DNA from: a virus
Taxonomy: Duplodnaviria > Caudoviricetes
DNA: 46,925 nt
Reading direction: 5' to 3' (one strand)
Virus record (IMG/VR): IMGVR_UViG_3300033067_001736
Location: 1 to 46,925 of that record
A program made the position numbers and the translations under genes. The notes under the pieces were generated by a model. The model saw only the letters and a list, made by a program, of their open reading frames with translations. It was not told the DNA's origin and searched no databases. This document shows positions 1-46,925 of this stretch, one piece after another. How positions within the stretch are numbered: position 1 is the first letter of the stretch; the number at the start of each line of letters is the position of its first letter.

Positions 1-1
1 A

Positions 2-3000
2 AATTCAGAAGCTTTTGTAAATGAAGTTGTAAATTTATTTCAATCTGTTGGAATTAAATTTTATCCTGAAACAATTAAAAAGTTATTAGCAGGAGATGTT
101 TTTGTTGACAAAAACAATAAGAAAGTAATTACATCTTTTGAAGATCAGTTTAATACTAAAAATGGTAAGTTTTCTGTATTACGTAATGGTATAGCACACT
201 TATTGTCAACAGATAAAAATGTACATTATGTAAGTGGTACAGCTTCTCCTTTTCAAATATCTCAATTTACTGCAATACTAAAAGGATTATCTAAAGTACA
301 AACAGTATATTCCCCTATTAAACCTGTATCTTCTATAAGAAGTAATGGTAAAACTTATACTGGGTTTCCACCTAAGACTATGTTATCTGAATTATTTTCT
401 GATCTTCAGAGAAATGATTTTTCAGTTATTGACAATAGTGTTTATCAGGCAGGTTCATTATTAAGACAATGGATGGAGAATGAGACTTTTAAATCTCATA
501 TATCAGTAGAACCAATGTCTAATGATTCTTTAAGAAGGCAAGGTCAAAAGTCTTCAAAAGAAAGTGATATTGCATCTTCTTCTGATACAGACTATTGGAA
601 TACAGTATTTGGTTTATTTTTCTCAATGACTGATTCTAAGTTAAATCAGAAATTTGGTAATACTTCAATAAGATACAGAGTAGCTTCTTTCTTGTTTCCT
701 GCATTATCAGATAAGAGTACATTTATTTCTATGAGATCTCCGGCATTTGATCTTAACTTTTCAGATGTAAAGTTATTTGATTTTACAGATGGTAAATTTA
801 CTTTTATACATTCTGATCTTATAAATTTAGTATATGACCAATTGGTAGTACCTGAATTAGCAAGGATTAAGAATCATCACCAACAAGCACTACTTGAAGG
901 TGTATCACCAAATCATCTTGAAAACATACAACACTATAATTCTTTTGCTCAACTATTTAATTCTATACCTGAATTAAATAAAATAGGTAATGAGAATGGG
1001 TTGTTCATTCATCAAATTGCTCAATCTATGAAAGCAGGTAAATCAATAGCAAACATACTTATTGATTTTAAAGCTGCTTCTGTACAAGTACTTGAGAAAC
1101 TAATAAGTCAGGAAGTTAATGATCTATTGGAAGTAAGAGATAATAATCAGATAAAGATTAATGATGCTTATAATGGTGATAAAAACAAAAGAGAAACTTC
1201 TTTTGAAAATGCAATGGTAGATTTTGTTATCAATAACATGATTGCAAAAGCAAATATTGATATGACTTTTGTTGGTGATCCTGCTTTATTTGGTGTCAAA
1301 TTAAATAATGCTGATTTTCAAATTGATGAAAAAACAGGACTACCTGTTTATACTCTTCCTATTGATAATAAAATAGAAGTGTATGATAATGTTATGACTA
1401 AGCAGAATGTAAATATTGCAAAAAGACTTGCTCAATTAATTGCACCGGGTAATGAATTAGCAAATAGTAAAGGTAAAAAATACATTCAGGTATTTGTTGA
1501 AGATTTAGAATTGTCTGTTGAAAACATTGAATTTCTAATTGAAAGTTTTAATGGTAAGTTAGATATTGAAGCCTATGAAAAAGTAAAAGATGAAGATAAA
1601 CTTAAATACTTAGCAACTACTCATCCTTATATTGCAGATTATCTAAATATTGAAAGTACTGATGGTCAAGAATATATAACTATTCATGAAGCACTAAAAA
1701 ATATTTTTGGTCAAGGTAAACTTGAACAAGAAGAGTTTGATAGATTAATTGGAATTGCAAACAGTAGTAATCCTGTTTTTTCTCAAGAAGAGAAACAACT
1801 TATTATTAATACTTTTAAACCTGTTGCTGCCGGCTTTGTTAAATCTCAAAGGGGTGTAAACAGAAATATGTATGTTAAAAGTTCTGCTCTTGTATTATTT
1901 CCTGAAGTAACAAAAGGTCGTCAAATAAATGAGCTTAGATTACAAATGGAAAGAGCAGAAAAAGAAACTGGTCATAGTGTAAGAGTAGCTTATAAAACTG
2001 CTGTTAAAGTTGGTTTACCAACTCAATCTTTATCTATTTTTGATTCTGAAGGAAATATTTCTTCAGATTTAGCTACCAAGTTTGATACCATAATAAAAGA
2101 AGTAACTGATGTAAAGTCATTAACTAATTCAGAAAATATTAGTTCTGTAAAAAATGGTTCATGGGTAATGATGGAAGGTGGAAACTTTAGAATACAACAA
2201 GCTACACCTACAAAGAATAAAACAGAAATTAAATATCTTACTCAATTATTGAAATTGATGTTTGGTGATGGAGTAGTAGATATTACTGAAGATATGTTTA
2301 AAGGTATGAATGGTCAACAATTGCATGACTATCACCAACAAATTATGTTTGATTATATAGATTCTCAAAAACGTAATCTATATAACACATTGTCTTTGGG
2401 TAAAAATGGAGAATCAAGAGACCCATTAAAGACCATTAATAAGTTAAAAGAATTACTTCAAGATGAAGCTGATACAAGTTCATTTAATAATTCCGATTTA
2501 AAAGCTTTAGATATCGAATATAATCCGGTAACAAAGACTTTTGATTTTAATATGCCACTATGGATGCAATCCAATAGTACAAGATATGAAAAATTATTGA
2601 TGTCAATAATCAATAATAGATTAAATAAACTTACTTTACCGGGTCATGCTTTTATTGCTGCTTCCAATGCAGGCTTTAAAAACGTAAATGATTTAACTGC
2701 TGAACAAGAATCTACTATTATATGGGTAGATCCTACTAAAATGCAAGGACTAAATGATCCTGCTAAGAGTAAAGTATTGATACCAAGTAAAATGCGTATT
2801 GATGGTAAACTTGTTGATCTTATGCAAAAAGATGAAAATGGTAAGTTTATTTATATTACTGAAAACAGAGAATTAGAAGATGGTAGTATTGTAGCAGGTT
2901 ATTCAATAAATAAAGAAATGTTTGATGAAGATTTGTTTACAATTACTTCAACTCGTATTCCTACTTCAGGTCACATGTCTTCAGGTGTTGTACAGATTGC

Positions 3001-6000
3001 AGGATTTCTTCCTAATGTATCTGATGTAATGTATGTCCCTTCTCATTTGATTCCTCAAAAAGGTCTTGATTTTGACGTAGATAAAGAATATACGTTATTG
3101 TCTCACTTAGTAATAGATAACGATGGTAAAATAAGAAAAATCTCTTATGACTTCATTAGTTCTTTAGAAAAAGAGAATCAACAATACAGAGAACAAGTAA
3201 AAGCTAATTTAGAGGCTTCTAATGCTATTAAAGCTTATAATGAGTCTTTGTATGAGAAAGCTAAAAATGAAGAGAATAAGACTAAGGCAAGAGCTTTATA
3301 CAATGAACTTAAAGTTAATGCAAGTGAAAGAAAGGAAAGGCTTAATGATGTTGCATTAATTAGAGAAAGAATAAACAATAACCTTTCTATTATAAAAGAG
3401 TATGGTCAAAAAGCAAGAGAAAATGAACTTGTAAATATTTATACTGCTGTTCTTGGACACTCTTCAATGAGATCAAGAGTAGCACAAACTGTAAATACTT
3501 CTCTTGCTAAAGCAAGTTCAGAAGCTATTAATGGTAATGTAAAAAATAAAAAACTTATTTCTTCATTATTATCTACTTATCAAAGAAGTATTGCAGGTGC
3601 AGGTAATATTGGTAAAGTAGCCATTGGTACATATAGTAATTTCATGGTTACATTATCTTTAATGCAACAAAATCCTCAAGAATTTTCTTTAGGTGAAGAT
3701 ATTGTTTTTGGATATTTAGTAAATGAAAATGGTAAATTAGCACCATTAACTTCTCTTCAAGAAAATAAACCCGGTAAAAAGAATGAAAAAAGAAGATTGT
3801 CAGTAATAGGTATGGAAAAACAAAATACTGCTACAGATAATCAAAAGCTTAAAATTCTTGATAGTGTTGGTATAAATGAGTTTACTATTGGTGTAGATGC
3901 AATGATGTATGCTTTGGGTATTGATACTGTACATGTGGATTCTATTAATCAAGACTTAATGGCATCTCACTTGTTACTTTCTCAACCAATTATCAAAGAG
4001 TATTCTGATAAGATGAGAAATTCAGGAGCAGTATCTACTGCTTATGATCCTGATCTTTCTAATAAAATATTAGAAGAACTACAAGAAAAATATGGATTTG
4101 TACTTTTTGATACAGATCCTAAATTACTAACAGGTCAAAACCTTTTTAATAATTTAAATTCTGATTCTTTATCAAATCCTAATCTTAATGCTGCTGTTCT
4201 AAGTTTCTTTTTGAAAATGAATATTGAATCAGCTAAGATGAATAGTTTTATTGGAATACTAAATGTTCAGTCTAAAGGGGCAGGTACTACTTATTTAGAA
4301 TTACAAGATAAAACCGAAGCATTTTTAGAGTTATCTGAAGATTATGAAAAAGGAGCATATATTTCTTTACTTGGTGATTTTAAACATGAAAGTGATGAAG
4401 ACTTTGAAAATAAAGAAGGTTATGTATTAGTAGAGAATTCAAATGGAATGATGTTCTTACCTACTACAATACAAGGTAAACTACTTATTGAAAGTTTAAA
4501 TTCTGCAAATAAATTGTGGAGTCAATTCTACCCTTTTAAAAATGAAACATTTAAGAGAGTAATGAGACAGACTTTGAATACTATGCCAAAAACAAGTGGT
4601 AAAAAACAAAGACTTCAGAACAAAACTTTTGTATTGAATGAAATGATCAAATACTTTTATGGTTCTCAAGAACTTGGTTTTGAAATTAATAACCAAGAAA
4701 GATTGGAATTACTTGTTGAAAAAGAAGGTAATCAATCTTTAGCCGGGTATTTAAAAACTCAAATGGATAAGTATCCTGCTTTTGCGTCTAACAGGTTTAT
4801 TTCAATTTTAGAACCAATAGTAAATAACTCAAGTAAATATTCATTGGTCCATACTAATAATATAAATGATTTAACTCCATTAGAAGAAGATGCTATTACA
4901 AATGGTATTTATGCTTTATTGAATAGTCCTATCAAATTAGATAATAGAAATGGTAAACCTTATAATACAAATAATTTAGTAGCAGATTTGATCAAGTATA
5001 ACTATTTATTTAATGGTAATAAATATTCTCCTACAGGATTTTCTAAGTATATACCTTTAAATATTGCAAAGGCAATTGGTATTACTGAAGAAACAAGAAA
5101 ATTTAATGCTGCATTAAAAGTTGATGATTTAGATACTTTAAACAAAATATTTGATTTTGATGCTAATGGGGTAACTTCTTTTACAAGGCAATTTGCACAA
5201 AACAATCCTGATAAAGTAAAAGGTGTTTCTCAAAGAGGAATAGCTTCTGCTACAACTACTACACAAATAATAAACGGTGTTTCAATGATAATACCGGAAT
5301 CATTTACTGTTGCTGAAACAGATTCTTTTGCTTACTTTCTTAGTATCAAATTAACTGAAACCCCTGTTAATGGTAAGCCTTATGCCCTTTATGAGTATAA
5401 TTTTGCAACTCGTCAATATGAAAGAATTAGGGTAAAAGGTCAACAAACTATTAGTGCTTATTCAGCAGATAATATTGTGAAGATTCCATCAAAGAATCCT
5501 GTACCACAAACAAGTGTAAAGTTTACAAATTTGGAAACTGCACTTAGTACTATTGCAAATGGTAAACTTGTACCTGATTTCTATAAGGAATTAGCAACAC
5601 AACTACTTCCATTTATTGATCCTAAAACTTCAATTACATATACTACTTTTGAAAATAAAAATAACAATGGAAAGTACCTTCCATCTTCTAATGAAATACA
5701 GATTGCTGATCATTTATCTTCTTCTCAATTTAGAGATGAACATGCAGTAACTATTCTTAAAGAGTATGCTCACTCTATTACAGCAAGAGTAATAAATAAA
5801 TATTTTGTTAGTAATACATTATCTTCAGGTGTAATAACATATACTTTAAAAGATCTTGATAATGTCTCAATGACACCTCAAGAAATTAAAGAATATAACA
5901 TTATGAAAAGATTAAATGCTCTTCATAATGAAGCTAAAAAAGCACTTGATCCTTCAGGAGAATTTCTTAAAAACTTTGAAGATACAAATACATTAAATAG

Positions 6001-7813
6001 TATAAAAGATCAAACTATTAACTATGGTATAGTAAATATTCATGAGTTTGTAGAAATGATGCTTACTTCATCTGATTTTCAAAATGCACTAAATGAAATT
6101 CCATTTAAGAATACAGAAGATAGTATCCTTTCTAAGTTTTGGAAGTTGATTAGTGATTTGTTAAATGTATCTATACCGGGACTGAAATTAAATCCTGAAA
6201 GTATTACTGCTCAATCATTAGTAAATATCTATGATTTGTTACATAAAGCTGAAATTGCTGCTGCAAATTCAACTACTGAAGAACTTTCGCATTCTGATAT
6301 AGCTACAGGTTCAGGTAGAAAATGGGATGGTGTTGGTAAAGATTTTTCAGAAAAAGTAAGGTTTGATATTACTGGTGTTGCGCCAAATAATAAAGATCCT
6401 AAAAAAGCTGCTATTGCTACAGATATAATTGAGTTTGGTAGAGATACAACCAATAGAAAATCAAGTACTAAAAAATATGGGGAAGCTGCTATTGCACAAG
6501 GAATACCTCGTAATTCAGGTAAATATAACAATAGTACTGTGGCATTTACTTCAACAAGTGGTAATAATGTAGCTACTGAAGAAGATATAAACAATACAGT
6601 TAATGAGATATTAAAAGTATTAATGGCAGGTGGTAGTATCATAATGGATAATAAAGAAAATAGAAATTCTAAATGGAATAAATCAGGAGAAGGTAAAGTT
6701 TGGGAATTACTTATGGAAAAAATTGGTGGTATAGATAAATTACAAAATATATCTAAGGATAAAGATTTTGTACAAGTTAAATTAAAAGATGCACCGACTG
6801 TAGAATTTGTATCTGAAATACAAAAAAGAATAGATGCTGCTAAATCAAGTGTATCTGTTAAAACTAATACTTCTACTAAAGAAGATGCTAAACCGATAAC
6901 AGAACTTGAGATGGCTGCTATTGTTACTAAAGGACAAGACATTGAACTTATTCCTGTAGATAGTGATAAGAAAGGTTATCAGAATATAAAGAATCCTGAA
7001 ATCACTTATGAAAGGCAAAGTGATTATGTAAAAAGAGTAAATGATGAGGATGCTATTGAACAAAATGATGATTTAAGAGCTGCACAAATACGTGGTAACT
7101 TTGTTGATTTATTGGCAAGAGATATATTTAATGATGAGATTGGAGATGTTCAAACTTATATTGATGAAGTTAATGAAAGAAGTAAAGCTGATGGTTCTAA
7201 TTTTACACTTACTCTTGAAGATGAAGTGTTTGAAGAGTTAATTGATCAGATTGTAAGTGTAAAAAATGAATTGGAAAATAAAGGGTTTACTTTTTATTCA
7301 CAAGATATTGTAGTATTTAAAAACTTTAAAGAAGAAACTAATGGTCATAAAGGTTTAGCCGGAGTATTAGATCTTTTGGTTAAAGGACCTGATAATAGAC
7401 TTCACATTATAGATTTTAAAACTAAAACTCTTACTGCTAAGAACTTGAATAATACTGAAGTTGCTGTATTTGATATGAAAATGTTTGGTGATAAAATTGC
7501 TTTACCTTTAGTAGATAAATGGGGAAATCAACAAACTGTTTATTCTGAACTAATTGATGCTGATATTCAATCTATTAATGTACTTGCAATAACTGTAATA
7601 CAAGAATTACAAGGTACAAATGTACATGTAATAGGAACAGAATTCATTACAGATTCTATCGCAATAAAAGAAGATTATGCTTCTCCTATGTCTGATAAAA
7701 TTATTCAGTTAAAAATAAATGAAACTCTAAGAGATAAAGTAAGAAATGATATTGCAAATGATAGTTTAAATTCCTTATCTTTGTCCTCTGATGAATTACC
7801 TAATTGTATTTAA
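2..7813 (+). CDS. Giant virion-packaged RNA polymerase polyprotein (crAss-like, phi14:2 gp66 type), 5'-truncated; C-terminal zincin-like and PD-(D/E)xK domains
   Basis: Frame is open from position 2 (NSEAFVNEVV...), so the 203 start is artefactual. Motifs STDGQEYIT, RIPTSGHMS and catalytic GLDFDVDK (DxDxD). Zincin-like ILKEYAH...IHEFVEM. C-terminal GVLDLLV...IIDFKTK. Confidence 0.9.
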   Translation, partial: NSEAFVNEVVNLFQSVGIKFYPETIKKLLAGDVFVDKNNKKVITSFEDQFNTKNGKFSVLRNGIAHLLSTDKNVHYVSGTASPFQISQFTAILKGLSKVQTVYSPIKPVSSIRSNGKTYTGFPPKTMLSELFSDLQRNDFSVIDNSVYQAGSLLRQWMENETFKSHISVEPMSNDSLRRQGQKSSKESDIASSSDTDYWNTVFGLFFSMTDSKLNQKFGNTSIRYRVASFLFPALSDKSTFISMRSPAFDLNFSDVKLFDFTDGKFTFIHSDLINLVYDQLVVPELARIKNHHQQALLEGVSPNHLENIQHYNSFAQLFNSIPELNKIGNENGLFIHQIAQSMKAGKSIANILIDFKAASVQVLEKLISQEVNDLLEVRDNNQIKINDAYNGDKNKRETSFENAMVDFVINNMIAKANIDMTFVGDPALFGVKLNNADFQIDEKTGLPVYTLPIDNKIEVYDNVMTKQNVNIAKRLAQLIAPGNELANSKGKKYIQVFVEDLELSVENIEFLIESFNGKLDIEAYEKVKDEDKLKYLATTHPYIADYLNIESTDGQEYITIHEALKNIFGQGKLEQEEFDRLIGIANSSNPVFSQEEKQLIINTFKPVAAGFVKSQRGVNRNMYVKSSALVLFPEVTKGRQINELRLQMERAEKETGHSVRVAYKTAVKVGLPTQSLSIFDSEGNISSDLATKFDTIIKEVTDVKSLTNSENISSVKNGSWVMMEGGNFRIQQATPTKNKTEIKYLTQLLKLMFGDGVVDITEDMFKGMNGQQLHDYHQQIMFDYIDSQKRNLYNTLSLGKNGESRDPLKTINKLKELLQDEADTSSFNNSDLKALDIEYNPVTKTFDFNMPLWMQSNSTRYEKLLMSIINNRLNKLTLPGHAFIAASNAGFKNVNDLTAEQESTIIWVDPTKMQGLNDPAKSKVLIPSKMRIDGKLVDLMQKDENGKFIYITENRELEDGSIVAGYSINKEMFDEDLFTITSTRIPTSGHMSSGVVQIAGFLPNVSDVMYVPSHLIPQKGLDFDVDKEYTLLSHLVIDNDGKIRKISYDFISSLEKENQQYREQVKANLEASNAIKAYNESLYEKAKNEENKTKARALYNELKVNASERKERLNDVALIRERINNNLSIIKEYGQKARENELVNIYTAVLGHSSMRSRVAQTVNTSLAKASSEAINGNVKNKKLISSLLSTYQRSIAGAGNIGKVAIGTYSNFMVTLSLMQQNPQEFSLGEDIVFGYLVNENGKLAPLTSLQENKPGKKNEKRRLSVIGMEKQNTATDNQKLKILDSVGINEFTIGVDAMMYALGIDTVHVDSINQDLMASHLLLSQPIIKEYSDKMRNSGAVSTAYDPDLSNKILEELQEKYGFVLFDTDPKLLTGQNLFNNLNSDSLSNPNLNAAVLSFFLKMNIESAKMNSFIGILNVQSKGAGTTYLELQDKTEAFLELSEDYEKGAYISLLGDFKHESDEDFENKEGYVLVENSNGMMFLPTTIQGKLLIESLNSANKLWSQFYPFKNETFKRVMRQTLNTMPKTSGKKQRLQNKTFVLNEMIKYFYGSQELGFEINNQERLELLVEKEGNQSLAGYLKTQMDKYPAFASNRFISILEPIVNNSSKYSLVHTNNINDLTPLEEDAITNGIYALLNSPIKLDNRNGKPYNTNNLVADLIKYNYLFNGNKYSPTGFSKYIPLNIAKAIGITEETRKFNAALKVDDLDTLNKIFDFDANGVTSFTRQFAQNNPDKVKGVSQRGIASATTTTQIINGVSMIIPESFTVAETDSFAYFLSIKLTETPVNGKPYALYEYNFATRQYERIRVKGQQTISAYSADNIVKIPSKNPVPQTSVKFTNLETALSTIANGKLVPDFYKELATQLLPFIDPKTSITYTTFENKNNNGKYLPSSNEIQIADHLSSSQFRDEHAVTILKEYAHSITARVINKYFVSNTLSSGVITYTLKDLDNVSMTPQEIKEYNIMKRLNALHNEAKKALDPSGEFLKNFEDTNTLNSIKDQTINYGIVNIHEFVEMMLTSSDFQNALNEIPFKNTEDSILSKFWKLISDLLNVSIPGLKLNPESITAQSLVNIYDLLHKAEIAAANSTTEELSHSDIATGSGRKWDGVGKDFSEKVRFDITGVAPNNKDPKKAAIATDIIEFGRDTTNRKSSTKKYGEAAIAQGIPRNSGKYNNSTVAFTSTSGNNVATEEDINNTVNEILKVLMAGGSIIMDNKENRNSKWNKSGEGKVWELLMEKIGGIDKLQNISKDKDFVQVKLKDAPTVEFVSEIQKRIDAAKSSVSVKTNTSTKEDAKPITELEMAAIVTKGQDIELIPVDSDKKGYQNIKNPEITYERQSDYVKRVNDEDAIEQNDDLRAAQIRGNFVDLLARDIFNDEIGDVQTYIDEVNERSKADGSNFTLTLEDEVFEELIDQIVSVKNELENKGFTFYSQDIVVFKNFKEETNGHKGLAGVLDLLVKGPDNRLHIIDFKTKTLTAKNLNNTEVAVFDMKMFGDKIALPLVDKWGNQQTVYSELIDADIQSINVLAITVIQELQGTNVHVIGTEFITDSIAIKEDYASPMSDKIIQLKINETLRDKVRNDIANDSLNSLSLSSDELPNCI
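7752..7783 (+). promoter_or_regulatory. Bacteroidota primary-sigma promoter (-33 TTG, -7 TAnnTTTG)
   Basis: TTG at 7752-7754, 21-nt spacer, TATCTTTG at 7776-7783, 45 nt upstream of the ATG at 7828. Confidence 0.6.
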
Positions 7814-7827
7814 TAAAAATAAAAAAT

Positions 7828-10800
7828 ATGTCTTGTACTTTTAATAATATTGAATCTGCTTTTAGAGAATCAAATCCTGAACTTGCAGATGCTTTAACTC
7901 AAAAAACATTAAGCTTATGGAGCAATTTAAAAAACTCTAATGTGTTTGACGTTAAAAGTAATGCTTTGAATTTAACACCTCAAGATGAAGTAAGATTTGC
8001 TCAACAAGAGAATTTAATAAAACAGTTAAATGATAGGTTTGCTGATTTAGTAACTGTTATAGATAATAAGATTTCTATAAATGGATTGGCATTCAATACA
8101 TTAGAAGAACAAATGAGATATGATGATCAATTTCATAAAGAACTTAATGACGATTTAAAAAATGATTTTGATGCTGTTGCTCCACCAAGTGTAAATGAAG
8201 TATTAGGTGAAAATGCAGAACTAAATAGTTTTACTGCATCAAATATTTTATTAGGTGGTCAATCTAATGAATTAAATGACCAACTTAAATCTATGGTTTC
8301 CGAATTACAAAATGAAAGATTAAAACTTTCATTGGAAATGAAGAAAGCAACATCAGTACAGAAACAAGTATTGAGAGCAAAGATAGATAAGATAAATGAA
8401 AAAATAAGAACTTTAAAGATTCAAATTGATTCTTTTCCTATCAATATTAAAAGATCTCATTATACTCCTGCATTAGAACAAATGCTTGCACAATTAACAG
8501 AAAGAGTAGATAATTTTGATTATCAAGTTGATAATATAAGTAATCTTTTTGATAATTTAGATTTCTTAATTAAATTAAGAAACCTAGATGCAAGTAACCC
8601 TATTTATAATTTAGGAGAACTTGAAAATACAGAAATAGATAATTCTCCTTTAAATACACCGGAGTTAAAAGATGAAAGACAATATTTAAATGACAATATT
8701 GCAGATAAAGCAAACAAGCTGAAAGAAAGACTTGAAGTAAAAATGAAAGAGGCTCTTGAAGATCTTTTAAAAAATGATCCAATACTACAAGGTGTATCTC
8801 AAGAGATAAAAGCTGAAATGGAAGCTTATTGGAATAGAACTGCAACTCGTTCTGATATTGGAGATTGGGATGTTTATTATTTTTCTCCTTCAGGTTTAAA
8901 AGCAAGTAATGGTATTATACCTCAAGTTGCTTATGCAGAAGTTGCAAATAGTGATGCTCGTTATAATAGTTTAGCAGAAAGATTAAAGACAAAACTTAGA
9001 GCAGCTACAGATGCAGCAAGTTTAAAATTAATGGAATTAGGATATAAACATAAAATATTTGGAAGTTTTAAACCTAATTGGAATTTCTTCTTTGAGGTTA
9101 ATAATTTAGGTAATGAGACAGGAAATATAATTAAAAAGTTTACCCCTACTTTTTATTCTAATCTGCAAAAAATAACAAATGAGTATTATGAAGGTTCTAA
9201 ATTAGCAAGAAAATTAGCTACTCCTGCTCAAAGAAGAATCTTAGCAAATGCTAAAAATAAACTTCATTCTTTTTTAAGAAATGAATGTGTAGTAGTTGAT
9301 ATTGTAAGATTACCAATAGCAGAATCTTATATGTCAAGTGGTGAATTTGCTGATACACAACAAGGTGATCCTTTTTCAGGTGTAACTAAAGCAGATATGT
9401 TAGCTTATGAACAAGAACTAATTAGTTTATTAGGGCAAAGAGAATATAATAAATTAACACAAAGAGTAGCAAATACATTAAAGAATTATGAAGAATTAAG
9501 AAGACAAGAAATAAATAGTCAATTATCAAGTGGTCCAATGGACTCACTAAAACAAGATTTTATTAATGAATTTGAAGTTAGAAATAACCCTTTCAATTTA
9601 TTTAATGTAATAAATACTCCTTTTACTGCTGATACAGTAGAAAGAACATGGTTAAATGGTGAAATACTACCACGAAGAAATGTAGCAGTATCTACTTTAA
9701 ATGCTGCTAAAACAGGATATGACTATGCTTATTCTAATACTCCAACAAACTATTATAATGAGAGTTATGAGATTGCTGAAAGTCATCCTGCATTAGAAGA
9801 ATTACTATCTACAATGGAAGAAATTTTAGAGATAACTCATCAACTACTTCCTGATAGTCTTCAGAGAAAAAAAGATGAACATTTTCTATTAAGAGCTGAA
9901 AGAACAATAAAGGAGATTATGTTAGATCCTAATCTTCAATTACATAATAAATTCAGACCTGTTGTAACTAAAATTTGGGATAACCTTATTGACTATTTCA
10001 GAGGTGCAGAAATCAGAGATCCTGCCCCTTTAAAACTAAAGGTAAATGCAAGTTTTATTGAAACCAATAAAAATAAGATTGATCAGGAATTTAATAAGTT
10101 ATTTGCGGAGTTTATTGCTGTTGCAGATGTTAGTTCAGATTTTACAAAAACTAAAGTAAATGTAAACTCACTTAATGATGATCAATTAAGAATTATAGCA
10201 AACGCAATTAATGTTCCATTTCAATCAAGACAACAAATTATTACTGAAATAAATAATAAATTTGATGGTTCAAATTTAGACATTAAAGCTTTACTTAATC
10301 AAAAAGCTACTGATAATATAGTAAGATATAACTCTACTGATTTACCAACAGTACTAACTGCTTTGATAAATAGTACTACTTTATTTGCAGCTAAAGATGC
10401 TTCTTTGAATAACGTTTCATTATTACGTCATTTTTATAAACTCATAAAAAATCCGGGGGGATTATTAGAAAGAGAAAATGCAAATAAACAATTTGATGAT
10501 TGGGTAAAAAGAGCAGTACTAAATTATAACTCAAGAGAGAAATTTGGTAAAATGACAGACAAAGTATTAACGACAGAAGAAAAAAATATAAAGAAAAAAC
10601 TACTTAAATTAATATCAGATTTAAAAGACCAAAAAGATGTTATAAAAAGATCAAATATTAATCTTGTTCAAAAAGCAAATAATATTGCTACTATTGAGAA
10701 ACAAGTTAAATCTTTAGAGAAAGCTGTTAAGGTAATGGGTAAACCGGCATACTTTTCTCAATTCTGTTTTTATTTATTACAAGGAATTGGAAGAACAGTA

Positions 10801-12591
10801 ATGATTGGTGGAAAATGGCTTAAATTAATAAAAAATACTGTTGATAATTTAGCTACAGTATCAGCATATTCTTTTTCAGGAACTTATTTTCAAAATAAAA
10901 GTATTGCTGATTTCAATATGTTTGGAATGCTTAACTCATGGGCAAGAAGAAAATTAAGTCCATCAAAAACAACACATCAGCAAATAGCAGGTTTGTTATT
11001 TTATGATTATGATTTTTTTCAAGATGGTTCTATTGAAGCAAAAGCAGGTAAAGGTTTTGAAAGAAAGAATATGTTTTTCTCTTCTTTAAAAAGTTTTTGG
11101 GCAGCTACAAGAATACCGGATTTCTTTTCTCAATTTATTGTTGTAGGTGTAGTTTCTAAAGAAACTATGGTTCAAGGATTTGAACAAGATATAAATGGAA
11201 ATTATACTATTCCTATACAAAAAACACTACTTGATGTTTTTGAAATTGTACCATCTCCACATAACCCTAAAGTTAAAATTAAAAGATTAATAAAAGGTTT
11301 TGATACACCTCATAATATTGAAAATTGGATAGATAATAATGGTCAGGATTTTTTTGATTATAGTAATAAGATAAAACAACTAATTAAAAATATAAATGGT
11401 AATACAGACCCTTTAGATGGTGTAAGTGCGCCATATAAGTTTATTCCTGCTTTAGCATACCAACTTAAAGGTTGGATAATGCCTCAAATAACAAATACTC
11501 TTACTGAAAGACACTATGATTTGTTTACAAAAACTGATCGTGAAGGATGGGCGCATAGTAAATTTGGGATTGTACCTCATGCTCTTGCAGGAGCATGGTT
11601 TTTAGGGTTAACAGGAATATATGGTGCAATGTTAGGTGTAGGTATTTCAGTTGCTTATAAAGCAAAAAAGACTAAGAGCTTTTCAGTAACCCCTTCAAAT
11701 CTTTTAGATGGTATAGGAGATTTAGGTATTTTAACTTTGGCAATAGCTTCAAGAATGGTAAGCTTACCTATAAATATGGTTAGTCCTTTAGTTACCGGTA
11801 AACAAGCAATGGATATTTTTCCATTTGGTGTAGAAGCTTTTATGAATGAAAAACTAATGAAAAAAGGTGGTTCTGATACTGATATAGCAAGTTTTAAATT
11901 TGCAGCAGGATCATTGAGTAATAGTCTTTTAGCACTAATAATGTATTTAGGAATATCAATGAGGTACTTTGATGATTGGGATGAAGAAGATGTTGTTTAT
12001 GCAGGGAAAGTAGGTATGATAAGAAAAGCATTAATATATGCAAAAAATACGGCACAAGATATTTATGAGTCTTTAAATTCTCTTGCTTTTACTCCCGGAC
12101 AAAGTATTACTTTAACTGGGGTAGCAATAGCAAAATTATTTGAAGATTTTAAAAAGTTAATGACGTATATGAATGATTTAACTGTAGGAGTAACACATTT
12201 TTCTACAGGTAGAAATGCAGGTAAAGCTAAAATACCTTATGCTCTTTTACAATTAATTGGTCAAACATCAATTCAAAATTTTGGACAACAAAAACCGGGT
12301 TATTTACAAGGTCCATTTACTAAATGGTTAGATCATTATTACAACCCATTAGAGTTTAAAAAAGAAGAAATAAAAGTAGAAAAAGCAATAAATAAAAGTA
12401 CCTATGGTCCTGCTATTATGGAAGAAGAACAAGAAAGAATGAGACGTTTAAAAGGGTCTGAATGGAGAAAGGATAAAAATAATATAAAAGCGTATAAGAG
12501 TAGGGTAAGAAAAAGATTATTAATTATTAATGCTGATGATCCATTAATTAAACAATTAAATGAAGATCTTAAACTTTTAAATGACCAATAG
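7828..12591 (+). CDS. Very large virion/ejected protein (crAss-like RNAP-adjacent), coiled-coil rich with C-terminal hydrophobic segments
   Basis: About 1587 aa ORF. Likely ATG at 7828 after an A-rich leader (MSCTF...). Position next to the vRNAP gene is typical of crAss-like ejection proteins. Confidence 0.7.
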   Translation: MSCTFNNIESAFRESNPELADALTQKTLSLWSNLKNSNVFDVKSNALNLTPQDEVRFAQQENLIKQLNDRFADLVTVIDNKISINGLAFNTLEEQMRYDDQFHKELNDDLKNDFDAVAPPSVNEVLGENAELNSFTASNILLGGQSNELNDQLKSMVSELQNERLKLSLEMKKATSVQKQVLRAKIDKINEKIRTLKIQIDSFPINIKRSHYTPALEQMLAQLTERVDNFDYQVDNISNLFDNLDFLIKLRNLDASNPIYNLGELENTEIDNSPLNTPELKDERQYLNDNIADKANKLKERLEVKMKEALEDLLKNDPILQGVSQEIKAEMEAYWNRTATRSDIGDWDVYYFSPSGLKASNGIIPQVAYAEVANSDARYNSLAERLKTKLRAATDAASLKLMELGYKHKIFGSFKPNWNFFFEVNNLGNETGNIIKKFTPTFYSNLQKITNEYYEGSKLARKLATPAQRRILANAKNKLHSFLRNECVVVDIVRLPIAESYMSSGEFADTQQGDPFSGVTKADMLAYEQELISLLGQREYNKLTQRVANTLKNYEELRRQEINSQLSSGPMDSLKQDFINEFEVRNNPFNLFNVINTPFTADTVERTWLNGEILPRRNVAVSTLNAAKTGYDYAYSNTPTNYYNESYEIAESHPALEELLSTMEEILEITHQLLPDSLQRKKDEHFLLRAERTIKEIMLDPNLQLHNKFRPVVTKIWDNLIDYFRGAEIRDPAPLKLKVNASFIETNKNKIDQEFNKLFAEFIAVADVSSDFTKTKVNVNSLNDDQLRIIANAINVPFQSRQQIITEINNKFDGSNLDIKALLNQKATDNIVRYNSTDLPTVLTALINSTTLFAAKDASLNNVSLLRHFYKLIKNPGGLLERENANKQFDDWVKRAVLNYNSREKFGKMTDKVLTTEEKNIKKKLLKLISDLKDQKDVIKRSNINLVQKANNIATIEKQVKSLEKAVKVMGKPAYFSQFCFYLLQGIGRTVMIGGKWLKLIKNTVDNLATVSAYSFSGTYFQNKSIADFNMFGMLNSWARRKLSPSKTTHQQIAGLLFYDYDFFQDGSIEAKAGKGFERKNMFFSSLKSFWAATRIPDFFSQFIVVGVVSKETMVQGFEQDINGNYTIPIQKTLLDVFEIVPSPHNPKVKIKRLIKGFDTPHNIENWIDNNGQDFFDYSNKIKQLIKNINGNTDPLDGVSAPYKFIPALAYQLKGWIMPQITNTLTERHYDLFTKTDREGWAHSKFGIVPHALAGAWFLGLTGIYGAMLGVGISVAYKAKKTKSFSVTPSNLLDGIGDLGILTLAIASRMVSLPINMVSPLVTGKQAMDIFPFGVEAFMNEKLMKKGGSDTDIASFKFAAGSLSNSLLALIMYLGISMRYFDDWDEEDVVYAGKVGMIRKALIYAKNTAQDIYESLNSLAFTPGQSITLTGVAIAKLFEDFKKLMTYMNDLTVGVTHFSTGRNAGKAKIPYALLQLIGQTSIQNFGQQKPGYLQGPFTKWLDHYYNPLEFKKEEIKVEKAINKSTYGPAIMEEEQERMRRLKGSEWRKDKNNIKAYKSRVRKRLLIINADDPLIKQLNEDLKLLNDQ

Positions 12592-12617
12592 CTTTTGACA
12601 CAAAGCAAAAATTTTTT

Positions 12618-12643
12618 AAAGGGTAACACAACTGTTACCCTTT
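12618..12643. terminator. Bidirectional intrinsic terminator at the convergence of the two gene blocks
   Basis: AAAGGGTAACA-CAAC-TGTTACCCTTT 11-bp stem flanked by T/A runs between converging genes. Confidence 0.85.
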
Positions 12644-12648
12644 ATTTT

Positions 12649-12939
12649 TTAAATAAATTCTTTTACCCAATCTTCATGTTTTGTCGAAGCAAATAATTGA
12701 TTTCTATTCCAAGTACTTTCTACCCAAGTTAAAATATTTTTAGTTATTTTATAGATTTGTGATTCTTTTTCACAACATACAGTAACATATTTTTCACTAT
12801 ACTTTTTTATTTTATCAATTCCATTAGCTTCTGTTTGATATATTTTACCACTTTTAGATAAGTGACTTCCTCTGTGTTTATGAGGTTGATAATATAATCC
12901 TGTAGGAACATGTTTCATTTTATAGAATTCAGTTTTCAT
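12649..12939 (-). CDS. Hypothetical protein
   Basis: 96 aa ORF, ATG start, co-oriented with block. Confidence 0.7.
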   Translation of the reverse strand: MKTEFYKMKHVPTGLYYQPHKHRGSHLSKSGKIYQTEANGIDKIKKYSEKYVTVCCEKESQIYKITKNILTWVESTWNRNQLFASTKHEDWVKEFI

Positions 12940-13136
12940 TGTGAAATGCTATTTTTGTTTAAAATTCTTAAAAATTGAGTAGAAATATTAATTGTTTCTG
13001 AATTAAATTTTTCTACAAATTCTTGTGCAGTATAAACAGTATCTTGTTCTGTTGCTTTTTTAATAAATTGTTCATCTGTAAAATCAAATTCAAAATCTTT
13101 TGTTATATCTACTAAGTAAAATAAGTAATTGTCCAT
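12936..13136 (-). CDS. Hypothetical protein
   Basis: 66 aa ORF with ATGA overlap to the next gene. Confidence 0.65.
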   Translation of the reverse strand: MDNYLFYLVDITKDFEFDFTDEQFIKKATEQDTVYTAQEFVEKFNSETINISTQFLRILNKNSISQ

Positions 13137-13303
13137 TGTTAATTTTTATGTGTAATTTCGTAAAATTTGTTTTGCTTTTTTAATATCTTGTAATTCTTTA
13201 GAAGTAAGAACTTTCTTCACACATTCAATATTATTACCCATAGGTCTTGATGCCCTTTTCTTTTAGCAATTTAGCCAACAGTCGACTTGCTGATGTATTC
13301 ATA

Positions 13304-13483
13304 TCAATGATAATAATTTATTTGACCGCAATATTTACAAACCTCATGTTCTAACTTTTTAGGTATATATCCTTCATACCCTGGACATCCAGTAATATCA
13401 AAAAGATAACTTTTTTCATCTTTTGGAGGACTTTGTTGCATTGCTTGCTTTACCTCTTCTTGTTGCTTTTTAGTTTGTGCCAT
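13304..13483 (-). CDS. Small hypothetical protein with C-terminal CxxC (not in ORF track)
   Basis: Read manually: MAQTKKQQEEVKQ...GCPGYEG...VCKYCGQINYYH*, 59 aa. Confidence 0.55.
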   Translation of the reverse strand: MAQTKKQQEEVKQAMQQSPPKDEKSYLFDITGCPGYEGYIPKKLEHEVCKYCGQINYYH

Positions 13484-13868
13484 TTGTCAATAAATAATAG
13501 GTTGTGAATAATTGGATATAGTGTAAAACTTGATCAAATCCTACACTTACAAAGAAGTTATGTACATCTCCCGTTGCCCATAATTTAGCATTCAATCTAC
13601 TTGTAAAGTAGTCTGTAATTGTGTGACATATAAAAGTAATCCCACCAAATAGAAATGACAAATAAACATAAACATAATATGGTACATGGGTTAAATTAAT
13701 GCCAAATAAAATACAAGAAGTAAATACCCAAACTGAACTATAAGTTAGCGTATGTCCCAATAAGTCGATCCAATTTTTGGATTTTCCCTTTGCTTGTTTG
13801 TCGGTTTGCAATACAAAATCACCTATCCAGTGGAATATGATTATTGTAAAAATTTCTGTTAAAGTCAT
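13470..13868 (-). CDS. DUF3307-like membrane protein
   Basis: HWIGDFVLQ, HTITDY and GFDQVLH motifs with hydrophobic helices. Confidence 0.75.
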   Translation of the reverse strand: MTLTEIFTIIIFHWIGDFVLQTDKQAKGKSKNWIDLLGHTLTYSSVWVFTSCILFGINLTHVPYYVYVYLSFLFGGITFICHTITDYFTSRLNAKLWATGDVHNFFVSVGFDQVLHYIQLFTTYYLLTNGTN

Positions 13869-14014
13869 TTTAATTCTTTAAATTGGTTGTGTAATATTCA
13901 TCCCCTTCTTCGTCTTCTTGTATTGCATAAATCGGAATAATACCCGATACCGTTCCTATGTCCCCATAAAAAAGACTTTTTGTTGATTTTACTTTGTCTC
14001 CTATTTTCATAATT

Positions 14015-14476
14015 TTAATTTTTAGTTCTATAATCTCTTTGATGCATAATAACTCTTACTACTTCTTCGTTAGTAGCAAATCTGTAGGTATCACCATAAG
14101 GATTATTATTAAGATACTCACATAGTTTTTCTTTTGCTTCATCAGCATATTCTCCTGAAAAATCATTTCGTATCCATTTAGAAACATCATGTATTGGTTC
14201 TCCTTCTTTTGTTCTTGTATTTGAGTAATACCCTGTCATTATTAAACCATCTGACATATAAATAAGACAACAAGTATGTTTTTTTGGTATTGCCTCTTTA
14301 ATATATCCAATTTTAAACATAACAGTAGATAAATAACCACTCCTTTCTACCATAGGGGTTCTTTCTTTAATGGTAGTTTCTTTGACAATATATTGTCCTG
14401 AACCTTCAAAATCTTTTGGTTTGAAGATTGTTTGTTTCCATTCATACATCATTTTATTTTTTTTTAAATTTTTCAA
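14015..14476 (-). CDS. Hypothetical protein
   Basis: 153 aa ORF; true start may be the internal MMYEW. Confidence 0.65.
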   Translation of the reverse strand: MKNLKKNKMMYEWKQTIFKPKDFEGSGQYIVKETTIKERTPMVERSGYLSTVMFKIGYIKEAIPKKHTCCLIYMSDGLIMTGYYSNTRTKEGEPIHDVSKWIRNDFSGEYADEAKEKLCEYLNNNPYGDTYRFATNEEVVRVIMHQRDYRTKN

Positions 14477-15563
14477 ACATTTCAGTAACGGTGTATTTCA
14501 TACTAAAACCTTCTAAATTCCCTTGTAAAGAATCATCATCTAAGTTAATGTTACCATCAATAGAACAAATTTTTCTTGCCATATTAATTATTTGTATGAC
14601 TTCTTCTTCACTATACATTCTTTCAGATTGCCACTTAGCACCTTTAATAAACATTGATTTTTCTCTGTCACAATAAGGATGTGTTATGCTTTCACAATTT
14701 ATTTTAGCAGCTTCTTCAAAAGTTTCTTCTTGAAACTCATGAGCATATTTTTCTTCTAATTGTTTTTCATATTTTTCAACAGATTGTTTAGGTTCTTCTT
14801 GTTTTGTCATTTTAATAGCACAAGGTTCACATTGAACTGCTCTTTTATCTCCCATAAATTCTGTTTTACAAGTTACACAAGTACATCCATAACTTCCGGG
14901 GGCATAACCTCCAATAGGGTATTTAGGTTCTATTTTTATTAACGTTTCATTCCAATCATAATATAAATCAGGGAACTTTCTATTTAGTTCATTAGCTAAA
15001 CCCAATGCTTCTTTTTGAGTATTAAATTGACCTTTAATAACATGGATTCCATTTTCTACACCAACAGTATTGTAGTAGATTTGTTTAGATTCTTCTTTTG
15101 GAATGATTATTTTATATTTTAATTCTTGACAACAAATCTTACAATAATCATTTTGACAAGTTAATTTTTCACAGTAAGGTTTAACTTCAACCCCCTCACA
15201 GCTTGGATTGTAAACATACCACTTCAAGAAATCATCATCAATGGCTTGTATTCCATCAGCGATTAATTCTTGGTCTGTTGTTAAGATGATTTTTTTAAAA
15301 AACTTTGTACCATGTAAGCCATATCCTACGGCTTTTTTAGTATTATACTTACCAACTCCCCCATTGGTATAATGATTTTCTAAAAGAATACACCATTCAT
15401 CATCTCCAATATGTTCATCAGATGTGATGTATAGATTTTGATTAATTAAATCATCTTTAACAATATTAGGGGTAACAAAATCACTGGCTGAAATATTTAA
15501 TACTCCTTTATAAGTGTGTAACCTACTTGGTTTATCTGTTGGTAATACGTGTATATTTTTCAT
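14454..15563 (-). CDS. Mosaic hypothetical phage protein with Cys-rich inserts
   Basis: Probable start MKNIHVLPT at 15563. Segments KKIILTTDQ.LI, EEPKQ, GAKWQSERMYSEEEV and CxC/CxxC clusters. Confidence 0.65.
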   Translation of the reverse strand: MKNIHVLPTDKPSRLHTYKGVLNISASDFVTPNIVKDDLINQNLYITSDEHIGDDEWCILLENHYTNGGVGKYNTKKAVGYGLHGTKFFKKIILTTDQELIADGIQAIDDDFLKWYVYNPSCEGVEVKPYCEKLTCQNDYCKICCQELKYKIIIPKEESKQIYYNTVGVENGIHVIKGQFNTQKEALGLANELNRKFPDLYYDWNETLIKIEPKYPIGGYAPGSYGCTCVTCKTEFMGDKRAVQCEPCAIKMTKQEEPKQSVEKYEKQLEEKYAHEFQEETFEEAAKINCESITHPYCDREKSMFIKGAKWQSERMYSEEEVIQIINMARKICSIDGNINLDDDSLQGNLEGFSMKYTVTEMFEKFKKK

Positions 15564-15680
15564 GTTGTTTTGTTTAAAGTTATCGGGCGAATTTGTTTCA
15601 AATTTTGAATGATAAATCATACCTTATCAGGTATAATATACCTTATTGAGTGATAAATCATACCCTATAGGGTGTTTAAA

Positions 15681-15763
15681 AAGTGCTAGCAAGCTATAAT
15701 CAAAGGTCTTAGAGTATTACTCTACCAAGTCACAGTTTAGTCGCTGCTGCTACACTAGCACTT
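15681..15763 (-). ncRNA. Candidate small structured RNA or regulatory hairpin domain
   Basis: AAGTGCTAG (15681-89) pairs CTAGCACTT (15755-63); intergenic. Confidence 0.35.
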
Positions 15764-15768
15764 ATATT

Positions 15769-16308
15769 TTAAGCTTCTGTTTGGTCTTCGACCGTTGCAT
15801 CTGGAGCATTTTTCATGACAGAAGCGATACCATTTTCGCGTGAAGCTTCGCTTTCATACATTTCACTTGTTCCAATGATTTGACCATTTCCAGCTTTTAG
15901 GTTGAAATAAGGCCTGTCATTCTTAGAAGTCAAACGATCATAACGACCATCTTCAGTTGAATTTTTCTTCACGGACTCTATGCCATTCATACAAGCAGCT
16001 TTGGTTGTGTAGGCTTTTGAGCCAAGAATTTCTTGTCCATTACCGGCTTTTAAGCTGAATTGAAATTGTCCATTTTTTCTTGTAGTTAATACAAATTTAC
16101 CTAATCCTTTGAGGACTTCTTCAGTTGTAGCTAAAGATGAAACTGATTTAGATGAATAACTATGAACATCATAAAATTTAATTATTTCATTTGCATCATC
16201 AATAGTAATAGTTATTTTATTTTCAGTATTAAAAAAATCATTTCTTGTTAACTTTATTTTTTCTCTTAATTGCTTAATTAATTTTTTCATGTTTTTATGT
16301 GTTTTCAC
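15769..16308 (-). CDS. yegP: YegP/DUF1508 tandem-domain protein fused to a phage N-terminal segment
   Basis: GKFVL...NGQFQFSLKAGNGQEILGS.AY..KA.C.NGIESVKKN and YFNLKAGNGQIIGTSEMYESEASRENGIASV.KNAPDA. Confidence 0.85.
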   Translation of the reverse strand: MKTHKNMKKLIKQLREKIKLTRNDFFNTENKITITIDDANEIIKFYDVHSYSSKSVSSLATTEEVLKGLGKFVLTTRKNGQFQFSLKAGNGQEILGSKAYTTKAACMNGIESVKKNSTEDGRYDRLTSKNDRPYFNLKAGNGQIIGTSEMYESEASRENGIASVMKNAPDATVEDQTEA

Positions 16309-16699
16309 TCCAAAATTGGTGTAATTGATCTTCTTGTTCTACTGTTAAGTCTATTTTAAGAACGTCATTAATAAAATCTATACAAAGGTATTTTGCAACA
16401 CCAACAGAAATCATTTCATTGTCATTTATTTGAATATTATTATTTACCCAAGGCTTTTTTGTTATAAAGAACCCTTCTCTATTTACCACATGATAACCGG
16501 GTAATATCCAACATGTTTCCTTATCACCTGTTACTAATGTCCATACAAATGTTTTATTACGATTTGAAATCTCGTCAAAACTAGCAGGATTTATTTCAAA
16601 TAATGTATTTTCATAAGCATCTTTTTCAAAACCTTGTTTAGCAGGATTTTTAATGGGTTTATAGTTCTTAAAAAACTTTTTTAACGATATTGTTTTCAT
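16295..16699 (-). CDS. Hypothetical protein
   Basis: 134 aa ORF. Confidence 0.7.
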   Translation of the reverse strand: MKTISLKKFFKNYKPIKNPAKQGFEKDAYENTLFEINPASFDEISNRNKTFVWTLVTGDKETCWILPGYHVVNREGFFITKKPWVNNNIQINDNEMISVGVAKYLCIDFINDVLKIDLTVEQEDQLHQFWSENT

Positions 16700-16704
16700 G
16701 ATTT

Positions 16705-16965
16705 TTATTTACATTTGTTACAAAAGAATATTGTATCCCCAAGAAATAATTTTTCATCAAGATATATAATTTCTGTATAAATATTGCTAATACCATAAGT
16801 ATTCATTGTGTATTTATATTTTCCATAATCATCAGGATTTTGAATAATAGTTGATTCTATAATTATACCATAAGGTTTATCTTTAGTAGTAATAATTCTA
16901 CTACCACAACTACTAAAAAATATAGTGATAAAGAATAGTAGTAAAAATTGTTTTATGTTTTTCAT
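16705..16965 (-). CDS. Putative lipoprotein
   Basis: Basic N-terminus, hydrophobic core, lipobox FSSC. Confidence 0.65.
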   Translation of the reverse strand: MKNIKQFLLLFFITIFFSSCGSRIITTKDKPYGIIIESTIIQNPDDYGKYKYTMNTYGISNIYTEIIYLDEKLFLGDTIFFCNKCK

Positions 16966-16970
16966 TATGT

Positions 16971-17210
16971 TTAATTTTCATTTATATTAATAAATTGTAA
17001 TTTTTCAATTGTTTTAATATTTGTATTCATAGGAACTTCTCCTACTAATTTACCTTTAATAATAATTTCAGAATTATCAGGAATTTTATATAATAAAGAT
17101 TGATTTTCAGCATCTTCCCAAGAAATTGCTTTTATTTCCGGACCAAACCATCTTTCTTCATTATGAGTTATTGGGTCAATAATGACTATAAGTGTTATAT
17201 ATGTATCCAT
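16971..17210 (-). CDS. Hypothetical protein
   Basis: 79 aa ORF. Confidence 0.65.
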   Translation of the reverse strand: MDTYITLIVIIDPITHNEERWFGPEIKAISWEDAENQSLLYKIPDNSEIIIKGKLVGEVPMNTNIKTIEKLQFININEN

Positions 17211-17224
17211 TATTTTTAATTTTG

Positions 17225-17328
17225 AGGTTAGGACAGGACTCGAACCTGTAACTTCTTTATCATAAAGAGTGCCATTAGCCGTTATCTCAACCTTGAGGGT
17301 GCTGCGTTACCAATTACGCCACCTAACC
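17225..17328 (-). tRNA. tRNA-like element with intact acceptor, D and T arms but no canonical anticodon arm
   Basis: GGTTAGG/CCTAACC acceptor; GCGT-AATTGGTA-ACGC D arm; ACAGG-TTCGAGT-CCTGT T arm; about 55-nt irregular centre. Confidence 0.7.
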
Positions 17329-17336
17329 ACCGTATC

Positions 17337-17513
17337 TTATTCCTTAATCAGTTCTAATATTTCATTATAACATAAATTAATTTCATTTTGCTCACTTTCT
17401 CCATCTTCAATATTATCAATACATAATTGAAAAAGATCAGTTATTTCTTCTTGATATAAAGGATGTTTATCAATTGAATTAGTAGCAAACTTTTTTAATT
17501 CTTGAATTGTCAT
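17337..17513 (-). CDS. Small acidic hypothetical protein (not in ORF track)
   Basis: Read manually: MTIQELKKFATNSIDKHP...LELIKE*, 58 aa. Confidence 0.6.
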   Translation of the reverse strand: MTIQELKKFATNSIDKHPLYQEEITDLFQLCIDNIEDGESEQNEINLCYNEILELIKE

Positions 17514-17525
17514 TGGTTTTTAGTT

Positions 17526-18128
17526 TTAAAAATATAAATCATTATATTCATAATTAAAATATTCTTCATTTGTTCTTATTGGAAGTTCTAATTCCCCATC
17601 AAATTGTTCTTCAGTAATATTACTTCCAAATTGTAAATTAAGGAATCTTACAAAAGAAGGTTTTATTTCAGGATCTTTTTTTAATACATTTATAACATAT
17701 TGTCTTTGTTCCATTGCTTCTTTAGATCTTAATTTACCATTAAATAGTAATTCAATATCTTCTCCAGAATACATTTTAGAATACTCACCATTGATAAATT
17801 TGTAAAAAGCATCTATATTTTCTGATGGAAATTTTAAGATTATCATGTGTAGATTTCCATTTTTAATGTCATCGTAAACATAATCGGCTACAAAATAACC
17901 CTCTTTTTTTAATCTTTCTAAAGCATTTAAAAATCTTCCTGTTTGTACAGAAGTATCTATTAAGAAAAACAAACAGGGGAATTCTGTTCCCCCTGTTGTT
18001 TTAGTATAAATCACATCTCCTATACAAACTTTAACTTTATGTAATTCTTTTACAATAAGATCAACGAATTCGTTTCCGTACTTTTTGAGGCAAGGAAATA
18101 GATAACTTCTCGTGTTGTTGCTCTCCAT
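17526..18128 (-). CDS. Hypothetical protein
   Basis: 200 aa ORF. Confidence 0.7.
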   Translation of the reverse strand: MESNNTRSYLFPCLKKYGNEFVDLIVKELHKVKVCIGDVIYTKTTGGTEFPCLFFLIDTSVQTGRFLNALERLKKEGYFVADYVYDDIKNGNLHMIILKFPSENIDAFYKFINGEYSKMYSGEDIELLFNGKLRSKEAMEQRQYVINVLKKDPEIKPSFVRFLNLQFGSNITEEQFDGELELPIRTNEEYFNYEYNDLYF

Positions 18129-18245
18129 AATTTACTTGTTTTCTAATTTTAATGTCATTGTTCCACAAAGATAGTTCTTTGTTCCAATCTTTGTCAATAG
18201 TCTTTTTAATAAAATTAAAGTTTGCCATTATTTTGTGTTTAAAGG

Positions 18246-19298
18246 TTAATATTTTCCCTGACTTATAGGAATTTTAAAGTTATTTTCTACTATATCTTTA
18301 TCTACTTTCCACTCGTTATTTTCAAGATGCCACTTGTATAAATAAAACAGATTATTAAAACCTAATCTTTCTTTTTTAACTAATACAGTTTCAACACATA
18401 AATCAGTATGGCCAAAATAAGCATATTCATAAGCTTGAAGATCTAATTGATATTCAATTACAATATGTGGTTGATTATTATTTTGATATAAGAAACTAAA
18501 CTCTGTTGTGTAACCGGTTAAATCTAAATTTTTAAGTTCAGATGTAGCAAATAAGTTTGGATCTGCAATTGCTTTTACAACAGCTAAGTTATATTGAGCA
18601 GCTTGAATATCATAACCTAAATAGTTATAGTTCTTCATAAAGGATTGAAATCCTGTTTTTGTATCATATACATAAACTTTTTGAGTTTTCTTATTTATGA
18701 CTAAAATATCAAGTAAAACTTTTAAGTTTATACCATCTAATTCAAAATAAATAGGAACTTGATATGCAATAATTAAATCATTACCATCTTGTAATTGCTC
18801 ACAATTTTTAAACCCTAATGCTAAAGAATTACCCATTTCAAATTCTGAAGTAGTTAATACTGTTTTATTACCTGCTTGAATTAAGAAATTATAAAAATCT
18901 TCCCCCTCTTTAATAATTTTAGCTACTAAAGTATCAGGTTTCATGTTTTGATAGTAATTTTCTCTTACACAAGCCTTTAATATCTCTTCAGATGAATCTT
19001 CTAAGTTTTTACCTTCAGTAGTGTCATAAACTAATTTAAGTACACTATACATCTTATCAGAAGGTTTTTCAATATCTGAAGCTAAATAGTTATTACGTAT
19101 GTAATCATCATCAAATCCTAATATGTCATCTACTAAAGAACCTATCAAAAAACTTTCTTTCTCTTCAAAATATAAAACAGGATCTTTTATGTTATTAAAA
19201 CTCTGAATTCCATATCTTAAAGTTTTTAATTTACTTTGGTTTAATCCGGGATGGTTTCTGTAATCGTCAATCAACTCCCGATTTGCTTTTATTATCAT
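18246..19298 (-). CDS. PD-(D/E)xK exonuclease (RecE/Cas4-like)
   Basis: LNQSKLK, GSLVD, YQVPIYF, KVLLD...YDTKT, GYDIQAAQY motifs. Confidence 0.8.
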   Translation of the reverse strand: MIIKANRELIDDYRNHPGLNQSKLKTLRYGIQSFNNIKDPVLYFEEKESFLIGSLVDDILGFDDDYIRNNYLASDIEKPSDKMYSVLKLVYDTTEGKNLEDSSEEILKACVRENYYQNMKPDTLVAKIIKEGEDFYNFLIQAGNKTVLTTSEFEMGNSLALGFKNCEQLQDGNDLIIAYQVPIYFELDGINLKVLLDILVINKKTQKVYVYDTKTGFQSFMKNYNYLGYDIQAAQYNLAVVKAIADPNLFATSELKNLDLTGYTTEFSFLYQNNNQPHIVIEYQLDLQAYEYAYFGHTDLCVETVLVKKERLGFNNLFYLYKWHLENNEWKVDKDIVENNFKIPISQGKY

Positions 19299-19662
19299 TT
19301 ACTTGTTTTAAAATATTCATAAAATCTTCAAACGGCATGATTACCATGTCATCTAGTTTCCCTCTTCGTTTTCCTTTACCTACATCATGTCTATGAATTA
19401 ATAGAGTGGGTAGATTTAGACGTTCATGTATATAAGGTTTAGCAATTATGTTTTGTAATACATAATCAATTTCCTTTCTATAATTAAGTCCTTTTGGATA
19501 TCCTGATTTAATTTGGATATTAAAAGGTACATTGTCTAAATCTATCCCACAACTATCAAGTAAGGTAGAGGTTTGCCTTGTAGTCATACAGAAAGGATAC
19601 CAATCCTTTAATTGATTGGCAAAATATCTTTCTGCATTATGACCTTTAGTTCTTACATTCAT
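19267..19662 (-). CDS. Holliday-junction resolvase-like PD-(D/E)xK nuclease
   Basis: RTKGHNAER, GIDL, IQIK motifs. Confidence 0.7.
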   Translation of the reverse strand: MNVRTKGHNAERYFANQLKDWYPFCMTTRQTSTLLDSCGIDLDNVPFNIQIKSGYPKGLNYRKEIDYVLQNIIAKPYIHERLNLPTLLIHRHDVGKGKRRGKLDDMVIMPFEDFMNILKQVNDNKSKSGVD

Positions 19663-19919
19663 TCAATTAAATTAATAATTTTTTCTCTTAATTCCTCTTG
19701 GTCCATATAAGGATTTTTTAACCTTATTATTTTAGTTTCATAATTTCTGTAATGGTCAAATAACTCAATTATTTTTCTAGGTACAGGTACATAATTAAAT
19801 AAATGCACCATTCTTAATTTTACCCAATAATCTATGTGCATATATCTTACCCCATCACATACATAAAAAGGAAGATGTTCATAACTATTCAGTTTATAAG
19901 AACGTCTTAATATATTCAT
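19659..19919 (-). CDS. Hypothetical protein
   Basis: 86 aa ORF, ATGA-coupled on both sides. Confidence 0.7.
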   Translation of the reverse strand: MNILRRSYKLNSYEHLPFYVCDGVRYMHIDYWVKLRMVHLFNYVPVPRKIIELFDHYRNYETKIIRLKNPYMDQEELREKIINLIE

Positions 19920-20605
19920 ACAAATAAATTTAATAATGGACTTAAATAATTAATTTGAAAAGGTATTCTTTTAAATACATGTGGTTGACTTCTTTTAGAA
20001 CAAATATTAACTACTATATTTGACATCATTGCGCCAATCATAGATGCCATATAAGTTGTTTGTTTAAATGTACAAGGTAATGGTTCAATTTCAATATCCA
20101 AGCATAAAGAATCTTGATAATTTTTCATATCTTCTTCATTTCTACTTACTGCAAAAATATTAAAATGTTCAGGACCTAATCTACCATCCATAAAATATTC
20201 AGTAGTAACACCTTCCTGACAAAAACTATCAAAAATAAGTTGTCTTGCTTCCATATTATCTACTGCTGAAACAACAATATCAAAATCATTTAAATAGTTA
20301 ACAGGTATTAATTCAGATACTTTATGTTTCATACCTATAAATTGTGTATTACAATTAAAGTAATCCAAAGTTGCTTTTAGTGCATCAACTTTATTTTGTA
20401 CACGATCTTCATTATAATTTAATAATTGTCCTGCTGTATTTACAATATCAACAGTATCATTATCCATTACAATTAACTTTTTAATATTACATCGTGCAAT
20501 ATTAAAAGCAAAATGAGATCCTATTCCTCCTGCACCAATAAGTAATATTTGTAACTTTGATGCTTCTTCAAACCAAGAGGCATCTTTAAATCGTGTTGTA
20601 TCCAT
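19916..20605 (-). CDS. ThiF/E1-like ubiquitin-activating adenylyltransferase
   Basis: GAGGIGS, DNDTVD..N, K(V)D, VDNMEAR, DGR, candidate thioester Cys in PLPCT. Confidence 0.9.
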   Translation of the reverse strand: MDTTRFKDASWFEEASKLQILLIGAGGIGSHFAFNIARCNIKKLIVMDNDTVDIVNTAGQLLNYNEDRVQNKVDALKATLDYFNCNTQFIGMKHKVSELIPVNYLNDFDIVVSAVDNMEARQLIFDSFCQEGVTTEYFMDGRLGPEHFNIFAVSRNEEDMKNYQDSLCLDIEIEPLPCTFKQTTYMASMIGAMMSNIVVNICSKRSQPHVFKRIPFQINYLSPLLNLFV

Positions 20606-21690
20606 TATTTAATTTCGTTAAGAATTTCAATAAACATTTTTACTCCCTTTTTATAAATGTATCTTCTAAGATAAAGAATTACATTATCTAAAAACTTATC
20701 ATTGTTTTTTTCATAAGGTTCAACTAAAGAATTAATACGCTCAATATCCTCATCATCATATTGACCATGAAGATATTGAATATTGATTTCTTCCATTACA
20801 TCAATTATAGTATCTGACATAGTGAATTCTTTCAAAAATTCTTCAACGAGTATCTCATTAGTTGAAACAGGTGCTTTTACAGTAGTATTATAATTTCCAC
20901 GATATATATCAGCGTGATTATATGCTTTTCCTTTTTTGTAATTTTTAGAATTTTTAGAATATTCTTGTTCTTTAATTTTTCTTTCTTCTGCCAATTTTAA
21001 ATTGTGATTAGTAATTAACTGTTCAACTTCCAATTCAAAAGGTGTTTTAGTTCTTTCAATTGTAGTAATATTACAATCAGTAACACAATATGAAACAAGT
21101 TCTTTTGAATGTGTAAATACAACATTTAAAGAGTTTTTAAACTCAAATGGTACTTCAGTTTTTGTATAAGAACAAAACTTAGCTTCAAAATCTAATCTAT
21201 TATTAACTATTAAAGAAAAATAAGAATTATGAAACTGTGACATTTGATATAAATCACTCATATCCTCCCCTGAAAAGAATACTGCCATTGTATTATGAGA
21301 ATGTATTTTTCCTTTACAACAACTAAACAACTCTTTATTTGCCATCATATAACGAGGTATTTCTTCCCCATGAACAAATTCAGTATATGTTTTTGTACCA
21401 ATATCAATTGGTAATAAATCTTCAACTGAAAAATGGTTATTTGCTTCATCATATTTGTAAAATATAATACCTGACCATTCTAAATCCGAAATATATGTGT
21501 TTAAAACAATGATTTTATCCAATGCCTTTTTTGTAATAAATACATTTTCTTTTGTTTCAGATTTAATTATGTTTTGTGACTGATTAAAAAGGGACTGATT
21601 GTTCGAAGGAAAGTTCTCCTTGTTCTCTTGTTGCACCAACTTGTTCTGTGTTGTCTTGATTTCTGGTGCGAATAGCTCTTTTATATTCAT
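20605..21690 (-). CDS. JAB/MPN+ metallopeptidase (deubiquitinase-like)
   Basis: E in LEWSG and HSH-x7-S-xx-D (IHSHNTMAVFFSGED). Confidence 0.85.
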   Translation of the reverse strand: MNIKELFAPEIKTTQNKLVQQENKENFPSNNQSLFNQSQNIIKSETKENVFITKKALDKIIVLNTYISDLEWSGIIFYKYDEANNHFSVEDLLPIDIGTKTYTEFVHGEEIPRYMMANKELFSCCKGKIHSHNTMAVFFSGEDMSDLYQMSQFHNSYFSLIVNNRLDFEAKFCSYTKTEVPFEFKNSLNVVFTHSKELVSYCVTDCNITTIERTKTPFELEVEQLITNHNLKLAEERKIKEQEYSKNSKNYKKGKAYNHADIYRGNYNTTVKAPVSTNEILVEEFLKEFTMSDTIIDVMEEINIQYLHGQYDDEDIERINSLVEPYEKNNDKFLDNVILYLRRYIYKKGVKMFIEILNEIK

Positions 21691-22525
21691 CTGTTTTAAT
21701 GTTTTGATAATGATGAAATGATTTTTTTAATACTGCATCTAAATTTTCAATATTTAATTCCGGTGGTTGCATTTCAGAAATTAATTTTGAAGGATAAATT
21801 TTTAAACCTATAGGTAATGTACCTAATTCTTTACGATTACCAATAAACTGATTATTCAATTTACTAAAATATAAACCGGGATATTTTTCTATTGTAATTA
21901 TTTCTTTTGCTGAAGTAGGTGTTCTAAATATTATATCTCCGCATGAAACTACAACACGAGTAATTTTTATTAGTTCAATTGTGTCTTCTTTACTTAACAA
22001 TCTTCTATATTGAATAGGAGGTCCAAATAAACAAGCATCATTTGAATTCATAAGTTTTCTATACGGTCCACCTTCTAAATCCTCATATTTTAAATAATTA
22101 AATAAAGAATGAATAAAAAGAGGAAGGGTTTCTATTGTATTTGCTTTTAAATTGCTTTTTAAATAATATCCTATACAAAAAATTGAATAATCATTAATTT
22201 CACCAAATAAAGGGTCTAAATGACTATGTTTATAATGATTATGATATTGTTTTTCAGACATTAAATCAACTTTACCTAGAATCTCAGTGAAAAGATGGTA
22301 AAGATTGCAATCTTTATATACTTTAATACCAAATTTTATACTAAGTCTTTTTACATCCGTTGATATATTAAAAATATTAGATACCTTTAGAAAGGGAATA
22401 TAAATTGTTATGTCATATCGATAATGGTTACAATCTTTGTTTGGATTTATAATTTCAATGGAATGTTGGTACTTATACAATAATTTTTTTAATATTTTAT
22501 TTACTTTTTTTCTTGGGTCTTCCAT
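21584..22525 (-). CDS. Prokaryotic E2-like conjugating enzyme (candidate)
   Basis: YKHSHL...FCIG resembles the E2 HPN/HPH...CLG signature; adjacent to JAB and E1. Confidence 0.55.
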   Translation of the reverse strand: MEDPRKKVNKILKKLLYKYQHSIEIINPNKDCNHYRYDITIYIPFLKVSNIFNISTDVKRLSIKFGIKVYKDCNLYHLFTEILGKVDLMSEKQYHNHYKHSHLDPLFGEINDYSIFCIGYYLKSNLKANTIETLPLFIHSLFNYLKYEDLEGGPYRKLMNSNDACLFGPPIQYRRLLSKEDTIELIKITRVVVSCGDIIFRTPTSAKEIITIEKYPGLYFSKLNNQFIGNRKELGTLPIGLKIYPSKLISEMQPPELNIENLDAVLKKSFHHYQNIKTDEYKRAIRTRNQDNTEQVGATREQGELSFEQSVPF

Positions 22526-22542
22526 ATTTTAGTATTAAAAAT

Positions 22543-22570
22543 AAGAGGAGATAGAAATCTATCCCCTCTT
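22543..22570 (-). terminator. Intrinsic terminator-like hairpin
   Basis: AAGAGGAGATAG-AAAT-CTATCCCCTCTT, followed by a T-rich run on the - strand. Confidence 0.6.
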
Positions 22571-22580
22571 TGTTAAAAAA

Positions 22581-22913
22581 TTAAAAATTAAACATTGGTT
22601 TTATAAGTTCTAATACCTTATTAACATCTTCTTCACCTTCAATAGCTACTTGATTAGATAACATAATATTAAATTTATCAAACTTATGTTGATACAAAAA
22701 TACTCTTGCAATTTCTGCTTTTGTTACAAAAAAAGCAATTGTAGTATTTACTTTTATCAACTTATTATCTTGTTTTTCATCTCTTACAGTACCTTTCATC
22801 ACTTGTTCAACTTGTAAATATTCTTTACACGATGAAACTGTTAAGGTCTGTTCTGAAACTTCTAAACTTTCACCTGCTTTTAAAGCATACGGATATTTTA
22901 CTGTTATACCCAT
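22581..22913 (-). CDS. Hypothetical protein within the Ubl locus
   Basis: 110 aa ORF, 1-nt overlap with the upstream gene. Confidence 0.7.
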   Translation of the reverse strand: MGITVKYPYALKAGESLEVSEQTLTVSSCKEYLQVEQVMKGTVRDEKQDNKLIKVNTTIAFFVTKAEIARVFLYQHKFDKFNIMLSNQVAIEGEEDVNKVLELIKPMFNF

Positions 22914-23566
22914 TATCCTTCTCTTTTTAGTTTCTCATAAATAGAGTTTAGCTTTGCTTTCAGATTGTAATTGTAAGAATTAAATACACTAACCCAACCT
23001 CTTATTATACCTTGAAGAGTTGGTACCCCATCTTTTACAAAAGGGTGTACATCTTCAGAACTAACATAATCGGTATGTGCAATTTCATTCAACTTGTTAA
23101 ACAAGTCTGTTGAACTAGCATTGGGTGTAGCATTTTTAACATTGTTGCAAATTGCTTCACTTTTTGGAGTACATTCTCCTTTTGTTTTTACAACTGAATT
23201 TTCTGTTTTAAATTCTTCAATCATTTCTGTTAATGTATCATTAGAGATTCTTGTAAAATTCTTAAAGAATACTTTTGCATCAGGATACTTTTCTACAAAT
23301 TCATTAATAGTACTGTAAAGTTCTTTTCTGTCTGCTCCTGCTGAAGTTTTAACTTTAGGCATAATAAACAGAGTAAAATCTTCTTCCGGTAGAACGGATT
23401 CAGGAAGAGATAATGTGTTACAAGTTTCACCTATCATAAGGTTCATATCTTGCAATTTACCATACTGCTCCCCTAATTGATCAACAAGTTCTTGTCTTGT
23501 TGTTGCTGAAGATTCAATTACTGTTGCAGTTGGCATGAATGTGGAGGAGATTACGATCTTTCTCAT
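22913..23566 (-). CDS. Ubiquitin-like (beta-grasp) precursor with C-terminal extension
   Basis: N-terminal 77 aa show a strand-strand-helix-strand pattern (MRKIVISS...ATTRQELVDQL...LPEEDFTLFIMP) ending KTSAG77; gene context. Confidence 0.6.
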   Translation of the reverse strand: MRKIVISSTFMPTATVIESSATTRQELVDQLGEQYGKLQDMNLMIGETCNTLSLPESVLPEEDFTLFIMPKVKTSAGADRKELYSTINEFVEKYPDAKVFFKNFTRISNDTLTEMIEEFKTENSVVKTKGECTPKSEAICNNVKNATPNASSTDLFNKLNEIAHTDYVSSEDVHPFVKDGVPTLQGIIRGWVSVFNSYNYNLKAKLNSIYEKLKREG

Positions 23567-23568
23567 TG

Positions 23569-24459
23569 TTAAATCAAATTTTGAATGTTACGAATAAATT
23601 TATTTACATCTTTTTTCTTACCTTGTTCTATTGCATCTGATACATTTTTATAATTTTTCATTATGTACACATGAACATTTTTTTGTGGGTAAGCACTTAT
23701 AATAAACTCTTTCAGTTTATTTGCTGCTAATATACCGGGATTGTCATTATCAAACATGATAATAACATTATTTACCCCTTTTAGAAAAGAAAGTAAAGTT
23801 TCAGGAATCATACCTTCATTTTGAAACCAAATACAATATAAATTATAGATATATTTACAAATAATATAATCTTTTGCTGATTTTTGTATTATAAGAGTTT
23901 CAATATTAAAAGGTAAATCATTATCTCCGCTTATTATATTAGGAACATTGGAAATCCATTTCAATTGTTCATTGAAAGGATTATAAATTTTAATATAATC
24001 ATCTACTAATAAAGAATAAGATAATTCTTTTGGTCCAACATTATAAGAAACATACTTATTACGTTTTTTTGAAAAAAATCTAAACCATTCATTTGAATGT
24101 ATATTTTCTTTTTCTAAAAAAGAAGATTTGATTTCATATTGTTGCCAATAGTTTTTATCAAATACAGTCCATTTTCTTTTTTTAGTAGTAATATGATTAA
24201 ATTTGATTATTGGATTGTTTGTTATTACACTTGTGAATGAAGTAGGTATGTCATTTAAATCGTGGTATGTTCTATGAGTTTTAATTGGGTCACCAAAATC
24301 TATAAACATCAACACATTATTTACCCATTTAAATGAACATTTAGGATTACTATCCTCTCTAAAAGGAGAACAATAATACCTATTAAGATCAATCTTCTGA
24401 CCTAATTTCTTTTCCCACATTTGTAACTGATCAATATTTTCTTCATTATAGCCATACAT
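23569..24459 (-). CDS. DNA primase (DnaG-like Zn finger + TOPRIM)
   Basis: CSPFREDSNPKC, QKSAKD, FDNDNPG. Start moved to ATG 24459 because the longer start lies in a terminator hairpin. Confidence 0.85.
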   Translation of the reverse strand: MYGYNEENIDQLQMWEKKLGQKIDLNRYYCSPFREDSNPKCSFKWVNNVLMFIDFGDPIKTHRTYHDLNDIPTSFTSVITNNPIIKFNHITTKKRKWTVFDKNYWQQYEIKSSFLEKENIHSNEWFRFFSKKRNKYVSYNVGPKELSYSLLVDDYIKIYNPFNEQLKWISNVPNIISGDNDLPFNIETLIIQKSAKDYIICKYIYNLYCIWFQNEGMIPETLLSFLKGVNNVIIMFDNDNPGILAANKLKEFIISAYPQKNVHVYIMKNYKNVSDAIEQGKKKDVNKFIRNIQNLI

Positions 24460-24481
24460 ATTTAAAAAATTTATAAAAAAA

Positions 24482-24507
24482 GAGAGAGTTAAATTAATAA
24501 CTCTCTC
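24482..24507 (-). terminator. Intrinsic terminator
   Basis: GAGAGTTA...TAACTCTC stem followed by a T run on the - strand. Confidence 0.65.
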
Positions 24508-24537
24508 CAAAATGACTAGACTAAAACAAAATCTATA

Positions 24538-25251
24538 TTACCAATCAGCAGTACCAGTAGTAGAACTTGCTGAACTATTACTGAATCCACTTGATTCAGT
24601 TCTTTGTTGAGTTGCAAAATTACTATTTACAAACCACCCATTTCTTTTAATGGAGTGTACTACACCTTCCTCATTTACATAAGTTAAAGCATTAGGATCT
24701 GTATTATCAGGGTTCTCTTTTCTTACTTGAGTAAAAGTTCCTTCTTCACTTACAGCCAACCAAGGACCTTGTTTGAAATTCTTTGGTATTTGCAAGAATG
24801 TAATTTCATTATTACCTGAAAGTTGCCATTCATATTGCAAAAACAAATCCAAATCAATTTCACTAAAGTTCTTTGGTAACAATGCAGCACTAATGTTAGC
24901 ATATTGTTTGAAACTCGCAATAGGAGTTGCAAATGCTTTTTTCAATTCATCTTTATCAATGAATCTTGAAAGAATATGTGTAATTGTACTATTTAACAAA
25001 CCTATTGCTGCTTGAAAAGCAGGATGTTTAGGGTCTGTTATTTCTGTTTTACCTTCAAAAGCTTTTGTTACAGGAAACAATCTCATTCTCATGTGAGAAT
25101 CACCTTTTGAAAATTCTACATCAATACAATCCCCTTCTGTGTTTCCTGCCCCACCTTGAGAATTGTATTCAAATTTTGTCATTTTTACTCTTTGGTTTAA
25201 TCCAAAAGTAAAATCTCCTCGTTTAGAGGAATCATCAGCATAACCGTACAT
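24538..25251 (-). CDS. Putative single-stranded DNA-binding protein
   Basis: Position between ATPase and primase; low-complexity Ser/Thr tail ending in DW. Confidence 0.55.
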   Translation of the reverse strand: MYGYADDSSKRGDFTFGLNQRVKMTKFEYNSQGGAGNTEGDCIDVEFSKGDSHMRMRLFPVTKAFEGKTEITDPKHPAFQAAIGLLNSTITHILSRFIDKDELKKAFATPIASFKQYANISAALLPKNFSEIDLDLFLQYEWQLSGNNEITFLQIPKNFKQGPWLAVSEEGTFTQVRKENPDNTDPNALTYVNEEGVVHSIKRNGWFVNSNFATQQRTESSGFSNSSASSTTGTADW

Positions 25252-25274
25252 ATATATAATTTTTAGTTACTAAA

Positions 25275-25640
25275 TTAAATTTCTATTTCAAACTCATTTG
25301 CTAGAATAGGAAGTTCTTCTTCTTCTCTAATTAGATTTTGTTCTTCTTGTGTAAAATTTCTTGATACTTCTTCTACAGCAACTAAATTTGTTACTTGAGG
25401 GGTATCAAGAATATCTGTATTTTCTTCTAAATCATCTACTAATACAAACTCATTAAGAGAAATTTTAATAGTTGACAACAAAGGGTGCATTAATAATTTT
25501 TTTGTTGACGTTTTACTAAGACCATAAAAACTCTGAATAGAATTTCCTGTCTCAGGATCATAACCTTTTTGGTCATCAAACTTTACAAAGTTACCACTTT
25601 TTAGTAATTCAATAGTCTTTTTTAATGAAATTTCTTGCAT
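25275..25640 (-). CDS. Hypothetical protein with acidic tail
   Basis: 121 aa ORF. Confidence 0.7.
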   Translation of the reverse strand: MQEISLKKTIELLKSGNFVKFDDQKGYDPETGNSIQSFYGLSKTSTKKLLMHPLLSTIKISLNEFVLVDDLEENTDILDTPQVTNLVAVEEVSRNFTQEEQNLIREEEELPILANEFEIEI

Positions 25641-25651
25641 TTTTATTTAAT

Positions 25652-25859
25652 TTAATTATTATACTTATTCACCACATCTAATACAAGACCTAAATCATTA
25701 GGTATGTATAATTCTTCAAACATTCCTGCTGGTGATTTAGCAGGATATTTACCATCAAAATTAGTAACAAACTGTTTTAATACTGTTTTATCTTCAGTAA
25801 TTTCTTGTTTACCGTATAAAACAATTTCAAACTTACCCTCTACAGTAATGTAATTTTGC
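25652..25859 (-). CDS. AAA_24/Sak4-like ATPase, exon 2 (missing from ORF track)
   Basis: After splicing reads V-QNYITVEGKFEIVLYG...FVTNFDGKYPAKSPAGMFEELYIPNDLGLVLDVVNKYNN*, the expected C-terminus of this family. Confidence 0.9.
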
Positions 25860-26191
25860 CATTATATTACTGTATTATAATTTCTTTTTTATCTATTAAT
25901 CACATAGAGAAATTATTGCTTAATATTTCTATTAAGATTAGACTATATCTTCGTTTTTAAACCCCCATTAAGTATTAAAAACGTTCACCGTTTCCAAAAT
26001 TATTTGATTAGAATAATAATGTACTCCCTCACAACAAGGGATAGTCGTTGAACTTTATTCCCATAAGGAATCTTAGCTGCTGATTGCCCAATTCTTCTCT
26101 CTTTTACTATACTTATATCATTACTGTATAAGGGAGTGTAGAAGACTCTAAGGGGTTTCCAGTCAATTAGATGAATAATGGCACAAAATTT
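25860..26191 (-). mobile_element. ORF-less group I intron (IA-like), 332 nt
   Basis: P1 ATGGT^A pairs TGCCAT with the U.G at the splice site. P10 AATTTTG pairs exon-2 CAAAATT. Core AATCAGCAG, GTTCAACGACTA, AAGATATAGTCT. Terminal omega-G. Splicing restores the frame. Confidence 0.92.
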
Positions 26192-26694
26192 ACCATACTT
26201 CCAACTGTTTTGAACCTATAAGATATTGTATCAGAAGAAGAATCTTTATATTCTTCATAATGCGCCATCATTATAATATTCAAATCAGCAGACAAATCTT
26301 CAATTGCATTAAAGATTTTACCCATAAAGTCACCAATTTGTTTGAAAGTATCAAATCCACCTTTTAAACTATTACTCATATAATAGTCTTGCATCACATA
26401 GTTAAAGTCATCAAGAACAATATTCTTAATATCTTTTCTATTTTCACCTATCCATTTTACTAATTTGGCAATATCATGTCCATTATTACTAATGAAATAA
26501 TTACCTTTATCAGGTGGCAAAGATGTTGCTAATTGATATTGAGATTTCCATCCGGGGAAAGGTAATCCCTTTTTTGTTGCGGATATAACAAAGGTTTCTT
26601 TTGGGTTAAGACCTTTGATTTTTAAAGTTTCATTTCTACCAATTGAGGTAGATTTCCCAAATCCGCTTTGGGCAAGTACTAAAATTTTTGCCAT
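26192..26694 (-). CDS. AAA_24/Sak4-like ATPase, exon 1
   Basis: Walker A AQSGFGKST, Walker B IVLDD, MMAH, KTVGSM. Confidence 0.88.
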
Positions 26695-27785
26695 TATAAA
26701 TGTTTAAAATGAATATTACTACCATTAAATCTCAATGGTAATTGTTGAGGACACTCTGCTTCTCTTGCTTCCACAAGATGCCATGATAAATAATCAGGTA
26801 CATCTTTTAACTCTACACCAAAATGTTTTTTTAAACCTAATGACTTAGCCGGATTAAATAATCCTATTAAAACATTTGCATCTTCAGCTAAATTACCTGA
26901 ATCTTTTATATCCGTTGAATTAGGTGCTAAAAATTCAGTATTAAACTTAACTCTTTGAATATCATCAAGATTTCTATTACTATGAACTACATTAACAAAA
27001 GTATAGTTACAAGTATTTCTTAATGACACTTGATAATCACTCATTTTATCCATGTTTTCTTTTATTGAAAACCCTCTTTCTGATGATAATTTTCTAATGT
27101 GATCTATTACAATAACGGTGTATTTTTTAGAATCTTTTGGTACATAACCAGTAACTCTTTGTTTTGTAATAATTGATCCATTTTCTTTTGTATCATAAGA
27201 TTCTCGGATAAACTCTCCATCATCTTCTGCGTGTTTCTTAAGATAATTTAATATTCCTGTAGGATTGATTCTATCTTCAATAAATTGAATGATACCCTTT
27301 TTAATTTTTTCATTTTTAGAATTGTATTCTCCAAATAAAGGTATTATCCTGTTGGTGTAAATTTGTCTCAAGATTTCTTTATGTGATTCTGATACTGTTA
27401 TTAATTCATTGTCATCATCTTTTAAATGACCAAGTAAATAAGCTGATGAAATTTTATACATTTTCCCTTTATGTTCAAATTTTGATTCATTAAAATCATG
27501 TTTGAAAAAGAAAGAAGCATAAATAAATTCTTTTACTACCCTACTAATTTCAAAAGAATAATAAATATACTCAATCGGTATATTATTTTCTAATGCGTAT
27601 AATATAGGATGAATAACAAAACTAAAATCTACATAAGCTGTTTTACCTGTTTTTGGTGGTGCAAATATGCCGTAAATTTTTCCCTGATGAACACCATAAA
27701 TAGTATCATCAACTTCTTTTATTCCGGTAGATAAACCTAAATTCTGTCCTAATTGTCCTTTTTTAAATGTTTCAATAAAGTTCAT
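26694..27785 (-). CDS. DnaB-like (SF4) replicative helicase
   Basis: APPKTGKT, YYSFE, VIDH, HSNR, DIKDSGNLAEDAN. Confidence 0.85.
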   Translation of the reverse strand: MNFIETFKKGQLGQNLGLSTGIKEVDDTIYGVHQGKIYGIFAPPKTGKTAYVDFSFVIHPILYALENNIPIEYIYYSFEISRVVKEFIYASFFFKHDFNESKFEHKGKMYKISSAYLLGHLKDDDNELITVSESHKEILRQIYTNRIIPLFGEYNSKNEKIKKGIIQFIEDRINPTGILNYLKKHAEDDGEFIRESYDTKENGSIITKQRVTGYVPKDSKKYTVIVIDHIRKLSSERGFSIKENMDKMSDYQVSLRNTCNYTFVNVVHSNRNLDDIQRVKFNTEFLAPNSTDIKDSGNLAEDANVLIGLFNPAKSLGLKKHFGVELKDVPDYLSWHLVEAREAECPQQLPLRFNGSNIHFKHL

Positions 27786-28267
27786 TATGAAAAATTAAAG
27801 GATTTAACGCCTCTGATTATGTTCAGAAGATTTGATTTACCATCTTTCTCTATAAAATTAGAAAAAGTTTGGAGATATGTAGGATCATTTAATGATTTTA
27901 AGTAATACATTGTGCTATCATAAATATCAGCCTGACTGATTTTCTCTTTAACCATTAATTTTGTTACTTTTTCCTTCATTTCATTAAAGTCAGAACTTCT
28001 TGAAGGATTCATTTCTACAAAATAATTAGCTAATTCTTGTAACCAATTCCAATCTGTATCTAAGCTAGAATACAATGGTACTTCCCATATTATTTCCCTT
28101 TTCATATAATCTCTTGAAATCATTCCTGAAATATAAACTTGTTTTCTTGTAAACTCATCTATTACAGAATGATCTAAATCGTGATACAATGCAGTAAGAA
28201 ACAATATGGTTTTACTATAATCAATATTAAAAGTCTTGCATATCGTTTTGATTTTTTCGTTGTACAT
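27785..28267 (-). CDS. Hypothetical replication-module protein
   Basis: 160 aa ORF between two helicases. Confidence 0.7.
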   Translation of the reverse strand: MYNEKIKTICKTFNIDYSKTILFLTALYHDLDHSVIDEFTRKQVYISGMISRDYMKREIIWEVPLYSSLDTDWNWLQELANYFVEMNPSRSSDFNEMKEKVTKLMVKEKISQADIYDSTMYYLKSLNDPTYLQTFSNFIEKDGKSNLLNIIRGVKSFNFS

Positions 28268-29411
28268 AATTGTTTTTTAAATTTTCAAATCGGATAAACT
28301 CAATGCTTAAAGGATCAAAGTCCTTTATACTATTTTTCACCCATTCTTCATCTCTTGTATTAACAACACAAATAATGAATATTTCTCCTCTGTGTCCTTC
28401 TTTGAATCTAATTAATCTACCAACTCTTTGTGTTAAAACTCTTGGATCAGAAAAACATTGTACAATGATTGCTTTATCAACAGCATTTAAATTTACACCT
28501 TCATTTAAAGCGTCAACACAAGCAAGTTCATTGATCTTATCATTTACAAAATTGTTAAAGTCTGTATGATCTTTCTTTTTTGAATGAAAAGTATGTTTTG
28601 ATAATTCTTCAGCTTGGGCAATGTTACCTGCAAATATAAGCAATTTATCTGATTCATCAATCAATTTGTCCTTTATAAATTTAGCTATTTCAAACTTTGT
28701 TTTTAAGCCTTTTATAAATTGTACACGTTTGATTATCATCATTTCACGACTCTTCTTTGATTGAGGAGTATTCATATACATTAGTTTCCCTATTGCTTTC
28801 GTAAGATATTCATATTGTGCTTGTTCTGTAATTTGAAAATAACCATGTGATTTACTACCTGCTTTGATATACTTTTCAGTATTATCTAATCTACATTCTA
28901 CAATGGTTATTTTATAGGGGGAAACTAATCCGTATTCAACTGCTTTATCAAGAGGTAAATGATAAATTACCTTATTAAGATTAAGTGATTTGAATAATTT
29001 GATTTTTAACTTATTAGTTGGCATTGTTGCAGTAAGTAATAGTGTCCTCTTCGGTTCATTAGTAAAAATCTCTGAACGTAATTCTGTAATATTGTGTCCT
29101 TCATCAAGTACGAGTAAATCAATGTTCTCATCAGCTACTTTATGAGCAGATGCGTAACAAATCTTTCTTATATTGTTTAACAAATAACCAAGCTTAAACT
29201 TTTTAAACTCATTATCCCAATTTTCATCTCTTAATTTTTGTGTAGGAACGCAAATGTACACAACCACATTTGGATTTTGATCATAAAGATGTTTGATATA
29301 CTGAATAGTAATAAAACTTTTTCCTGATCCTGTTGCCATAGATAATATTCCTGTGCCATCTGCTTCAATAATTGAATCTACAGCTTCCTTTTGTATTATT
29401 TCTCTATTCAT
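28227..29411 (-). CDS. Superfamily 2 helicase
   Basis: ATGSGKS, DEGH, LTAT, LNEGVN, QRVGRLIR. Confidence 0.9.
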   Translation of the reverse strand: MNREIIQKEAVDSIIEADGTGILSMATGSGKSFITIQYIKHLYDQNPNVVVYICVPTQKLRDENWDNEFKKFKLGYLLNNIRKICYASAHKVADENIDLLVLDEGHNITELRSEIFTNEPKRTLLLTATMPTNKLKIKLFKSLNLNKVIYHLPLDKAVEYGLVSPYKITIVECRLDNTEKYIKAGSKSHGYFQITEQAQYEYLTKAIGKLMYMNTPQSKKSREMMIIKRVQFIKGLKTKFEIAKFIKDKLIDESDKLLIFAGNIAQAEELSKHTFHSKKKDHTDFNNFVNDKINELACVDALNEGVNLNAVDKAIIVQCFSDPRVLTQRVGRLIRFKEGHRGEIFIICVVNTRDEEWVKNSIKDFDPLSIEFIRFENLKNNYVQRKNQNDMQDF

Positions 29412-29423
29412 AATATTTGTTTA

Positions 29424-29696
29424 TTAACTTAATTGTGGAAATGTACATTTAATTTTAAAATCATTACTCATAACATCTAAAAACTCAATTTCTTGTTGAA
29501 AATTATCTATTGCTATCATTGTAGCAGTAGCAATAATATCTTCCGTAGTATAAGTGCCTTTAAAATCTTCTTTTAACTTATTAAATACGTCTTTTTGCCT
29601 TATAGAATAAGTTCTTGTAATATGAACACTAATATGTTCATCTTGCTTTTCCATTTCTTTATTGTCTTCAAATAAATCACTCATCTTTTTTTTCAA
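29424..29696 (-). CDS. Hypothetical protein
   Basis: 90 aa ORF. Confidence 0.65.
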   Translation of the reverse strand: MKKKMSDLFEDNKEMEKQDEHISVHITRTYSIRQKDVFNKLKEDFKGTYTTEDIIATATMIAIDNFQQEIEFLDVMSNDFKIKCTFPQLS

Positions 29697-29913
29697 TTTT
29701 AACTGTTAATCCTAATGCCTCACATATAGCAAGAACATTCAAAAATGAACTACTTGTTGATCCTGTTACAATAGTATGAATAGTGGCTTTATTTATACCA
29801 GTCTTCATAAAAATATCTTGTAGTTCAAGTTTTTGCTTTCTTTTCTCTCTTTGTAACAATTTCAGTAGGTTTTTTTCTACTTCTTTTGTCTGCTTTCTGC
29901 ATCTGTGTAACAT
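29677..29913 (-). CDS. XRE-family helix-turn-helix protein
   Basis: REKRKQKLELQDIFMKTGINKATIHTIVTG...NVLAICEALGL pattern. Confidence 0.7.
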   Translation of the reverse strand: MLHRCRKQTKEVEKNLLKLLQREKRKQKLELQDIFMKTGINKATIHTIVTGSTSSSFLNVLAICEALGLTVKIEKKDE

Positions 29914-31840
29914 TGTTTTCTATTTTGTTAATAATATCTTCACACTCTCGAATATAATAATCATAATTAATATTATTTTTCATTCTTCCCCAATCAAAAT
30001 CTTTTAAATCATTTGCAGGCATACATAAGTATTCTTTTTCAACCTCAAAATGCCTTATGTGATCAGGTTTTTTTGGTAATGGTGGCATTTCTTTGATAAA
30101 CTTATATCCTTCATTAGCAACATAGTATCTACAAAGATGTTGTTCTTCATAAAATGTATCATCACTACTAAAAGCAAGTAATTTATCTGTCCTGTTTATT
30201 TTTGCTCTTAAAAAGAAATCATATAAATCCTCATGAAGATAAATAAACTTTTTAACCGGTATTCCATCTACAAAATAAGCATTTAATGCTTTTGGAATAA
30301 TTAATTTAGAAAAGTTTTGGTGAATTTCAGGTGAAGTTAAAAAGTAACTTCCTTTCTTTTTAATACTTCCATTTTCATAAAATGCTAAATAGTTATTTAC
30401 ATTAAGAATAATCATTTTAGAATAATAATTGTATTCCAATTTCATTCTTGAAAATATTTCCCATTCTTTACAAATATTAAGAACTGCTTTCTCATCTTCT
30501 ATATTGTACATAACAGTAATACCATCAGTATTAGCTTGAACAGTAAAAGTTAAATCTTCTAATTGCTCAATAAGCATACATAATAATAATTGACCATTAA
30601 CAGTAGTTTTTAAAGTGTAAAATGGATCATATAGATTACTAAATTGAGAATTACTTTTACCATAAGAAGCATTTCTTGACAATTTAATACCTGTATTTTC
30701 AATACTACCTTTAGGATACTTTTCTCTTTCTAAACCTAATTCTTCTAATATTGTACAATATTTTTCAGTAAGATGTTCAGGAAAGAATTTCCATTCTTGT
30801 GATAGACTTGGATAAAATCCTGAAACGTCTATGTCAAGAATTTTTATCTTATCTGTTTTCTCATAAATACCTGTATCTGCTGAAGCATGTAATCCTCCAA
30901 GACCAAAATCAATTTCTAATAATTGTGGTTTAGGAACAATTTTATCATTAATATGATAAATGTTTAAAGTTTTTAATTTTCCTTTTACTGTTTTATTATT
31001 ACAATAAGGAAGTAAATCTTTAACTTTATCTAATGGTAATTCTGTAAATGCACCTTTAATCTGATTAATTACCTGTTTAGATAACCAATCATAAATTAGA
31101 TTAAACCTTTGCCCTTTAAAGTTTATAAATGGAAATATTAAATCTTTAAGTTTGATATTTGTTCTTGGTGTTTTTCTATTGGTATCAACACCATATTTCT
31201 TTCTTAAGTCGTGTAATATAATTTGTTCACCAATCTTAGCACCATCAAAGTTAGACATATCAATATTATACTTTACTGATAACCCTGCTCTAAGATCTAT
31301 TTCCTGTAAACTTTTATCTAAAAACTTTTTAGTAGCTATTACATCATTAATACAATACAAAATTGTTTCATTAATTTGATCTTCATTCATTTCAAGTTCC
31401 CAATGATAAGGGTTTTCAATAATGTTTTCTACTCTGTAGTTAAACATAATCTCTTTTAATGAGGTTGCTTTTGCAATATTATCAAGATGGTGTATTCTCC
31501 TTAAATCAATTTGTTTCAAATAAGGATTTCGTATTACATTGAATTTGGTTACTTTAGAATGTATCAACTTTTGACTTTCAAGATATAAATCAGCAACTAA
31601 TTTTCTACCGGAAACAGATTGGTTTACATTCATGTATCTTATAAAATTATGTAGTATAGGGTAATCAAATTCAAGATTGTTAAAACCAACATAATATTCC
31701 TCTTGATTTTCTTTTAAAAAGTCAAATAATGAATACCTGTCATCTTTAAATTTAGAAATTTGAAATACATGGTTGACTTCTTCTTTTAAAAATACCCATA
31801 TCATTGAGTATTTATTAGTTTCTGTATCATATACGATCAT
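29825..31840 (-). CDS. DNA polymerase family B
   Basis: Exo YDTET, GFNNLEFD, YCINDV; Pol DVSGFYPS, KLSRNASYGK, QANTDG. Confidence 0.93.
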   Translation of the reverse strand: MIVYDTETNKYSMIWVFLKEEVNHVFQISKFKDDRYSLFDFLKENQEEYYVGFNNLEFDYPILHNFIRYMNVNQSVSGRKLVADLYLESQKLIHSKVTKFNVIRNPYLKQIDLRRIHHLDNIAKATSLKEIMFNYRVENIIENPYHWELEMNEDQINETILYCINDVIATKKFLDKSLQEIDLRAGLSVKYNIDMSNFDGAKIGEQIILHDLRKKYGVDTNRKTPRTNIKLKDLIFPFINFKGQRFNLIYDWLSKQVINQIKGAFTELPLDKVKDLLPYCNNKTVKGKLKTLNIYHINDKIVPKPQLLEIDFGLGGLHASADTGIYEKTDKIKILDIDVSGFYPSLSQEWKFFPEHLTEKYCTILEELGLEREKYPKGSIENTGIKLSRNASYGKSNSQFSNLYDPFYTLKTTVNGQLLLCMLIEQLEDLTFTVQANTDGITVMYNIEDEKAVLNICKEWEIFSRMKLEYNYYSKMIILNVNNYLAFYENGSIKKKGSYFLTSPEIHQNFSKLIIPKALNAYFVDGIPVKKFIYLHEDLYDFFLRAKINRTDKLLAFSSDDTFYEEQHLCRYYVANEGYKFIKEMPPLPKKPDHIRHFEVEKEYLCMPANDLKDFDWGRMKNNINYDYYIRECEDIINKIENNVTQMQKADKRSRKKPTEIVTKREKKAKT

Positions 31841-32162
31841 AATATTTTTCTCTTAACTTATTAATTTCTTGAACTAAACTTGAACTTTCATCTCTTAATT
31901 TTTTAAGTTTTAATTGTTTTCGTTGTAATTCCTTTTCTAATTTTATGTGTTCATTTTGTTTTACTATTATATTTTCTATAGTTGGTTCAGAATCATTTAA
32001 GTCACTATAACTTGAACGATAAGCATCTTTTTCACTATTATCCAATTTCTTAATAAGTTTAACAGCTTGTTCTTTAGTAGGTTCTTTTACTAATGAAAAT
32101 CTATATTCATAATGGTATCTTACTATTTCTTCTTCATACCATTCAATACTTACATGTGGCAT
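31827..32162 (-). CDS. Hypothetical coiled-coil protein
   Basis: 111 aa ORF. Confidence 0.65.
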   Translation of the reverse strand: MPHVSIEWYEEEIVRYHYEYRFSLVKEPTKEQAVKLIKKLDNSEKDAYRSSYSDLNDSEPTIENIIVKQNEHIKLEKELQRKQLKLKKLRDESSSLVQEINKLREKYYDRI

Positions 32163-32182
32163 AATTTTAGTTTTTTTAAAAA

Positions 32183-32205
32183 GCTTTCTGTTACAGTCAG
32201 AAAGC
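32183..32205 (-). terminator. Intrinsic terminator
   Basis: GCTTTCTG-7nt-CAGAAAGC, T run on the - strand. Confidence 0.6.
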
Positions 32206-32308
32206 CAAGTGAATGCAATGAAAAAGACAAAACGCTAATAAAAAGACCTACTGTAAACAAAAATTACTGTTTATTGTAAACAATAATTTTCTAAGTCTTA
32301 TTTCATGG

Positions 32309-32626
32309 TTATTTTAACCCATTAAGTATTATAGTTGTAATTTCTTCAGGATTTCTAAATACATATTGATCTATTTGTGAAGAATTAATATCTTCTTTAT
32401 CATATATTTTATAACTTTTACCTGAAACACCTATAACAATACATCTAATAGAAGATACTACTTCATCATTTACAATCTTGTCAGTATAAATTTCATCAAT
32501 AGGTTTTTGTATTTTTATTAAAGGTATAATTATTTCCTTTATAATTTTTTCTTCTATGTTATTATTTCTCATAATGTAAACTCTATCTCCTACATTACTT
32601 TTTATGCTAAAATTAAAGTCTGCCAT
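32309..32626 (-). CDS. Hypothetical protein
   Basis: 105 aa ORF. Confidence 0.65.
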   Translation of the reverse strand: MADFNFSIKSNVGDRVYIMRNNNIEEKIIKEIIIPLIKIQKPIDEIYTDKIVNDEVVSSIRCIVIGVSGKSYKIYDKEDINSSQIDQYVFRNPEEITTIILNGLK

Positions 32627-32657
32627 AATCCCAATTTGTTTTTTATTTAAATAAAAA

Positions 32658-32685
32658 TACCCTTTTGTAGCAAGTCAAAAGGGTA
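32658..32685 (-). terminator. Intrinsic terminator
   Basis: TACCCTTTTG-8nt-CAAAAGGGTA then TTTTTATTT on the - strand. Confidence 0.7.
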
Positions 32686-32745
32686 CGATAATTATTCCCA
32701 TAACCGAAAACACTAACATAAATTACTTGCTAAACGAACTGAATT

Positions 32746-33252
32746 CTAATTTGTTGTTTCATTTTCACGATTGTCACCATCCCCATGAATGGTGTTTGTG
32801 GCTCTTCTTTTCATTAACTTGTCATAATTGTCTTGTAAACCTTTGTTAAAAGTTTCAACATCTACAGTTTTAAATAATTCAAAAACTAAATCAGTTAGTA
32901 AATTACTAACTATTGAATTATCAATTATTTTACCATCTCGATAATATTTTTTTACCATCCCAAATAGTATAGATGGTTCAATCTCATCACTATAATGTCT
33001 TGCAGATCTTCCTCTTGCTACAATACCTTCAAAATTTAAATTCAATTCATTACATAATGCACAAATATACCACATTACATCAAATCTTTCTTTATTGATT
33101 TCTGCAATATCAGCATTTTGTTCAACTTTTTCCATTACTTCACCAATCTCATCAAATAATCCAAGTACACAATAAGCAATGCCAAAGTTTTTTACTTCTT
33201 GTGGGTAAATTGCTGTCTCTTTGATTATCTGTTTGTATTCTGTTAAATTCAT
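32746..33252 (-). CDS. MazG-like nucleotide pyrophosphohydrolase
   Basis: LGLFDEIGEVMEK, KERFDVMWY, N.DKL..R...TIHGDGDNR. Confidence 0.85.
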   Translation of the reverse strand: MNLTEYKQIIKETAIYPQEVKNFGIAYCVLGLFDEIGEVMEKVEQNADIAEINKERFDVMWYICALCNELNLNFEGIVARGRSARHYSDEIEPSILFGMVKKYYRDGKIIDNSIVSNLLTDLVFELFKTVDVETFNKGLQDNYDKLMKRRATNTIHGDGDNRENETTN

Positions 33253-33271
33253 TTTTGTTTAAGTTAATTAT

Positions 33272-33724
33272 TTAAATAAGTCCTTCATCAGAAAAACTAT
33301 AATATTTATCATCAGCAATTATTATGTGATCTAATACACTAATATCTAAAGTTGTACATGCTTCTTTTATTTTTTTTGTAATTGCTTTATCTTCAGTACT
33401 TGGTATTAATGAGCTTGAAGGATGGTTGTGGGAAAGTATAATAGCTTGTGCTTTACAAATTATTGCGTACCTAAGTATTACTTTTACATCTACAACTGTA
33501 CCTGTCATTCCCCCTGAACTAATTTTTTTTATCATTATAGGTTTATTGGCTTTATTTAAATATAGAACCACAAAATGTTCTACATCATAAATATCACCAT
33601 TATAAAAATCTAATAATAATTTATAAGAAGATTCTGACTCTTTTATTGGTTCAAGTTCAGATAAATTCTTAGGTCTATATTTAGATATTTGTTCTGATAC
33701 TTTATCAAAAAATTCATTGTTCAT
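33272..33724 (-). CDS. radC: RadC-like JAB domain protein
   Basis: EHFVVLYLNKANK, SSGGMTGTVVDVK, HNHPSS..PSTED, VLDHII, YYSFSDEG. Confidence 0.88.
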   Translation of the reverse strand: MNNEFFDKVSEQISKYRPKNLSELEPIKESESSYKLLLDFYNGDIYDVEHFVVLYLNKANKPIMIKKISSGGMTGTVVDVKVILRYAIICKAQAIILSHNHPSSSLIPSTEDKAITKKIKEACTTLDISVLDHIIIADDKYYSFSDEGLI

Positions 33725-33730
33725 AAGTTT

Positions 33731-33943
33731 TTATTTAAATTCTCCTTCTTCCCTATCAGGTTCAGAAGGATCTAATTCTATATCATAATTTTCATTATGT
33801 ATAAAGTGATCACATTTAATATCGTATTCTTTTTTATTAAAGTTGTTATACCATTGGTAAGGTATATTTGGTGTTGCTGTGTATCTATAACATCTTTGTC
33901 TCATAGGGCATTCAAGATCTCTACACATTGAGATATCCGGCAT
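33731..33943 (-). CDS. Small Cys-rich hypothetical protein
   Basis: Likely start MPDISMCRDLECPMRQRCYRY at 33943. Confidence 0.65.
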   Translation of the reverse strand: MPDISMCRDLECPMRQRCYRYTATPNIPYQWYNNFNKKEYDIKCDHFIHNENYDIELDPSEPDREEGEFK

Positions 33944-33968
33944 AGTATTGTTTTTAATAAATAAAAGA

Positions 33969-33994
33969 TGCCACTTCAATTTCTTAAAGTGGCA
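33969..33994 (-). terminator. Intrinsic terminator
   Basis: TGCCACTT...AAGTGGCA stem followed by a T-rich run on the - strand. Confidence 0.55.
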
Positions 33995-34035
33995 CTATAA
34001 ATAAACTACATCAACTTACTAAGTTATCTTTGTTT

Positions 34036-34476
34036 TTACTTTATAACGTATCCTTTTGTATTTATTGGTTTATTCGATAAGATATCAATTCTATTATTAA
34101 ATCTTTTGTTCATTATGTCTTCAACAATAAAGTTTTTTTCAATACCATCATAAACTAATTTGATAGTATCACCAAATTCAAATAATACTTTTAAATCTCT
34201 ACTAATAGCACAAGCATTAGGATGTCCTGTTAAGTTTTTACCTGATGCTGATTCTTTAGGGTTTTTATCTGTTTGCTTTTTTGTTAACTGATAAGAAGTA
34301 ATACTAACTTCTTGACATATTACATTATTATAATATAATATGTTTCTGAAGTTTTTATTTTCTTCTCTTAATGATTGTGTTTCTTTTGCCATTGGTATAA
34401 CCCTACACACAATAAACGCTAAAATAGTTATTGTAAGAATGAAAGGTACAAATTGATCTTTTATATGATCCCCCAT
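34036..34476 (-). CDS. Membrane-anchored 3D-domain (MltA-like) cell-wall protein
   Basis: N-terminal TM; ITSY...QTD...SASG, CAISRDL, VEDIMNKRFNNRIDI. Confidence 0.75.
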   Translation of the reverse strand: MGDHIKDQFVPFILTITILAFIVCRVIPMAKETQSLREENKNFRNILYYNNVICQEVSITSYQLTKKQTDKNPKESASGKNLTGHPNACAISRDLKVLFEFGDTIKLVYDGIEKNFIVEDIMNKRFNNRIDILSNKPINTKGYVIK

Positions 34477-34478
34477 AG

Positions 34479-34682
34479 TTATTTACTTACGGTAATTAAA
34501 TTCCAACCACAATACTTTGTAAGAAAGTCAATATGACCCCAAGATTTATTACCAACATCATAATTAGGACTCATTGTAGGTCCTTCAATAAGATGCTTAA
34601 TAAGTTTTTTACCGGCATCAAGAGTTAAATCCATTTTCTTTGTTAGAATTTTAATAGATTGTGCTTCAGTTTTTTGTTTCAT
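34479..34682 (-). CDS. Hypothetical protein
   Basis: 67 aa ORF. Confidence 0.65.
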   Translation of the reverse strand: MKQKTEAQSIKILTKKMDLTLDAGKKLIKHLIEGPTMSPNYDVGNKSWGHIDFLTKYCGWNLITVSK

Positions 34683-34842
34683 TTGATTTAATTTTAGTAT
34701 TGAAAAATATTAATAAATAAATTGCTGTTACAGTAAGTACTGCACTAATAATAACATTTCCTGTTAAAAATCCTACCATCATACCGGCTATTATTGCCAA
34801 TATAATAAATAAATTTACGATCTTGATTTCATAGTCTTTCAT
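34666..34842 (-). CDS. Small two-TM membrane protein (not in ORF track)
   Basis: MKDYEIKIVNLFIILAIIAGMMVGFLTGNVIISAVLTVTAIYLLIFFNTK..., 58 aa, ATGA-coupled to the upstream gene. Confidence 0.6.
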   Translation of the reverse strand: MKDYEIKIVNLFIILAIIAGMMVGFLTGNVIISAVLTVTAIYLLIFFNTKIKSNETKN

Positions 34843-35519
34843 TGTGAAAATTTTGTAAAGTTTTCAATGTTGTTACAAAAATCTAAGAAGTTATCTACTT
34901 CTTTTTTTAAATCTTCAAGTGAACCATTATTTTCAATAGTGTAATCCATTCTTACAACTTTCTCAAGAGGTTGCTCTGAAATATGAGTGTCATTTGATTT
35001 AATAGAAGATCTTTCTATATTCAATAATATACCATTCCGATTTATAATCGCCATTGCTTCATTTGGAAATCTACAATCTGTAAATAACCAATGAGAAGAA
35101 AAACTTCTATATTTAGAGAATATACTTGTTACCCAAAATTCCGAACCCCTTTTATTTCTTCCAACTTCTGTACCTTCATACTGAAGAATTAATCTGTAGT
35201 TAACCCAAAAATCTGTTTGATTTTTTGAAATTTGTTCTTCTAATTCTTTAACATCACTTATTATTGTTTTATTACCTAAAAGTTTTTTTAGTTCACTAAA
35301 ATGTATTTTTACATGATGTTTATAATTAAAATACATGTTTTCTTTAAAATCTTCACTTTCAAGATTTATTCTATTACAACCATAAAGAATTGCAACAGTA
35401 TCTTTTAATTTATCAGAAAACTTTTTAATTTCATACGTAGGATATATATCTTGTAACATATTAGCAATGGTATCTTTACCTGATCCTTTACGACCACAAA
35501 TCCCAATTAAGTTTTTCAT
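34839..35519 (-). CDS. Deoxynucleoside monophosphate kinase
   Basis: GRKGSGKDT, FSDKLK, LQYEGTEVGR, TDCRFPNE, HISE, IENNGSLEDL. Confidence 0.9.
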   Translation of the reverse strand: MKNLIGICGRKGSGKDTIANMLQDIYPTYEIKKFSDKLKDTVAILYGCNRINLESEDFKENMYFNYKHHVKIHFSELKKLLGNKTIISDVKELEEQISKNQTDFWVNYRLILQYEGTEVGRNKRGSEFWVTSIFSKYRSFSSHWLFTDCRFPNEAMAIINRNGILLNIERSSIKSNDTHISEQPLEKVVRMDYTIENNGSLEDLKKEVDNFLDFCNNIENFTKFSQ

Positions 35520-35522
35520 AAT

Positions 35523-36497
35523 TTATTTTTCTAATTGTTTGCGATATTGCTGCCAACCTTTAAAGTTAGCATAATAGTTATCATCTTCTGTATTCATAGC
35601 ACAATGTTCAAAAGGACTAAAATGACCTGATTTCAGTAATCTATCATGTAGCTTTAAATCGGCTTCGTAGTTAGATTCCTTACCTTCTTTTCCTACTGTT
35701 GTGTAGGATACTCTAGCGCACATGGCTGTTGCTATTTTAATTTTTAACTCATCACACTCAAAAGACGATCTTGCGCCCAAATCTCTTTGTAAAGCAATAT
35801 AATCAATTTTATCACCATACGGAATATGCCAATCGCCCTCTTCTAATTCTTTTGGAGTACTTTCATTAAGTGCATCCCACATAGATTCAGCCAATGCCAT
35901 CATGTGAATTTCTGCTTGACCTTCATTCATTTTTAACCAATCTACTTCTATAAAATTAGACATTAGTTCTAAATTTTCAGGATTACTATGTGCCGCAATA
36001 CAATCTTTTTTACTTCTATGTCTAAAATGAGTATCTACAGGAGAATGATATTGAGGGCATCTCAAATTAAAGAAGTTCTCAAAATCGGTTGCAGTAAGTA
36101 GTACTTTATGCCACATAAAAGGTTCAAGAAGTCTGTTGCAAAGTTGTTTAGTAACTTCAATTCTATTCAATTGTTGCGCTCTTGTTAATGCATCATCAAG
36201 AGCAGATAGCCATAAACTTATTGCGTTTGCACTATCCCCTTCAGTTAGATATTCAATTCCTTGCATACCTTTATGATTCTTCTGCCATGCAATAGGAATG
36301 AAAGGATTATTTTCTACTTCTTCTACTACTTTATTAAATGGTATTGCTCTACTTGATGCAGAGTTTTTTGAGAACATTCTATGGGTATTTAATTCAGCAA
36401 GAATAAATCTAGGAAACACCAGCTCCATTGATGTAATCCTATTACCTGTTTTTGATATACTGTCTGCAATTATTTTTGCAGAAATTTGTGTTTTCAT
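35523..36497 (-). CDS. thyX: Flavin-dependent thymidylate synthase
   Basis: AELNTHRMFSKNSASSRAIP, KQLCNRLLEPF, NFFNLR, CARVSY, HFSPFEH. Confidence 0.88.
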   Translation of the reverse strand: MKTQISAKIIADSISKTGNRITSMELVFPRFILAELNTHRMFSKNSASSRAIPFNKVVEEVENNPFIPIAWQKNHKGMQGIEYLTEGDSANAISLWLSALDDALTRAQQLNRIEVTKQLCNRLLEPFMWHKVLLTATDFENFFNLRCPQYHSPVDTHFRHRSKKDCIAAHSNPENLELMSNFIEVDWLKMNEGQAEIHMMALAESMWDALNESTPKELEEGDWHIPYGDKIDYIALQRDLGARSSFECDELKIKIATAMCARVSYTTVGKEGKESNYEADLKLHDRLLKSGHFSPFEHCAMNTEDDNYYANFKGWQQYRKQLEK

Positions 36498-36718
36498 ATT
36501 ATTACTTTTCGGACAAAAATTGGTTTTGGCACATTATACATATTTTCAATATACTTCATCGCATTAGCTAAAGTTGAAAATTCAATAGGTCTTTCACTAT
36601 CTGAAGCTTCATAACCTCGGAACTCTGTAAGTGTAAACCAAAATATCCAAAACCTTCTGCGTTGAATTATAAGTTTGTTATTTGATACAAACATGATTCT
36701 AAAATGTTTTTTAAACAT
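36494..36718 (-). CDS. Hypothetical protein
   Basis: 74 aa ORF, ATGA overlap. Confidence 0.65.
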   Translation of the reverse strand: MFKKHFRIMFVSNNKLIIQRRRFWIFWFTLTEFRGYEASDSERPIEFSTLANAMKYIENMYNVPKPIFVRKVII

Positions 36719-36720
36719 AA

Positions 36721-37167
36721 TTAGTATTTAATATAAACTGTTTTAAAATCAGATTTAATATTTGTTCCAACTCTTCTTGCTTGAAACTTACAACTTATTT
36801 GTCCACCTCTAAATGTAGAGATTCTTGGACAAAATGAAGATGAAGTCTTTTTACTTAATACATCTCCTTGTGTACGATAGTATTCCCAATGATAAGTGAA
36901 TTCTACTTCATATCCACCGTTAACAATAGGGGGATTTAATTCACAATCAAAGCCTTTTAAATCTTCTTTTACAATTTTGATATTTCCATTTGATCCTTTC
37001 TCAAAGAAATTTTGATCAATGAAATCAGGTTGTGGGTTTTCTATTTGTTCAAATAGATCAAGATCAAATTGTGTAGTATTACATGCAGTAAATGACAGTA
37101 ATACAAGTCCTAACATAATTACGTTTTTCATATTGTTTTTTTTTAGTTTAGGTATTAACACCCTCAT
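36721..37167 (-). CDS. Putative lipoprotein
   Basis: MKNVIMLGLVLLSFTAC lipobox (internal Met likely start). Confidence 0.7.
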   Translation of the reverse strand: MRVLIPKLKKNNMKNVIMLGLVLLSFTACNTTQFDLDLFEQIENPQPDFIDQNFFEKGSNGNIKIVKEDLKGFDCELNPPIVNGGYEVEFTYHWEYYRTQGDVLSKKTSSSFCPRISTFRGGQISCKFQARRVGTNIKSDFKTVYIKY

Positions 37168-37308
37168 TAATTAAATGGTTCAATTTTTTAAGTTTCTTTT
37201 GAATCTTTTCAATTTCAAATTCAATTGTTGCCTTTTTGTTTTGCAAAGTTAATAACTTATTTAGTAATAAAGCAATAACTTCTTCTAAATATCTATTTGT
37301 CATTGTAT

Positions 37309-37587
37309 TTAAGATTTTATTCTTAATAACATTTCTTTAGCTTTTGATAATTGAAATTCTAAATTTTTTATGTTCTTTTCAGCTTTTTCAATTAAGTAAT
37401 TTTTAGCATCTTCAAAAGTATCATGCCATTTAGTGTATGAAGTTTCTTTGCTTTCACGGATTTCTTTTGATCTTTGGACATTATTAAAATCTAACCATTT
37501 ATGAATGAATACTATTTGTTTTTCAGTTTCTTTTACCACTTCATGTTTAGTAATAGTGTCTCCGTAAGTTGTTTTAAATTTTTCCAT
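37309..37587 (-). CDS. Hypothetical protein
   Basis: 92 aa ORF. Confidence 0.65.
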   Translation of the reverse strand: MEKFKTTYGDTITKHEVVKETEKQIVFIHKWLDFNNVQRSKEIRESKETSYTKWHDTFEDAKNYLIEKAEKNIKNLEFQLSKAKEMLLRIKS

Positions 37588-38126
37588 TATTTATAAATTA
37601 TTGTGTAAGGCAAATGAAAACCTATTGATCTTGCGACACTCATGCCTACAATATCAATACCATATTCCCACCATTTGCGTTTTTCGCCTATGGTAATAAC
37701 GCAGGTTGCAGCTATTATACTTCCTGTGGATAACTGACTTGTTAAGTGGTACGCATCCGTAAATCCACTCAATGCAGTCTTAGAAAGAAAAAATGCTTCA
37801 GACATATCTCCTGCATCATAATCTTTGTATTTACGTTTCCAACTTTGATCAGGATTCCAATATCCCGGATCTGCATTTGGGTGTACTTTTTGGAATTGTG
37901 GATAGTGATGAAGTATTGTTTGGTTTATTCCATTAGCTACTCCACCTACAAATGCAATACCATATCCCCAAATAGAATGTTTATAGTTCCATTGACTTTT
38001 CTGAAAGTCTTTTAACTGAAAAGAATTTTCATCTACTTTGTATTCAATTCCTGTAGCTCTATCAAAGAGCTGTGCATTAACTGTTAAAGTTAATGACAAT
38101 ACTATTAATGTTATTATGTTTTTCAT
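37587..38126 (-). CDS. Signal-peptide-bearing membrane protein
   Basis: MKNIITLIVLSLTLTVNA-Q signal; further hydrophobic segments. Confidence 0.7.
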   Translation of the reverse strand: MKNIITLIVLSLTLTVNAQLFDRATGIEYKVDENSFQLKDFQKSQWNYKHSIWGYGIAFVGGVANGINQTILHHYPQFQKVHPNADPGYWNPDQSWKRKYKDYDAGDMSEAFFLSKTALSGFTDAYHLTSQLSTGSIIAATCVITIGEKRKWWEYGIDIVGMSVARSIGFHLPYTIIYK

Positions 38127-38291
38127 AAGTTTTAAGTTTTAAAGTCATCTAATAAATCCCATATTAACCTTATTATTAATAAAATTAATAATGAAATGAG
38201 TGTAATTATTAATATTGCAAAGAATATAGTGATTATTGTTATTATAATTTTCACTTTAGTTTTTTTAGTTATTAAATATTGAAGAATGATC

Positions 38292-38628
38292 AATTCTCCT
38301 GCACAATGTTGTTATTTACCCAAATCTCGAATTGGATTTGCTTATGTTTAAGTATTACAACTACGACAACACATTACTATGTTGAAAGCATTAGATATGG
38401 GAATCTAAACGATATTACCTTTCAAACCCATGTTTAAAGAATACACTAACTATATTCTTCAAATGCTGCCACCACATATTTTACTTAGATTATCACTAAT
38501 ATTCCTACTGTTACTACGATGTACAGCTAAATGTACATTGGCCCTCGTAAGTAGTGCTATGTCTAATATTAGTATTTTCAAGTATGCTTTACAATTCTCT
38601 ACCAATATCTGCGGAAGATAGCAGAACT
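38292..38628 (-). ncRNA. Candidate multi-stem structured RNA (about 335 nt)
   Basis: No - strand ORF; nested stems ACTAATATT/AATATTAGT, ATGTACA/TGTACAT, CAAATC/GATTTG; ends partly complementary. Confidence 0.45.
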
Positions 38629-38722
38629 CTTTTTTATTATTGGTATGAATTATTACTAAAACCTTTTGATTGTATAAAATTATATTATTCTAATTATTTA
38701 ATATAATAATATACACTAATAG

Positions 38723-38782
38723 TTTATCTTATAAGATTTGAACTTACCCACATTAATTAGATGTGTACCAAATAAAAGATAA
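38723..38782 (-). tRNA. D-armless mini tRNA-like element (60 nt)
   Basis: TTATCTT/AAGATAA acceptor; CACAT-CTAATTA-ATGTG arm; GTAAG-TTCAAAT-CTTAT T arm; 10-nt unpaired D replacement. Confidence 0.5.
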
Positions 38783-38961
38783 TTACTACTAGTTATCAAA
38801 AGTAACCAGCTATGTTTGGTTAAAGATTTTAGACAGTTATTATTCTTACACTATAAACTGTCAAATTTGTAGCCTATAAATAGGTATAAAAAGTAAATAA
38901 AATAACAGGCTTTGTTTATTACTTTTTATTTTAACTATACTTAACATTTTTTTGCATATTT

Positions 38962-39543
38962 TTAAAAATCATTAGTTACTCCATTATATGCTAAATGAGA
39001 ATAGTCAACGTATTTGGATTTACGATATTTATCAAGAACTTTATAATTTTTTTTAATAAATTGTTTAAATTCATCTAATAAGTTTTCAACAATATATAAT
39101 TGATGATTACAAGTTCCTGTTTTTTTACACCAATTACCACAACTTTCTTTAAAATAACCAGTAGTTTTCATTATATGATTATACCAATAACCTTGTTCTT
39201 CTTTATACGGAGCAATAGGTAAACGATCTGGAGTTGGTATAAATTCACAAAATTTCCATTCAATAAATCTACAACATGCACTATAACAATCAACCTTAAA
39301 AGGAATACATATTCTATATAAAACGCTAATCTTTTTATAATCTAATTTATCTTGAATTACTTTAAGTCTTTTTTTTTCTAATAAAGCTAAATGTTCTTCA
39401 GCAATAAGTTTACTATGTTGTTTTCTATTTAAAGAAATAAAACCTTTTTTTCTAAGTGAGTAACAAGCTTCACTAAGATCAAATTTAGATATATGATGAT
39501 TTTCTGGTAGATAAAAACTTACAGATGTTACGTTAGGTTTCAT
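38962..39543 (-). CDS. Hypothetical protein
   Basis: Likely start MKPNV at 39543. Confidence 0.6.
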   Translation of the reverse strand: MKPNVTSVSFYLPENHHISKFDLSEACYSLRKKGFISLNRKQHSKLIAEEHLALLEKKRLKVIQDKLDYKKISVLYRICIPFKVDCYSACCRFIEWKFCEFIPTPDRLPIAPYKEEQGYWYNHIMKTTGYFKESCGNWCKKTGTCNHQLYIVENLLDEFKQFIKKNYKVLDKYRKSKYVDYSHLAYNGVTNDF

Positions 39544-39839
39544 ATTTATTTGTTTAAAATAAAAATAATAGGCTTTGTTTACCACTGCAATCATAACTAC
39601 TCAAGGATTAACCCGTGAACTCAATCACTTTTCGGTAAGGCCGTCTATCTTGTAGATATTAAATATGCTAGTATCCTGTTATAGGTTCTTTCAGAGTGTT
39701 TAGTAACACACAAACATCTATTTAAGGAATCCCACCTTTTTCACTATAATTGTATAGATACGCTTTCTCGATTGTATTCTACACCAAACTTATTTAGTAG
39801 TGTTGCTGTTCATAAACTAGCTTAATTAGTATTTTATAA

Positions 39840-40067
39840 AATCACTTGTCCAAATTCTAGTGGAATATATTTTATAACTCTAAGTTTCACCTGGTTATGT
39901 ATAAATCAATGTTTATACTTTCAGAAACGTAAGTGAGCATTACTTAATATACCTCTACAATAAACACAACTGCTAGTACAGTTTATAACAAACCAGTGGA
40001 ACTTCCTATGCAACATGGTTTTAATGCTTTCAGGATTATGTTATTGTTTATCTTCAAGCAAGTGATT
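39840..40067 (-). ncRNA. Structured RNA scaffold, copy 1 of 2
   Basis: Three blocks shared with 42344-42573; AATCACTTG/CAAGTGATT closing stem; covarying internal stems. Confidence 0.75.
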
Positions 40068-40422
40068 ATTTCTTTATATATCTTTCAATAAACCATTCTT
40101 TTGCATCAGGAGCTTCAGTAGTTAAACTATTGAATTTTGCTTCACAATCTTTTTGATATTCATTAAGTATGTAAAAAACCTCTTTTAAACTAAATACTTC
40201 TGTTTTTGATATTAGTTCTTCAGGAACAAATTTAATATTGTTATTTCTTACTTCAATCATTCCTACGGCATAATTATGCGCTCCCTTACAAATAATTTGT
40301 ATATCTTTTTTTAGATCCTCTATTGAATCTTTTTCTGTATAATGTTTAAGAGGTGATTTAGCTATCATAGCATTCAATGCTGAACTAGCATAAAAATCAT
40401 AAATTCTTTCTTCAGTTACCAT
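40066..40422 (-). CDS. Hypothetical protein
   Basis: 118 aa ORF. Confidence 0.65.
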   Translation of the reverse strand: MVTEERIYDFYASSALNAMIAKSPLKHYTEKDSIEDLKKDIQIICKGAHNYAVGMIEVRNNNIKFVPEELISKTEVFSLKEVFYILNEYQKDCEAKFNSLTTEAPDAKEWFIERYIKK

Positions 40423-40438
40423 TGTTTTTTATTTAATG

Positions 40439-40663
40439 TTATAAACTATCTACAAAAGACCATCTATCCATTGCTTCTTCTAATGTATTATGGTATGTAG
40501 TTTTTTTATTTTTTCTTTTTACTGTATAGTAATCATAATTACACGATTTAAAATCTTCATAGCAAGTACAATCTTTCATACATTGACATCCTTTAAATGT
40601 TGTTTTACCTGTATGATGATACATCACATTTTTTTCTGTTTCATGTATTATTTTCTTTGCCAT
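40439..40663 (-). CDS. Small Cys-rich hypothetical protein
   Basis: 74 aa ORF with CxC..CxC. Confidence 0.65.
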   Translation of the reverse strand: MAKKIIHETEKNVMYHHTGKTTFKGCQCMKDCTCYEDFKSCNYDYYTVKRKNKKTTYHNTLEEAMDRWSFVDSL

Positions 40664-40795
40664 GATTATTATTTAATGTTAGTTAATAAAAAAAGAAGAT
40701 TGCAATACAAAGATTGCAACCTTCAAAATGTATCACTTTTAGTACAGCTTATACGATGCTGATTTGGCACTAAAAGAGTGTTTACAAATGTAGTG

Positions 40796-40867
40796 TAATC
40801 CATAGAAGAGTCGAACTTCTGTTTCATGTTTAAAAAGACATGTGTCCTACCACTAGACGAATGGATC
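40796..40867 (-). tRNA. tRNA with 8-nt anticodon loop (CUUUUUAA); identity ambiguous (Lys-like anticodon, Glu-like D arm)
   Basis: GATCCAT/ATGGATT acceptor; GTCT-AGTGGTA-GGAC D arm; CATGT/ACATG stem; AGAAG-TTCGACT-CTTCT T arm. Confidence 0.8.
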
Positions 40868-41072
40868 AGTTTGGAGATAATTACTTTAAGGCTTTTCATT
40901 ATCTCCTGTATATTTCTTATTTTATTATTTTAACCCAAATAAAGCATTTACTATCGCTAGAAAGGGGAATAAGTTTTAAGATTAACTTTCATAACTCTCC
41001 GATCTTATTTAACTACTTATTTTAAGGTGTGTAGTATTCGTCAGATAATGTTTATAACACCTGCCTATTTTA

Positions 41073-41204
41073 TAAATGGGGTGTAAGAATCGAACTTACA
41101 CAAGTACCTATACTAATTTTTATAATTACTACTGCTGTGTTACAAGCAATTATTCATTATTATTAGTTTATGGAATCGAACCGCTCTTGTCCTTTCCCCA
41201 TTTA
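41073..41204 (-). ncRNA. tRNA-like element with two T-loop motifs and no D or anticodon arm
   Basis: TAAATGGGG/CCCCATTTA closing stem; TGTAAG-TTCGATT-CTTACA 3' T arm; second GGTTCGATTCC near the 5' end. Confidence 0.55.
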
Positions 41205-41212
41205 ATATATCT

Positions 41213-41533
41213 TTAATGGTCTCCCATATCAGGAAATACATGATCTTCTTCTAAGTCTTGAAAGTGTTTAAAAGGACTTTCAAAGTTATTAGGTTCTTGA
41301 AATGTTCTTCCTGATAATCCAAATGGTTCTTTTTTATTGTGAAGTGGATTATCAACAATAGTCACATCAATAGTGTTTGCTGTAAATAATCTTAATACTT
41401 CACCAGTAAGTTCATACTCACCATTTGCTCTTTTCTTATCAAGTATTTTAGCAAATAACTGTTCTTCTTTTTCAGGTGTCAAACCTAAAGATGATACGTG
41501 CATTGCTGCTTCTAATGCTGATTTGAATTTCAT
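41213..41533 (-). CDS. Hypothetical protein
   Basis: 106 aa ORF. Confidence 0.7.
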   Translation of the reverse strand: MKFKSALEAAMHVSSLGLTPEKEEQLFAKILDKKRANGEYELTGEVLRLFTANTIDVTIVDNPLHNKKEPFGLSGRTFQEPNNFESPFKHFQDLEEDHVFPDMGDH

Positions 41534-41552
41534 TTTAGGTTTAGTTAATTGA

Positions 41553-41798
41553 TTATTCTTCTTGATAGTCTGGTTCTACAAAATTAGATTCATCTCTGTA
41601 GTACTCACACATATTACATTGACAATCTTCTTTGAGATCATCATGTAATATTATTTCAAGTTGCTTTAATTGAAATTCAATTGCCTCATCATAGTTTTCG
41701 ATAGGCAATATTTGACCAAAATTAATTTGATCATCAGCACCTTGACGAATAAATGATTTAATAAGGTTTACAAGATTGTCTTTATCTACTGTTATCAT
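41553..41798 (-). CDS. Small acidic hypothetical protein with CxCxxC
   Basis: 81 aa ORF. Confidence 0.65.
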   Translation of the reverse strand: MITVDKDNLVNLIKSFIRQGADDQINFGQILPIENYDEAIEFQLKQLEIILHDDLKEDCQCNMCEYYRDESNFVEPDYQEE

Positions 41799-41831
41799 TG
41801 TTTTGAGTTTAAATGATGATTACTACAATTA

Positions 41832-42047
41832 TAATGCACCTCACTTGTAACAGTTTACATCGAACATTAGTGTTCTCCTCTAGTTACAAGTGTCTCATAT
41901 TTGGGAACTGATTCACTTCATGCTTGATAAACCAAAGCATTGGCTGAAAATCAGGTGGTTTCATATCTTAATAAAGAAGTCACTTTATAACGTATTATAA
42001 ATGTGTTTCCGTTCAGAATACTTATGCCACATGAGAATGGTGCATTA
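41832..42047 (-). ncRNA. Candidate multi-stem structured RNA
   Basis: TAATGCACC/GGTGCATTA closing stem; CACTTGTAAC/GTTACAAGTG; TCTCAT/ATGAGA. Confidence 0.6.
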
Positions 42048-42117
42048 AATTACCTATTGATATGCCAATAGGATTATAAGATTTTAATCATTGAGTGTAC
42101 AGAAAGATATGTTTTAA

Positions 42118-42332
42118 AAATATAATAGTGTGTTGTTACACCAAAAGGCTAGATAGTATCATCAGTATTTACGACCCTACTCTACCTAGATAATAGGTAA
42201 TTAACCTATCTAATTATTGTATTTATCTCCCGTAAGCTAAGTTCTGTCCTTTTATCAGACTACTTTCATACTAGGAGTACTCACCTACTCTTTAAATGGT
42301 GGCTACCTCCAAGCCTACATTCTATTATATTT
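42118..42332 (-). ncRNA. 23S rRNA GTPase-associated-centre (H43-H44, uL11 site) mimic with 145-nt insertion
   Basis: AGAATGTAGGCTTGGAGGTAGCCACCATTTAAAGAGT-[insert]-GTGTAACAACACACT aligns to E. coli 23S 1054-1105; 11-bp closing stem. Confidence 0.85.
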
Positions 42333-42343
42333 ATTTTTTTAAA

Positions 42344-42573
42344 AATCACTTGTCCAAATTCTAGTGGAACAACTCTTTCTTGTAGTTTTATCTCGTAGAT
42401 TAGTCAGCACTCAATGGTGACTTCATACAATAATCGCAGTTACCTTTACAATAAAACACAACTGCTAGTACAGTTTATACATTCCCAATTCGGTCAGGAT
42501 ATACCTGTTCAGCTAACCTTAGTCATAAGCCATTTTATTGGGATTGTACTGTTTTATCTTCAAGCAAGTGATT
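42344..42573 (-). ncRNA. Structured RNA scaffold, copy 2 of 2
   Basis: See 39840-40067. Confidence 0.75.
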
Positions 42574-42583
42574 TGTTTATTAG

Positions 42584-42675
42584 AAGATGGGTTGCAGATA
42601 CCTTGTTTTTATTTTTATCAAACTGCTAAGTCTAGCCTTATATGAAACCTTGTTTCAATGCTTCCTACCCATCTT
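42584..42675 (-). ncRNA. Candidate small structured RNA
   Basis: AAGATGGGT/ACCCATCTT closing stem. Confidence 0.4.
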
Positions 42676-42684
42676 TTTTCTATT

Positions 42685-42825
42685 AGTTAAGTCAATTGTA
42701 ATAGGTCTACTCTTTATGATGAGGTCATACTCACCCTTTTAATAAGTCACCTACTAGCCGGCAGTAATTCCCCCTTTGAAAAATTGTTATTAAAGAGCCG
42801 GGGGAAATATTACAATTGATTAACT
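42685..42825 (-). ncRNA. Candidate structured RNA
   Basis: TCAATTGTAATA/TATTACAATTGA 12-bp stem extended by AGTTAA/TTAACT; internal TTCCCCC and GGGGGAA. Confidence 0.55.
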
Positions 42826-42836
42826 TTTAACTGATT

Positions 42837-43187
42837 CTATAGTTCATTGTTTACATGTAAAGATGGCATAACAATTACTTCAGGAAGATCCAAAGATGTT
42901 TGAATACCTTGTAGGTTATTATACTTTGTAGTTACATTGTGCATTGCAATGTTTCTCAACGCATATAACAAAGCATCCTTATGTGCATTGAAATGTTGTT
43001 GATTTGTAGTTGTGTAAGTTGCAGTAATCTTTCTACCATCATCAAATATATCACAATTTAATACACTAAATTGTTTTTGATTAAATGGATTGCTATTAAC
43101 GGCTACCTTAAAGGTAAATACTTGTGTACCATTAATTTTAATGGTTTTGATTCCAAACATTGTTGTTTTAATTGGTACGTTGATCAT
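42837..43187 (-). CDS. Hypothetical early protein
   Basis: 116 aa ORF. Confidence 0.65.
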   Translation of the reverse strand: MINVPIKTTMFGIKTIKINGTQVFTFKVAVNSNPFNQKQFSVLNCDIFDDGRKITATYTTTNQQHFNAHKDALLYALRNIAMHNVTTKYNNLQGIQTSLDLPEVIVMPSLHVNNEL

Positions 43188-43251
43188 TTTGTGTAGTTTA
43201 GTTATGAGTTAATATGTAGGGGAATTCCAACCCTTTATTCTGTTGCCTCTT

Positions 43252-43488
43252 TTATTGAGGTCTTTCAAAGGTTTCTACTAATACACCAAGTTTACTAATA
43301 GGTTTGATTTTTGAAATTAAATCTATTGTTTTACCTGTAACATTGTAACAGTAGATTAATCTTTTACCTTTAAATGGAATTGGTCCTGATTTAATAGAAC
43401 CTGATTCCTTTATGGCTTGGATTATATCCTTTGTGAAAGTATCTAACTTTTTGTTAGAGTTACTTTCTATAGTAAATTTAACATTCAT
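43252..43488 (-). CDS. Ribosomal protein uS10/NusE-like protein lacking the ribosome-binding loop
   Basis: VKFTIES...KKLD....IIQAIKESGS..SGPIPF-KG-KRLI......KTIDLI aligns to uS10 IRIRLKAFDHRLIDQ..EIVETAKRTGAQVRGPIPL...RLVDI..PTEKTVDAL; ATG at 43488. Confidence 0.75.
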   Translation of the reverse strand: MNVKFTIESNSNKKLDTFTKDIIQAIKESGSIKSGPIPFKGKRLIYCYNVTGKTIDLISKIKPISKLGVLVETFERPQ

Positions 43489-43819
43489 CAAAGATTGAGA
43501 GCAGGTATTATAAAGATAAAAGAGTTGTATCCCTTTATTTCAAGTACTATATCATCTTTTACCATCCTGCTCTACTCTTCAAGGTTGCGATCCTTGTTAT
43601 GTCTGATAGCCATAAATTAAGGTAAAGGCTATATAAATAATGTTGTGGTTTTGAGAGGTTTTGTGAAAGTGGGAATATACCGTGTGGGTGGTCTTTACTA
43701 CTCTTTCACACTCATTTTTACACAAAAATAAAATTCAAAACCCTTGCTACTATTACGTTTCAGCAATTTACCTTACTTTGAGAACCTTGGGGAATCCCGA
43801 AGGGCTGAATATAGTAGTG

Positions 43820-43848
43820 CAAGATTTAATAGTTGCTAAAATACAGTA
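43820..43848 (-). promoter_or_regulatory. 29-bp repeated motif, putative phage early promoter (copy 1)
   Basis: TACTGTATTTTAGCAACTATTAAATCTTG on the - strand, four near-identical intergenic copies. Confidence 0.65.
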
Positions 43849-43897
43849 TGATTTGTGAATATAGTAGATCATAAGTGAATTGATAACCGATAAAAAA

Positions 43898-43924
43898 TGG
43901 GGAGCATAAGTGAATATACTCCCC
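43898..43924 (-). terminator. Intrinsic terminator
   Basis: GGGGAG...CTCCCC stem with a T run on the - strand downstream of 43939. Confidence 0.65.
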
Positions 43925-43938
43925 GAAATGGCTCAAGC

Positions 43939-44511
43939 CTAGAAGATTACCTCTTCTTGTAGTTGGTCAACTACCTCTCCTGTAGAGGTATTAACCGATG
44001 GGAAATTATAAACTGCATCCGCAGTTCTAATATCCATGTCTGCCATGCCATCAGCATGGAAGAACAATCTACGAAAGAAATGGTTTCCGTTGTCATCAAG
44101 CAACGTGATGCCATCTTTATTCGTACACAACTGTCTAAGAGCGATATGCTCTTCAGTTGTAAGACCTTGCTTGATTGCAGAGTTATCTTCTGCTGTCAAG
44201 ATGGGTTTTGAAGAAAGAACTCTGTAAATACAAGCTTTTGGCTTGTTTTTCAGTAGAGCATTTACTTGCTCTACTGTAAGGTCACTTGGCAATTTGAGCC
44301 ATGCCACTCTGTTTTCTTCAGAGGTGTAAGGGGTTTCATCCCCGAATTCATCATCAGAAAATAGAGAGACTGACATACTATTCCCTGCTTTCACAGAGGG
44401 ATAGTACTTTGTTGTTGTCACAAGCTGACGAATCTCAGCCTGTAGTTTTCCGAATTCATTCTTGGCTACATTAGCACAAGAAATGTTGCCAAAGTTACGT
44501 TCCTGACGCAT
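43939..44511 (-). CDS. Hypothetical early protein
   Basis: 190 aa ORF between a promoter-like motif and a terminator; higher GC than neighbours. Confidence 0.8.
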   Translation of the reverse strand: MRQERNFGNISCANVAKNEFGKLQAEIRQLVTTTKYYPSVKAGNSMSVSLFSDDEFGDETPYTSEENRVAWLKLPSDLTVEQVNALLKNKPKACIYRVLSSKPILTAEDNSAIKQGLTTEEHIALRQLCTNKDGITLLDDNGNHFFRRLFFHADGMADMDIRTADAVYNFPSVNTSTGEVVDQLQEEVIF

Positions 44512-44563
44512 ATATGAGTAAATTTATGGTGACAAGAGAATAAGTGCTGTTTAGATAGCAGCA

Positions 44564-44592
44564 CAAAATTTAATAGTTGCTAGAATACAGTA
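44564..44592 (-). promoter_or_regulatory. 29-bp motif copy 2
   Basis: TACTGTATTCTAGCAACTATTAAATTTTG. Confidence 0.65.
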
Positions 44593-44603
44593 GTATTAGC
44601 TGA

Positions 44604-44735
44604 TTAAGCTGCAACCGTAGTTGCAACTTTAATCATTCTTTGACCAACATATACATAGCCTTCTTCAGGCTCTTGGTCAAATTTTATAAGATAGCTGCCT
44701 GTCAAGGCAGCAAAGAAAACGTATGCCTTTTTCAT
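44604..44735 (-). CDS. 43 aa early peptide (not in ORF track)
   Basis: MKKAYVFFAALTGSYLIKFDQEPEEGYVYVGQRMIKVATTVAA*, between motif copies 3 and 2. Confidence 0.55.
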   Translation of the reverse strand: MKKAYVFFAALTGSYLIKFDQEPEEGYVYVGQRMIKVATTVAA

Positions 44736-44770
44736 GATGAAAGGTGTTTAGTTAAGTGAATAGTTTATAG

Positions 44771-44799
44771 CAAGATTTAATAGTTGCTAAAATACAATA
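44771..44799 (-). promoter_or_regulatory. 29-bp motif copy 3
   Basis: TATTGTATTTTAGCAACTATTAAATCTTG. Confidence 0.65.
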
Positions 44800-44960
44800 G
44801 ACCGAGTAATATTAAGGTTTCCGTTTAACCCTAAAGCATAAAGCTTTTAGTCACTATCCCCTTAATATTAAAACATACATTTATTCTGTTGCCATGAAAA
44901 TGTATAAAACACCGAGTCTGATAATAGGATTCTTTTAATCTCTATCAATACTCATTAATA

Positions 44961-45290
44961 CTAACATCCTAGACTGTAACAGCCAATGATGTTTCCCTTT
45001 TCATCCCTTACTACTTCAGCAGGAACTAATAAGTCAGTTCTATCAGGCAATGCTGATTTAACTAATTGGGAAACAACATAGAATGTACCAAGTTGGTATT
45101 TAGCTAATCCTTCTGGATTGCCAAATACTGTCTTAGTTATTTCTACATCATTAACTGTAAATCCTGCATTGACAGTAGATGCCTTTAGTCTTATAAGATT
45201 TCCTGACGCAGGAATATCAAATAAGACAGCATTACTGTCTCTATCAAGGATTTGGACAGAATGTGGTGTCATGTTAAATATGTTTGTCAT
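44961..45290 (-). CDS. Conserved-looking phage hypothetical protein (NxTPH motif)
   Basis: NMTPH...IPASG...YVVSQLV....RTDLLVP..VVRDEKGNIIGC. Confidence 0.75.
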   Translation of the reverse strand: MTNIFNMTPHSVQILDRDSNAVLFDIPASGNLIRLKASTVNAGFTVNDVEITKTVFGNPEGLAKYQLGTFYVVSQLVKSALPDRTDLLVPAEVVRDEKGNIIGCYSLGC

Positions 45291-45697
45291 TAGACTTCAT
45301 AATTTAAACATGAGAAAATTACAATCAACATCAGGCCATGATTGTATTGGCTAAAACAAAAGTTACCACCTGCTTTCTTTAGACGAAGGTGATTGGCTAA
45401 CTGCATGTATTTAATCCTAAGCATTTCCGAGTTATTTCATCGGTGTCCTTACAAGGGTACATACAGTTATCGTGGTTTATTTGCAACTTATCCACGCTTT
45501 AAAAACTAAATGTGGCAGTAGTATGCTCCACATGTTGAATAGGTTGAATCCTATTGTCTCCTTTTTTGATAGAAAAGGTTAAACTTCCATGAGTCCTTAT
45601 ATCATGGTTTGTACTAGATACTCAATAGTTTCCTTACTTACATGGTTCTATGACCACAGCTATTGATACCCCATTTATAGTGATAGGATATCTAGTA

Positions 45698-45726
45698 CAA
45701 AATTTAATAGTTGCCAAAATACAGTA
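45698..45726 (-). promoter_or_regulatory. 29-bp motif copy 4
   Basis: TACTGTATTTTGGCAACTATTAAATTTTG. Confidence 0.65.
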
Positions 45727-45743
45727 ATCAATGTAATTAAAAA

Positions 45744-45768
45744 GAGAAAGGGGTTGCCCCCTTATCTC
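45744..45768 (-). terminator. Intrinsic terminator
   Basis: GAGAAAGGGG-TTGC-CCCCTTATCTC imperfect stem with a T run on the - strand. Confidence 0.55.
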
Positions 45769-45771
45769 ATG

Positions 45772-45948
45772 CTAAACTACCACTTTACACCTGTAGTGAA
45801 TTATCACTACAGTTATAAGTAGACATTCTCCTATGAATGCAGATAGCATCCATAGTGTAGTTATAATAGGTGTGACATCCGCACACCATACTAATACAGT
45901 CATTACCACTAATGGTAGTAATGACATTAATAAGATTAAGTTCTTCAT
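45772..45948 (-). CDS. Small two-TM membrane protein (not in ORF track)
   Basis: MKNLILLMSLLPLVVMTVLVWCADVTPIITTLWMLSAFIGECLLITVVIIHYRCKVVV*, 58 aa. Confidence 0.5.
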   Translation of the reverse strand: MKNLILLMSLLPLVVMTVLVWCADVTPIITTLWMLSAFIGECLLITVVIIHYRCKVVV

Positions 45949-46444
45949 GTGTTTATAGTTGAGGGTTATTAGTGAATCAAACAGTTATAGTAGTGTATTA
46001 TATAAATACCTAGCACACATACAATCTTCCTCATTCATTGATGAAGTCAATCACAAACATGCTAGGTACACTAACACTACCTCTCAGGAATAAATATCTT
46101 CCGGCTGGAAAAATACTTATTCTTGAGAAAAAAAGTGGATTTTCCCTTTTGATTTTCTTGTTTTAAAAACAAGGGGGGGTACTTTCCTTTTTTTTTCTTT
46201 CATAGGGGTTAATATATAATGGGGCATACATTTACAAATCCTACACAAAATTTTATAATAAAAAATTCTCACACTTTCATGTTCTACACAAAATTTATAA
46301 CACCCACTAAAATTTTTACCACTAAAAAATTTTTTTCACTATTTTCCTAATACTGTAAAAAACTTTAAAACTCTTGTTAATATACTAATAAGGCAAAAAC
46401 CTTTATAATACAATTGATAATCAATAAGTTAATCTAAAAACTTG

Positions 46445-46496
46445 TACTGTATATGGTATTGAGTGTACTGTATATGTGTAACTCAATACTATATAG
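46445..46496 (+). repeat. Three iteron/operator-like repeats with 21-bp period
   Basis: TACTGTATA at 46445 and 46466, TACTATATA at 46487; GTATTGAGT/ACTCAATAC inverted repeat interleaved. Confidence 0.6.
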
Positions 46497-46518
46497 AGTA
46501 TTTTTATAACTTTAACAC

Positions 46519-46549
46519 TTGCTTTTTACCCTAATACTTTGTATCTTTG
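46519..46549 (+). promoter_or_regulatory. Bacteroidota primary-sigma promoter
   Basis: TTG 46519-21, 20-nt spacer, TATCTTTG 46542-49, upstream of ATG 46567. Confidence 0.7.
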
Positions 46550-46566
46550 TTCTACAATATAAAAAT

Positions 46567-46925
46567 ATGAAAACAAAAACTGTAAGATTGGATAAGGTAG
46601 TTAATAACTTTGTTGATCCTGATACAGGAGAGTTATTAGAGTTATCTTCTAATATTAAAAGACATACTATTGTAGTAGATGATAAAGAAACATTTGCTTT
46701 TCAGTATGCTTCTATTATTGGAGTATTTAAGGAATTGCATGGAAATGATATTAAGGTACTTACTTATTGTTCATTACATGCTGAAACTAATACCAATAGG
46801 ATTGCTCTTACAAGACCTATATGTGATGATATCACAAAGAAGTTGAATATACCTTATCAGTCAATAAGAAATTCTTTAGCTAAGTTGGTAGATAAAGATA
46901 TTTTAATATCTTTGGGTTCTGCTAC
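46567..46925 (+). CDS. RepL-like winged-helix protein, 3'-truncated (not in ORF track)
   Basis: MKTKTVRLDKVVNNFVDPDTGELL...DIKVLTYC...ITKKLNIPYQSIRNSLAKLVDKDIL; VDxxTGE plus HTH pattern; open to the window end. Confidence 0.65.
   Translation, partial: MKTKTVRLDKVVNNFVDPDTGELLELSSNIKRHTIVVDDKETFAFQYASIIGVFKELHGNDIKVLTYCSLHAETNTNRIALTRPICDDITKKLNIPYQSIRNSLAKLVDKDILISLGSA

Follow-up and report, generated by a model that had tools for sequence, protein, structure and literature searches.

Conserved RNA-like elements and small genes in an island of a likely Flavobacterium-type phage: a mosaic array rather than one system?

Does a phage region crowded with apparent look-alikes of the translation apparatus constitute one co-evolved system, or a collection of parts that act separately? 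The question arises from a first-pass annotation of the window, i.e. the whole analysed stretch of 46,925 nt from IMG/VR record IMGVR_UViG_3300033067_001736, which covers roughly half a genome. The encoded DNA polymerase is closest to that of Flavobacterium phage FpV4 (40%), with no close relatives by DNA polymerase found in IMG/VR, and one of two very large ORFs matches a virion structural protein family in a Crassvirales marker check based on this half genome only. Judged from the polymerase and from S10 (below), the phage is likely of the Flavobacterium type. With confidence slightly better than even, we read its island (38290-43600) as a mosaic in which conserved RNA-like elements are arrayed together with small genes, and the parts of which act separately and not as one system; they would be early-made helpers of phage gene expression.

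All island parts are co-oriented on the minus strand, downstream of the promoter-like repeat that had already been pointed out and that the present count confirms: four copies of a 25-nt motif lie upstream of the uS10 gene, compared with none in 100 shuffles, and three of the four are positioned 20-100 nt past terminator-like hairpins. The island is framed by the following features.

43824-43848, minus strand: last of four copies of the promoter-like 25-nt motif, the probable start of the first transcription unit
44568-92, 44775-99 and 45702-26: remaining copies of the 25-nt motif
42837-43187, minus strand: ORF of 116 aa, no Pfam match over cut-off, no PHROG match
41213-41798, minus strand: two ORFs of 81 and 106 aa, unassigned by Pfam/PHROG
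40730-40786, minus strand: hairpin K, no homolog found
40724-40695, minus strand: intrinsic-terminator-like hairpin of 12 bp with a T run, preceded by hairpin K
40066-40663, minus strand: two ORFs of 74 aa (phrog_34260, function unknown) and 118 aa, compared with PHROG

Seven ORFs occupy 2322 of the 5311 island bases, and the island is thus not purely non-coding; within 41832-42825, the longest ORF has at most 71 aa. The single polycistronic transcript proposed initially is doubtful, because the terminator-like hairpin at 40724-40695 divides the island in two. Transcription would begin at the repeat near 43848 and end at this hairpin, behind which a second transcription unit would follow, and host nucleases would excise the self-closed RNAs at A/U linkers. 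A sigma-70 promoter scan was uninformative (45 seen vs 54.6 expected), and the island contains no Bacteroidota-type -7 word with GC after it. Host-type boxA was not found in the window, and the E. coli-type boxA 9-mer occurs there once, at 42790-42798, in the loop of module B. Antitermination of the array via boxA was rejected, as boxA-like words stand at chance level (6 seen vs 7.0 expected) and are not enriched upstream of the GAC RNA (9 sense, 6 antisense) or family D (5 sense, 3 antisense), both described below.

Behind the last promoter-like copy lies the gene of a ribosomal protein homolog.

43252-43491, minus strand: loop-less uS10/NusE homolog, 79 aa (Pfam, split alignment, AF2, Foldseek)

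Its earlier identification as a loop-less uS10 was borne out by Pfam (PF00338, E 6.4e-05), by a split alignment to Bacteroidota S10, which shows that the phage protein lacks the 26-residue ribosome-anchoring loop (E. coli residues 44-69), and by the predicted structure (AF2 pLDDT 90.7), which has the S10 fold and the engineered NusE delta-loop 2kvq as top Foldseek match (TM 0.89, rmsd 1.2). Identity amounts to 28% to Flavobacterium and 21% to E. coli. In S10, R5, R9 and K11 are basic rRNA-facing residues, and helix 1 forms the NusB face. The equivalents of R5, R9 and K11 are replaced in all 12 aligned sequences, and the window protein lacks both the ribosome-binding loop and these basic residues. 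Across the same alignment the V84 position is hydrophobic and D19 is kept in 12/12, while the M88 equivalent is Met in 7/12 and Ser in the window protein, in which the R45 equivalent is deleted. V84 and M88 are reported to form the NusG pocket on S10 (PMC8116511), and the S10 loop is reported to be dispensable for antitermination (PMC3177189). Engineered NusE(S10) delta-loop (PDB 2KVQ, 3D3B, 3R2C) shares fold, size and loop removal site with the phage protein, whereas the latter represents a natural phage family, has lost 26 residues including the R45 equivalent, and carries replacements of the basic residues of strand 1. Phage-encoded ribosomal proteins have been described as exchangeable and as entering ribosomes (Mizuno 2019, PMC6375957), with no mention of uS10 in the main text of that report; in both cases a host ribosomal-protein gene has been fixed in a phage, but the present protein is devoid of the ribosome anchor. 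It more likely mimics the transcription role of S10 than its translation role. A loop-less S10 could not, we infer, anchor in the 30S head, and would instead act through NusB or NusG binding to adjust termination or the coupling of transcription to translation. At least 21 loop-less clusters at 50% identity were counted by eye among the matches listed, and no close relatives by the S10 protein were found in IMG/VR; a search for a cultured phage with a loop-less S10 gave three weak matches, one of which was examined and proved to be full-length S10. Our literature search retrieved no description of a phage loop-less S10, and such a natural protein would split the transcription role from the ribosomal role, as has so far been seen only in engineered form.

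The GTPase-associated centre (GAC) of 23S rRNA, comprising H43/H44 (E. coli 1051-1108), is the site of uL11 and thiostrepton, and its resemblance to one island RNA proved to be real and to extend beyond the H43 hairpin.

42118-42332, minus strand: GAC RNA, with H43 half at 42323-42285, H44 half at about 42143-42126 and an 11-bp closing helix

Both ends of this 215-nt RNA together rebuild helices 43/44 around an insert of about 145 nt, located after the A1088 equivalent, where it breaks the contiguity of 1088-1091, and the separate H44 half closes one RNA. The H43 likeness (score 23) was equalled by 0/200 shuffles, making this element the only one of 17 conserved blocks with rRNA likeness above shuffles; the full rRNA gene model RF02541 found no match anywhere in the record. 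The family extends to about 140 viral stretches and includes a member in cultured phage GAP32. Its H44 half lies 45-357 nt downstream of the H43 half in 76/92 contexts, vs 0/79 upstream controls. Analysis of 79 sequences revealed that the 1072/1092/1099 base triple covaries within the alignment: positions 1072 and 1092 are C-C in 51, U-U in 26, C-U in 2 and U-C in 0 sequences (uncorrected for relatedness), and the full triple is C-C-G in 51, U-U-A in 21, U-U-G in 5 and C-U-A in 2. The 1058-1080 pair is maintained in 79/79 by five pair types, and U1060, A1057 and G1059 are invariant, though the search pattern left them free; the loops exposed at 1067 and 1095 are likewise retained, as are tertiary positions, in part because that pattern fixed them. 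The GAC RNA and the ribosomal centre are alike in H43 sequence and stems, the H44 hairpin, U1060, A1088 and the covarying triple. Unlike 23S, the phage RNA is free-standing, with a short variable closing helix and no H42 base, carries the 45-357-nt insert after 1088 across the family, and has A instead of U1101; cellular 23S matches are contiguous in 120/120 cases and have a C/C-G triple in 120/120, in contrast to U/U-A in the window. The RNA would fold like the 58-nt uL11 domain off the ribosome, where it would bind uL11 or divert proteins that read this site, such as stress sensors, nucleases or factors. Should it bind uL11 or defence proteins off the ribosome, phage mimicry would extend beyond tRNA to rRNA; a literature search found no description of phage rRNA mimicry.

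A second RNA family, D, accounts for the duplicated RNA scaffold reported previously, both copies of which were recovered.

42343-42574, minus strand: family D copy 1, closing stem, two variable arms and two hairpins with pairing loops (pseudoknot)
39841-40066, minus strand: family D copy 2, found by sequence comparison

The kissing loops of 35 sequences are CUAG/CUAG in 29 and UCAG/CUGA in 6, with no discordant combination, although these counts are uncorrected for relatedness and the six variants possibly reflect two or three events. The closing stem, read by eye, is altered on both sides in L163, L165, L172 and L200, and the family is present in cultured Cellulophaga phage phi17:2 (phi17:2/phi4:1). 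A reading of D as a double T-loop that binds the tRNA elbow (after PMC4810234) was dropped, because the two junction strands form a short stem that contains an internal loop, and are not the same in phi17:2.

Two further families and a shuffled domain complete the set of conserved RNA-like elements.

38285-38667, minus strand: family O, five near-invariant blocks with four variable-length arms between
38794-39829, minus strand: M-N conserved RNA-like motif set, with blocks also in L120, L141 and L198
38962-39543, minus strand: ORF inserted in M-N, 193 aa from its likely start, no Pfam/PHROG match
42584-42675, minus strand: module C, self-closed (z -2.4)

Family O occurs in six IMG/VR stretches and in cultured phage Lbo-JY46, with almost no compensatory change (1/42 pairs, 7 sequences). 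M-N is broken in the window by a 663-bp insertion flanked by a direct repeat of about 20 bp, whereas its junction is contiguous in L141; the inserted ORF yielded a weak SWIM-like lead only (Atlas best 0.84). Interpretation of M as an L1 stalk was dropped, since its two halves are not found together in L120 and L141. Module C matches a single record, L195 (88% over 76 nt), in which its core lies within a variable stem of an O-family RNA; C and the apical hairpin of element H occur inside O-family RNAs elsewhere, as domains shuffled between families. Mimicry of rRNA by D, O, M-N, C and the H hairpin was rejected at the sequence level by shuffle comparison. D, O and M-N of the window remained unmatched at E up to 10 against GOLLD, ROOL, raiA, ribozymes and other Rfam families, six homologous loci gave tRNAs only at the gathering score, and tRNA is the only Rfam membership among the island RNAs. 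Our literature search found no description of these RNAs, and their motif words are absent from four supplements of PMC10690425, whose alignment archives and large PDFs lie outside that comparison and may hold these families. In each of the families GAC, D, O and M-N the core is constant whereas the arms can be exchanged, and the island illustrates how such arrays evolve, with cores and arms shuffled and ORFs inserted. Families D, O and M-N probably serve as scaffolds for proteins, and nothing observed ties them to translation; the first two are structured RNAs not described before, and D, O and GAC are directly testable in cultured phi17:2/phi4:1, Lbo-JY46 and GAP32, respectively.

RNAs of the GOLLD/ROOL type have been proposed to be scaffolds for assembly with proteins of the phage or the host. 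The island RNAs might likewise be structural or cis-acting and not decoys, either assembling proteins or stabilising or processing neighbouring tRNAs and mRNAs, with the GAC core, bound by uL11, helping its variable insert to fold or protecting it. The contrast between conserved cores and long arms that vary freely in GAC, D, O and M-N, the appearance of C and the H hairpin in different RNAs through shuffling, and the usual site among tRNA genes (a tRNA/tmRNA call within 3-4 kb at 61/74 GAC and 18/31 D loci) are consistent with such a role; however, the GAC family retains its 1067 and 1095 loops and tertiary positions, which, though partly pattern-fixed, exceed the needs of a generic scaffold, and no constant neighbour gene was seen. 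We consider this explanation unlikely on balance and retain the mosaic array of separately acting helpers.

Less can be said for the remaining segments.

42685-42825, minus strand: module B, self-closed multibranch fold (z -3.4, ends chosen post hoc)
42006-42105, minus strand: module F, weak unsupported candidate (z -0.45)
41842-41955, minus strand: module G, two hairpins, weak candidate (z -1.3; 3' hairpin alone -2.25)

The arrangement described as five tandem modules at 41832-42825 holds as to self-closed segments and A/T-rich linkers of about 8-12 bases between B, C, D1, GAC and F, although the segments number six when G is counted. F, G and I (z +0.75) fold at chance level. A resemblance of G to the part of E. 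coli 23S around position 720 scored 29 against a shuffle maximum of 25 and was treated as chance, as it was one of about 50 comparisons and is absent against Flavobacterium. That most of the region consists of decayed or chance sequence surrounding a single tRNA would agree with its unremarkable local folding (120-nt windows in 41832-42825 range from z +0.3 to -2.2, and folding strength alone does not single it out), with the chance-level folds of F, G and I, and with the lack of homologs of B, F, G, I and K in the blast comparison of loci. Unrelated records, cultured phages among them, show compensatory changes in GAC and D as well as blocks that stay invariant in O and M-N; these argue against this account, which is already refuted for GAC and D and is extremely improbable overall. 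The same covariation and invariant blocks support a dense array of conserved structured RNAs.

Whether the parts belong together was addressed by their co-occurrence. The GAC motif was found in 0/27 D records, the D motif in 0/49 GAC records and uS10 in 0/76, where 7/27, 16/49 and 23/76 records are near complete, the rest are fragments, and exact patterns miss divergent family members. Six loop-less S10 loci, two with long flanks, contain neither motif. Across the records compared, GAC, D and loop-less S10 mostly sit in different phages, and the coherent counter-defence or takeover system suggested by the first-pass annotation is weakened because the three occur independently elsewhere. Some linkage does exist, since a D variant lies about 500 nt from a GAC RNA in L065/L170 and the D-M-N-O order is kept in L120, and partly in L141, L198 and L139. 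One could envisage a single co-evolved system, in which S10 antiterminates one transcript via the boxA-like site of module B and the processed RNAs jointly oppose translation-targeting defences; the co-orientation behind the promoter-like repeat, the position of the window's only E. coli-type boxA in the first RNA module, where it occupies an open loop, and the two linkages just mentioned would fit. The co-occurrence counts, the S10 loci devoid of both RNAs, the chance-level boxA-like words and the missing rRNA likeness in 16/17 blocks render this quite improbable, and we continue to favour the mosaic array.

Two tRNA-related elements were identified out of the three announced earlier, one a clear tRNA and one a candidate; the third was not found.

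40796-40867, minus strand: tRNA with 8-nt anticodon loop, four central U and no encoded CCA (Rfam 56.3 bits; ARAGORN tRNA-???(tttt))
41073-41204, minus strand: element H, tRNA-like 3' end with T-arm, acceptor-like stem and long inner arm (z -3.0)

Description of the island as translation-apparatus mimics applies only to the GAC RNA, the tRNA, possibly H, and uS10; 16/17 conserved blocks lack rRNA likeness above shuffle level. T5 tRNA-Lys is reported to escape PARIS (PMC11464382), and the present tRNA, a cloverleaf with an anticodon loop of eight instead of seven nucleotides, would be a nuclease-resistant or decoy lysine-type tRNA. A bolder and rather doubtful proposal is that phages run a modular RNA-decoy arsenal, in which free copies of ribosomal landmarks (uL11 domain, odd tRNAs), together with pseudoknotted scaffolds into which domains can be plugged, are made early, along with a transcription-only S10, and absorb host stress sensors and defence enzymes that target translation; the island would then hold more of these parts than is usual, with D, O and M-N as undescribed decoy classes. 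Phage tRNA clusters are known to contain accessory RNAs such as T4 RNA C/D and GOLLD/ROOL. The mosaic array resembles these clusters as a tight, co-oriented array of tRNA-like and structured RNA genes with small ORFs, the parts of which differ from phage to phage, but it has one tRNA only, with its 8-nt loop, and its RNAs are outside Rfam and include an rRNA-domain copy. Element H received no ARAGORN or Rfam call (tRNA, tmRNA and Y RNA models), and its apical 22-nt hairpin is also present in three viral contigs, in one of them within a 219-aa open frame. The letters of the tRNA are identical in contigs of run X1, which possibly derive from the same sample.

The minus-strand island at 38290..43600 is best described as a phage tRNA/ncRNA cluster holding several undescribed RNA families, and every functional step assigned to its parts below is putative. 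No description of these families was found in Rfam or literature searches, and their motif words were absent from the four readable supplements of PMC10690425, the alignment archives lying outside that search. The elements discussed are the following:

38285-38667, minus strand, RNA family O
38794-39829, minus strand, RNA family M-N
39841-40066 and 42343-42574, minus strand, two copies of RNA family D
40796-40867, minus strand, tRNA
41073-41204, minus strand, element H
42118-42332, minus strand, GAC RNA, a rebuilt 23S H43/H44 (uL11-binding site)
43252-43491, minus strand, gene for a loop-less S10-like protein

The virus record (46.9 kb, about half complete) carries its replication genes on the minus strand of the window. 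A Bacteroidota host is likely, because its DNA polymerase has its nearest match in Flavobacterium phage FpV4 (40% over 92%) and the S10-like protein shares 28% identity with Flavobacterium S10 against 21% with E. coli S10. The repeated promoter-like motifs of the first-pass annotation were recovered upstream of the island: a 25-nt motif, a putative promoter, occurs there four times but never in 100 shuffles, and three of the copies are preceded by terminator-like hairpins. Seven ORFs take up 2322 of the 5311 island bases, and a hairpin (12 bp, T run) splits the island at 40724-40695, beyond which no copy of the 25-nt repeat occurs. The tRNA was the sole Rfam match on the island, and local folding of 41832-42825 was ordinary against shuffles (z +0.3 to -2.2); the case for the RNAs therefore rests on comparison. 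Against shuffles, upstream coding and intergenic DNA (43900-46200, minus strand; z down to -8.1 at 44201-44320) and a stretch within the S10 gene (43361-43480; z -6.6) outfold the RNA island itself.

Searching IMG/VR with a 27-base H43 pattern matched about 140 stretches, with 119 among the matches listed. rRNA continued past the pattern in 2 of 93 distinct contexts (window included), the others running into unrelated sequence, while an H44-like half lay 45-357 bases downstream in 76/92 contexts versus 0/79 upstream controls. A covariation parse leaving 1092 and 1099 (E. coli 23S numbering) free succeeded for 79/92, the 13 misses being two rRNAs, short flanks and variant halves. The triple 1072/1092/1099 read C-C-G in 51, U-U-A in 21, U-U-G in five and C-U-A in two contexts, and 1058-1080 was paired in 79/79 with five pair types, both counts ignoring kinship; the closing helix covaried freely among parsed contexts. 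A1057, G1059 and U1060 were invariant though left free, whereas 1062-1088 and several H44 positions were preset by the search patterns, so that their invariance is no evidence. In 23S rRNA, the uL11-binding fold is kept in place by this triple together with the U1060-A1088 pair. A comparable pattern gave 120 matches in cellular sequences, every one contiguous and with C/C-G. The H43 hairpin and the following module, annotated separately at first, thus form a single RNA, because the H44-like half follows and the triple, 1058-1080 and the closing helix covary; mimicry of an rRNA domain is credible. An unannotated GAC element is also present in cultured phage GAP32, and XaC1 and fHe-Yen9-04 were among the matches listed. 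Within the broader claim of translation-apparatus mimics, rRNA likeness was confirmed for the H43 half, the only one of 17 conserved blocks to match E. coli or Flavobacteriaceae rRNA operons above shuffles; mimicry that is split or purely structural escapes this test, since even the H44 half alone gave no rRNA match above shuffles.

The proposed duplicated RNA scaffold was substantiated as family D, whose 21-mer matched 32 viral stretches, yielding 25 distinct full members beyond the two window copies, and a relaxed pattern added further variants. Its core comprises a closing stem, two free-length arms and two small hairpins. Sequence comparison provides good evidence for a pseudoknotted RNA, because the two hairpin loops can pair with each other and vary in concert: CUAG/CUAG in 29 and UCAG/CUGA in six contexts (possibly derived from few events), with none discordant (35/37 contexts having both loops). 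A divergent member in Cellulophaga phage phi17:2 has a longer loop-loop match and an altered closing stem. There (L200 3929-4119) the RNA overlaps the annotated hypothetical protein gp172, which may therefore not be genuinely coding.

Family O, found in six IMG/VR stretches and cultured phage Lbo-JY46, has four variable arms set between five near-invariant blocks; its predicted fold is less secure because two-sided changes occurred in just 1/42 predicted pairs (7 sequences). The recorded host of Lbo-JY46 (L201, PP438436) is cyanobacterial, so that either this host assignment or the host range of the family merits a second look. M-N blocks were present in the viral loci L120, L141 and L198. At 38899-39586, a 663-bp piece with a 193-aa ORF is an insertion into the M-N motif, because the ~20-bp direct repeat that flanks it on both sides occurs once in L141; the ORF has weak DNA-level matches in L129 and L135 and a weak SWIM-like Atlas lead. 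In L195 an O arm encloses the core of module C (88% over 76 nt), and in L120 an O arm encloses the apical hairpin of H. No match to modules B, F, G, I or K was found among the fetched loci; with ends picked post hoc, good folding was seen for B at z -3.4 and for K at z -4.3 (terminator included), but not for F, G and I. A tmRNA-like gene (tag-like reading, T-arm end; no Rfam match at gathering score) lies upstream of tRNA-Leu and family O in L195 (3400-3760, minus strand).

The loop-less uS10 was confirmed: a two-piece alignment to S10 lacks E. coli 44-69, and the predicted model (pLDDT 90.7) best matches engineered NusE delta-loop (TM 0.89), of which the phage protein is a natural counterpart. 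The deletion recurs in at least 21 clusters (50% identity), counted by eye among the rows listed. Among 12 loop-less members, the V84 position is hydrophobic in all and M88 is Met in seven (Ser in the window protein), D19 is retained in 12/12, and the basic residues of strand 1 are gone. V84 and M88 form the NusG pocket (PMC8116511) and lambda antitermination does not need the S10 loop (PMC3177189); the main text of Mizuno 2019 on phage-encoded ribosomal proteins leaves uS10 unmentioned. A loop of module B holds an E. coli-type boxA 9-mer; boxA-like words were not enriched (6 vs 7.0 expected), the host-type word from Bacteroidota rRNA spacers was not found in the window, and no comparable boxA pairing was seen in relatives. 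A 25-nt stretch across the S10 stop codon (43245-43269) with small-hairpin potential is kept in two relatives, L153 (8225-8256) and L155 (1297-1321). Some 'phage' records of one unverified submission series (L331 1470-1770; H71-H74) carry cellular genes, including full-length S10 and, in short records, matches to the H43 stretch, and are likely host contamination.

The first-pass annotation had read these parts as possibly one coherent system, against which co-occurrence speaks, GAC, D and loop-less S10 lying mostly in different records. The GAC pattern occurred in 0/27 D-bearing records (7 near complete; 27 of 32 D loci, duplicates and one non-member left out), the D pattern in 0/49 GAC records (16 near complete; 50 of 119 loci, one of them missing), and loop-less S10 in 0/76 of those records (23 near complete; own record positive). 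GAC and D motifs were likewise absent from six metagenome loci with loop-less S10, four of them short. Yet in L065/L170 a divergent D, of a form missed by the D pattern, lies ~500 nt before a GAC RNA, and the order D-M-N-O is kept in L120 and partly in L141, L198 and L139, arrangements that count against full independence of the parts. The array itself is real with mosaic contents, and the simplest reading is a common genomic niche for small RNA genes whose contents vary by phage. GAC and D typically have tRNA genes around them, with a tRNA or tmRNA call within 3-4 kb in 61/74 GAC and 18/31 D loci.

As to the proposed non-canonical tRNA-like elements, the island tRNA has an 8-nt anticodon loop with four central U, identical in contigs of run X1 (possibly the source sample), and related loci too give 8-nt-loop tRNA calls. 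The tRNA-like 3' end of element H was recognized by eye and not by models. PMC11464382 describes a T5 tRNA-Lys variant escaping a nuclease, a possible analogy that we treat as a lead only. 8-nt anticodon loops (aaaa, tcaa, tcga) recur in further tRNA genes of the phage tRNA clusters in L056, L061, L125 and L195. Outside the island, at 17225-17328 (minus strand), a second odd tRNA, scored by Rfam at 44.8 bits and missed by ARAGORN, combines a TCA-like anticodon region with a long inserted arm, and a tRNA-???(tcaa) was also found in L125.

Follow-up and report, generated by a model that had tools for sequence, protein, structure and literature searches.

A natural loop-less uS10/NusE homologue and its structured leader RNA in a family of freshwater phages

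In the 46,925 nt of viral DNA analysed here in full (IMG/VR record IMGVR_UViG_3300033067_001736, hereafter the window), we found that a 78 aa protein (P0001) is a member of the uS10 fold family in a natural loop-less form, and that its gene is coupled to a previously uncatalogued structured RNA, the P1-P2 leader. The protein is probably not a working ribosomal uS10 and probably works like NusE, and taken with its leader it suggests a phage tool aimed at the host transcription machinery. The gene and the parts of its leader are located as follows.

43252-43488, minus strand: gene for the loop-less uS10/NusE homologue, 78 aa (ORF, Pfam, PDB, Foldseek and alignment)
43491-43597, minus strand: leader RNA of two hairpins, ∼110 nt, directly upstream of the S10-like gene
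43580-43597, minus strand: hairpin P1, a 5 bp stem (CAAGG/CCUUG) with a 7 nt loop (RUCRYAA) and an A in front
43491-43579, minus strand: long hairpin P2 with internal loops, abutting P1 (folding and covariation)

The uS10 identity of this ORF, which the initial annotation had read from the letters alone, was borne out by both sequence and structure searches. The Pfam Ribosomal_S10 model (PF00338) matched the protein at 23.7 bits (cut-off 21.2, E 6e-5) and 18 of 20 family members at E ≤ 0.1, and a profile of 20 family sequences matched uS10 at E 2.6e-16. A sequence search of the PDB (E ≤ 10) returned 59 matches, all but four of which were named S10 or uS10 (the four being one designed binder, two enolase entries and one entry labelled NusE), and the best of the matches were split in two, covering residues 3-49 and 41-65. 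When the AlphaFold model of the protein (pLDDT 83) was submitted to Foldseek, a check proposed in advance together with PF00338, the uS10 fold was recovered with engineered, loop-deleted NusE chains on top (3r2c, 2kvq, 3r2d and 3d3b; E 6e-6 to 1e-5, TM 0.83-0.86); the TM values against the top uS10 chains ranged from 0.83 to 0.89, and that of the Atlas model was 0.88. Alignment to E. coli uS10 and to four Bacteroidota uS10s showed that the window protein has KG where residues 43-70 (28 aa) stand in E. coli. A segment is therefore absent as had been claimed, but its size had been put at roughly 20 residues and the net loss is in fact 26. Identity to host uS10 was 22-29 %, with Flavobacterium-type uS10 the closest by sequence.

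The same deletion is found throughout a family of phages of freshwater, which was assembled in successive protein searches yielding 2, then 19, then 37 proteins. Of the 19 representative matches, two that were long repeat proteins (P0016 and P0019) were dropped as spurious and a 60 aa fragment (P0012) was excluded from the family counts, which refer to 49 sequences with near-copies among them. All 49 carry a short joint in place of the loop (KG in 29, KN in 17, KQ in two and KKG in one), and a KH joint was seen in two members found later; as the joint is shared by 49 of 49 proteins, the deletion is no assembly accident. Members are 24-62 % identical to the query and retain an intact frame. The search for loop-less uS10 in other phages, suggested at the outset, returned a conserved family. 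Searches of cellular genomes (301 Bacteroidota genomes, and a joint-motif search of cellular genome contigs) found no loop-less copy or relative. The family profile matched 291 of the 301 Bacteroidota genomes, with at most two matches each (best E 5.5e-10); the matches listed were half-length, the 30 proteins fetched were full-length rpsJ products, and the ribosome-binding loop (residues ∼46-67) was present in 34 of 34 cellular sequences. In a quick tree of 78 columns, which leaves the donor unnamed, a single branch (SH-aLRT 99) divided the 53 phage rows and the 34 cellular rows into two groups. V35, K71 and Y77 are common to the phage family and Bacteroidota uS10 and are absent from E. coli. 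A pointer to the host comes from a small protein encoded at 15769-16095 on the minus strand, presumably YegP-like, which shares up to 85 % identity with chromosomal proteins of Bacteroidota and whose 80 best genome relatives are all from Bacteroidota. Scanning viral sequences with P0025 or with the alignments A4, A5 and A6 returned no relative, and neither did a search of annotated phage isolates; no PHROG family was found for the three members examined, an Atlas search gave no usable feature match, and no longer or fused form was present among 7998 candidates, the last being weak evidence. Our literature searches found no report of a phage-encoded uS10, and S10 is not named in the main texts of PMC6375957, PMC9723584 and PMC13623518, the supplementary tables of which could list it.

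In order to discern which surfaces of NusE are kept, residues were compared in E. coli numbering, with counts over the 49 family proteins. NusB contacts NusE at helix 1 and strand 2, through H15, R16, D19 and V26 (PMC8341153), whilst R72 is buried in the NusB interface and R16 stacks on U8 of BoxA (PMC3177189). G38, P39, I/V40 and R/K72 (R in 41) are each present in 49 of 49 phage proteins, and further NusB-facing positions carry K16 (46/49), D19 (37/49) and I/V26 (33/49). The NusB-facing surface is thus largely kept, with H15 mostly replaced by N. Indeed, the start of helix 1 has been re-tooled from host Y/F13-D14-H15-N16 to N-S-N-K, with S14 in 43, N15 in 40 and K16 in 46 of the 49, as compared with 33 Bacteroidota host uS10s that have D at position 14 in 33 and H at position 15 in 32. 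Since H15 is a NusB contact and is replaced, the ligand at the helix 1 start may have changed, and the family-specific SNSNK motif itself suggests a new ligand. With regard to NusG, which pairs with strand β4 of NusE and a pocket by helix 2 (bioRxiv 2020.03.01.971028), D/E97, E99 and K101 are invariant in the 33 Bacteroidota uS10s, whereas no residue exceeds 12/49 at these positions in the phage family, the mapping to E. coli beyond position 91 being ungapped and rough. The hydrophobic residues of the NusG pocket are retained (L87 in 46/49, M/I/L88 in 37, I/L/F/V84 in 46 and V/I100 in 42); as the pocket is kept and the β4 contact is a sheet extension, NusG could still bind. Capture of NusG or of UpxY-type proteins, which had been put forward alongside that of NusB, nevertheless emerges as the weaker of the two proposals because the host-invariant positions 97, 99 and 101 are free to vary in the family. 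K9, R11, R45 and K46, reported to bind double-stranded RNA (PMC3177189), are changed or deleted. The family has a median net charge of +8, compared with +4 to +5 when four host proteins are counted without their loop, the added basic residues including K16 and K43 (49/49). As binding of S10 to NusB and to the ribosome is mutually exclusive (PMC10931766), the kept face alone cannot choose between NusB and rRNA.

The DNA context of the gene was compared at nine distinct loci, drawn from the window, virus records G001-G003 and G009-G012, and metagenome contigs L010, L012 and L013, with L010 near-identical to G003 and G011 to G012. Hairpin P1 has one exact copy in the window, where 0.12 would be expected at up to three mismatches, and the same 18-mer was seen in the upstream DNA of the five loci compared. 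Each of the seven records found through the protein (six distinct) has it once, 109-134 nt upstream of the start codon; L007 and L010 were not used to define it. The initial annotation had overlooked this conserved RNA. Scanning viral contigs for P1 gave 89 matches, of which 80 were fetched; seven of these directly precede a loop-less S10 gene, four being new (three distinct), and in these seven gene-linked loci P1 continues with GG into a long stem. The distance from P2 to the ATG is 2 nt in the window, 10-12 nt in seven of the nine loci and 32 nt in L013. Folding z-scores of the leader ranged from −2.4 to −6.4 across all nine loci. Within an alignment of seven sequences, which also served to derive the P2 structure, 18 of 29 P2 pairs changed on both sides, a number reached in none of 500 shuffles, and slid pairings scored far lower than the P2 pairing. 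As the five pairs of P1 are invariant, they contribute no covariation; G-U pairs at the base of the stem point to the sense strand. A covariance model of the leader (R1) placed all 11 of its matches at ≥ 33 bits beside the gene, seven of them training rows; it scored 34-41 bits on the held-out L154, L120 and L169, and did not exceed 28.6 bits at loci lacking the gene (57 sources searched). Copies were found one per genome in each of five genomes. Rfam 15 had no match over 43491-43597 at the gathering score or at E ≤ 5, and the motif string was not found in the literature text searched.

We considered several possible origins for the leader. R1 matched nothing in 151 host genomes (under strict filters and with no positive control), exact P1 was missing from 201 genomes, and R1 did not find the leader as a host element in four rpsJ and two rrn loci. 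Descent from 16S helices 38-39 was rejected at the sequence level, as the alignment gave no consistent site: when the nine leaders were compared with two host 16S sequences, 3 of the 18 comparisons had ≤ 2 of 60 shuffles scoring as high, the sites all differed and none was helix 39. By eye, P2 resembles the 3′ strand of host helix 39 in having (A/U)CUC after an A-rich bulge. The geometry of P1 is that of an anticodon arm, with a 5 bp stem, a 7 nt loop, U at loop position 2 and AA at the loop end. In two of the nine loci the P1 core GG-R-UCAUAACC is a single-letter variant of GGCUCAUAACC, a host tRNA arm with anticodon CAU; the loop is RUCGCAA in seven of nine loci, and the outer stem is unlike that of the host tRNA arm.

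P1 also occurs alone in non-coding phage DNA, at 46 of the 80 fetched loci in DNA of the Streptococcus-prophage type and at 10 others. At L127:3001-3018 and 45 similar loci it is nested in a larger stem ahead of Streptococcus prophage packaging genes; at L146:3001-3018, in a 210 kb phage, it stands by itself with a ROOL RNA 110 nt further on; and at L124:3001-3018 and L141:318-335, in two phages, it lies inside or beside tRNA clusters. P1 matched 51 annotated phage records; among the 12 listed, the matched site carries no annotated feature in 10. Eleven of the 80 fetched loci lay inside long ORFs, and a further six had a CACAA loop resembling a reverse-strand histidine tRNA arm; both groups were treated as chance.

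Around the gene and its leader, the following features of the window were annotated.

43806-43848, minus strand (presumed): last of four copies of a 43 nt repeat, putative early promoter of the leader-first unit (repeat search)
43824-43846, 44568-44590, 44775-44797 and 45702-45724, minus strand: promoter-like repeat copies before early genes
43899-43924, minus strand: terminator-like hairpin closing the preceding 190 aa gene
40695-40724: terminator-like site downstream of the S10-like gene
2-7813, plus strand: partial 2603 aa crAss-type virion protein (PHROG 16227)
39825-40076 and 42329-42582, minus strand: duplicated non-coding element, ∼250-270 nt long; the two copies have three blocks in common, and the ends pair

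The order in the window is terminator-like hairpin, last repeat, RNA and S10-like gene, followed by 31 kb of co-directional genes, and the hairpin at 43899-43924 makes the S10-like gene probably the first of its own unit. The view that this is a phage early gene agrees with such a layout, as the module occupies the early part of a Bacteroidota phage genome; in all four measurable loci the gene is 3-7 kb from a strand switch with ≥ 10 kb of co-directional genes behind it, and for three relatives the distance from module to switch is 3.8-6.8 kb, with no long gene on the opposite strand over the following 10 kb. The 43 nt repeat, present in four copies where none is expected, contains a promoter-like repeat one base longer than the Bacteroidota TAnnTTTG word, which is a candidate virion polymerase promoter. 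The TAnnTTTG word itself was found within 600 nt in two of the nine loci, and no spaced host-type promoter was evident. In phage phi14:2, a virion RNA polymerase reads the early genes. The giant virion protein at 2-7813, which we take to be a probable virion RNA polymerase, had weak matches in two of four relatives. The duplicated element has a folding z-score of −2.4 (one copy) and no Rfam match, and no match better than E 0.01 was found for it in four related phage records; as it is missing from these relatives, it cannot be the common target of the family. The initial annotation had proposed that the protein antiterminates a non-coding RNA cluster just downstream. As the purpose of the family this was not upheld, given that neither the 270 nt element in the four relatives nor any BoxA-like sense-strand site was found.

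Potential host partners were readily found, with NusB in five of five host genomes, NusG in four of five, and BoxA-like sites in the rrn leader and spacer of both host genomes searched for them. The residues of the NusB:S10 interface are partly conserved in Bacteroidota (PMC13753749), and rrn and CRISPR transcripts need the NusB:S10/BoxA complex in E. coli (PMC13753749). NusG binds either S10 or Rho, never both (PMC13753749; bioRxiv 2020.03.01.971028). Amongst family records, three of which are ≥ 90 % complete, NusB was absent from all seven searched (the window by Pfam only, in part) and NusG from all four searched. As neither protein was found in the phages, the partner must come from the host. 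With a Bacteroidota-type BoxA pattern built from two host genomes, the window and six loci had no exact match on their sense strands, and the one-mismatch counts of 2, 2, 2, 3 and 0, compared with 1.6, 1.6, 2.05, 0.85 and 1.25 expected, were near chance. As a separate observation, Bacteroidota NusB proteins (L098-L102) are ∼300-316 aa long and are matched by the Pfam model only from position 34-41 onward; their first helix is seemingly set apart by a long insertion, which bears on S10 binding there.

Our best explanation, which we offer as possible rather than probable, is that an early, ribosome-free NusE mimic captures host NusB, with P1-P2 as a control leader; within it, we infer every binding partner and every effect. 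The phage would express this mimic early in infection, its kept helix-1/strand-2/Arg72 face would bind host NusB, and the protein would compete with host S10 for that partner. As the polar residues of the NusG strand are not kept, we propose that the hybrid complex makes a poor connection to NusG. The host rRNA operons would thereby have their BoxA-dependent antitermination weakened or diverted, other BoxA-led non-coding transcripts would be affected likewise, and host polymerase and Nus factors might be freed for the phage. P1-P2 would act in cis as the control leader of the S10-like gene: the end of P2, ∼11 nt before the start codon, would fall within the ribosome footprint, and surplus protein or a host factor on P1-P2 could set protein output. 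Counting against this reading, the invariance of P1 and its solo occurrence exceed the needs of a simple translational operator. Should a NusB decoy prove to be correct, it would represent a new route of host takeover via rRNA synthesis.

The coupling of RNA and gene, with exact P1 in seven of seven records and all 11 R1 matches at ≥ 33 bits beside the gene, would also be expected of a nut-like module, an explanation we consider somewhat unlikely. Here, P1-P2 would load the loop-less S10 onto NusG-bound host polymerase, with or instead of NusB:BoxA, so that NusG-Rho contact is blocked and the early-to-replication block is read through. This fits with the position of the module at the head of a unit before 31 kb of co-directional genes and a terminator-like site at 40695-40724, with solo P1 in non-coding phage DNA (46/80 loci of Streptococcus prophage type, another beside a ROOL RNA and two in tRNA clusters), with the exclusive binding of NusG to S10 or Rho and with the kept NusG pocket residues. 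However, if a virion polymerase reads the early repeat, a cis signal for host polymerase sits on the wrong enzyme, and it is this possible virion polymerase that leads us to rank a cis antiterminator second; in addition, a host-type promoter is not evident (TAnnTTTG in 2/9 loci), K9, R11, R45 and K46 are lost or deleted, and the β4 polar residues are not kept. A bolder proposal, which we regard as unlikely, is that P1-P2 and the protein imitate a trailing ribosome, the RNA replacing the 16S head or NusB:BoxA and handing S10 to NusG. Untranslated phage RNA would then escape Rho without N protein, BoxA or NusB, and P1, which stands by itself before late or non-coding transcripts of phages from other phyla, would serve phages in general as a signal for elongation.

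Other explanations place the target outside the Nus factors or dispense with function altogether. The face kept by the family is one whose use by NusB excludes ribosome binding, and the protein might instead take the place of host uS10 on 16S rRNA or the 30S head, with assembly blocked or ribosomes altered, and with the leader mimicking the rRNA site for feedback repression as in cellular ribosomal proteins. The added basic residues (net charge median +8) and the by-eye resemblance of the P2 A-rich bulge and (A/U)CUC to helix 39 speak for this, and we judge it unlikely. Loop-less S10 reportedly failed to bind ribosomes in the work of Luo in 2008. The loop that is described as ribosome-binding is gone from the phage protein (PMC3177189, PMC7390762, PMC2800207), and alignment of the leader with host 16S yields no consistent site, both of which count against a 16S-head binder. 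The anticodon-arm geometry of P1, the two of nine cores one letter from a host tRNA arm and the SNSNK motif, with the new ligand that it suggests, are in keeping with an RNA that is freed as a small RNA and acts in trans with the protein on a non-Nus target, for example as an anticodon-arm-like decoy; this is nonetheless improbable, as the loop is RUCGCAA in seven of nine loci, the outer stem differs from that of the host arm, and the near-fixed distance from P2 to the start codon is typical of cis leaders. Finally, low identity to host uS10 (22-29 %) is the sole point in favour of a decayed, functionless capture of host rpsJ, and we find this extremely improbable in view of the intact frame, a joint common to all 49 proteins at 24-62 % identity to the query, the family-specific invariant residues and the covarying RNA kept alongside.

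The ribosomal and transcription jobs of S10 have been separated in the laboratory by loop deletion. In the engineered NusE Δloop, 22 residues were removed and one serine inserted (PMC2800207), and the resulting structures (E. coli 3D3B and 2KVQ; Aquifex aeolicus 3R2C and 3R2D) show the same fold without the loop. The phage family is like these in keeping G38-P39, R72 and D19; unlike them, it is natural and viral, has a net loss of 26 rather than 21 residues, carries SNSNK, an invariant joint Lys and its own RNA, and does not keep the NusG-facing polar residues. Compared with Bacteroidota uS10 (rpsJ), the phage form is loop-less, encoded outside a ribosomal operon and far more variable. The arrangement of a hairpin RNA and then a small early gene heading a long transcription block, with S10 involved, recalls the lambda N-nut and rrn systems, but here the phage supplies S10 itself, BoxA was not found and the P1 loop has 7 nt. 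The BoxB hairpin of lambda nut has a purine-rich pentaloop, whereas the loop of P1 is the 7 nt RUCRYAA; HK022 put consists of two adjacent hairpins, and P1-P2 resembles it in this respect. A structured RNA directly before a ribosomal-protein-like gene is also typical of autoregulatory ribosomal-protein leaders, and as in feedback leaders P2 ends close to the start codon (2-12 nt before the ATG in eight of nine loci); in contrast to those leaders, there is no Rfam match, no occurrence in the host genomes searched and no 16S sequence likeness. Known phage ribosomal proteins (Mizuno 2019, PMC6375957; bS21 phages, PMC9723584) are similar in being captured host genes in phages of aquatic bacteria, whereas the present gene is an early one and its product lacks the ribosome anchor.

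The loop cut is the same one that laboratories made, and phages have kept the deletion across dozens of lineages. The protein therefore offers a natural tool for asking what a ribosome-free S10 does, and whether NusB/NusG antitermination operates in Bacteroidota. If the RNA does load the protein onto polymerase, it would constitute a new antitermination architecture; the leader, in addition, is a structured RNA absent from the catalogue, and a simple motif suffices to search for it. Two tRNA-like features were also noted on the minus strand of the window: a tRNA at 40796-40867 with an 8 nt anticodon loop (tttt per ARAGORN), and a 104 nt tRNA-like match at 17225-17328 detected by Rfam only.
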